A DNA stretch of 44,789 nt. It comes from Promethearchaeia archaeon. Its GTDB lineage: Archaea; Asgardarchaeota; Lokiarchaeia; Sigyniarchaeales; SOKP01. A program made the translations under genes and the position numbers. Each line of letters begins with the position of its first letter. Position 1 is the first letter of the stretch. Of the stretch, positions 1 to 44,789 are shown one piece after another. The notes beneath the pieces are model-generated. The model was not told the DNA's origin. It was given only the letters and a program-made list of their open reading frames with translations, and searched no databases. The stretch lies in assembly GCA_046483985.1 (NCBI GenBank), contig JAWOCD010000095.1:1-44789 (forward strand), given 5' to 3'.

Positions 1-76
1 GAGATTTTACACAACAGATGTAATGGTAGTTTAATGAATACACCGAATGAGCACCTTTATCAAGTTCGTATCCCAT
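1..76 (-). CDS. tnpA: IS200/IS605 Y1 transposase TnpA, 5' end (runs off the window, may be degraded)
   Basis: Minus strand from ATG at 76 reads MGYELDKGAHSVYSLNYHYICCVKS, matching the TnpA N-terminal 'HSVYxLxYHxxxxxKYR' pattern; an IS left-end hairpin lies directly upstream. Confidence 0.8.
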   Translation of the reverse strand, partial: MGYELDKGAHSVYSLNYHYICCVKS

Positions 77-186
77 TCTATTCACTTGGTTACTAAGATA
101 ATACCAAAAACCAAATATAAAAATGTTTGTATAATATACGAAATTCATCCCCTCCCTAAAGGGATGGGGACTTCTTTCGCAGATCG
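1..186 (-). mobile_element. IS200/IS605 element left end
   Basis: Subterminal imperfect hairpin AATTCATCCCCTCCCTAAAGGGATGGGGACTTCT (~143-176); TTTAA target-like motif at 187-191 on the minus strand. Confidence 0.8.
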
Positions 187-189
187 TTA

Positions 190-310
190 AATCATCTAAT
201 TTGGTAAAAATAGTTGTTGCTTTTCCTTCTAGGAAAATATCCGTCGTACTTTTTGTATATTTTGAAGGTTTGATATTAACTTCAATGAATTTTGCATCAT
301 GATCTTGAGA
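190..310 (-). pseudogene. Remnant of a Sir2/CobB deacylase 3' end
   Basis: Reads SQDHDAKFIEVNIKPSKYTKSTTDIFLEGKATTIFTKLDDL, resembling the sirtuin C-terminus 'GAxIIEINxxPS...DIFLxGKA'; the rest of the gene is absent. Confidence 0.55.
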
Positions 311-475
311 CTTTTTCATATTCATTTTTATTCAAAATTTATCACTTTTTTATAAGTTGAGTAATATGCTATAACTATAATTTTTATAAGAGAGAATTTA
401 CCTTTATTAATTGTAATAGAATCGAATAATTATTCATAACTTTAAAAACTAATGTATTGGAGATGATATATAAGT

Positions 476-790
476 ATGCCTAGAGGAGACCAAACAGGTC
501 CGACCGGCCAAGGTCCTATGACCGGACGCGGACTCGGAATATGTTCCGGATCAGCTACCCCTGGATTCGTTAATCAAGGAATCGGATTGGCTGGAAGAAC
601 GAGAAATCCACAAAGCGCTAATGTTGGCTTAAATCGATCCACAGCAGTTAGCGGGAGTCGTTCTGCTGGAGGAGGTGGTAAACGCGGAAGAGGTGGATCA
701 CGACGGGGTAGACGCGGAGGGAAAGGATTCGGAAGACCGAAAGGCGGTCGTGGTCGCGGCCAAGGACGAGGTCGCGGACGCCGTCGCTAA
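476..790 (+). CDS. DUF5320-family Gly/Arg-rich small protein
   Basis: N-terminus MPRGDQTGPTGQGPMTGRGLGIC and RG-rich tail; GGAG SD-like motif upstream. Confidence 0.8.
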   Translation: MPRGDQTGPTGQGPMTGRGLGICSGSATPGFVNQGIGLAGRTRNPQSANVGLNRSTAVSGSRSAGGGGKRGRGGSRRGRRGGKGFGRPKGGRGRGQGRGRGRRR

Positions 791-846
791 TTTCTTTTTT
801 TATAATTCTAAAATTTTTTAACAATTCTGCGCCTACCTTTATTATC

Positions 847-1824
847 TTGAGCAATCAAAATTTCAAAAAGGGAATCGGTTTTGGCATAGCGGGAGTCATT
901 TTGATTGGACTACAACCTATAGTTGCAAATTCCCGTCCAGACACATTAGATTCTTATTTATTTGCCGCGATGACGGTTCTTATTGAGGCCTTTATTTTCT
1001 TACCCTTATTTCTCTTTGAACGTCGTCGGTTTAAAAAGAAGATTGATGGTAAAGATGCCCTAATCAATAGTTCTCAATCAATTGAGGATTATGAGCGTCT
1101 TTTAAATGGTTGGAAATTAAAAAAAAACATAGTTCTTGTATTATATGTTGGTTTAACTTTTGCTATCGCCCAAATTCTATTCTTTTTTGGATATAAAAAA
1201 GCGGGAGCAATAAACGGTTCGCTTTCTCAGAAAACTACTGTGGTTTTTGGGTTGCTCTTCGGATTTCTGATCAATAAAGAAGATGTTAACTATGTACAGG
1301 TAATTTTCTCATTTGTTTTATTATTTGGGTTGACCATTGCCATCACGGAAGGATCATTGAATCTCTTAGATCTTAATCTGGGAGTTCTTACGCTTGTTTT
1401 TGTCGCGATGATGTGGATGCTTGCGCATTCCTTGACAAAACCAATCTTTGATAATAATGAGGGAACACAGACATTTGTAGTAGCTAGTCGAAGTACAGTT
1501 GGAGCAATCTTTTTGCTCTCCACATATTTCTTATTTTACCCTCTTGAAAATATAACTCTATTTTTTGAGCCCATAAACATCTCCTATTTTCTTTTGATGG
1601 GAGCAGATTATGGTTTTGGTTTATTCTGCTGGTACAAAGTGTTGGCATATCTGGGAACTTCAAAAGGAAGTGTCATGGTTTCGGGAACTCCATTAATCAC
1701 TTCCTTATTTTCAAGTATTTTTCTCGGGGAACAATTCACCTTCTTTCATTTAATTGGCTTGCTATTGGTTATTTGTTCGATTATAGTGATTGTAATGCAA
1801 GAGGAGAAGGAAAAAGAATATTGA
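847..1824 (+). CDS. DMT/EamA-family transporter
   Basis: About 10 TM segments, two EamA repeats, C-terminal 'S.FLGEQFTFFHLIGLLLVI'. Confidence 0.85.
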   Translation: MSNQNFKKGIGFGIAGVILIGLQPIVANSRPDTLDSYLFAAMTVLIEAFIFLPLFLFERRRFKKKIDGKDALINSSQSIEDYERLLNGWKLKKNIVLVLYVGLTFAIAQILFFFGYKKAGAINGSLSQKTTVVFGLLFGFLINKEDVNYVQVIFSFVLLFGLTIAITEGSLNLLDLNLGVLTLVFVAMMWMLAHSLTKPIFDNNEGTQTFVVASRSTVGAIFLLSTYFLFYPLENITLFFEPINISYFLLMGADYGFGLFCWYKVLAYLGTSKGSVMVSGTPLITSLFSSIFLGEQFTFFHLIGLLLVICSIIVIVMQEEKEKEY

Positions 1825-2765
1825 AGCAAAGAAATCTTATTAAGGGGATCATTTATACTCTCATATCACTCCTCTTTGTCTCATTTCAACCGATCATTAC
1901 TAACGCCAGACCAGAAGAGTTGGATGCCTTTTTGTTTGCCGCAACTATACCTGCATTGTCGAGGTCATACTTTTTTTACCGATGGTGATTATTGAGACTA
2001 AAGTAATAGTAAGCCGAATGAAAAAAGAGAACGACACAAATCCAAAACAAAGCAATGATTTCCACCCGCTCAAAAACTTAGGTGAACACAAGCTATTTTT
2101 GCTTTATATAGGTCTTAATTTTGGGACCGCCCAAGTCTTATATTTTATTGCCTATAAACGGAAGCTTAGCCCAGCAAACCACTATTTTATTCGGGGTTCT
2201 GTTTGGCTTTCTAATTCTCAAAGAAAGGCCCACAAAAATTCAAGTTTTGTTTTCTTTTATTCTTTTAACTGGGTTAATTTTCGCTGTAACCAAGGGACAA
2301 TTTGACTTGATTGAGTTGAATTTTGGAGTAATCTTGATGCTGTTTGTGACGGGTCTCTGGATGTTTGCTCATTCATTAAGTCGGAATGTTTTTTCTCAGA
2401 ATAAAATCACGCCCATCCAATTGGCTTTCATCAGAAATATGGTAAGCGGTTTCTTTCTTATACTTTTGTACCTTATCTTTTTCCCTATGACAAATTTCGG
2501 TCTAATTCTTAAGCCCATTAATTTAATATTCATAATATTAATGGGAATCGGGTATGGGTTAGATGTACTTTTTTGGTATCTATCACTAAAATATATTGAA
2601 GTAGGCAAGGCCACAGTTATAGTCAGTCCGATGCCTATCCTCACCGCATTGTTAGCATTTACCATTCTAGGTGAACAATTTACCATTTACCATTTAATTG
2701 GGGGCCTAGTTATTATTATTTCAATCATAATTATCGTAACCCAAAAGCAAAAAAACCCAAGGTAG
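1821..2765 (+). pseudogene. Second EamA/DMT paralog broken by two frameshifts (~1945 and ~2155)
   Basis: ORFs 1773-1988, 1982-2305 and 2121-2765 align consecutively to the upstream paralog (QPIITNARP, LYIGLNF, INGSLAQQTT, ILGEQFTIYHLIG); the TTG start overlaps the upstream stop. Confidence 0.8.
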
Positions 2766-2840
2766 CCAAAATTTTTTGATTATTTGGAAAAGATTTATAT
2801 TGGTAAGTTTTCTAATTAAAATTGTTACCTTTATAGAGAG

Positions 2841-3497
2841 GTGATTATTTTGGAAAACCTTAAAAATGTCCAAAAGGAGAGAAAAGAGGAAAAAATTTCA
2901 GAGGACGCTGAATTAGGGATCCCTCCGATACCAGCCCCGAAGAAGCAGCCCCCTATTCCCATCAACAAAAAAAAGATCCCAAAAAAATTCAGGAAAGAGA
3001 TAAAGGAATTAAAGGATAAAGGACAAAATCCTCTATTGGTAAAATGTAAGCGATGTAATGAGCATTTTTTAGTTTCTATCCCTGATGATGATTTAAATTT
3101 CGCAGATGAAAAAAGTCTGGCAGTAGTATTTGTACATGAAAATGAGAAAGACAAGGGGAGAAAACATGCACTCCTATTCGAAGTGGACAGAGCCCATAAT
3201 ATTTCTCTTCTTAAAACAGCAGATGTTATAATGACAAGCAAGGATGACCAATATATTAATGAGGAGGAAAAAAGCCAAGGATATAAAATAGTGGGAGTTT
3301 ATTGTCGAATATGCGAATCCTTGGTACATCTTCACGTTCCCAAAAGTCTACTCGAAAATAGCCCTCTTTCTAAAATTCCCGTTGTCTATATCCATAAAAA
3401 GAAAAAAGAGCAAAAAGCACATGGATTGATAATATTTATCGATAGATTTGCCTCTATGAGAGATCACCATTTAGCAGATGTCCTTATAGGAAGATAA
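2841..3497 (+). CDS. Hypothetical protein with two tandem CxxC...H...H putative Zn-binding domains
   Basis: Internal repeat VKCKRC..VVFVH..KHALLFEVDR / VYCRIC..VVYIH..AHGLIIFIDR; GAGAGG SD-like motif. Confidence 0.75.
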   Translation: MIILENLKNVQKERKEEKISEDAELGIPPIPAPKKQPPIPINKKKIPKKFRKEIKELKDKGQNPLLVKCKRCNEHFLVSIPDDDLNFADEKSLAVVFVHENEKDKGRKHALLFEVDRAHNISLLKTADVIMTSKDDQYINEEEKSQGYKIVGVYCRICESLVHLHVPKSLLENSPLSKIPVVYIHKKKKEQKAHGLIIFIDRFASMRDHHLADVLIGR

Positions 3498-3677
3498 TCT
3501 GCATCAATCCGTATGATTACACTTTAGTTATGAAATATCTTTCACAAATCAATCTATGAATAATTATTGAAAAGTATAAATAGATTATGATAATTTCTTA
3601 GATGTGTCTTGTTATTTAAATCATTTTAAAAAAGAAAAATTTCTGTCTTTTATTTATTAGGAAGGTAGGTAATTAAG

Positions 3678-4127
3678 GTGGGAAAACTAGAAGAGAAATT
3701 ATTCCCAATTCGAGTAAATCCTGAATTTTGCATTCGTTGCCAGAGGTGTCAGTATTCTTGTCCTCAAAAAGCGATTTTCTTCAAGGATTCAAAGCGTTGT
3801 GTGGATTATAACAAGTGTAAGGGATGTCTTAAATGCGTAGAGGTCTGTGAGCATGGTGCAATTGAGGTTGAGAGTTTTTATGGACAGAAATTGGTAAATC
3901 TCTCAATTGATCAAAAAAAATGCCAAATGTGTAAAAAATGCGTTTCAGACAATTTCTGTTATGGAGAACATAGAGTTATGTTTAAAATCAAGAAAAATGA
4001 AGAAGGAGAAGAGTATATCTCCCTTCATTTTGATTTAAAGTTATGTAAAAAATGTCTCAAATGTTTAGATAAATGTATACCTAATGCTATTATTCCTGAA
4101 TTCTCAGATAATAAATTCCAAGAATAA
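3678..4127 (+). CDS. 4Fe-4S dicluster (poly)ferredoxin
   Basis: Four CxxCxxC-type motifs (CIRCQRCQYSCP, CKGCLKCVEVCE, CQMCKKC, CKKCLKCLDKCIP). Confidence 0.9.
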   Translation: MGKLEEKLFPIRVNPEFCIRCQRCQYSCPQKAIFFKDSKRCVDYNKCKGCLKCVEVCEHGAIEVESFYGQKLVNLSIDQKKCQMCKKCVSDNFCYGEHRVMFKIKKNEEGEEYISLHFDLKLCKKCLKCLDKCIPNAIIPEFSDNKFQE

Positions 4128-4290
4128 AATAAAATTTAGCTGAAAATAGGAGTTATTTTTTTTATAGATCTTCCTTGTTCGAACATATTCCTATGGCTAA
4201 AATAAGCGATTGCTAAAAATTTAATAGCCTTTTTTCATAAATTTCAAAATATATTCTTAATTATCATATTATAAGAAGTGATTTTATCGT

Positions 4291-4641
4291 ATGGCAAGAA
4301 AACATAATGAACAGGAAAAAATTACACGTGTAAAATATCCAAATCGTAGGATGGGTGAAATGTATGGAAGGGTCATTGAAATTTATGGGCAAGAACGAAT
4401 GCAAGTTTACTGTGAGGATGGAAAACATCGTATGGGTCGGATCCGAGGAAAAATTAAAAAGCGAGTCTGGATTCGAAAAGGAGATTTGGTTATAGTAAAT
4501 CCTTGGGACTTTGAAACAGAAATAGAGGGGAAAATGGGCAAATGTGAGGTCTCATGGCGTTATAGAAAGAATGAGATTAATTGGCTCAAGCGGCACGGCA
4601 AGCTGCCGAGGAAAATGGACATTAACAATATCCCTCTTTAG
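4291..4641 (+). CDS. eif1A: Translation initiation factor aIF-1A
   Basis: OB-fold signature VYCEDGKHRMGRIRGKIKKRVWIRKGDLVIVNPWDF. Confidence 0.95.
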   Translation: MARKHNEQEKITRVKYPNRRMGEMYGRVIEIYGQERMQVYCEDGKHRMGRIRGKIKKRVWIRKGDLVIVNPWDFETEIEGKMGKCEVSWRYRKNEINWLKRHGKLPRKMDINNIPL

Positions 4642-4779
4642 AAATAAGTTTTTGAGATTTTTAGGTTTCTGTTCATCTTAAGTTTCCAGATATTGTTATT
4701 CTTAATTATTTTATTTTCAAATTTATCCTTTAGAAATATCAGATAAATAATATTAATGAAAGAGATAGGAAAAATCAGA

Positions 4780-5001
4780 TCACCCCAAAGGAATGGTGAA
4801 TTTGATTATACATTTTAAGGATATTTATGCTTCCCCCTACATCTCGGTCATCTCGATACCTGCATTCCCTACACTTGATACTCTATCGTTCGGTTTTACT
4901 TTAGATTGACACTCTGGATAAGTGGATGAAAAATTCATCCCGACCTGAAGTACGGGTTATTTTTTAGGGCTAAAGGACGGTGTTTTCTTTTGCCGTCTAT
5001 G
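4780..5001 (-). mobile_element. IS605/IS1341 remnant: left end joined to a tnpB 3' fragment
   Basis: Left-end hairpin with TTTAT motif (5002-5006, minus); minus strand ~4800-4918 encodes PECQSKVKPNDRV/KCRECRYRDDRDVGGSINILKMYNQ (TnpB Zn ribbon and RuvC-III DRD motif, one frameshift). Confidence 0.8.
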
Positions 5002-5032
5002 ATAAAAAGAAAAAATTAAAATAATTATTTAT

Positions 5033-6352
5033 TTATTTATTCCTATTTTTTTGTTCTTCTTTTTGGTCCACAAGTAAGTAGCCAACGCACAATTCTAGTG
5101 CATTCTCCAAAGCACCCTCATCAATTATATCCGGTGTGTCGGAGGGCTGATGGTAAAATTGCACGAATTTTTTAAGTTCCATGGAAGAAAGATTACTCGC
5201 CTTAATACCAGCTTTAGAAAATGCCGTTGTATCAGTACCACCACTTATTTGTCCGACAAACTTTTCTAAAGGTCCTTCACCGAAAGGTTTGGCGTTCACA
5301 TCGACCAGCTCACTAGCCTCCTTTAGTTTTTCTACCAGAATTGGAGAGTGCTTTGTTCTCGTCGTGGGTTCGTATTGAATTATTTGGATCGTTTTTTTTG
5401 ATTGTATTCCATCCATATTTACCACTTCCGTGTCATAGTTCTTCAACTCGTCTAAATGCCTTTCCACATATCGATAAGCACCTCGTAATCCCGCCTCTTC
5501 TGATCCAAATGCAATTAAGCGTATTTCTGTATTCTCTGGAATAATTTCAGGGTGTTCCGTTAAATATTTTCCCAAGCCGAGGACGACTGATACCGCGCTT
5601 AAATTATCCACAGCTCCAGGGACCTTATTCGCTTTTTCACCAGAAGAGACAAAAAAAAATAGGGAGATTAACGGAATTGCCCCAATAATTAATGTCCATA
5701 AAGCAATTGAGTTAAACCAAGTAAACTGAACCATAAAAGAGAAAAGCAATTGTCCCATCGTCAGTATGAAAATCACCATAGACAAAAATATCCAGAAGAA
5801 CATAACGCCCAACCCCCAAAAGAGGATAACGGGATAAAAATATTTTAAATATCTAAGGAGATTAAACTGCAATGCACTATCATGATGACCAGAAAAAATA
5901 ATGATCTTTTTTGGCTCTTTACTCGATGATTTTATCTTCCCGACAACATTCCGTGAGGTCTTTTTTTTAAAAAGAGGATCTACAAATTCCTCATAATTAA
6001 AAAACTCCTTCCAGATGATTATAAAGGCTATGAACCCGAAACCAAAGGAAAGTGCGGTCAAGATATACGGGAAAATGGAAAAATTAAGAAGATTAAGGAG
6101 GAAAAAGCATCCTAAAGATGCGAGTATTAAGAAAACATCTATCCTAATCCATCCAAGAAATGCTCTAGGATGAAGTTGAAATTGTTCAATCTTGGTTTCG
6201 TCAGTGACTTTTCCCATCTCTCCTTCTATAATTTCTGCCCCTTTTGCTTCTTGGGGGCTGCCTGGCATTCTGCACCCTGCCTCATCAATTACTTTTTGAA
6301 TTATTCCATGCATATAGCCCGAGATTTCATCAGAAATTACAATTTTTTTCAT
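5033..6352 (-). CDS. M28-family membrane metallopeptidase
   Basis: SGHHDS, GAVDNLSA, SEEAGLRGA, GGTD and YHQPSD motifs with inserted TM segments. Confidence 0.9.
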   Translation of the reverse strand: MKKIVISDEISGYMHGIIQKVIDEAGCRMPGSPQEAKGAEIIEGEMGKVTDETKIEQFQLHPRAFLGWIRIDVFLILASLGCFFLLNLLNFSIFPYILTALSFGFGFIAFIIIWKEFFNYEEFVDPLFKKKTSRNVVGKIKSSSKEPKKIIIFSGHHDSALQFNLLRYLKYFYPVILFWGLGVMFFWIFLSMVIFILTMGQLLFSFMVQFTWFNSIALWTLIIGAIPLISLFFFVSSGEKANKVPGAVDNLSAVSVVLGLGKYLTEHPEIIPENTEIRLIAFGSEEAGLRGAYRYVERHLDELKNYDTEVVNMDGIQSKKTIQIIQYEPTTRTKHSPILVEKLKEASELVDVNAKPFGEGPLEKFVGQISGGTDTTAFSKAGIKASNLSSMELKKFVQFYHQPSDTPDIIDEGALENALELCVGYLLVDQKEEQKNRNK

Positions 6353-6595
6353 CTAATTATCCACCACATTTTTAGAAGCAAAATAAAATATAATTAGTTT
6401 TATTAGACTTTATTTTTAAATAAAATTTATTTAACTCGACTCAATTATTTTTATTATTATATTAATGGATGGATTAATTACTTTTATTGGATGAAAAAAT
6501 TACTTAAATTTTTAAAACTATATATTCTTAAAGTTTCTATCTAATAATATATGTTTTTCTAATAAAAGATAAATATATTATAGTGATATATTGGA

Positions 6596-7444
6596 ATGAG
6601 CGATGGAGAGAGTTCAAAAGAATTGGAAGTTACATGTCCAATTTGTGAAACGGTAAAATCTATCAATGTTCCAGCCTCTGTTTTTAAACAAAAAAAATTT
6701 GGTACAATTAAGATACAGATTCCTCCTGGGGCAGTATGCAAACATCAGTTCATCTGTTTTGTGGATCCAAAAGGGATAATCAGAGGTTATGAAAGAATAG
6801 ATTTGATGATGAGTACACCCGATCAAGCAAAAGAGAAAACGGAAAAGGGGGATATAAATCTAAATACTTTAATGCGGATGTATGGTACTTATGGACTATT
6901 AAGTCTAATTCATGCTAAGATCTTTGATTTTCCTCATTTCATCATACGTACTGAGGAATCAAAAGACATTTCTGATATTTTGAACAAAATGGGAAATAGG
7001 ATCCTACCAGAGGAATATAGAGGAACCAGTAAAGTCCACTTCCTAGAGCCAGAGGAGGTTGATGATTTTGATAATGAAGATGCACTTTTGATTGGGGGAC
7101 AAAAACAGATTCTACAAACACCATGGGAAGAGAACTTGGATTTTGAACAAAAAATAGTGGAAAAAGCAAGGAACATTATTAACGAAGATGAACAAATCCT
7201 CATTTTACAGCAGGAAATAAGAAAGTTAATCGAAGAGACGAAGAGTTCAGTGGAAATATTAAAAAATTTAAAAAAGGAAATTTACGAGGATAAATTCATT
7301 AAAAAACTGTCAAAAAAAACAGGTAAACCAAAAATTGATCATAACCGGTTAGTTTTAATCAAACAATTTATTCGACGGCGTATTTCAGAAAAACTGGCAA
7401 AAAAGATCAAAAATAAAGTAGAAGAATTTATGAGTTTACTGTAA
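6596..7444 (+). CDS. Hypothetical protein with N-terminal CxxC...C-H putative Zn-binding domain
   Basis: VTCPIC...VCKHQFICFVD; long ORF with TATA-like element upstream. Confidence 0.75.
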   Translation: MSDGESSKELEVTCPICETVKSINVPASVFKQKKFGTIKIQIPPGAVCKHQFICFVDPKGIIRGYERIDLMMSTPDQAKEKTEKGDINLNTLMRMYGTYGLLSLIHAKIFDFPHFIIRTEESKDISDILNKMGNRILPEEYRGTSKVHFLEPEEVDDFDNEDALLIGGQKQILQTPWEENLDFEQKIVEKARNIINEDEQILILQQEIRKLIEETKSSVEILKNLKKEIYEDKFIKKLSKKTGKPKIDHNRLVLIKQFIRRRISEKLAKKIKNKVEEFMSLL

Positions 7445-7477
7445 TCCTCCAAATAGAAAAATTAACGAGTTACTGAA

Positions 7478-7524
7478 CGAAAATCCCCGCCCCCGAAGGT
7501 CGGAATTTTATTTTGCCTTTAATG
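7478..7524 (-). repeat. Solo IS200/IS605 left-end remnant
   Basis: Shares TTTTGCCTTTAATGATAAA with 17688-17706 and carries a degenerate subterminal hairpin. Confidence 0.65.
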
Positions 7525-7652
7525 ATAAAAAACATATTATCACGTAGGATGCCGATATTTTCACTTTAATTATTGCATTTTATGCATTTTAAATGATAAA
7601 AATATAATAAGTATTTTTCATAAGTTTTACTAAAACAACAATAATTTAAAGA

Positions 7653-8459
7653 GTGATAAAATTGGTCCAAAAAGTAGGAGGCTGGGGATTTAGGAACCGA
7701 CTCTCACGAATCATTCAACCTGAATCTGGCCATTGTGTGATGTTTGCCGTTGATCATGGTTATTTTGGGAATATCCCCGGTCAATTAAAACAGTTTACGG
7801 ATTTAAGTCCATTATTTGAGTATGCTGATGCCTTAATGCTTACACGTGGAATGTTGCGAAATTGTGTGGATGCAGAATTAGATATACCAATCGTTTTACG
7901 GGTCTCTGCAGGTGCTAGTATGCTCAAGGAACTATCAAATGAAGAAATTAATGTCTCCATTGAAGAAGCCATTCGGTTAAACGTATCGGCTATGACTTGT
8001 TCTATCTTTATAGGTGGCGAATATGAAAAGCAGAGTTTGATGAACTTGTCAAAAATAATTAACTGGGGTCAACAATACGGGATTCCCACATTAGCAGTTA
8101 CGGCTGTCGGAAGAGATATGGGCAAAGATGCACGATATCTTGGTATGGCAAGTAGAATGGCAGCAGAGATAGGCGCATCTTTCGTAAAAACATATTACTG
8201 TGAGGAGTTCGAAAAGGTTACTAATATGTGCCAAGTCCCAGTGGTTATAGCGGGCGGTAAAAAAATCGCAGAAAGAGATGCCCTTCAAAAGGCAAAGAAT
8301 GCAATTGACAAAGGGGCGATCGGCGTTGACATGGGACGGAACATATTTCAATCTGACAGTCCTATTGGGATGATTAAGGGTGTACGAGAAATCGTCCATA
8401 ATGGGGTCTCCGTAGACGAGGCTTATGAAGTGTATGAAAATAGTCCTAAAGGACTCTAA
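7653..8459 (+). CDS. lsrF: LsrF-like thiolase / DhnA-type class I aldolase
   Basis: WGFRNRLSRII, FAVDHGYF, VTAVG, FVKTYY, VVIAGGKK, GVDMGRNIFQS. Confidence 0.8.
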   Translation: MIKLVQKVGGWGFRNRLSRIIQPESGHCVMFAVDHGYFGNIPGQLKQFTDLSPLFEYADALMLTRGMLRNCVDAELDIPIVLRVSAGASMLKELSNEEINVSIEEAIRLNVSAMTCSIFIGGEYEKQSLMNLSKIINWGQQYGIPTLAVTAVGRDMGKDARYLGMASRMAAEIGASFVKTYYCEEFEKVTNMCQVPVVIAGGKKIAERDALQKAKNAIDKGAIGVDMGRNIFQSDSPIGMIKGVREIVHNGVSVDEAYEVYENSPKGL

Positions 8460-8560
8460 TTTTTTTTATTATTTTTCAGATCTTTCTTTTAGTCTAAAAG
8501 AACGCTCTTGACAGAATATTAATTCCATATACTCCTTAATGAAAAGGAAATGTGACTCAA

Positions 8561-9610
8561 TTATCCTTTGGAAGGTTCTAGAACAACCTTTAAGGATTTT
8601 CCGGCTTCAGATACGAGTTTAAAGGCTTTTCCTATTTGACTTAAGGGAAAACGATGAGTTATCAAGTCATCGACTTCGATCTTGTTGGATTTTATCCATT
8701 CGTAAGATTCATCCAGATCTTCAGGAGCCGCTCCATAAGAAGTCGTAATGGTAACTTCATTTCTCCAATATTCATTAATGGGAATTGGAAGATCTATGCC
8801 GGGTTTTGGAACTGCAAAAAAGATAACAGTGCTTCCAGGACCCACACAATTTAATGCCTGCTCAGCGGCGGGTAAGGCTCCTGTACAAACAATGATAACA
8901 TCGGGCATTCTTCCCTCATTAAGGCTTTTAATTTTAGGAAGGATATCTTCAGTAGCATCGAGAGCCTTAGTAGCGCCCATCTTTTCGGCCATTTTCAGCC
9001 GATATTCGTTAATATCCGTGGTAAACACTTTTTCAACTCCTTTTGCTTTTGCAAGTTTTAAATGTAATAGACCCGAAACGCCAGAACCCAAAATTAGAAC
9101 GGTTTGCTCTTGCCGAATATTTACAATCCTCTGAGCCCGACATACACAGCCGAGCGGTTCAATAAATACCCCTTGTTCATAGGAAATCTCATCATCTAAT
9201 ACATATACTCCCTTTTTTTCAATATTAATATGAGGGATTCTTACATATTCTGCAAAACCTCCAGGATCATAATTTGTGTTATGAAGGAGATCACAAGCGG
9301 TATGATGGCCTAATTTACAGTAGTGACATTCAAAGCAAGGAACATGATGAGAAACAAATACTCTGTCTCCTTTTTCAACTTCTGAAACATCCTTTCCGAC
9401 CTTTGCCACTTCTCCCGTCATTTCATGCCCTAATATAAGGTAGTCTACACCCAGTCGTTCCATCTTGCCCAATCGATAGTATTCCAAAATATCAGACCCA
9501 CATATACCAGACTTTATCACCTTCACTAAAAACTCATCGGCGGCGATTTCTGGAATAGCAATCTCATCTGACCGAACATCATTGTTATTATAATATTTTC
9601 CAACTTTCAT
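8561..9610 (-). CDS. Zn-dependent medium-chain dehydrogenase (iditol/threonine dehydrogenase-like)
   Basis: GICGSD, LGHE, structural CxxCxxC...C, GSGVSG Rossmann motif. Confidence 0.9.
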   Translation of the reverse strand: MKVGKYYNNNDVRSDEIAIPEIAADEFLVKVIKSGICGSDILEYYRLGKMERLGVDYLILGHEMTGEVAKVGKDVSEVEKGDRVFVSHHVPCFECHYCKLGHHTACDLLHNTNYDPGGFAEYVRIPHINIEKKGVYVLDDEISYEQGVFIEPLGCVCRAQRIVNIRQEQTVLILGSGVSGLLHLKLAKAKGVEKVFTTDINEYRLKMAEKMGATKALDATEDILPKIKSLNEGRMPDVIIVCTGALPAAEQALNCVGPGSTVIFFAVPKPGIDLPIPINEYWRNEVTITTSYGAAPEDLDESYEWIKSNKIEVDDLITHRFPLSQIGKAFKLVSEAGKSLKVVLEPSKG

Positions 9611-9811
9611 AGATGTATTAAATTATAAATTGCATAAAAAGTCTTGAAAATCAGATTTTTTAAATTTTTGACAAAGAGATTTTTGGGGATTTTACGGAAT
9701 ATAAAAAACAAAAAAAATGTTGAAAGGTTATTGGATTTCAGATATTGCCAATAATGGACTGCTTTTTATTGGGGATCTTTTACTCCTTATGGTAATTTCT
9801 ATAGCTTAATC

Positions 9812-10015
9812 TCAATCCCGATGCTTTAAACTGCTGCGAACAATCACTTCAAAATTATCCTCATTCAATTCCTCGTACATGTTGATTTCATCTTTTAAAA
9901 AATCGGATAATGCTACACGAATTGCCTCACTTCTAGAAGGATATACGCCCAGATCGGTCAAAACTTTAATTGCATTTAAATACCGTTCGGAAAGATTAAT
10001 TGTAATTATTTTCAT
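9812..10015 (-). CDS. Ribbon-helix-helix (CopG/MetJ) regulator
   Basis: MKIITINLSERYL...YPSRSEAIRVAL. Confidence 0.85.
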   Translation of the reverse strand: MKIITINLSERYLNAIKVLTDLGVYPSRSEAIRVALSDFLKDEINMYEELNEDNFEVIVRSSLKHRD

Positions 10016-10105
10016 AAGATGCGTTCACTATTTAAAAGTCTAATTTCGAGTTGTATTTAAGAAAATTTGGGTACTTATTGTTTTATTTTGTCGGATTCCT
10101 TATAA

Positions 10106-10169
10106 ATTAATGGGAAGGATAATATTAATAGATTAATGAAAAATATTAACAGATTAATGGTATTAATGG
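10106..10169. promoter_or_regulatory. Tandem direct repeats, putative RHH operator
   Basis: AATATTAA(T/C)AGATTAATG at 10121-10138 and 10142-10159, plus further ATTAATGG units, upstream of the RHH gene. Confidence 0.35.
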
Positions 10170-10302
10170 CTTAATTCTTTACGAAATCTTTTTCGATCTT
10201 AATTAATAAAGTTTTGGACTTTATAAAGGAGGAGATTTATAAATATATAAAGCAAATTGTATTTAAAGGAATTATTTAAAATAAAGGTATGTTAAAAGAA
10301 GT

Positions 10303-11061
10303 TTAGGGATTATCGAAAGATTTAATCCTCAAAATAAGGGCAAAGGATGATTTATAAAGCTCACTGTGCGACATTTCTTTAATTCCTTTCATATAACTTA
10401 GGTTAAAGTCCTCATCCCGTTTCAAATACGTAATATCCCGTGTTTTATGTTCTTGATCAATAAATACGTCAACTTTTAAAATATTATCTTTGGATTGAAC
10501 CGGCATTTGAGGCATTAAATTCAATGCTAATACCAAATCAGGGTCATCTGGCGAATTCCCTTCCTGAATAAAGAGGATATTTGGTTCCGAAACCGCTAAA
10601 AAGCTTTTAAGAGAATGAAAAAGGTCGTCAATCCGTAGTTTAATTTGGTATTCATTATTTCCCTCTATCGCTTCACAATCACTACTCTTTGGAAAAATAA
10701 ATTTTTCTTTTCCTTGGAATGCCAGACTTTGTTCGTTGGGATTTAGGTATTGATCAAATATCTCATCATCTTTGTCTAACATAAATTCATCTGTTAGCGG
10801 CTCTGCTTTCGTATACACGATGACCGACCCTCTCGTCATGAGACTAACCTTTTGATAATAAATCCCCGCATTTGGGTCGTATGGAAGATTAATTTCTTCT
10901 TCCTTCCCGCCTAATCCAATTTGTGCCAAGACATTCGAAGGATTACTCGTTAATGTAAAGAGTAAAAAAGAGCGTAAATTTTCCAGCTCAATATAACCAT
11001 TAAAATTATCTAAATACGAATGAATTAAGTCAACATTTTCTTTAAGTTGATTATCAGACAT
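10303..11061 (-). CDS. Hypothetical protein
   Basis: 252-aa acidic ORF, no recognised motif. Confidence 0.7.
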   Translation of the reverse strand: MSDNQLKENVDLIHSYLDNFNGYIELENLRSFLLFTLTSNPSNVLAQIGLGGKEEEINLPYDPNAGIYYQKVSLMTRGSVIVYTKAEPLTDEFMLDKDDEIFDQYLNPNEQSLAFQGKEKFIFPKSSDCEAIEGNNEYQIKLRIDDLFHSLKSFLAVSEPNILFIQEGNSPDDPDLVLALNLMPQMPVQSKDNILKVDVFIDQEHKTRDITYLKRDEDFNLSYMKGIKEMSHSELYKSSFALILRIKSFDNP

Positions 11062-11158
11062 TTTTCTTGGACATCTTTTTTTTAAAAAATATTAATTAAG
11101 TATTTGTATTAAATGTATGTCTTATTAAAAAAGCAAACAGATTAGTCTATTTTTTCAC

Positions 11159-11587
11159 CTATGTAGTACCTTTTTGATCCATATATTTTTTTAAGAATCT
11201 TTTCAGAGAACTTTTCACTTCAGAAGTGATATGATGCTCAATCTGACAAGCAATGGAATTAATGGCTTCTTTATCTTTGATTTTTAACACATCGGCAAAG
11301 AAGGAATTAAGAATCTGGTGGATTTCCGTTAATTGTTCTGCAATTTGTTTCCCTTTCCTGCTTAATCGAATTGCTTTTCGGGGTTCCCATTTGATTAATC
11401 CTTCTTTCTTTAATTTTTCCAGCATTCCAGAAACACTAGCGGGTTCCACGTCAAGTCTCTTAGCAATTTCTTTATTTGTTACCCACCCTCCCTTTTTATT
11501 GCGTGAGATCGCATAAATCTCATCTATGTACTTCTGGTAAGATTCTGGGATGTCAGATACTTTATAGGGGGGATTTTTAGATGACAT
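11159..11587 (-). CDS. DtxR/MntR-family metal-dependent regulator
   Basis: wHTH EIAKRLDVEPASVSGMLEKL and 'ACQIEHHIT' dimerisation motif. Confidence 0.9.
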   Translation of the reverse strand: MSSKNPPYKVSDIPESYQKYIDEIYAISRNKKGGWVTNKEIAKRLDVEPASVSGMLEKLKKEGLIKWEPRKAIRLSRKGKQIAEQLTEIHQILNSFFADVLKIKDKEAINSIACQIEHHITSEVKSSLKRFLKKYMDQKGTT

Positions 11588-11685
11588 TTTCTTTATTTTT
11601 TTCCTTTCTAATATTTTTATCTACGTTAAAATTAATTTGAATTTATCTATTTAAATCGGTGTATAAATTAAACACACTAATATTG

Positions 11686-11909
11686 TTGAACTACCACGGC
11701 CTAAAGGGCAATGGATTCGTAATTCATTGAGAATCGTCGACACAGATAACATCGGTCTTACATCCTCTCCAAACGCCAGCCCAACAGTCCTTGCGGTTAT
11801 ATGATGAACTTGGTTATCGTCCATCAATTACATTATAGTATCGTTCCTTTATAAATATATGTGCGATTCATCACCGCCCTAAAGGATGGTGCCTTCTCAC
11901 ACTCTATGG
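11686..11909 (-). mobile_element. Non-autonomous IS200/IS605 MITE (224 bp) with omega-RNA-like right end
   Basis: TTTAA motif, left-end hairpin (GGCACCATCCTTTAGGGCGGTGATGAAT), TGGAGAGGATGTAAGACC, then GAATCCATTGCCCTTTAGGCCGTGGTAGTTCAA right end. Confidence 0.8.
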
Positions 11910-11924
11910 TTAAATTGGAACATT

Positions 11925-12196
11925 TTGAACTACTCATGCCTAACGGCGTGAGATTCATATTCTCTAATAAGTAATCATTACACGAGACGATATAGGTTGG
12001 TTCTCCAAACCTAAATTAAGGTTCTGGTTCTTTTTATAATTACAAATTATTTTAATGCTAAGGTATTAGTCCGAAGCATTATATAATTATAAGTTAGATA
12101 TTGACCTATTTAAAAATATGGTCTTAAGATATTTAGGAATTTAAACGCAAAATTCATCTCCATCCTAAAGGATGATGTTTTCTTTTATTTTTTTTG
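11925..12196 (-). mobile_element. tnpB-derived MITE (272 bp)
   Basis: TTTAT motif, left-end hairpin, first codons of tnpB (MLRTNTLALK*), right end GAATCTCACGCCGTTAGGCATGAGTAGTTCAA. Confidence 0.8.
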
Positions 12197-12760
12197 ATAA
12201 AAACTAAAAAAAAGAAAAAGGAATAGAGATTGATGTTCAAGGTTTAGAATTTTTCGTGTTTTTTTAAAAGGAGTCGATGGAATATATGACGCGGCATAAT
12301 CGTGTATCTTTAAAATAATCTTCAAGGGAGAAGTAGATTCAGCGAAGGTCGTTAGGACCTTCTATCCTTAAGACGTGAAAATGTAAAATTTAATTGATTA
12401 AAAATATGATGAATTTTATTTCAAAATAAGAAATATTCTTCGAAATCCCCGGAGATTCTATTTGATAAGAAGAGTAGTCAAGATGAAAAAGCCAAAGGGC
12501 CCAAGATTTTAAAGCAAGAAGCGAAGACTAGAGAAGATACAGCTAAAAAGGAAAAGGTCCCTGAACATATTGATAAGGAAAAGGAGTAATTCCTCAAATT
12601 ACTAAAAAAAATCTAAATATGTTTTCTTTTTTCCAATACCTTTCTGGCATGTGTCTTACAACAATAATAAAGATTCGTGCAACTCTTTCGTGCCACATTT
12701 AGTACCGAAACTGAGTGCTTGAACTCCCTTCACTAATCGATCCAATAGCCCTCCTCTGGT

Positions 12761-13016
12761 AAAAATTATCCTCTAGGAGGGAGATGTATTTCGCGTTTAA
12801 ATCACTAAATATCTTAAGACCATATTTTTAAATAGGTTAATATCTAACTTATAATTATACAATGCTTCGGACTAATACCTTAGCATTAAAATAGTTTGTA
12901 ATTATAAAAAGAAGCAGAACCGTAATTTAGGGTTGGAAAACCAATCTATATCGTCTCGTGTAATGATTACTTATTAGAGAATATGAATCTCACGCCGTTA
13001 GGCGTGAATAGTGTAA
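12761..13016 (+). mobile_element. tnpB-derived MITE, inverted near-copy of 11925-12196
   Basis: Reverse-complement match over ~255 bp; outer left end lost and right end mutated (GTGTAA). Confidence 0.8.
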
Positions 13017-13076
13017 AGGATGTTTTTTTATTAAATATAAGTAAACAAATGAACTATTTATGGTGGGAGGATTTTA

Positions 13077-13649
13077 GTGAAAAAGCAGTTTCCAGGAACT
13101 TTATTTTTAGTAGTCGGAAATTCTGGGTCTGGGAAGGATTCCATCATTTCCGAAGCTCTTAAGAAATATCCCAAAAATTTGAAAACGCTTCATGGCGTGA
13201 AACGATACATTACCCGACCCGCTTCCGAATACGAGAAAAATATATCGGTGACCGAAAAAGAGTTTAAAAAAATGAAAAAAGCGGGAGATTTTGCCCTTAG
13301 CTGGCACATCTATCATCTATATTATGGGGTTCCCATACAAATCGATGAATGGTTGCAGAAGGGAGAACCCGTGGTGGTTAATGTAAGCAGGACGATTATA
13401 GATGACGCACGAACAAAATATGCAAATTTAAAGGTGATTTTTATTAAAGTCCCCTTCGAAATTACCCTAAAACGAATTAAAGAGCGGGGAAGGGAGGACG
13501 GTGAGCAGTTAGAAGAACGAATAGAACGGGCAAAAACTCATCAAACGTGTGACAATGCGGATTATGTCGTGGATAACTCCAGTAAGTTAGAGGATGCGAT
13601 AGATCAGTTCCTCGACATTATCATAAAGGCGCAAGAGGGCATTCAATAA
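13077..13649 (+). CDS. phnN: Ribose 1,5-bisphosphokinase PhnN / guanylate-kinase-like protein
   Basis: VVGNSGSGKDS, RYITRP, FALSWHIYHLYYGVP, VVVNVSR, RGRE. Confidence 0.8.
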   Translation: MKKQFPGTLFLVVGNSGSGKDSIISEALKKYPKNLKTLHGVKRYITRPASEYEKNISVTEKEFKKMKKAGDFALSWHIYHLYYGVPIQIDEWLQKGEPVVVNVSRTIIDDARTKYANLKVIFIKVPFEITLKRIKERGREDGEQLEERIERAKTHQTCDNADYVVDNSSKLEDAIDQFLDIIIKAQEGIQ

Positions 13650-13813
13650 CTTTCAGTTCTTTCGAAGGGGCTCTTCATTCTTTCTTCTCTCACTTAGACC
13701 AGAAGGTTATAGAAAATTTGGCTTTCAAGTACATTATGGAGCCAGTCAAAAAAATATTTATTTTAAGAATGATTAGACCTTAGTAGATAAATAATTTTAA
13801 AAAATTTGTCATT

Positions 13814-13949
13814 GGCCCGGGTAGTATAGAGGTTAGAGTTCTGAGGCAATACGCCCAATTCCTTTAAAGTATTGGGGACTGTGAATCCTTAGAGGGGGGT
13901 TCAAATGACATGAGAGATTCTCTCAGCAGAATACTTCCCCCCCCGGGCC
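13814..13949 (+). tRNA. tRNA-His(GUG) with encoded G-1 and two non-canonical introns (13835-13867, 13905-13934)
   Basis: Acceptor GCCCGGG/CCCGGGC, D stem GTAT/GTAT, anticodon arm GGGGA-CTGTGAA-TCCTT, T stem GGGGG/CCCCC, discriminator C; both insertions fold as BHB-like motifs; T-rich tail follows; CCA not encoded. Confidence 0.85.
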
Positions 13950-14150
13950 CTCTTTTCTCTTATCTTATGTCACGTTAAATTTCTAAAGATAATATATTCT
14001 GCGGATAATCATTTCACTATTGGAGCAATCGGATAGGGGCTAATTCTATCCAATTATATACATCAAAAAATGAGAATTTATTTTCAATTCTGTATTTTAT
14101 TATTTGAGATAAGGAATAATGATAAGGAAAAGAGCTAAAAAAGGGTCAAA

Positions 14151-14621
14151 ATGAAGATTATGAATCTATTTAAGCCAGATAAAGTGCGAGATGTTCCAGG
14201 TTGGGAAGGTAAAGCGCCAGTACCGATTTGTATGGATGGGGATTATCGTGCACTTACCTTCTGCTGTAAACCTGGGCATTCATTAACTTTCGCTTTTAAA
14301 TGTAAACGCGATCAAGTATTGGAAGAATTAGGGTTAACAAAGCAGAAATATATAAGGATAAAAGAACAATTTTCAGAAGAAAATGATTGGGATTCAGATT
14401 TTGTATGTTTTGGTTCTATGTCATACTGCTGCATGAGACGTGGAGGATGTCCTCATAGAGACCGTGCATTAAAAAAACGTTATCCAAATAAAAGCAAGGA
14501 AGAGTTCATGAAAAGATATTTTCAAAAAAAGCGGGAATTATCCAAGAGGATTCTCGAAAATGTGGATGATCCTGAGGCAAAAAAGAAGGTTAAACCCTAT
14601 TTAGAGCTGTTAAACGAATAA
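14151..14621 (+). CDS. Methanogenesis marker 9-like Cys-rich protein
   Basis: W..AP.PIC..GD.RALTFCC.P and CFGSMSYCC...CP.RD.AL. Confidence 0.75.
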   Translation: MKIMNLFKPDKVRDVPGWEGKAPVPICMDGDYRALTFCCKPGHSLTFAFKCKRDQVLEELGLTKQKYIRIKEQFSEENDWDSDFVCFGSMSYCCMRRGGCPHRDRALKKRYPNKSKEEFMKRYFQKKRELSKRILENVDDPEAKKKVKPYLELLNE

Positions 14622-14690
14622 AGTTTAAGAATAAATTAAAAATTGGTAAGCCCATACCTATTTTTAAAGGAGTAAAAAAAAGAGTAAATA

Positions 14691-15644
14691 ATGATAACAA
14701 CAATTACACATGGGATCGATTTAGATGGTTTAGGCTCTCAAGCAATAATTAAAAGATATTTAATCCTGAAGAAAAACATCAAATCTAAAGAGATTACATT
14801 AAAGTACGCTCATTATCCAACGTTTTTAGGTAAAATGAAGAAAATATTAGATTCAGATCCTCTTCCAAAACGCATATATATTACCGATATTGGATTTAAT
14901 GACGATTTTGAAAAATTATTTCCGGATTTGAAGGAATTAGAAGAAAAAGGCTGTAAAATATTCTGGTTTGATCATCATATTATAGAGCCAAAAGTAGAAA
15001 GCAAGCTCAAAAAGATAATCACGGAGTATACTAATAATAGCGGCCAGTGTACTGCTGAAATTGTGAAACGTTACTTCTTACCCCATGATTCTGTCTCTCA
15101 CCAAATCGCCGAGTATGCAAGCGATATTGATTTTCGGACTGATAAATACCATATAGCGGAGAAGCTCCAATCGATTATCTCCTACAATCGGGGCAAAAAG
15201 AATTATGAGAATAGATGGAAGATAGTGAATTATTTAGTAAACGGAAATTTTGAAAATCAATGGTTTGAGGAACAATATGAAGATCTCCGCGAACGGAAAG
15301 AAAAAACAATGAAAAAAACCCTTCAGAATGTAGAATTTTTTACCTTAAGACATTTTGGAGAGTTTGTAATATCTCATGCCAAGGAAGAAGGTGGAATTGT
15401 CTGTAATTACCTAAAAGAAAAATATCCAGAAATAAAAACCTATATCGGAATTGATGAGCGATATAACGAAGTGATAATTTACAGCAGTGAAGTAGATTGT
15501 AGAGAAATAGCAAGAGAATTCGGCGGGGGAGGGCATAAAAATCGGGCGGGATTTAAGTATCCGGAGCTCATAAACCCGATTTCTACCTATGATCCAGACT
15601 TTATGAAGAGATTATTTCAACTACTTTTAAAATACAAATTTTAA
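14691..15644 (+). CDS. DHH/DHHA1 phosphoesterase (NrnA/RecJ-like)
   Basis: THGIDLDG, ITD, WFDHH, FGGGGHKNRAG. Confidence 0.9.
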   Translation: MITTITHGIDLDGLGSQAIIKRYLILKKNIKSKEITLKYAHYPTFLGKMKKILDSDPLPKRIYITDIGFNDDFEKLFPDLKELEEKGCKIFWFDHHIIEPKVESKLKKIITEYTNNSGQCTAEIVKRYFLPHDSVSHQIAEYASDIDFRTDKYHIAEKLQSIISYNRGKKNYENRWKIVNYLVNGNFENQWFEEQYEDLRERKEKTMKKTLQNVEFFTLRHFGEFVISHAKEEGGIVCNYLKEKYPEIKTYIGIDERYNEVIIYSSEVDCREIAREFGGGGHKNRAGFKYPELINPISTYDPDFMKRLFQLLLKYKF

Positions 15645-15677
15645 ATAAGCGATTTTGCTTTTATTATTTATATTTAT

Positions 15678-15808
15678 CAAAAAAGCAAAAGAAAACTTCA
15701 TCCTTTAGGATTAAAGGATGAAGGTTGGAGAACCAACCTATATTGTCTAATGTAATAATCACGCATTAGAGAATATGAATTTCACGCCTCTAGGCGTGAG
15801 TAGTTCAA
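15678..15808 (+). mobile_element. Minimal 131-bp MITE of the same tnpB family
   Basis: TTTAT|CAAAAAAGCAAAAGAAAAC left end; right portion matches 12931-13016 and ends GGCGTGAGTAGTTCAA. Confidence 0.8.
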
Positions 15809-15830
15809 TCTAATAGTGGTTTAAAGAATT

Positions 15831-16436
15831 ATGTCAGAAAAAGTAGAGAATGGAAAACCTCAAGAGGATTTATTAATTGAAAGTTTATGGATTCTGAGCA
15901 GTAAATCAGGGATCTGTATCTACGAAGAAAACTATGAAGATATTACCAAGGACGGAATAAATGTAGACCTCATCTCCTCATTTATCTCGGCCTTGTTAAC
16001 GTTTGCTGATGAAGCATTTACCGATGAGATCAAACATATTAAGTTTGCGAATAGAAAAATAGTATTTCATTTTTCCGATTATTTCCTCTTTGTAATCGCG
16101 GTTAATGATCAAGCGCCCGCAACTGATGCACAGATAAAAAAGGTGATATTTAAAATAGCAGAAAAGTTTAATGACAAGTATTATACCTTATTTGCCGAAG
16201 ATAAATGGAATGGAAATATTGAAACATTTGATCCCTTCTCCAAGGAACTACGAAAAATAGTAAAGAAGGAACCAATTGCAGAGAAATTTTTGCAATTATT
16301 AGGGGTTAAGGAACATCTCAAAAGGGTGGAAGGATTCTTGAACGACAAAAGAGAGAAAATTTTAGAACACCGAAAAAAAATTGAAAATGTACTGAAATCA
16401 AAAAAGAGGATAAAGGATCTGCTTCCAAAAAGGTAA
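15831..16436 (+). CDS. Longin-like domain protein (eukaryotic signature-type)
   Basis: LWIL...SGICIY, DLISSFISALLTFA, IKHIKF, FLFVIAV, IAEKF..KY, WNGNIETFDPF pattern of longin folds. Confidence 0.7.
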   Translation: MSEKVENGKPQEDLLIESLWILSSKSGICIYEENYEDITKDGINVDLISSFISALLTFADEAFTDEIKHIKFANRKIVFHFSDYFLFVIAVNDQAPATDAQIKKVIFKIAEKFNDKYYTLFAEDKWNGNIETFDPFSKELRKIVKKEPIAEKFLQLLGVKEHLKRVEGFLNDKREKILEHRKKIENVLKSKKRIKDLLPKR

Positions 16437-16527
16437 TTACTTACCTATATTATTATATTTAAGAAATTTGACCTAAAAAGATAAAAAACAAATAAAATAA
16501 AGCTTCTTATTGAGATTTTAACAGAAA

Positions 16528-17190
16528 TTAATCTAATTGGATCTCTTCTTGTTTATCGCTCAATTTTTTCAATTTCACTTCAAGAATTCCATTTTGTAAC
16601 CGTGCTTTTGCGTGGTCTGAATCAACTGGCGCGGGAAGATCTAATTCCTTATAATATTTTCTTCCTTTGGCACTTTCTTTGGTGGAGATAGTGATCTCTT
16701 GAGGTGATGATTTTAATTCAATATCCTTCTTCTCAATTCCGGGCATCTCCGCAACAATGATTACATTTTCTTCGTCTTGATTTACATCCACTAAAGGTTC
16801 TCGGAAACTGCTTGCCTCTGGTTTATTAGTATTTTTTTTTGGCTTTAAGTTCCCAAAAGATTTAACAACTGGCTTTCCATTTGAACCAAAATTAACATTA
16901 AACCCAGTCATAAAGGGAGAGACTCCTTTTGAGCCAAAGTTATCTTTAAACATCTTTTGCATCTTTCGAAAATCATCTGGATCAAAATTGTTAAAGTTGA
17001 AGTTCTCAAAATCAAAATTCTTAAACATCTCTTTAAATTGCTCATTTTGAGAGAGATTTGACATTAAATTTTTAAATATTCTCTGAAATTGCTTGTTCTC
17101 GAAGATCTTCTGCGGATTTTTGAATATATCGAAAAAATTAAACGGTTCATCCTCGTCATCTTCGTCTTTATTTTCATTATTTCTTGGCAT
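16528..17190 (-). CDS. hsp20: Archaeal small heat shock protein Hsp20
   Basis: GKPVVKSFGN, REPLVDV, VAEMPGIEKKDI, A.LQNGILEVKLKK, C-terminal IxL motif. Confidence 0.9.
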   Translation of the reverse strand: MPRNNENKDEDDEDEPFNFFDIFKNPQKIFENKQFQRIFKNLMSNLSQNEQFKEMFKNFDFENFNFNNFDPDDFRKMQKMFKDNFGSKGVSPFMTGFNVNFGSNGKPVVKSFGNLKPKKNTNKPEASSFREPLVDVNQDEENVIIVAEMPGIEKKDIELKSSPQEITISTKESAKGRKYYKELDLPAPVDSDHAKARLQNGILEVKLKKLSDKQEEIQLD

Positions 17191-17265
17191 AAATTATTCC
17201 TCACCTAAGTGAATTATATTTATATTTAATAAAAATAACTCTTTCCAAAAATATTTTGTGAGTTT

Positions 17266-17701
17266 TTGAATCATCCCCCAATTCTTTTCAAATTTTATTC
17301 AGAAGTTTAAAGAATTTTAAAAATCTCCTCAAATGGAAAAAGGGATGATGAACTTGATTATACTTTTTAAGAATAGACATAACCTAACTCTTTATAGAGT
17401 TCATAGTGTTTTAAGTTGTTGATATTGGTCCATATAGAATGGAACTTCTTTATCCTTATCGAAAAAGGATTATCTCTTGTAATAATTAGCTAAATTCCAG
17501 ATAGCATTGGTTCTGACCGACATAATCTTTAGAATTCGCTGTTATTGTCTATTTTGTTTCAATTCTAAAGTATTTGTCCGAAGTATGCATAGTATATAGG
17601 GTCTCCATTATTTAAATCTTTTGGTTAAAGCGGTTTTCAATCTAAAATTAGGGCAAAATCCATTCTCGTCTTAAAGGAATGGTATTCTTTTGCCTTTAAT
17701 G
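17266..17701 (-). mobile_element. Internally deleted IS605/IS1341 element with tnpB pseudogene
   Basis: TTTAT motif and left end at 17701; reads LRTNTLELKQNRQ*QRILKIMSVRTNAIWNLANYYKR*SFFDKD... (TnpB N-terminus) joined to ILKKYNQVHH (C-terminus, as at ~4800); putative right end GGGGGATGATTCAA. Confidence 0.75.
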
Positions 17702-17855
17702 ATAAATAAATTTAATAATTAGAAATAGCTTTTATAAAAATAAGCTTAAATACTTATAAAATAGCTTATAATCAAGAAAAAAATTTTAATACTGATTAAA
17801 TTTTTTTCCAACAACAAAATTAAATAAAAAAAGAAAAAATCTAGAGGAGATTAAT

Positions 17856-19673
17856 GTGTATAGCGAATTAAGCGATGATGACAAAGAGATGTACTTAGAT
17901 GTACTGAGAGAGTCCCATATGCTCCCCTTTAGTAATTTTGTAAGCAAAGGCGATATTCCCGATAAAATCGATATCTCAAGACCACGAAACTATATCGATC
18001 GGGAAGTATACCGGTTAGTCAGACAAACCCACAGGGATAGGTCATCCAGACTAATTCCGATCTTAGGAACGGCAGGTTCTGGCAAAACACATGCTTATCA
18101 TTCATTCAAAGATAAAGAGCGGGAAAATCGTAAAAAGATTAAAAAGGCGCAAAAATCTGGAGAGGTAGAAGCCAGTAAGTTTGAACCCGTGGATTGGACA
18201 ATCGTCTATGTTCCCAGTCCCCCAGCAAGTATTAGAGTTTTATTACATGTATATACTTGTGTTATTGAAGAGATCGGACCAGAAATCTTAGATATTGTCT
18301 CGGAAAAATTGGTCAAAAAATGGGGCGGGGGAAAAAAGGGCATTTTTCAAAAACCAAAAGTTGAAGATGTGATTAAAAAAGGAATAAGGGAATTCCCAGG
18401 TGTCTTTGCAGATTGTGTAAAAGCGTTAGTTATATATCAATTGGACAAAAATAGAAAAGCATTAGCAGAGCGGTGGCTCTTAGGAGAGGATTTAGAACCA
18501 GAAGAGTTAGACGAGCTGGGGATAAATTCAGTAATCGAAGAAGATGATATATGTCTTGCTATGATAAAAATTATAACAGAAAATTTAGATCGTGTTATCA
18601 TCCTTTATTTTGATGAATTGGAATCCCCTTACCGAATGCATGGTGAACAAGCAGAAAAGAAATTTTTGGAAACATTAAAACGGTTATATAATGAAATAAA
18701 AGGGTTAGTCATAATTATTGCAGTATTGAAAGAAATTTGGCCCAGAATATTGGAGATTGCTGATCAACCTCTGCGTAGCAGAATGGAGCCCGAACAAGAG
18801 CTGAAGCCATTTAGCTTAAATGATTTGAAGATATTTTTCTCAAAAAGTATGGAAAGGTTCTGGGACGAGAACAATTTGAATCCTCCCTTATATCCACTCT
18901 TTCCATTAAATGAGAAATTAATTGAGATGATCTATGAAAAGACAAAAGGTAATCCAAGGAACTCCATCAAATTATGTAAACGGTTCATCGATAAAGTCGT
19001 TATGGAGGAGATGACAGTAGAGGAGTTAATGGAAGTTGGAGATGAAATCGTTGGGACTGCAGAACCTCCTAAAGAGGAGGAAGAAGAAATTGATTTCTCT
19101 AAACCACGAAAAACCGTGAGAAAGAGAATCGAAGATATTATGGCTGAAGAGGAATACCAAATAGAGGTTAATCCTCAAAGTGTCGCTGGTGCGGCGCTAA
19201 AAAGTATTATCAAAGTAGGCGAGAAAAAAGACAAAGATTATTCTACACAGATGGAATTTAAATTCATGAGGGGAAAGCGTCAGCAGACAATTGCCGCATT
19301 AATTGAATATCAAGGGAAGAAATTTGGGTTAGAAATTCCCTCAGTTAAGACCTTTGATAGGAGTGCGGGTGTTGCGGGGTATTATGCTGTAAAGAGATTG
19401 AGAGATGCAATCAATGATAAAATCTTGGATGAGGCAATCCTTATTGTTCCCAAGGAAACCGGCGGGGCAAAATATACAATGATGCTCGAAAATAACCCCG
19501 AAATCCACAAAATTGAAATAGTTGATTCCCAAGCCGAAGAACTCATTGGGAGTGCATTAGAATATCCACCTTCAGAAGTGGGATGGAAAATTACAAAAGC
19601 GGTGTTTAAGGATATCGGAGCATACCCCAGTCAAGAAGGCGAAGAACCACAGGAGGGACAAACCGAGCAATAA
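17856..19673 (+). CDS. AAA+/P-loop ATPase with additional C-terminal domain
   Basis: Walker A GTAGSGKT, Walker B ILYFDELE, PLRSR arginine finger, GNPR sensor-2; GAGGAG SD. Confidence 0.85.
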   Translation: MYSELSDDDKEMYLDVLRESHMLPFSNFVSKGDIPDKIDISRPRNYIDREVYRLVRQTHRDRSSRLIPILGTAGSGKTHAYHSFKDKERENRKKIKKAQKSGEVEASKFEPVDWTIVYVPSPPASIRVLLHVYTCVIEEIGPEILDIVSEKLVKKWGGGKKGIFQKPKVEDVIKKGIREFPGVFADCVKALVIYQLDKNRKALAERWLLGEDLEPEELDELGINSVIEEDDICLAMIKIITENLDRVIILYFDELESPYRMHGEQAEKKFLETLKRLYNEIKGLVIIIAVLKEIWPRILEIADQPLRSRMEPEQELKPFSLNDLKIFFSKSMERFWDENNLNPPLYPLFPLNEKLIEMIYEKTKGNPRNSIKLCKRFIDKVVMEEMTVEELMEVGDEIVGTAEPPKEEEEEIDFSKPRKTVRKRIEDIMAEEEYQIEVNPQSVAGAALKSIIKVGEKKDKDYSTQMEFKFMRGKRQQTIAALIEYQGKKFGLEIPSVKTFDRSAGVAGYYAVKRLRDAINDKILDEAILIVPKETGGAKYTMMLENNPEIHKIEIVDSQAEELIGSALEYPPSEVGWKITKAVFKDIGAYPSQEGEEPQEGQTEQ

Positions 19674-19872
19674 AATCTTATAAGATCATTCTCTTTTTCT
19701 CAATAATTTAAAAATTTATATAACCAAGAATAGAATTAAGTTTCTTTCTAATCATTTTTTATCGCAAATGTGTCCTTTAAATAGCTGTTTCTAGATAAAT
19801 TATCGCCAGTTAATTTGAAGAATATACGGCATTCATAATTTGAATAATAATATAAATAAAGGTATTAATAAA

Positions 19873-19989
19873 ATGGAGTTAAGCAAAAAAGCATTAGTCG
19901 GATTAGCCATTTTATTGACAGTTTCCTATGGGCTTAGCATGGCCGCTGCAGGAGTTTCCATTCCCGGTTGCGGGGAAACAGCTCCCTAA
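19873..19989 (+). CDS. 38-aa secreted or membrane microprotein MELSKKALVGLAILLTVSYGLSMAAAGVSIPGCGETAP
   Basis: GC-richer coding island in an AT-rich spacer; n/h/c signal-peptide structure; AAGGT SD-like motif; T-tract downstream. Confidence 0.7.
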   Translation: MELSKKALVGLAILLTVSYGLSMAAAGVSIPGCGETAP

Positions 19990-20019
19990 GAATTAAGGAT
20001 TTCTGTTAATAAAATTCAT

Positions 20020-20043
20020 ATTTCTCTTTTTTTTTATTATTTT
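20020..20043 (+). terminator. Oligo-T tract after the microprotein gene
   Basis: TTTCTCTTTTTTTTTATTATTTT, archaeal U-rich terminator-like. Confidence 0.45.
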
Positions 20044-20096
20044 ACCACTAGAGTGCGAGAAAGCACCGTGCTTTAGGACGGAGTGAATCGCATATA
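20041..20096 (+). repeat. Solo IS200/IS605 left end
   Basis: Reverse-complement similar to 11858-11914 (AGAGTG.GAGAA.GCACC...CTTTAGG.CGG...TGAATCGCA). Confidence 0.7.
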
Positions 20097-20144
20097 GATT
20101 TTGATCAAGAGATCAAACAATGATCTATTTTCACTCAGATTATA

Positions 20145-20856
20145 TTATAGATTAAATTTAGTAACATTTTGAGCGAGAAGCGTCAACCCCACCAGTTTAA
20201 ATGTTAAGAAAAGAAAATAAAGAATAAATCGAATATCGGGGCCAAACATGTCCATAAGAGGGGCCATTAATGCCTCACTCGCTAAACTCCCTCCAAGTCC
20301 ATAAAAGATCACAGCAATTGCAATTAAAAATGAGGTCCTTCGTAATCCAGGAATTCTAATGCCAATATAAAAGAAAATAACAGGAATAATTAATGCCATC
20401 AGATTGGAATAAAAACCAATTGTGGATATAAACTCAAAGTCTGTTAATGTATTTACCGGATAGAGAAATTGAATAAATGCAGCGACTAAATAGACATAGG
20501 CTAATAGCCCTTTCAATTTAAATTTTAAAACCTTTTTGTCAATTATATAAAGAACAAAAACAAATCCCACAGCCGCGATGAAGCTAGCAATTTTCCAAAT
20601 CAACACATTGGGCATAATATAATTCATTATTAAATTTTGTGAGAAAGAAGTCAAAGTAAATATATAAGAGTCGGGAAATGAAAAGACAGATCATTAGGAC
20701 AAAAATGCTAAACACAAAGTCAATTTTCAACTCCTTCTCCCTATTCTTTTTGGCAATAATCTTTTTTCCCAAAAAGATAACTAAGATAGCCTTCGTTATT
20801 AAGACAACAATTGTAAGTATTAAAAAAAGCCGAAATTCAAAACTATCTAATTTCAT
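20145..20856 (-). pseudogene. 7-TM membrane protein with one frameshift near 20615-20630 (pseudogene or sequencing error)
   Basis: ORFs 20584-20856 (2 TM) and 20145-20654 (5 TM) join as ...LTKFNNELYY/MPNVLIWKI...; the 712-nt span is not a multiple of 3. Confidence 0.7.
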
Positions 20857-20866
20857 AGTAAAAATA

Positions 20867-21790
20867 TTAAACTATCTTTTTTAGATTTTCTCTTAATTTT
20901 TTATTAATATCCAATAATTTTCCAGCAGTATCTTTTGCTTTTACAGAAAGGTGTTTAAAATCACTTAAGATTTTGATCTTTTCATTTTCTCCCAATGCAT
21001 TGGCAACTTGTATTCCTTCCTCTAAGAGGTCAATTATTTCTTTATAAATCTCTGGATATTCTTCCACTTCAATGTCATCCAATTCATCTTCGATATCTTC
21101 TTGGAGATCTTCTTGTTTGTCAATAAGATCTGGCATTTGGTCTGCTTTTTTTGCTTTGTTGTTTAAAACTGTTACCATCTTCTCCTCCTGGATTTCCTCG
21201 GCTAGATCTGCTGCTTTCTCATAACTTTTACGTGCCTTTTTATAATCGCCATCTTTAAAATACGCTTCTCCCTCTTTCACCTTTTCAGAGAGTTCACTTG
21301 GAGTTTCTTCACCGAGTTTTATTAATTTTCTGGCCTCTTGTAATTTCCCGTTATCCAATAAGGTTTTTGTTCTCTCATTAATCTTCTCTTGAATAATTTT
21401 CGGTTCTTTTAACTTTTCCATAAGAGAAAGGATGGAATTAAGTATCCCTTTCAAAAATTGTCGCATTTTTTTTTTGTCGGAGGTGAAATTCTCTGCAATT
21501 TCTTTTTCCAGATCCTCAAACATACTTTTAAGCGAAAGGAGATCTTCTCCTTCTTTTAGAATAAACCCCAAAAACAGTTTACCTTCGGCTTCTTCAGCTC
21601 TCACGAGACTGGAAAAGTGTAATACCGATCCTTCCCGATAAGTGGCATCGACCAAATTTTTTTTTATATGTTTATTGGCCAGATTTTTTAAAGCTTTCTG
21701 AGTTAACTTTTTCTCTGTGAGGTAAAACTCTGCAATAGTATGGGGTCCAAAAGATTCATCAATTTCAAAAAGGTATATCCCGAGAGGCAT
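20867..21790 (-). CDS. uDENN/longin-like N-terminal domain plus TPR-like helical protein
   Basis: N-terminal GIYLFEIDESFGP motif; EGEAYFKDGDYKKARKSYEKAA TPR-like repeat. Confidence 0.65.
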   Translation of the reverse strand: MPLGIYLFEIDESFGPHTIAEFYLTEKKLTQKALKNLANKHIKKNLVDATYREGSVLHFSSLVRAEEAEGKLFLGFILKEGEDLLSLKSMFEDLEKEIAENFTSDKKKMRQFLKGILNSILSLMEKLKEPKIIQEKINERTKTLLDNGKLQEARKLIKLGEETPSELSEKVKEGEAYFKDGDYKKARKSYEKAADLAEEIQEEKMVTVLNNKAKKADQMPDLIDKQEDLQEDIEDELDDIEVEEYPEIYKEIIDLLEEGIQVANALGENEKIKILSDFKHLSVKAKDTAGKLLDINKKLRENLKKIV

Positions 21791-21935
21791 TTAATAAATC
21801 AACAATTTTTCTGTTTATTAGTTAATATTATAGGATTAATATATAATTGATCTTAAATTTTTATTTATTCTAATAAAAATACATATTATTAGGATTATAT
21901 ATCTATAAAAGAATTTCAAATCGTATAAAATAACC

Positions 21936-22850
21936 ATGAGAATTAAAGATACATATTGTGAAGCGTTTGAAGGGTTGGTCATCCAACTGATGGTCACGGC
22001 GAAGGATGCCCAATTTCTAAATAGGGCAGTTAATGCTTTTACCGCTTTGCCGTCCACTGTCTTTGGAGATGCCGAAGGCGGAATTGTTAAATGGTTAGGC
22101 GAACAAGATACGCCAGATGGTCGGATTGGGGCTACTGTACAGTTGTGGGTGACAGGGACTGATGAAGAGGCAAAACAGAAATTATATTCTAAGTTAGGGA
22201 GAAGATTGCGACAAGGTATATTAGTTGTACCTACAACAGCGGTTTTTGATGCACATCCCGGAGAATCTAAAAATACTTACAATATGATGGATAACGTAGG
22301 GCATTGCGGAGACGGCTATGAAGAAGTTATTGAAAAATTTGATAAGAAATTAATTTCCGTTCCAATCATGATGGGACATGATTTCCTCATTGAGGAGGAG
22401 ATAACAGTCACAAAAGGTGTAATGGGGGGGAATTTATGGCTATTTTGTGAGTCAGTAGAGGGAGGGATAAAGGTCGGAAGAAAAGCAGTCGAAATAATCG
22501 CTCAAATAGATGATGTCTGCACGACCTTCGATGTTTGTTCGGCAGGATCCAAACCCGAAACCAATTATCCTGAAATAGGACCGACTACCAATCATCCTTA
22601 TTGTCCAACTTTGAAAAATAAAATCCCAGAGAATGAGTTTAAAGTGCCGAAAGGAGTAAAATCCATACCCGAAATAATTTTTAACGGATTGGATATCGAG
22701 ACAATAAAGCATACAATGCTCCAAACTATTAAAGGAATAATGGATATGGAAGAATTAGTTCAGATCTCTGCGGGTAATTATGGGGGAAAATTAGGGAAAT
22801 ATAAAATCTGGTTGAGGGAATTAGGACTAAAACGAAACTATTTTAGTTAA
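21936..22850 (+). CDS. ftr: Formylmethanofuran:tetrahydromethanopterin formyltransferase
   Basis: IKDTYCEAF, TPDGR.G, PTTAVFD, GV.GGN, GSK, TTNHPYCPTL, ISAGNYGGKLG. Confidence 0.9.
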   Translation: MRIKDTYCEAFEGLVIQLMVTAKDAQFLNRAVNAFTALPSTVFGDAEGGIVKWLGEQDTPDGRIGATVQLWVTGTDEEAKQKLYSKLGRRLRQGILVVPTTAVFDAHPGESKNTYNMMDNVGHCGDGYEEVIEKFDKKLISVPIMMGHDFLIEEEITVTKGVMGGNLWLFCESVEGGIKVGRKAVEIIAQIDDVCTTFDVCSAGSKPETNYPEIGPTTNHPYCPTLKNKIPENEFKVPKGVKSIPEIIFNGLDIETIKHTMLQTIKGIMDMEELVQISAGNYGGKLGKYKIWLRELGLKRNYFS

Positions 22851-22907
22851 TAGATGGTTAAAAGTTGCATTTCTCGAAGCGAAAAAATAAAATCTTGAAA
22901 ATATTCA

Positions 22908-25292
22908 TTACGAGTTATTATAGGTTTTTTCAATTTTTTCCCCGGTATATTCAATTAGATCATCGAATTTAGCAATATCCTCTAAGCCTGCCCCTTTACC
23001 TTTCTCAACAAATATGATTCGAAAAGTTCGCTTTTCCAACATCCTCGGAAATTCTCCTTTTCTGGATTCAATTTTTAAACGATCCTCATCATCATTCCAA
23101 TTGAATTTTATTGTAGAAAATAGCCCTTTCTCATAATTATAATTATCATTTTCGTCCTCGTAGAGAAGGAAACTACAATTTTCTCCCCGATAAATTCTTA
23201 TCTCAAGGGGATCTGCTGGTTTTTCTGTTGAATACTGCATTTCAGGATTAATTGGAATTATCGAGCCTTCTCTAATAAAAAGGGGGATAATATTAATGGG
23301 GGCATCAGCTTCAATTGTTCTTCCCCCCTCATATTGTTTTCCCGTCCAAAAATCATACCACTTATTACCTTCGGGCAGATATACAGATCGTTTTCTTTCT
23401 ACATTATCAATTGGCTCAGAATTCTTGTTATAATACATAGGTTTCAGCACCGGACATACCAGAAACGCAGGACCGAACATATATTCATCATTAATTTCTA
23501 ATACTTTGGGATCTTGGCGAAAATCAAATATTAAACTTCGCATCATCGTATAATCTTGTTCAGTTACCATCCAAGCAACCGAATAAATGTAAGATAATAA
23601 GCGATATCTAAGTGTTATAAACTTTACAAGGGTGTCATAAAACTTTGTTCCTGGTTCACCAAATTTCCACACTTCTCGGGCTGTATCTGTTCCATGCGAT
23701 CGGAACATTGGTGAGAAAGCTCCAAATTGAAACCAACGAGTATAAAATTCTCGATAACCTAAATTTTCATTCCCTTCTGGATAAATTTCTCCCTCCAAAT
23801 AAGCAAAATGCATTGAGGTTACGTCAAATGCACCTATATCAGAGGTCCAATAAGGAAGACCAGTCATACAAAAATTAAGACCCGCAGGAATTTGTGCTGC
23901 GAAAAAATTCCACGTGGCAGGAACATCGCCAGACCATGTAATCGTTGCGAACCTTTGTTGACCAATAAATCCTGAGCGCGTTAAAATCACAACCCGTTTT
24001 TCGGAGGTCTGCTTTCGCTGATTTTCATACATTCCTTTTGATTGCATTAACGAATAAGCGTTAAGATATCTCGATCCTGTCCCTATGGTTGGCGTTCTCA
24101 ATGTCTTTTTCAAGGCTTTCACGTTTTTTTTATCAAAATTTACCTTCAAGGGGGTTGCTTTTTCTGTTTCCACAAACATAGGCTCGGTTGAATCACACCA
24201 CCACGCGTCAATCCCATGTTTAAATAATCCTTCGTTGGCTTGTTTCCAATAAAGATCTCGGGCCTCAGCGTTAAAGGCGTCAAAAATTTTATATGGTTTT
24301 AAACCGTTTTTATATAAAAAGCCATTTCTTTTCATTTCCCAGTAATCAGAAGTAAGAATAGACATTATCGGCCATATAGATATCATAATTTTCGCGTTAA
24401 GTTGGTGAATTTTCTCAATCATTTGAGTAGGGTTAGAAAATCTAGACCTATTGAAGCTTTTATTCCCCCATTTCAGTGCAGAGCCCCAGTATTTCCAATC
24501 TTGAACAATAAGGTCTAAAGGAATCTTTCTCTTTCGATATTCCTCTACAATCCCAACGAGTTCTTCAGCATTCTTATACCTCTCTTTACTTTGGACGTAT
24601 CCGAAAAACCATTTCGGGAACATGGGACATTTACCAGTAAGAAACCTAATATATTTAATGATATCATCGATTTCTGGTCCAAATAAAAAGTAATAATTGA
24701 TTTGATCACCAACTTCAGACCAAATATAAGAATCATCGCCCGAATCTCTGAATTTTGTATAGGAATAATTGTCCCATAAGATTCCATATCCCTTCGATGA
24801 TATTAATATAGGAACGGCGACCTTAATATTACCTTGGTATAAATCGATATCTAAATTTCGGTAATTCAATTTATTATCTACATCTTGGTGCTGCCCCAAT
24901 CCATATAATGCTTCTTCTTGGTCCCATTCGAAATTTTGTTGGATATGGTAGGTTTTTTCGTCCATTACAACAGATTTCTCAATTTTGCGCTTCCCTTCTT
25001 TTAAAAGAGTTGATCCAGAAGGTTTTAGGAATTCTATAATACTATTTTCCTTAGATACTTGAACGATTAATTGGTTGGTCTTTAATATACACTTTTTTTT
25101 TCCTTCAATAATTTCAAAATCGACATCCTCTCTTTGCTTATCAAGGACAGAAAGACTTTCCCTTTTTTGGTTAATATATTCAGAGTTTTTCTCTATTTTA
25201 AATAGTATCTGAATAATTTTCTCATTGATCACTCTTAATCTAAGGAGACCCTCCTTTGTCTCTATGGAAATCCCATTATGTTTCGTTTGCAC
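22908..25292 (-). CDS. Glycoside hydrolase family 31 (alpha-xylosidase/glucosidase)
   Basis: YGLGQHQ, IVQDW, AWWCDSTEP nucleophile, WSGD, WTSDIG.F, RWFQFGAF.PMFRSHG; likely GTG start at 25292 after GAGGGGT (ORF track start 25322). Confidence 0.9.
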   Translation of the reverse strand: MQTKHNGISIETKEGLLRLRVINEKIIQILFKIEKNSEYINQKRESLSVLDKQREDVDFEIIEGKKKCILKTNQLIVQVSKENSIIEFLKPSGSTLLKEGKRKIEKSVVMDEKTYHIQQNFEWDQEEALYGLGQHQDVDNKLNYRNLDIDLYQGNIKVAVPILISSKGYGILWDNYSYTKFRDSGDDSYIWSEVGDQINYYFLFGPEIDDIIKYIRFLTGKCPMFPKWFFGYVQSKERYKNAEELVGIVEEYRKRKIPLDLIVQDWKYWGSALKWGNKSFNRSRFSNPTQMIEKIHQLNAKIMISIWPIMSILTSDYWEMKRNGFLYKNGLKPYKIFDAFNAEARDLYWKQANEGLFKHGIDAWWCDSTEPMFVETEKATPLKVNFDKKNVKALKKTLRTPTIGTGSRYLNAYSLMQSKGMYENQRKQTSEKRVVILTRSGFIGQQRFATITWSGDVPATWNFFAAQIPAGLNFCMTGLPYWTSDIGAFDVTSMHFAYLEGEIYPEGNENLGYREFYTRWFQFGAFSPMFRSHGTDTAREVWKFGEPGTKFYDTLVKFITLRYRLLSYIYSVAWMVTEQDYTMMRSLIFDFRQDPKVLEINDEYMFGPAFLVCPVLKPMYYNKNSEPIDNVERKRSVYLPEGNKWYDFWTGKQYEGGRTIEADAPINIIPLFIREGSIIPINPEMQYSTEKPADPLEIRIYRGENCSFLLYEDENDNYNYEKGLFSTIKFNWNDDEDRLKIESRKGEFPRMLEKRTFRIIFVEKGKGAGLEDIAKFDDLIEYTGEKIEKTYNNS

Positions 25293-25311
25293 TTTAATAC
25301 AACCCCTCTTC

Positions 25312-25449
25312 TCAAACTGCAATAAAATCTGCGATATCTATGATATGTATTTTTTCTTGTATCTCTGAACCCTTTTTTTCTGATATATCTCTTAAATTTC
25401 CCCCATAGAATGGGCAACTGGTCAATTCGATCTTTGATATGAGACCCAT
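25312..25449 (-). pseudogene. Fragment homologous to the 3' end of the CCG Fe-S oxidoreductase at 27456-28709
   Basis: LTSCPFYGGNLRDISEKKGSEIQEKIHIIDIADFI versus LTSCPFCVRNLRDALEEMDSEIQERIRIVTIIDFI; 20 identical nt at 25407-25426 and 27557-27576. Confidence 0.75.
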
Positions 25450-25552
25450 ATAATATTCACAAATTAACATTATTGGATAACCTTTAAAAGGCTTTTTTGA
25501 GTTGAGAAAGATAATAATTACTTTATTGAAATTTCGGGAATACTAATTAACA

Positions 25553-25584
25553 TTGAAGTATTCACACCTAAAGACGTGAGATTC
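25553..25584 (-). repeat. Solo IS605 right end
   Basis: GAATCTCACGTCTTTAGGTGTGAATACTTCAA, matching the right ends at 11925, 13016 and 15808. Confidence 0.65.
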
Positions 25585-25763
25585 CCACCTATAAAATCAA
25601 AAAATGAATGATGAATCTTAAAATCAAGCATAGAATATTCCGAGAAGAGAAAATAGATTTAATAATTCCCATTTATGTTTTGCTTGGAGTTCTTGGAATA
25701 TTTGTACCTATTTGGGGTTAATAAGTTTTTATAAGAAAAAATGAAGATTATAATCACTCCTCA

Positions 25764-26426
25764 TTAATCGAGCTCTTGCGGAATATCTTTAAAATCTGCT
25801 CGAAAAAGGTCGCCATATTTTTCAATAAAGACTTTCTCAATTTCATCTAACGGAAGATCTGCGTAAACCCCTCTATCATTGATATATTCAATGAATTTAT
25901 TTCCGTTAATATCCTTCTCAGGGAACATTGCATGATTCTTTCCATCAAACTCGCACATAGGAAGGTATCCCGCTTTAAGGGCTGTTTCCTTATCAAAGGC
26001 AGGTGTTAATTTGATCCAGTCTCCCTCTAAATAAAGTTCACTATATCCATGATAATAGAAAGTCTTAGTTCCCATAAATCGTTCGACTTTTGGAGATATT
26101 TTATGATTAATGATATCAGCAAGATGGATACGAGCCGGTATATCCAGGGATCTTGCAAAGGTCGATAATAGGATTGCTTTTGAGACACAAAAACCATTCC
26201 CTCTTCGGAGGGTAACGCTTGCCTTAAAATTAGCTTTTATCTGTGGAAGATACGACATCATATTATATTTGATCTCATCACGGACAAAATAAAAAAGCGT
26301 TTTAATTTGATTGGGCTTTTCGGACAAACCCGCCGAGAGTTCTTTTGCCTTCCAGCTAACTCTCTTTTTATGGAAATCAAAGAATTCCGTGGGTTCCAAA
26401 TATTCTTGATTTACGTTTTCTGTCAT
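25764..26426 (-). CDS. Transglutaminase-like cysteine protease-fold protein
   Basis: LFYFVRDEIKY, GFCVSKAILL, IPAR, HGYSELYLEGDWIK. Confidence 0.85.
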   Translation of the reverse strand: MTENVNQEYLEPTEFFDFHKKRVSWKAKELSAGLSEKPNQIKTLFYFVRDEIKYNMMSYLPQIKANFKASVTLRRGNGFCVSKAILLSTFARSLDIPARIHLADIINHKISPKVERFMGTKTFYYHGYSELYLEGDWIKLTPAFDKETALKAGYLPMCEFDGKNHAMFPEKDINGNKFIEYINDRGVYADLPLDEIEKVFIEKYGDLFRADFKDIPQELD

Positions 26427-26435
26427 TTAGCTATT

Positions 26436-27284
26436 CTAACCTTGATCTATGGTTTTTTTAATAGAATTTAGTTCTATTTGAGGGATCATATTTAAAGAAT
26501 GGATGGTTGGACCGTGACCATTGCCAATAGGGATATCCATTGCGCATTTAAGAGCTGCAAACACATAAGCTTTAGCGATCCAGATCGCATTCACAGGAGC
26601 ATTTCCTTTAGCTGTTTCGGCAGCAATGGCTGAGGCAAAAGTACACCCAGTTCCATGCGTATTTTCAGTTTTTAATAAGGGGGATTTAAATAAAATGTGC
26701 CTTTTCCCATCGTAAAGGATATCTATGGAGTCTTCCGTATTAGGGATTCTAGAACCTTTAATCACTACATTTTGCGCCCCCTTTTCATGAATTAGCTCCG
26801 CAGCAGAGCGGGCATCCCCCACGGATTCGATTTTTTCTCCTGTGAGAACTTCAGCTTCATGATGGTTGGGAGTGAGAATATATGCAAGGGGAATTAGCTC
26901 AGCAATTAATGTCTCTTGTGCATCCTCCTTCAATAGGGAGTCTCCACTCTTCGCAACCATAACGGGATCTATTACCAATTTCTCTATTTCATATTCTTGC
27001 GCTTTTTCAGCCAACAAACGAATTACTTCTTTATTGGATAACATACCAGTTTTCCACGCATCGGCACCGATATCTTCCATGACCGAATCAATCTGCGCCC
27101 CAATAAAATCGGGATCGATGTCAAAGATTTCTTGGACGCCCATTGTATTTTGAGCAGTGAGGGCTGTAATAGCACTCATTCCATATACTCCACGAGCACT
27201 GAATGTTTTTAAGTCGGCTTGGATTCCTGCACCGCCACCAGAATCAGACCCCGCAATAGTTAAAACCTTTTTCATTATGACCAC
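26436..27284 (-). CDS. thiD: Hydroxymethylpyrimidine/phosphomethylpyrimidine kinase
   Basis: [40 protein letters not shown]. Confidence 0.95.
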
Positions 27285-27455
27285 TTAAAATAATGTATTG
27301 GACTTTTTAAATTTCTTAATTGCCTTAAATATGTACAACAGTACCACTGAGCGGATATATAGACCTTGATCTTTCTAAATCCTCAATTTTTACTTTATTT
27401 ATTTTATTTAAATTTTTTAATTACTGAAAAAATAAAAAAAAACATTCTAAATACC

Positions 27456-28709
27456 TTAAATTCGGGAAACGATAAAGTCAATGATAGTCACGATACGTAT
27501 CCTTTCTTGTATCTCTGAGTCCATTTCTTCTAATGCATCCCTTAAATTCCTCACACAGAATGGGCAACTGGTCAATAGTATCTCAGCATCAGTATCTATA
27601 GCTTCCTCAATTCGTTCTTTTGAAATGTCAACCGCAAGATCGGAAAATTGACTCTTCACCCCGCCCCCCGCACCACAACACCACGCATTTTTTCGATTTC
27701 TCTTCATTTCAATTAATTCAATTCCGGGAATTTTCTGAATCACTTTACGAGGAATTTCATATAACTCCATATGCCTACCTAAGTGGCACGGGTCATGGTA
27801 AGTTACCTTTATTTTCTCTCCTTTCTGATCTTTAAACGGAATTTCGTCATTATTTATCATCGCAATGAGGATTTCTGTGATATGTTTGACCTCAAAAGGT
27901 AATTCCTTACCGATAACTTGTGGATAATCCTTCTTAAGGGTTCTATAACAGCCCGCACAGGGAGAAAAAACTGTTTTCGCACCCATTTTCTTAAAGAGAG
28001 AAATGTTGTGACGGACTATTTCTATTACAGAATCATAATCTCCAACACGCATCGCAATAGATCCACAACACCATTCATCCCTTGAATAAGCAATATCTTT
28101 TCCGGTCGCTTCAAAGATAATCATCATATTTTTTAACGTTTCCGCTTGACGCAAGGGCATCGTGCATCCTCCGAATATTGCAAGCTCCCCCTCCTCCTTG
28201 ATGTTTGCAAAACCTTCCGCCCATTCATATTTTTTCGCTTTTTCCTCCCCGTAGGGGTTTTTTATATCTACTTCGTTCATATATTCGATTAATTTCGCGT
28301 GTTTATTAAGGGGTGCATATCCAGCATCAACAAGATCACGGCGTAATGCGTGCCAAACATCTACATGGTTGATCCATTTGGATGTATTTAGAACAATATT
28401 CGTATTTTGAGTTTCATGACATACTTCCGTGCAGTTACCACATATAGTGCATTGATAGACAAACTCAGCTAATTCTTTACTTAAGGGAAGTTTTCCTTCT
28501 AATATACTTTTTAGAACGGTCATCCGGCCCCGAGCAAAAAAGATTTCAAAAGCATCACCACCCTTCGCTTCTTTTACGGGACAAGTTAAGTATCTCCCAA
28601 CAGCGGGTCTGATGGCATAGCCACATTCTCCACATCCCATACAAGAGATTATGGCCTTTTCTTGTTCTTTTAGATGTTTTAATTCACCCATTATTCCATA
28701 TCTCTCCAT
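27456..28709 (-). CDS. Fe-S oxidoreductase with 2x4Fe-4S and two CCG domains (GlcF/HdrD-like)
   Basis: CMGCGEC, CTICGNCTEVC, WCCG, YHDPCHLGR, CCGAGGG, TSCPFC. Confidence 0.9.
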   Translation of the reverse strand: MERYGIMGELKHLKEQEKAIISCMGCGECGYAIRPAVGRYLTCPVKEAKGGDAFEIFFARGRMTVLKSILEGKLPLSKELAEFVYQCTICGNCTEVCHETQNTNIVLNTSKWINHVDVWHALRRDLVDAGYAPLNKHAKLIEYMNEVDIKNPYGEEKAKKYEWAEGFANIKEEGELAIFGGCTMPLRQAETLKNMMIIFEATGKDIAYSRDEWCCGSIAMRVGDYDSVIEIVRHNISLFKKMGAKTVFSPCAGCYRTLKKDYPQVIGKELPFEVKHITEILIAMINNDEIPFKDQKGEKIKVTYHDPCHLGRHMELYEIPRKVIQKIPGIELIEMKRNRKNAWCCGAGGGVKSQFSDLAVDISKERIEEAIDTDAEILLTSCPFCVRNLRDALEEMDSEIQERIRIVTIIDFIVSRI

Positions 28710-30211
28710 AAATTGAATTTTCCCCGGGATAAAATAAACTTGGGGTCTATAGACTGTTTAATCCCTCGGAGTAACTCGTAGAATGGCTCCGTGTATGCAC
28801 CTATATCCACCATTAACCTACTCATGAAATCTCCCATCATATACCATTGGACACCGTGTTTTGTAAGGCGTGTTAGCAAATCTTTCCACAGTTTTAGGTT
28901 AGTTTCCTCAACTATCTCATGGGTTTCTCCGTTATAGTATTTCCCAAAACTTACAAAACCAGCGGTCAGTTCCACATTATTCCCGTCAACTAATAAAATT
29001 GGACCGCTTCCCGATATCGGTCTAAATTCCGTGATTTCTAAGATCTTATTGATATCTTCTTGATGCTCCATGTCCCACAAATCGAGATCGTTTAATAACT
29101 CTGGAAATGTATTAATAGGAGTGAAACATTCTGCTGTTAAGGGTTCTAAACCTGGAACCAACCCCCAAAGACTATGATATGTCTGCCAATGGCCTTGTTC
29201 CGTATAATGCCATTTGGCAAAATTCCCGTCCGAGATGTCGGGTCCTAAATAAGTTGTCTTTTTAGTTTCTATTATAGTATCCAATTGATTGACTTTTTTT
29301 TCAAGTTCTGCTTCTGAGTTTGCCTCCACTGTATAAAATAATATTCCTCGTTTGCGTTTAAGATCTTCCCACATTGGATATCCTCCTTGCTCGGTTCCAA
29401 GCATTACCAAAACATCTGGAATATACATCAGGTCGTATACATCAATTCCTTTCTTTCTGACTTGCGTCATAATATCTGCTGCTGCTTGGGCTGACTTTCT
29501 GGGAAGCTGATAAGTTTTATAATCAGCATAGGTAGGGCGCGGAAATATTTGTAACGTGACTTTAGTTTTTACGCCATAAATTCCGTTATCGCCGCAGAAA
29601 AGTCCCGCGAAATCGGGACCATTTCCAAATCGATTAAAGGGAAATTCGGAAAACTTATTTGCTTGAGAACCCGTTTCAATAATTTCCCCGTTCGGCAAAA
29701 CTACCTCCAGTGAGACGAGCTGATTGGTGCATGCTCCATACTTTGCACAGCCACCGCCGCCAACAGAATGATGACTTATTCCTCCCCCTATTGATGCTGT
29801 CAGACCAGATCCAGGACCCATGCAGCCCGTATAAAGTCCAAATTGAGAAAGATAATCATTTAATTTCCCCCAAGAAATTCCCGCCTCCACCGTAACGACA
29901 AGATTCTCTTGATCTAAATTTAAGATAGCGTTCATACTCTTCATATCAAGGAGGATGCCACCTTCCTCAACGGGTTTACTTCCTCCAAATTCACAATCTC
30001 CGCCACCTCGAATCCATACTGGAGTATTCTCTTGGTTGGCAACTTTTAATATTTCCGAGATTTCTTGGGTATTCTTAGGTCGGATTACAATATCAGGAAT
30101 CTTTTGTAAAACTGGGTCAACATTCCGGGAATAGGCATGACGAACGTTAATATCATTCGCAACAGCGCTTTTTGAGATAATTTTAGTTAATTTCTGAAAT
30201 AATTCAGACAT
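28691..30211 (-). CDS. FAD-binding oxidoreductase (GlcD / D-lactate dehydrogenase-like)
   Basis: PDIVIRP, RGGG, VEAG, ASIGGG, LEVVLPNGEII, IK.SIDP.FIL; overlaps the Fe-S partner gene. Confidence 0.9.
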   Translation of the reverse strand: MSELFQKLTKIISKSAVANDINVRHAYSRNVDPVLQKIPDIVIRPKNTQEISEILKVANQENTPVWIRGGGDCEFGGSKPVEEGGILLDMKSMNAILNLDQENLVVTVEAGISWGKLNDYLSQFGLYTGCMGPGSGLTASIGGGISHHSVGGGGCAKYGACTNQLVSLEVVLPNGEIIETGSQANKFSEFPFNRFGNGPDFAGLFCGDNGIYGVKTKVTLQIFPRPTYADYKTYQLPRKSAQAAADIMTQVRKKGIDVYDLMYIPDVLVMLGTEQGGYPMWEDLKRKRGILFYTVEANSEAELEKKVNQLDTIIETKKTTYLGPDISDGNFAKWHYTEQGHWQTYHSLWGLVPGLEPLTAECFTPINTFPELLNDLDLWDMEHQEDINKILEITEFRPISGSGPILLVDGNNVELTAGFVSFGKYYNGETHEIVEETNLKLWKDLLTRLTKHGVQWYMMGDFMSRLMVDIGAYTEPFYELLRGIKQSIDPKFILSRGKFNLWRDME

Positions 30212-30402
30212 ATGTCATGAACTTATTATATTTAATTTTTGATATAATTATCAAATTAGTATTATAAAGATAGAATAAGTTGATTTAAATAAATTTCGCG
30301 TCTACAAATATCCAGAATTTATTATAATTTATTATATAGAATCTTTAATTTATCATATAAGACTCAGAATCTAACATTTTAAGATTTCGAAGGGATTTCA
30401 TA

Positions 30403-30975
30403 ATGAATAACAAAAACCATTACCTTAAATTAACTCTTGTAGTTTTGCTTGTTTTGCCGATTCTTTTTGGAATCAATCGGAGATATCTTTTTATCATTCA
30501 AATAACGCCATTTATTATCTTAATGGCGATTTTTGGAGTCTTGTTGCTCATTGGACTTGGAAAGTTAATCATAACATATGGATTCAACCAAAAATCAATG
30601 GAGATAATGAAAAAACATGAGGTAATAAAAGCATTTACACAAAAAAACTTTCGAGTTATTTTTCTTTGGTTCCCTATTACGATATTAATGGAAGAATTAA
30701 TTTTTAGATATTATATCACTGGGTTTTTAGCTTCGGTATTCGACTTATTGCGAGCAATTTCACTAGCCGGTTTAATTTTTGGTTTCTATCACATTCATAT
30801 TTGGTTTTTTTCTGAGAATAAAAAAATTACCCTCATCTTTATTCTTTTTTCGCTCATATTAGGCATTGTTTTAAATTTTATTCTCTATTATTTGGGAATC
30901 TTGTTTTGTATAACAATGCATTATTTTCTTGTTACATGGATATATTATAAATTATATAAGCGTTATTTGCAATAG
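30403..30975 (+). CDS. CPBP (CAAX/Abi) intramembrane glutamic endopeptidase
   Basis: EELIFR, FGFYH and C-terminal H motif. Confidence 0.85.
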   Translation: MNNKNHYLKLTLVVLLVLPILFGINRRYLFIIQITPFIILMAIFGVLLLIGLGKLIITYGFNQKSMEIMKKHEVIKAFTQKNFRVIFLWFPITILMEELIFRYYITGFLASVFDLLRAISLAGLIFGFYHIHIWFFSENKKITLIFILFSLILGIVLNFILYYLGILFCITMHYFLVTWIYYKLYKRYLQ

Positions 30976-31254
30976 ATTTATTTCGAGTATGAAGAATCCT
31001 CTTCAAAGCATTTTAGAACTTTTCTCAAGTTTAATTCAATCAAAATATATTATTAATTAAGGTAAGGATAAAGAGATTAATAATATACCAAAAAGACAGG
31101 CTATAATTACTCCTAATTGTAGCGGAGGTTTATTCTTATTTAATCAAATACTGACATTATTGCTCCCAAAAAGTTGATTTTTTAAAAAATTAACTTAAAT
31201 AAAATCGAATAATACATATAATACAGTACAAATCAATTAATATCTGGAGATTTT

Positions 31255-31596
31255 ATGTCTAAAGTAAATGAAAAAGTAATTGAATACATTCGTGAAATCC
31301 CTCCCCCATTTCGAATTATTGTTGAACATTTAAGAGCATTACTTTTTAAAGTGGGAGAAGATTCGAATATTACAGAAACATTGCAAAATGGGGTTCCAGT
31401 ATATAAAATACAAGCAAAAGCCTACTTCTTTATCGAGAAGCAACCAAAAGAGCACATTAAATTTGGTATACTTGCAGAACCCCAAAAAAAGTATAAAAAA
31501 GATTTGGACGCCAATGTAATCAAAATTCAGAGTAAAGAAGATATAAAAACATTTGGAATCGCTGAATTAATCAAAGAAACCATTAATAATAGATAA
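31255..31596 (+). CDS. DUF1801-like protein
   Basis: V.EYI..IP...R.I...LR.L and ET...GVPVY pattern. Confidence 0.65.
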   Translation: MSKVNEKVIEYIREIPPPFRIIVEHLRALLFKVGEDSNITETLQNGVPVYKIQAKAYFFIEKQPKEHIKFGILAEPQKKYKKDLDANVIKIQSKEDIKTFGIAELIKETINNR

Positions 31597-31713
31597 AAGA
31601 GATCCATAAATTTATACACATATAATATATTATATTATACCATTATATTATTAAAAATTTTCAAAAATTTTATCAATAGAATTAATCATTTTGATGAGGA
31701 TAATAGCAACTAT

Positions 31714-34449
31714 ATGGACGGTAGTAATTTAAAAAACAATAATGCCAAAAAAATTTCCTATACGGAGTCTTGGAAGAAATCTTCCGAAGAAGTTCTCAAA
31801 GAACTAGATGTCGAGCCAAATAAAGGGCTTAATTCAGGGGAGATAGAACCCAGAAGGATAAAATATGGCACCAATCAAATGGAAAAAAAAGAAAAAAAAA
31901 GCGCCGTAGAAATCTTCTTTAAGCAATTTAAGAGCATTATGATTCTTCTTTTATTAATCGCATCGGTAGTTTCTTTAATATTTGGGGAGATTGTGGAAGC
32001 TATCGCAATCTCTGCAGTCATCATTATTAATACGATAATAGGATTCGTTACAGAACTAAAGGCCTCACGATCCATAGAAAGTCTTTACGAATTAACAAAA
32101 ATAGAGACTAAAGTAAAAAGAGAGAATGAAATACAAAAGATCACGGCAGATGATTTGGTCGTTGGAGATATTGTATATTTAGACGCGGGGGATTTAGTAC
32201 CCGCTGATTTAAGGATTTTAAAATGTTCAAAACTCCAAGCAAATGAATCGTCATTGACTGGAGAATCAATTCCGGTTAATAAAACAAAAGACAAAATAAC
32301 TAAAGAGGAAACCAGCCTAGCTGAAAGAGAAAATATGTTATATAAGGGAACGGCTATTACACGCGGATCGGGAAAATCAGTAGTTGTTGCAACGGGCAAT
32401 GATACAGAACTCGGAAGAATTTCTATATTGGTTCAAGAAGCTGGAGAAGGAGAAACACCCTTGACCCAGAGATTGGAAAAATTAGGAAGAAATCTGTTTT
32501 GGGTAACATTAGTTATTGCCGTTATCGTTGCAATCAGCGGAATTCTCCAAAATAAAGATATCTTTTTAATGATTGAGTCCGCATTAGCGTTAGCAATAGC
32601 AACTGTACCCGAAGGACTTCCCATTGTTGCCACAATCTCATTAGCCCGAGGTATGTGGAGGATGGCAGAAAAGAATGCATTAATCAATAAATTATCCGCA
32701 GTAGAGACTTTGGGCTCTACCAATATCATTTGCACCGATAAAACGGGCACGCTTACAGAAAATCGAATGACCGGAGTAAAATTATTTGTTAATGACAAAA
32801 TGATTGAGATTACGGGCAAAGGGTTTGAAACAGAAGGAGATTTCTTAATTGATGATAAACCAATAAATCCAGAAAACATGAAGACAGTGGCTCAATTACT
32901 CAAGGTATGTGTCTTGTGCAACAATGCTACTTTAAAACCTAAAGAAATAGATGATGAGAAAAAAGCTGTAGGAGACCCAATGGAAGTTGCCTTATTAGTT
33001 ATGGGAGCAAAAGGCGGATACTTTCGTGAAGAATTAGTAGAAAAATTTCCTGAGGTTAGAGAAGAATCATTTGATCCGAATCTCAATATGATGGCAACAT
33101 TCAATAAAATTGAGGGGGAACATTTAGTCGCAGTAAAGGGGGCTCCCGAGGCAGTTCTAGATGTTAGTAAGTCTTATATGGGAGATCAAGGAATTAAGGA
33201 ATTGAATGAGGAAACTAAACAAGTCTTTCTACAAAAGAATAGAGAGCTTGCTAATAACGGTTTGAGAATAATAGCAGCGGCATATAAAAGGGTGGATTCT
33301 GCGAAAACAGAGCCCTATTCTAAGTTAATCTTTTTAGGGATTATTGCTTTGTTGGACCCCGCAAGAACGGAGGTAAAACCAGCAATAGAAACCTGTATTA
33401 AGGCAGGAATTAAAGTTATTATGATAACGGGAGATCAAGCTGCCACTGCCAGATATATAGGAATAGAACTTGGATTAATAAAGAAGGAAGGTTCCCAAGT
33501 TAAAGATGGTAAAGCAATTAAAGCCTTCAAAGATTTATCGGAGGAGGAGTTACAATCCCTTAAGGCTACGAGAATCTTTGCCAGAGTTGAACCTGCCCAA
33601 AAATTAAGTTTAATCGATATTTATCAAAAAGAAGGTTACGTGGTGGCAATGACAGGTGATGGAGTAAATGATGCTCCCGCGTTGAGAAAGGCAAATATTG
33701 GAGTTGCAATGGGAAAAAGAGGAACACAAGTTGCTCAAGAATCCGCAGATATGATTCTTGAAGATGATAATTTCGGAACTATCACTTCGGCAGTAGAAGA
33801 AGGGCGAATCATTACAGATAATATTAAGAAATTCGTAATCTATTTGCTCTCATGTAATATTAGCGAAATTCTGTTGGTTTTTTTCGCATCATTATTAAAC
33901 ATACCCTTACCCATCCTTCCTTTGCAAATTTTGTTTTTAAATGTAGTTACCGACATTTTTCCTGCCTTTGCTTTAACCGCAGGAGAAGGTACTCCCGGAA
34001 TGATGGAAATGCCCCCCAGAGATGCCAATAAGCCCCTAATAACGAGAAATCATTGGTTCATTACAGCCCTCTATGGTTTTATGCTTACACTTACCGTTTT
34101 AGGAACATTCATAATTGCATTAAATGTTTTGGAAATTGAAGTAGCCAGAGCTGTTACCATCTCGTTCTTAACTCTCGCATTCGTCCAATTATGGCACGTG
34201 TTAAACATGCGAAATTTCGATACTAAATTTTTCAGAAATGATGTCACCTCCAATAAATTCATTTGGGGTGCAATCGGTTTAAGTATTTTTCTGATTTTAT
34301 TAGCGACTTATTTACCGGGGCTTTCTCTGGTCCTTAAAACAGTTAATCCAGGTCTTGACGGTTGGTTTTTAATTTTGGGGATGAGCATAATCCCATTAAT
34401 CATAGGGCAAATATGGAAATCTTTCGGAAAAGAGATATCTATTTTTTAA
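31714..34449 (+). CDS. P-type IIA cation (Ca2+-like) transporting ATPase
   Basis: LTGES, PEGL, DKTGTLT, KGAPE, TGD, GDGVNDAPAL. Confidence 0.95.
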   Translation: MDGSNLKNNNAKKISYTESWKKSSEEVLKELDVEPNKGLNSGEIEPRRIKYGTNQMEKKEKKSAVEIFFKQFKSIMILLLLIASVVSLIFGEIVEAIAISAVIIINTIIGFVTELKASRSIESLYELTKIETKVKRENEIQKITADDLVVGDIVYLDAGDLVPADLRILKCSKLQANESSLTGESIPVNKTKDKITKEETSLAERENMLYKGTAITRGSGKSVVVATGNDTELGRISILVQEAGEGETPLTQRLEKLGRNLFWVTLVIAVIVAISGILQNKDIFLMIESALALAIATVPEGLPIVATISLARGMWRMAEKNALINKLSAVETLGSTNIICTDKTGTLTENRMTGVKLFVNDKMIEITGKGFETEGDFLIDDKPINPENMKTVAQLLKVCVLCNNATLKPKEIDDEKKAVGDPMEVALLVMGAKGGYFREELVEKFPEVREESFDPNLNMMATFNKIEGEHLVAVKGAPEAVLDVSKSYMGDQGIKELNEETKQVFLQKNRELANNGLRIIAAAYKRVDSAKTEPYSKLIFLGIIALLDPARTEVKPAIETCIKAGIKVIMITGDQAATARYIGIELGLIKKEGSQVKDGKAIKAFKDLSEEELQSLKATRIFARVEPAQKLSLIDIYQKEGYVVAMTGDGVNDAPALRKANIGVAMGKRGTQVAQESADMILEDDNFGTITSAVEEGRIITDNIKKFVIYLLSCNISEILLVFFASLLNIPLPILPLQILFLNVVTDIFPAFALTAGEGTPGMMEMPPRDANKPLITRNHWFITALYGFMLTLTVLGTFIIALNVLEIEVARAVTISFLTLAFVQLWHVLNMRNFDTKFFRNDVTSNKFIWGAIGLSIFLILLATYLPGLSLVLKTVNPGLDGWFLILGMSIIPLIIGQIWKSFGKEISIF

Positions 34450-34462
34450 TTTTTTTATTAAT

Positions 34463-35302
34463 TTATTTTGATCGGTATTTTTTAAAGAGTTTATCGGGAG
34501 CGATATAACCCGAAATTGTTTTCGGACCTTTAAAATACTCTGCGTGGGGAAAGAGCTTGAAGTTAAGAGCATTGGTCGGACATACGCGGAGGCAATTAAA
34601 ACACGCAATACAATCCGAAGCTGAGATGATCGGTCTATTTTTAAATTGAATTGCCCTAGTAGGACAACTTTCCTCACATAATTTACAATTTTTACAGAGA
34701 GGCTTAGCGAATCCGACCAGTCGGGGAAAAAACCGATAAAATACCCTTTCAAACGGCTTGAAAAAAAACCTCAGCCTATTTCCGAAGATATGTTTATTTG
34801 ACCAGTCAACTACGCCACTTTCGGGATTTTCCACTAGTTTTGCTAATTTATATCCAAAAACGACTGCACGCATAATATCTCTTTTTTTCCAACGAACAAA
34901 TTTAAAATATTTGGAATCTATTACAGAATCTCGGGTTGGAGAGATTTGCTCAAAGAGCCCAATACACTTGTAATCTTTCTTATCCAATATATCTCTGGCA
35001 TTTTGAATGGCATTCCCAGGTAAACCCGCGTTACTGTCGAATAAAAAAAAATAGTTCTGAGCATTAGAGCTTTTTGGAAGAGAATCTATCCAATTCATTA
35101 TATTTGGGGGATAACTCATTGCATAAATCGGACCTCCGATTCCAAGGATTTCATAGTTTTCAATATTCTCGGCTGAATTTTTGAAATCCTTAAGTCTTAT
35201 CAGTTCAGCCTGAAGATCTGCTAATTTAAATCCAACTTGTATGAGTTTTGCAATGTATTTGGTATTTCCCGATGAAGAAAAATAAATGAAGGGATTCTTC
35301 AT
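34463..35302 (-). CDS. EFR1-like flavodoxin/ferredoxin fusion
   Basis: YFSSSGNT flavodoxin loop and two CxxCxxCxxxCP motifs. Confidence 0.85.
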   Translation of the reverse strand: MKNPFIYFSSSGNTKYIAKLIQVGFKLADLQAELIRLKDFKNSAENIENYEILGIGGPIYAMSYPPNIMNWIDSLPKSSNAQNYFFLFDSNAGLPGNAIQNARDILDKKDYKCIGLFEQISPTRDSVIDSKYFKFVRWKKRDIMRAVVFGYKLAKLVENPESGVVDWSNKHIFGNRLRFFFKPFERVFYRFFPRLVGFAKPLCKNCKLCEESCPTRAIQFKNRPIISASDCIACFNCLRVCPTNALNFKLFPHAEYFKGPKTISGYIAPDKLFKKYRSK

Positions 35303-35784
35303 GGTGTTTTATTTTTTTTCCGTTTCTTTTTTTCAGTAGATTGCAATTCTAACAAAAAACCAAGAGTATCTTCCGTATCAAAATAGGCAAAATTTTGTTT
35401 CCCAATATGACCCAGATGTACTGGCTCCATACCTTTTTGCCCAAGTTTCTTCACATATTTATCTAAATCTTCTACCCTACAACTGATATGCTGAAAGCCT
35501 TCATTTCCATTATCTAAGAACTCTTTATGTATCCCTTCACCAGAAATCCATTCAATTAACTCAATTTGCTTTCCAAAATACCTGGTAAAGGCTATTTTAA
35601 TGGTATAGGTTGAATTCATTCCGCGATATATAACCTCTGAAGTGTTGGGTGGAAGGACAGCAAACTTTGGCATCCCCCATATTTCTTCCATCATTTTAGC
35701 TTGTTTTTCTATATCTTTATAGACATATCCAAATTGGAAAACCTCTAATTCTCCCACGAATTTAAGATCTACTTCTTTTCCCAT
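35299..35784 (-). CDS. VOC/glyoxalase-family protein (methylmalonyl-CoA epimerase-like)
   Basis: QFGYVYKD, QIELIE, EGFQHI, FAYFDT, LLEL. Confidence 0.85.
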   Translation of the reverse strand: MGKEVDLKFVGELEVFQFGYVYKDIEKQAKMMEEIWGMPKFAVLPPNTSEVIYRGMNSTYTIKIAFTRYFGKQIELIEWISGEGIHKEFLDNGNEGFQHISCRVEDLDKYVKKLGQKGMEPVHLGHIGKQNFAYFDTEDTLGFLLELQSTEKKKRKKNKTP

Positions 35785-35845
35785 TTTAATATCAAACTTG
35801 TATTTTATTTTTTAGTTAATTTTTCTTTATTCTTACAATAGTTTA

Positions 35846-35861
35846 GAAAAAAATTTAAATA
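35846..35861 (+). promoter_or_regulatory. BRE/TATA-like element upstream of the trp leader
   Basis: GAAAAAAA-TTTAAATA about 50 nt before the leader ATG; could also serve the divergent VOC gene. Confidence 0.45.
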
Positions 35862-35912
35862 TCATTAAAAACCTTTTTTTATAACGCATTACAAAGTCAA
35901 GTTGGAAAACTT

Positions 35913-35984
35913 ATGAATGGAAAAGGAAAATACACTCGTTTTTTACCTATAACTTGGTTTTGGGCTTGGCGTTGGCGTGCATAA
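35913..35984 (+). CDS. trpL: Putative trp operon leader peptide MNGKGKYTRFLPITWFWAWRWRA
   Basis: 23 codons with 4 TGG within 7 codons near the 3' end, same strand and upstream of trpD. Confidence 0.8.
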   Translation: MNGKGKYTRFLPITWFWAWRWRA

Positions 35985-36425
35985 ACTTTTCTTGCATCGG
36001 CCAATAATGATTCTTGTAATAGCTTAATAATCTAATTCTAATTTGCTATTCTAAGATTTGTGTTATAGATAAAATATTATAAAAAATTCATCAATTAATT
36101 ATAATAACTCTGGAATAGGTTAGGCTTTTATAGGAGTCCAATAAAATTAAGCATTTTTTAAATAATCAAAAATCTCAAATATAATTCAATTAAAAAAATT
36201 GGAATGAAGAATAATGAAGGAATACAAATGTATCATTTGTTTATATAGTAGGTTTAGTAATTTAATTGGTAAAAATAGGAAAAAAGATACGGAAATCCCT
36301 ATGCACATGGAATCAAAAGAGAATGACCAAATAAAATCTGAAATATTCAAGCAAATGATGGATTTGGTAAATATTAGAGATATTGTAAAATACAAAATTT
36401 AAATTTTCAAATGGAGGTAAACAAA

Positions 36426-37484
36426 ATGGAAAAAACGAATGTTATAACTGCCATCAAAAAGATTCTTGAGGAAAAGCATTTACACCGAGAAGAAGCCGCA
36501 AATATAATGAAAGAAATTATGTCTGGCAAAGTTTCAAATGCACAACTTGGAGCGTTTTTAACAGCGCTCAAAATAAAAGGTGAAACTATTGAAGAAGTAA
36601 CTGGATTTGCTGAAGCTATGCGAATGTTTGCAAAGCAGATCAATCCTGAAGTAAAAGGAAAACTATTAGATACATGTGGAACTGGAGGAGATAAAATAAA
36701 AACATTTAATATCAGTACTATTTCAGCATTTGTAGTGGCTGGAGGAGGGGTTTCAGTTGCCAAACATGGAAACCGAGCAGTGACCAGTAACTGTGGAAGC
36801 GCTGATTTATTAGAAGGTTTAGGGGTAAATATAAACTTAGAACCAAAGCAAGTCAAAAATTGCATAGAAAAGACCGGAATTGGCTTTATGTTTGCACCTC
36901 TCTTTCACCCTGCCATGAAACATGCAATGCCAACTCGGAGAGAACTCAAAATTCGGACAGTTTTTAATATTTTAGGGCCCTTAACAAATCCAGCGAATGC
37001 ACAATGTCATGTATTGGGAGTTTTCGATAAAACTTTAACAAAACTCATGGCAAATGTGTTAGGAAACGGATTACAAGCAAAACACATCTTTAGTGTACAT
37101 AATTCATGCGGGGTTGATGAGTTAGTTCCAATGGGCATTAATTACATTACGGAATATCAGAGCGGCAAAGTTAAAAATTATGCAAAGACTAATGAGGATT
37201 TCGGGATTCCCCTGTGCAATGTTAAGGATTTACGACCCGACTCTGTTAAAGAAAACCTAAAAATTGCAGTAAAGATATTGAAAAATGAGATGCGCGGTCC
37301 GAAATATAATACAATACTAATGAATACCGCATTAGCATTTCAAAGTGCAAATATGGCATCTGATATTCTGGAAGGAATGGAAATTGCGGAAAATTCGATT
37401 AAATCGGGAAATGCATACAAAAAGTTGGAACAATTGATTGAAGTTTCAGATGGAGATATGCAAAAATTAGTACAAATAGTATAA
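36426..37484 (+). CDS. trpD: Anthranilate phosphoribosyltransferase
   Basis: DTCGTGGD, FNIST, KHGNR, GSAD, RTVFNILGPL.NPA; start chosen after GGAGGT SD (ORF track start 36411). Confidence 0.95.
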   Translation: MEKTNVITAIKKILEEKHLHREEAANIMKEIMSGKVSNAQLGAFLTALKIKGETIEEVTGFAEAMRMFAKQINPEVKGKLLDTCGTGGDKIKTFNISTISAFVVAGGGVSVAKHGNRAVTSNCGSADLLEGLGVNINLEPKQVKNCIEKTGIGFMFAPLFHPAMKHAMPTRRELKIRTVFNILGPLTNPANAQCHVLGVFDKTLTKLMANVLGNGLQAKHIFSVHNSCGVDELVPMGINYITEYQSGKVKNYAKTNEDFGIPLCNVKDLRPDSVKENLKIAVKILKNEMRGPKYNTILMNTALAFQSANMASDILEGMEIAENSIKSGNAYKKLEQLIEVSDGDMQKLVQIV

Positions 37485-37490
37485 TAACCA

Positions 37491-38294
37491 ATGATTGCTA
37501 ATAAAATAAAAGAAATTGTAAATCACCGGAAAGAATCCTTGAAACTAACAAGAGAAATAATAAGAAAAGAGGATTATCAGCCGCTTACTAAGAAAAAGAA
37601 ACCGCTTAGTCAATCAATTAAAGAATGTTCTAATATAGCGATTATTTCTGAGATAAAACCCGCATCCCCCACGTTAGGAGTAATTCAGGAACATCTGGAT
37701 ATTAAAAAAATATCCACTCAGATGGAGGAAGCGGGAGCGGTTGGATTAAGTGTATTGACTGAACCAAATTATTTTCAAGGAAGTTATTCAAACTTGGACA
37801 TTGCGGTAAAAAACACCTCAATTCCGTGTCTTATGAAGGATTTTGTGGTTGATGAGATACAATTTAAAATAGCGTCCCGACTAGGAGCCACGAATATTTT
37901 ATTGATTAATTCAATTATAGACTTAGAAAGGTTTTATGATCTTGCGATACAATATGATCTAGAGCCCTTAATAGAAATCCATGATGAGAAAGAACTGGAG
38001 GATATAGCGAGATTATTAGAAATAGGATATTCTCCCAAGTTAATCGGCGTTAATAATAGAGATCTTCAAACCCTAAAAATTAATCTCGATACTTCTCGAG
38101 AGTTAATTCCAAAAATAAAAAAAGAGCTAAGAGAGGACTTGATTATCATTAGTGAAAGTGGAATTCAATCTTATGGTGATATAATAAATCTCAAAAGATA
38201 TAAAGTAGACGCCTTTCTCATCGGTACGTTGATTATGCAATCGGAGAATAAAACTGAAAAAATTCATCTCCTAAGAGGAAAGAGGGTTGATTGA
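37491..38294 (+). CDS. trpC: Indole-3-glycerol phosphate synthase
   Basis: EIKPASP, LSVLTEP.YF.GS, KDF, GVNNRDL, SESGI. Confidence 0.95.
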   Translation: MIANKIKEIVNHRKESLKLTREIIRKEDYQPLTKKKKPLSQSIKECSNIAIISEIKPASPTLGVIQEHLDIKKISTQMEEAGAVGLSVLTEPNYFQGSYSNLDIAVKNTSIPCLMKDFVVDEIQFKIASRLGATNILLINSIIDLERFYDLAIQYDLEPLIEIHDEKELEDIARLLEIGYSPKLIGVNNRDLQTLKINLDTSRELIPKIKKELREDLIIISESGIQSYGDIINLKRYKVDAFLIGTLIMQSENKTEKIHLLRGKRVD

Positions 38295-38959
38295 AATTGG
38301 TGAATTACGTTAAAATTTGTGGACTGAAAGAAATTAAAAATATTCAGACATGCATAGATTATGGTGCAGATGCAATAGGATTTATTTATAATGTCCCAAA
38401 ATCTCCCAGAAACTTAAATCAAAGAAACATTAATCAATTTCATAAATCCGTTTATAATCAGATTTTAACTGTGGGAGTCACAAAGGCAAAAAAGTTAAGA
38501 GATATCAATCGGATGAATGCTAAAATAGACACTGATCTCCTTCAGATTCACTGTTCTTTGTCATTTGACTCTCTAAGTAAATTATCTTCCAGTTTAAAGA
38601 AAAAGATGATCATTGCCAGGAAGATGAATTTTTCGAATTTAAAAAAATTGCAAAACGATATACGGAAACATAGTGATGATTTCTATGGTTTTCTTATAGA
38701 CAATAGTGAGGGACATGGAGATACGCTGAAGATAAACTTAGTAAAACACTTTTTAGATGGACTAAACGATGAAAGAATTATTCTCGCTGGGGGTATAAGC
38801 ATAGGTAACATTGAACAAGTAGTTATGAATTTAAACCCATATGGTATAGATGTTAGTAGTTCATTGGAAAGCAAAAAAGGACTAAAAAACGACAAAAAAA
38901 TAGAGGATTTTTTAAAAAAAATAAACAACATAAATGATAAAAGAGGATTGAATAGTTAG
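38291..38959 (+). CDS. trpF: Phosphoribosylanthranilate isomerase
   Basis: VKICGL, GADAIGF, SPR, QIH, ILAGGI, GIDVSS.LE. Confidence 0.92.
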   Translation: MKLVNYVKICGLKEIKNIQTCIDYGADAIGFIYNVPKSPRNLNQRNINQFHKSVYNQILTVGVTKAKKLRDINRMNAKIDTDLLQIHCSLSFDSLSKLSSSLKKKMIIARKMNFSNLKKLQNDIRKHSDDFYGFLIDNSEGHGDTLKINLVKHFLDGLNDERIILAGGISIGNIEQVVMNLNPYGIDVSSSLESKKGLKNDKKIEDFLKKINNINDKRGLNS

Positions 38960-40159
38960 ATGAAATATAAAGGAAAATACCCAGATAAATTAGGACGATT
39001 TGGAAAATTTGGAGGAATGTTCGCTCCAGAAATATTGATGCCTGCATTAAATGAGTTGAAAGAGGGTTATAAGAAATATGTCTTTGATGAAGATTTCCAA
39101 AAGGAATTTCAGCATATTTTAGAGGATTATAGTGGAAGACCTACTCCATTATATTATGCAAAACAATTAAGCGAGAATATAGGCTTTCAAGTATATCTTA
39201 AAAGAGAAGATTTAAATCATGGAGGAGCCCATAAAATAAATAATGTAATGGGGCAAGCCCTTCTTGCTAAGAAGATGGGAAAAACAAAATTGGTTGCTGA
39301 AACGGGCGCAGGTCAACACGGATTTGCTACAGCAATAGCTGGAGCTTATTTTAATATGCCTACCAAAATCTTTATGGGAGAAGTAGATATTGAAAGACAA
39401 TCTTACAATGTCTATCGAATGCAACTTTTGGGAGCTGAAGTTGTTCCTGTAAAATCCGGTTCAAGAACTTTAAAAGATGCAATAAATGAAGGTCTACGAT
39501 ATTGGATTGCCAATGTGGAAAATACCCACTATCTTATGGGTAGTGTAGTAGGACCCCACCCATATCCTTTGCTAGTTAGGGAGTTTCAGAGAGTTATTGG
39601 AAAAGAAATTAGAAACCAGATCTTAGAAAAAGCAGGAGAACTCCCTTCTGGAATTGTGGCATGTATAGGCGGAGGAAGTAATGCAATTGGATCATTTTAT
39701 GATTTTATCGAAGATGATGTCCAGCTCATTGGAGTCGAGGGGGCTGGAAAAGGAAAAGACACTGATGAACATTCTATTGCACTAGGGCTGGGACAAAAAG
39801 GGGTCTTACACGGATCGCTTCAATATCTCCTACAGAATAAAGATGGTAATATATTAGAAACGCATTCCATAAGTGCAGGGTTAGATTATCCTGGAGTGGG
39901 ACCAGAACATTGTTTTTTAAAGGAAATAGATCGTTTAACAGTAGCAAATGCTACAGATGATGAAGCCTTAGCCGCTTTCAAAAAATTAAGCCGTTTAGAG
40001 GGGATTATCCCTGCCTTGGAAAGCTCACATGCTTTAGCATATTTAGAAAAGATGAAAGGAGATTTCTCTGATAATGATATAATAGTCGTAAATCTCAGCG
40101 GAAGTGGCTCAAAGGATTTAGGGATTGTAAAAAAACATATAGATTTTAAATATATATGA
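38960..40159 (+). CDS. trpB: Tryptophan synthase beta chain (TrpB1)
   Basis: [57 protein letters not shown]. Confidence 0.97.
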
Positions 40160-40191
40160 ATGTCAAATTATAAGGAGAGAGATTAATTTTT

Positions 40192-41025
40192 ATGTCAAAT
40201 TTAAGAACAAAAAATAGATTAATAAATTTATTCGAAGAGCAGCCAAAAAAAAAGGGAGTTTTCATGCCATTTTTAGTGACGGGCGATCCCAACCCAGAAC
40301 AATTCCTCAATAATGTAAGGAAAATAGAATCGTACTTTGACATCCTTGAACTAGGGATCCCCTTTTCGGACCCGATTGCAGACGGTCCCACCGTTCAAAA
40401 AGCAAATCACAGAGCCTTTCAGGCGGGGATGAATACAACAAAGGGATTAGCCCTCATAAAATCGGTTCGGGAAATTACAAAAAAACCGATAGTTATTCTG
40501 ACATACTACAACATCTTAATACAAGGCGGCGAAAGTATTGAAGATTCGCTAAACAGAACCCTTTGTTCCTTTAAGGAGTGTGGAGTAGATGGGATTGTGG
40601 TCGCGGATCTCCCTGTCGAAGAGGCGGGATTAGCTCTTAAATATTGTAAAAAGTATGATATAAAGCTCATCTTCATTGTCGCACCAACCACTACGAAAGC
40701 ACGCTTAGAAAAAATACTGGACCACGCAGAAGGATTTCTTTACCTCATCTCAGTTATGGGCGTGACCGGCGCTCGTGAAAAAGTTGCTAAGATTACCACG
40801 GATACCATTCACAAAATTAAAAGTGATATGAAAAAAGATTTACCTATCCTTGTAGGTTTTGGAATATCCAAACCAGAGCATGCGAATACCTTAATTGAAG
40901 CGGGTGCGGATGGGGTAATTATTGGGTCGGCAATCATAAACCGAATTGAAAAAAACCTTGGAGATTATGAAAAAATGGAACAACAATTAGTTGATTTTGT
41001 ATCTGGCATAGGGAAGAGGTTATAA
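40192..41025 (+). CDS. trpA: Tryptophan synthase alpha chain
   Basis: ELGIPFSDPIADGPTVQ, APTT, GVTGAR, VGFGIS, GVIIGSA. Confidence 0.97.
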   Translation: MSNLRTKNRLINLFEEQPKKKGVFMPFLVTGDPNPEQFLNNVRKIESYFDILELGIPFSDPIADGPTVQKANHRAFQAGMNTTKGLALIKSVREITKKPIVILTYYNILIQGGESIEDSLNRTLCSFKECGVDGIVVADLPVEEAGLALKYCKKYDIKLIFIVAPTTTKARLEKILDHAEGFLYLISVMGVTGAREKVAKITTDTIHKIKSDMKKDLPILVGFGISKPEHANTLIEAGADGVIIGSAIINRIEKNLGDYEKMEQQLVDFVSGIGKRL

Positions 41026-41027
41026 AA

Positions 41028-42521
41028 ATGAATTTCGATATCCATATTGAGCAAATTGGAACTTTGGGTAATATATTCGGTTTTTATAAGTATTTAGTGA
41101 ATAAATATGATCTAAAACACCATGCTCTATTGGAATCTTCAGAAACTAATACTAATGAAACACTCTATAGCTTTATTGCTTTAAAGCCCGATTTTATGCT
41201 AAAAATTAATGGAGATAATTTCAAAATCTACGACATAACTAGTGCCCGGGGCGAAAATATTAAAGATTATTTAGAATCCAGAGATCCCACAGAGGAAAGA
41301 CCCAATAACTCCCTCCCTTTTAAGGATAATGTTGATTATAATATGGTGGCTTTGAAGACTCTTAGTCGTTTAACGCCCTACTCAAATCTTCCCTTTACAG
41401 AATTATTTCCCAGAAATATTTTTTACGGTGGTATGCTTGGATATATCGGCTACGATGTAGTGGCACCGTATATAGGTTATAAATCCTCCAGTGAATTTCC
41501 AGACATTCTTATGGGTTTATATACAAAAGTATTAGTATACTCGCATAAGTCAAACGCCTTATTTATGATTGATAATAGCACCGGGGATTATGCAAAAGAC
41601 AAGGATATACGATACAAGTTACATTCGTTTAATAAAAATAATAAACAGAGAGAAAAAAAAGATCTCCCAAGGGGGATCGAAGATATCAATGAATCAGGAT
41701 TCAGATCTAATACTAGCAAGAGTGCTCACACACGTATGGTGGAGAAGACAAAGGAATATATTAATGCCGGGGATATTATCCAAACCGTCATCTCTCGTCG
41801 CTTATACACCGAGAGCAAGGTGAATCCCATGGCAATTTATGAGGTGCTGAGAGCTTTAAACCCTTCGCAATATATGTATAACATTCATTTTGATGATATC
41901 AAAATCATAGGGAGTAGTCCCGAAGCACTTATTTCGAAAAATAAAAATATCTTAAATACAATACCCATCGCCGGAACGATTAAACGGGGACAGACCCCGG
42001 AAGAAGACTTAAAGCTAGAAAGAGATTTACTCGCAGACCCGAAAGAAAGAGCTGAGCATCTCATGTTGGTCGATTTAGCTAGAAATGACTTGGCAAAAGT
42101 CTCCTATCCAGGTTCTATTGAAACGTATGATTTGATGGGCGTTCAGAAGTATCAAAAAGTACAGCATATTGTAAGTAAAATCCGAAGTAGGACACCTCTT
42201 GATGGTTTTCAAGTGCTAAAGAGCGTCTTTCCGGCCGGAACGCTCAGTGGAGCACCAAAAAAACGCGCAATGGAAATAATTCAAGAGCTTGAAACAGAAA
42301 ATCGTGGACCATATGGAGGCGGGGTAGGCTATTTTTCGTTTAACGGGGATATGACATTCGCTATCGCCATTAGAACTCTCTTTGGACTTAACAGTACCTA
42401 TTTTGCTCAGGCAGGTGGCGGAATAGTGGCAGATAGCCGACCAGAAAATGAATTTCAAGAGACTTATAATAAACTTTATAGTGTATTAAAATCGATCAAG
42501 ATAGCGGAGGGAATGGAATAA
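41028..42521 (+). CDS. trpE: Anthranilate synthase component I
   Basis: LLES, NPSQYMY, GSSPE, PIAGT, KERAEHLMLVDLARND, FPAGTLSGAPK. Confidence 0.95.
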   Translation: MNFDIHIEQIGTLGNIFGFYKYLVNKYDLKHHALLESSETNTNETLYSFIALKPDFMLKINGDNFKIYDITSARGENIKDYLESRDPTEERPNNSLPFKDNVDYNMVALKTLSRLTPYSNLPFTELFPRNIFYGGMLGYIGYDVVAPYIGYKSSSEFPDILMGLYTKVLVYSHKSNALFMIDNSTGDYAKDKDIRYKLHSFNKNNKQREKKDLPRGIEDINESGFRSNTSKSAHTRMVEKTKEYINAGDIIQTVISRRLYTESKVNPMAIYEVLRALNPSQYMYNIHFDDIKIIGSSPEALISKNKNILNTIPIAGTIKRGQTPEEDLKLERDLLADPKERAEHLMLVDLARNDLAKVSYPGSIETYDLMGVQKYQKVQHIVSKIRSRTPLDGFQVLKSVFPAGTLSGAPKKRAMEIIQELETENRGPYGGGVGYFSFNGDMTFAIAIRTLFGLNSTYFAQAGGGIVADSRPENEFQETYNKLYSVLKSIKIAEGME

Positions 42522-43117
42522 TGAAGATCTTGTTTATTAATAATTATGACAGTTTTATTTATAATTTAGTTAATTATATTTGTCAACTGGAGCCAAACGG
42601 CAATATTTTTGTTGAGGATAACCAAATAAAGGTAGAAACAGTAAAAACAATGAAAGTAGATAAAATAATTATCTCTCCCGGTCCAGGACACCCAAAATAT
42701 CAAACAGGTACAGTTATTCCAATAATTAAGGAATTCTACGCTAAAATCCCGATATTAGGAATTTGCTTAGGACATCAAGCGATAATCGAGGCTTTTGGAG
42801 AGGATGAAGACGTGGAATATGTAGGAAGATCTAAAATAGGGCCTGTCCATGGTAAAATCTCAAAAGTATTTCATGATCAAGAAGGAATTTTTAAGGACAT
42901 TCCAAATCCTCTGCAAGCCGTCCGGTATCATTCATTGGCTGCTCAAGCTGATGTTTTACCCCAACAGCTCAAAATCAGTGCAACTGCAGACGACGGGACT
43001 ATCATGGCTGTAAGACACAAACTGTATCCAGTGAAGGGAATTCAGTTCCATCCCGAATCTGTCAAGATGAAACCCCATGGAATGCAAATCTTAAAAAATT
43101 TCTTGCAAGTCTCATAG
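42521..43117 (+). CDS. trpG: Anthranilate synthase component II
   Basis: NYDSF, ISPGPG, LGICLGHQ, RYHSL, QFHPES. Confidence 0.95.
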   Translation: MKILFINNYDSFIYNLVNYICQLEPNGNIFVEDNQIKVETVKTMKVDKIIISPGPGHPKYQTGTVIPIIKEFYAKIPILGICLGHQAIIEAFGEDEDVEYVGRSKIGPVHGKISKVFHDQEGIFKDIPNPLQAVRYHSLAAQADVLPQQLKISATADDGTIMAVRHKLYPVKGIQFHPESVKMKPHGMQILKNFLQVS

Positions 43118-43289
43118 AGAATAAAGCGCCTAAAATCTGTTGATATTTTCAGAGGCATTTGAATTTCATAAGTTTTTAATTTACTACACTACCAGAAAAG
43201 AGAAATTTGACAAGTATGAGCTGGAAATGTTTTAATTTTTTTAAAATTAAGATTTATGGGTATGTTCAAATGTTAGTGATGGTACTTAA

Positions 43290-44789
43290 ATTTTTGCACG
43301 ACCCATGCTCTTTATTGTACTTTAAAGTAGGTGGTCCACAGATCAATATACTTCCTTGACCACCGCCGTAACTTCTTGAAGAGGTGGTTAAAATAATTTC
43401 CGTGCCCCGCTAATTTTCGTTTTATGGGAGAATCCGATAGAATCTCGCGAAACCGCCGATATTTCCTCCATACCTTCTTAATATGGCCGGGAAAACGCCT
43501 AAGGTTATGCCGAAACACCCGATAGTCGAGAATTCGCTGAGCTCCCTTGGGAGTCATCATCCTCTTCTTAAAGGACGGATAATAGGTATAGCACGTATGC
43601 TGCCCTTCCAGAGAATTATTTGTGGTGGGCATCCACGGGTTTCGCTGATGGGCTATGATCTTACCAAGAGAAGAGGAGAGGGTTTTGAAGGCGGTAATGA
43701 GATGTTTCTTTTTTCTCCCTTTCAGCTTTCGAATGGTAGACCGGACGATTTCCAGCTGAATGTAGGCGTCCGTTTTATGGCTACATTCAATAACGTCATA
43801 AAATCGGGAAAGCAACCAACGCCATTCCTTGGGAATCGGTTTTTGAGAGTGCTCGGAAAGTCCTGCAAATGCTTTCACGTGCCGGGAAACCGCCCACTTG
43901 ACGTGCGTCAAACAGTTCTGCTGCTTTATATGCTTAAAACAACGGGTTCTGAATAACCCTCCTAAATTGGTGGTCATGTCCTTGATGATCCCGTTGATCT
44001 TATAGGTTGAGTTCTTTCGGCCCTCCATTAAAACCTCACGTCCCGCAGCACGCCCCATATTGGGCGAGATTCTAGCCGCCGGCACAAACCCGGTATTGAC
44101 ATCAATGGTATCGATAGTATACATCCGCTCTCCGGCGATTCGCATGTGGATTTCATCGTACCCCCAATAGCCGCTCGAGGGGACCGGAGTATTTTCCAGC
44201 ATCTCCCTTAACTCGTCTTCGATCTCGGATACCCAATAGAAGATGGTTGACTTTGCGATCTCCACTCCAAAATCAATTCGAAATACCCGGCTAATCTGAC
44301 TGGGCATCAATCCCTCCATATAATGTTGTCGTGCCCGTCGCTTATAGTTCCCGTGATAAGTACCGTATTCCGGAAATAATTTCGAATAATCCGGTTTGAT
44401 CTCGCCGCACGCAGGACACCGCTTTCGATGGAGCCGAAACTCATGTCTTCCGAGCCCGTTGTCTAATACCGCTATTCTCTCGTTATATCCATTATAAACT
44501 AATCGTCTTTGGCAAGTAAGACAATGCGTCTCTTCAATCTCTATGGTCCCGTCCAATTCCAACCTGATGGAATAATCCTCTTCCGAAGAACAGTTCTCTC
44601 GCCGCTCTAATTCTGCTACTAAACTATGCTTTTTACCGTCCGGTAAATTAGGGCAATATTTATTAAGAGTCTTTTGCTTTGTATTAATGGGAGCTTGATT
44701 TCTTTTCATTTTAGGTATTGGCATATTTAAAATGAGGAATCGGCTCCCTTTAAATCTTCTTCACCTAATTCTCACTCTCCACCGGAAAT
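43290..44789 (-). mobile_element. Insertion sequence carrying the transposase; one end probably outside the window
   Basis: Composition shift near 43295; a terminal repeat pair cannot be verified here. Confidence 0.6.
43312..44724 (-). CDS. DDE-type transposase (IS6/ISNCY-like, family uncertain) with N-terminal Zn ribbon
   Basis: CLTC...CPAC, HTH (ISRVF...IAKSTIFYWV), WGYDE, IIKD, Q.CLTH, TNNSLEG; visibly higher GC than flanks. Confidence 0.8.
   Translation of the reverse strand: MPIPKMKRNQAPINTKQKTLNKYCPNLPDGKKHSLVAELERRENCSSEEDYSIRLELDGTIEIEETHCLTCQRRLVYNGYNERIAVLDNGLGRHEFRLHRKRCPACGEIKPDYSKLFPEYGTYHGNYKRRARQHYMEGLMPSQISRVFRIDFGVEIAKSTIFYWVSEIEDELREMLENTPVPSSGYWGYDEIHMRIAGERMYTIDTIDVNTGFVPAARISPNMGRAAGREVLMEGRKNSTYKINGIIKDMTTNLGGLFRTRCFKHIKQQNCLTHVKWAVSRHVKAFAGLSEHSQKPIPKEWRWLLSRFYDVIECSHKTDAYIQLEIVRSTIRKLKGRKKKHLITAFKTLSSSLGKIIAHQRNPWMPTTNNSLEGQHTCYTYYPSFKKRMMTPKGAQRILDYRVFRHNLRRFPGHIKKVWRKYRRFREILSDSPIKRKLAGHGNYFNHLFKKLRRWSRKYIDLWTTYFKVQ

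Follow-up and report, generated by a model that had tools for sequence, protein, structure and literature searches.

A conserved tryptophan-rich short reading frame ahead of the trp operon of an Asgard archaeon: a candidate ribosome-dependent tryptophan sensor

Introduction

Can an archaeon sense tryptophan through a ribosome that translates a leader peptide? Leader-peptide attenuation is a textbook bacterial mechanism, and it needs ribosomes that travel close behind RNA polymerase. For the trp genes of archaea, the regulators named to date are repressor proteins. A full-text literature search turned up no account of archaeal leader peptides that sense amino acids, and attenuation goes unmentioned in a review of transcription-translation coupling in archaea. 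The question is raised by a contig from a Promethearchaeia archaeon (JAWOCD010000095.1 of assembly GCA_046483985.1; the whole stretch of 44,789 nucleotides that was analysed is called the window below). A first, sequence-only reading of this DNA had noticed an unannotated, Trp-rich open reading frame (ORF) upstream of a trp operon and had proposed that ribosomes stalling on it control the operon.

The leader ORF and its operon

The ORF (35913-35984, plus strand) has 23 codons, reads MNGKGKYTRFLPITWFWAWRWRA and ends in TWFWAWRWRA before the stop. Four TGG codons fall at alternate positions (35955, 35961, 35967 and 35973, all within 35955-35975 of the plus-strand sequence), which places four of them within seven codons. 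On the same strand, 441 nt separate the leader stop from the ATG of trpD (36426-37484, plus strand, identified with Pfam), whose Shine-Dalgarno sequence GGAGGT lies at 36413-36418 (plus strand). This gene opens a trpD-trpC-trpF-trpB-trpA-trpE-trpG operon (36426-43117, plus strand; Pfam matches with E from 1e-32 to 1e-85). The 23-residue frame with its four alternating TGG codons ahead of trpD is thereby confirmed as first described.

Other parts of the initial description were borne out as well. It had called the site a GC-richer island, and the GC content is 0.40 at 35920-35999 versus 0.12-0.22 on either side. It had seen no regulator next to the operon. The gene upstream of the leader is divergent and encodes a glyoxalase-fold protein, the other neighbor of the operon encodes a flavodoxin/4Fe-4S protein, and Pfam identifies no regulators among these neighbors. 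No tRNA genes were found in the window. Finally, it had placed a TATA-like element before the ORF. The box ATTTAAATA (35853-35861, plus strand, from the sequence) is located 60 nt upstream of the leader ATG, and relatives have their boxes at the same distance, with TATA-like octamers clustering 50-65 nt upstream of the leader ATG in most trpD leaders. By the usual archaeal TATA-to-start distance, transcription is predicted to start near 35883, about 3 nt 5' of a helix (P0) described below. The predicted 5' UTR of the leader is about 25-30 nt, so the transcript is predicted not to be leaderless.

The label "Asgard" is justified because, among named assemblies, the trpD loci nearest to this one come from Promethearchaeota/Promethearchaeia metagenome-assembled genomes (MAGs), at 63-68% identity. 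Outside Promethearchaeota the nearest trpD homologs are bacterial (Desulfobacteria, Omnitrophota and Verrucomicrobiota; loci L082-L154), at about 45-51% identity. These bacterial homologs are closer than the trpD matches found in several other families within the phylum, which have 36-39% identity. Contigs of 184-254 nt that match trpD exactly, within 36465-37431, occur in two salt-lake metatranscriptome sets and one freshwater-sediment DNA set, and therefore this organism, or a near-identical one, is present at those sites at low depth. The contigs from these three public sets lie inside trpD only, leaving the leader and spacer uncovered.

Rarity within the genome and a second leader

How unusual is such an ORF in its own genome? 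A census of all intergenic ATG-initiated ORFs of 8-60 codons in the whole 4.06-Mb assembly (n = 9028) contains two with at least four Trp in any eight residues, one before the trp operon and the other before trpB2. Three of the 9028 have at least three Trp in their last nine residues, the third sitting before a gene for a small GTPase. A chance origin of the Trp-rich ORF is excluded.

The second Trp leader, MAPVKLDFWRWQWPWRW, is found on contig 50 of this genome (G000) at 42673-42726 (minus strand; the same as locus L031:5674-5727). It ends 171 nt upstream of a gene on the same strand for a 467-residue TrpB2-type tryptophan synthase beta chain. Between the two leaders, the Trp pattern is all that is shared, and they belong to different sequence subtypes. 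Together, the trp-operon leader and the trpB2 leader constitute a small Trp regulon.

Matching leaders rich in His, Leu or Phe had also been anticipated at other amino-acid operons. That expectation failed in this genome, as an unbiased scan for runs of any one residue among its short intergenic ORFs revealed no leaders for other amino acids. The scan yielded artefacts of poly-T and poly-A (runs of F and K), ORFs of repeat elements and a few His or Thr candidates. The His and Thr candidates were rejected, since the genes downstream of them have no recognizable link to amino-acid biosynthesis (first 90 residues, read by eye). Among the repeats, five near-identical short ORFs beginning MTTFTTNITLGQI are scattered over the genome (G000 C116:41816, C57:18851, C96:60178, C96:18048 and C97:99) and probably belong to a repeated mobile element. 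Another repeated ORF (MYFLSCFGFFF...) is present on contigs C59, C9 and C97.

Conservation and specificity

The sequence-only reading had suggested looking for short Trp-rich ORFs in relatives, and they are conserved upstream of trp genes. In the family of this genome (f1), 135 genomes were searched. Twenty-five have trpD, one of them on a contig too short to judge, and in every one of the 24 loci with enough upstream sequence (24/24) a Trp-rich short ORF, with the pattern W-x-W and a stop within three codons of the last Trp, precedes trpD on the same strand. Examples of the C-termini in this family, each followed directly by the stop, are WFWVWCWHA, WIWAWRWHA, WQWPWRWQ, FWRWQWPWRA and RWHWSWRA. 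Within the same order, trpD is likewise preceded by leaders in families f2, f3 and f4. Elsewhere in the phylum they occur in f7, f13 and f19, which belong to other orders and have trpD as the first gene. None was seen upstream of the first gene of the operon in the genomes searched from f6, f10, f11, f12, f17 and f22.

The trpB2 gene is preceded by a leader in this genome and in 17 of 24 other f1 genomes (one weak model hit included), and several f2-f4 genomes show the same arrangement. In many members of the family (G001, G007, G013 and others), trpD is missing, as apparently is the whole trp operon, and trpB2 with its leader has been kept. This combination suggests regulated indole salvage.

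What is preserved across these distances? The leaders of distant families share only the W codons and their place in the ORF, and in some relatives the Trp codons are reduced to two. A blastn search with 35840-36430 against all fetched loci gave a match confined to 35951-35977. The distance from leader stop to gene start is a fairly constant 136-190 nt in most relatives, with a range of 136-508 nt; in one distant family the leader ends 55 nt before trpD.

The association is also specific. A covariance model of the W-run and hairpin, built from 28 leaders of the commoner subtype and run on 41 whole genomes, gave 22 matches, all 22 directly upstream of trpD or trpB2. As a control, the 69 nearest bacterial trpD loci contain four W-rich frames, about 450-490 nt upstream and none of them leader-like.

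The reading frame itself is conserved

Is the ORF translated, or is it a by-product of a conserved RNA? The reading frame was assessed in 38 f1 leaders. An ATG and open frame ahead of the Trp run are present in 35 of 38 in the Trp frame, versus 3 of 38 in each of the other frames, and the three leaders without an in-frame ATG have TTG. A stop no more than three codons after the last Trp is found in all 38 in the Trp frame, versus one and none in the other frames, although the search rule demanded a stop within ten codons, which makes the stop result, but not the ATG result, partly one of construction. The spacing from one Trp codon to the next is two codons in 97 of 107 cases. Between them stand 18 different triplets, and the N-terminal sequences vary too. 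Leader length ranges from 15 to 46 codons, with a median of 18. This frame evidence favors translation and indicates that the ORF itself is conserved, not the RNA alone.

One natural variant is worth recording. In relative G340 (L194 oriented, about 930-1035) the stop lies eight codons further downstream, past the hairpin, and the leader ends in WSWPSWRWHAYGCIGQ. This leader with its moved stop could reveal whether the position of the stop matters.

A folded leader domain

The end of the ORF lies in a predicted hairpin (hairpin 1; 35971-36005, plus strand) with a 5' arm at 35971-35981 and a 3' arm at 35993-36005, joined by 11 bp that leave a bulge of 2 nt. The last Trp codon and the Arg and Ala codons make up the 5' arm, and the 11-nt loop (35982-35992) contains the UAA stop. 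In the window this hairpin has a predicted energy of -12.2 kcal/mol (63-nt segment; z 0.08) and is alone no stabler than shuffles. Across the 38 leaders the arrangement recurs. The stop is enclosed by at least 4 bp in the minimum-free-energy fold of 37, and in 25, versus 17.6% of dinucleotide shuffles, it occupies the apical loop of a hairpin with 4 bp or more. With the alignment held fixed, 83% of hairpin 1 pairs are formed, and column-wise covariation is no greater than in shuffles. By eye, complementary arms appear in shifted registers that are specific to lineages (GCGTT/AACGC, GTGTT/AACAC, GCACGC/GCGTGC and TTGGC/GCCAA), and as support for hairpin 1 they are suggestive only.

A second helix, P0, is predicted between 20 nt of the 5' UTR (35886-35905, plus strand; 8-27 nt upstream of the ATG) and the 23 nt that adjoin hairpin 1 on its 3' side (36001-36023, plus strand). 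The duplex has a predicted energy of -16.4 kcal/mol with a z of -3.3. The sequence-only reading had noted neither this helix around the ORF nor the additional leader ahead of trpB2. Cognate P0 partners from the 38 leaders average -10.4 kcal/mol versus -7.6 for non-cognate ones, and none of 5000 permutations was as good. Among the 38, the window's own partner comes first. The strands of P0 are unrelated between lineages (AAAUAUGAUUUA/UAAAUCAUAUUU, GGUUUAG/CUAAACC and UGUCCUAU/AUAGGACA). Taken one by one, 14 of the 38 leaders have a significant P0 (z below -2); the window's closest subtype relatives, genus g5, are not among them. Its outer 9 bp occur in the minimum-free-energy fold. The 147-nt leader domain as a whole (35882-36028) folds at -35.8 kcal/mol with a z of -2.70, and in this fold the start codon and the last three Trp codons are base-paired.

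The two helices meet at CCAA(U) (36001-36005), which has alternative partners: UUGG of the Trp run, within hairpin 1, or GUUGG at 35901-35905. Therefore, a ribosome on the Trp codons would be expected to free CCAA(U) and to lengthen P0 towards the start of the leader.

The commoner leader subtype, which includes the trpB2 leader of this genome, has in addition a second hairpin of about 55 nt, 86-110 nt past the stop, with the loop GAAUUCC (L155:2928-3001, minus strand, and 23 related loci; alignment A4). It covaries well: 12 of 18 pairs are changed on both sides, and the score is 0.297 versus 0.129 in shuffles. A motif search did not find this hairpin in the spacer of the window. The notion that the second hairpin, or the word AATTCTAAT, is a shared operator for a transcription factor was dropped, as the words are too common (80-101 matches in this AT-rich genome). 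In a genome search the trpB2 leader was the sole site of the long motif.

The spacer and the search for an output element

If the leader is a sensor, what does it act on? The AU-rich untranslated spacer that follows the domain (36024-36213, plus strand) has no similarity to relatives by blastn. Its only run of at least five T is at 36154-36159, which is also the first one after the leader stop. The 331-nt stretch of leader and spacer together (35905-36235) folds with a z of -0.68. Next comes a 62-codon ORF (36214-36402, plus strand), a truncated relative of an ORF of 80-90 codons (containing IFGPEKSKTAKFIAEN) that sits between leader and trpD in several genera. The 62-codon ORF matches no Pfam family and has only six homologs, all in Lokiarchaeota MAGs.

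Neither folding nor a survey of T-runs revealed a 2:3 antiterminator, a terminator hairpin with a U-tract or any unmasking of a ribosome-binding site. The earlier statement that a classical terminator is not visible thus holds. When the Trp run was forced to be unpaired in the leaders of 30 relatives, neither the downstream fold nor the accessibility of the Shine-Dalgarno sequence was altered, minimum-free-energy models of AU-rich RNA being weak evidence. A run of at least five T lies within 60 nt past the stop in 21 of 38 leaders versus 39% of background windows. This enrichment is modest, the runs are not consistently placed and ten leaders have none. Only as a modest enrichment, then, is there anything to be said for an oligo-T terminator right after hairpin 1, and this candidate was rejected.

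Two further candidates met the same fate. The classical 1:2, 2:3, 3:4 logic would require pairing of the hairpin 1 3' arm with the 5' arm of the second hairpin, and this pairing has no covariation in the alignment as judged by eye and is not favored by constrained folds. Sequestration of the Shine-Dalgarno sequence by a small third hairpin is confined to one or two relatives. A hairpin with a U-tract directly behind it does occur in families f7 and f19; these structures look like intrinsic terminators, with a 5' arm made of Trp or stop codons.

Proposed mechanism

The leader is probably a cis-acting Trp sensor that works through the ribosome and controls trpDCFBAEG. The sensor half of this proposal is well supported: the ORF, its Trp codons, their conservation, the exclusive link with trp genes and the folded domain are all observed features, laid out as in the first half of a bacterial trp attenuator. 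From these features we infer ribosome stalling, co-transcription of leader and trpD, and an output step. Co-transcription across the 441 nt is presumed from same-strand adjacency and conserved spacing only.

In the proposed sequence of events, the promoter about 60 nt upstream would give a transcript with the 23-codon leader as its first reading frame. When charged tRNA-Trp is scarce, the ribosome would stall on the four alternating UGG codons. Because the stalled ribosome would cover codons of the 5' arm, hairpin 1 would be kept open and its 3' arm (..GCCAA) freed. The freed arm would then extend P0, tying the 5' UTR to sequence past the hairpin. Conversely, when Trp is plentiful the ribosome would get to the UAA in the hairpin loop and depart, and the compact leader domain would refold. 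In the stalled state, open hairpin 1 and extended P0 might shield the 5' domain, such that polymerase or mRNA survives the 441-nt spacer. In the released state, the spacer would be exposed to premature termination, at the oligo-U 36154-36159 or by FttA/aCPSF1, or to decay.

Would this amount to true ribosome-mediated attenuation in Asgard archaea, in which the pioneer ribosome on the Trp codons remodels a domain of three helices (P0, hairpin 1 and the 5' UTR) and the output is archaeal? The chances appear evenly balanced. Such an output would be FttA/aCPSF1, oligo-U termination or decay from the 5' end, rather than a bacterial switch between terminator and antiterminator.

Bacterial systems share some parts of this scheme and differ in others. 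In E. coli trpL the Trp codons lie in the 5' arm of the 1:2 hairpin and the stop codon is at its top. In its predicted hairpin 1 the window has its Trp codons and stop in the same positions, and like trpL of E. coli and Salmonella (RF00513) its leader is a short ORF at the 5' end of a trp transcript, with late Trp codons and a stop soon after. However, the two leaders of this genome have no Rfam match (RF00513 gave nothing even at E up to 10), and neither a 2:3 antiterminator nor a 3:4 terminator with a U-tract was found. The Asgard leaders also have three to five alternating Trp codons where E. coli trpL has two adjacent ones, a P0 helix that encloses the whole ORF, and a spacer of 136-508 nt to the first gene. 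Archaeal RNA polymerase, for its part, is not known to depend on hairpins when it terminates.

Another group of bacterial leader attenuators depends on a factor: tnaC with Rho in E. coli, and mgtL and mgtP with Rho in Salmonella. They share with the Asgard case a leader ORF and, behind it, a long untranslated spacer that lacks an intrinsic terminator. By analogy, the position of the ribosome could set the access of a termination factor, and FttA/aCPSF1 would be the archaeal counterpart, although no factor site is recognizable by sequence in the Asgard spacer. TnaC differs in another respect, in that it responds to free Trp and switches on a catabolic operon; the likely sensor here is the codons of a biosynthetic regulon. 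TrpY of Methanothermobacter regulates the same pathway, also in an archaeon. Nevertheless, TrpY is a DNA-binding protein at the promoter, as opposed to a translated mini-ORF in a folded RNA.

Alternative explanations

What if the leader controls translation instead? Mycobacterial polycysteine leaderless short ORFs form attenuators at several loci, each with its own sensor, a set named the "ribulon," and the mechanism is established in bacteria (bioRxiv 10.1101/834739). Among systems without a terminator this is the nearest mechanistic analog. It shares with the Asgard case an unannotated short-ORF sensor, the lack of a terminator and one sensor per locus (here the trp operon and trpB2). The short and fairly constant 136-190 nt between leader stop and gene start in most relatives, and the 55 nt in one distant family, would also suit such a mechanism. 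However, constrained folding of 30 leaders gave no consistent gain in accessibility at the Shine-Dalgarno sequence and start codon, and the trpD Shine-Dalgarno sequence is about 430 nt from the window's leader with no conserved sequence between them. The architecture differs in two ways: no masking helix was found in the Asgard leaders, and the predicted 5' UTR of the window's leader forms P0. Translational attenuation of this type is an unlikely account of the window.

Alternatively, the UGG repeats, 6 nt apart, could be an RNA element bound by a Trp-activated protein (TRAP-like) or by tRNA-Trp (T-box-like), with the reading frame incidental. The triplets are strictly periodic, much like the regularly spaced repeats in the trp leader RNA that TRAP of B. 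subtilis recognizes, and the leader domain is folded, with P0 and, in the other subtype, a covarying 55-nt hairpin. But the TRAP repeats are (G/U)AG, not in-frame UGG codons of a conserved ORF, and the TRAP protein (PF02081) is absent from this 97%-complete genome in a search whose Bacillus subtilis control was positive. Searches of both leaders against T-box and other curated Rfam models at a permissive threshold gave chance-level matches, none near the gathering score. Moreover, ATG and a close stop are kept only in the W frame, and distant families have only W codons and ORF position in common. An RNA site of this sort is quite improbable.

Just as improbable is a leader with no effect on trpD, being either a short transcript in its own right or a remnant in decay. 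In this case the promoter of the operon would lie inside the spacer. The 441 nt are long, not conserved and full of TATA-like words and hold a degenerate, truncated ORF, and for these last two reasons an internal trpD promoter is conceivable. Yet ORF, four W codons, hairpin 1 and P0 are all intact, this P0 is the best of 38, and relatives with equally long spacing (423-508 nt) retain intact leaders too.

It is very improbable that the ORF serves as a functional Trp/Arg-rich micropeptide, either a TnaC-like arrest peptide that detects free Trp inside the ribosome exit tunnel or a trans-acting peptide or RNA like peTrpL/rnTrpL of Sinorhizobium, for although W-x-W-x-W with R, Q or P between is conserved as peptide with the stop always close behind, and trans roles of bacterial trp leader products are known (PMC7298713 and PMC6614838), the residues between the W vary widely (18 codons), some leaders are down to two W, induction by free Trp would have the wrong sign for biosynthetic genes and each trp locus has its own copy in cis.

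Implications

What would a cis-acting, ribosome-read Trp sensor mean for these organisms? As a leader peptide that senses an amino acid it would be the first in Archaea, and it would be direct genetic evidence of regulatory transcription-translation coupling in the lineage closest to eukaryotes. It would also provide a compact and mutable test case in which archaeal termination or mRNA decay could be set against ribosome position. For the uncultured Asgard genomes, it would give a signature, W-x-W-x-W and then a stop within a hairpin, with which regulated trp genes could be annotated. Finally, the leaders ahead of trpB2 show that this gene, retained by many relatives without a trp operon, is apparently under the same control.
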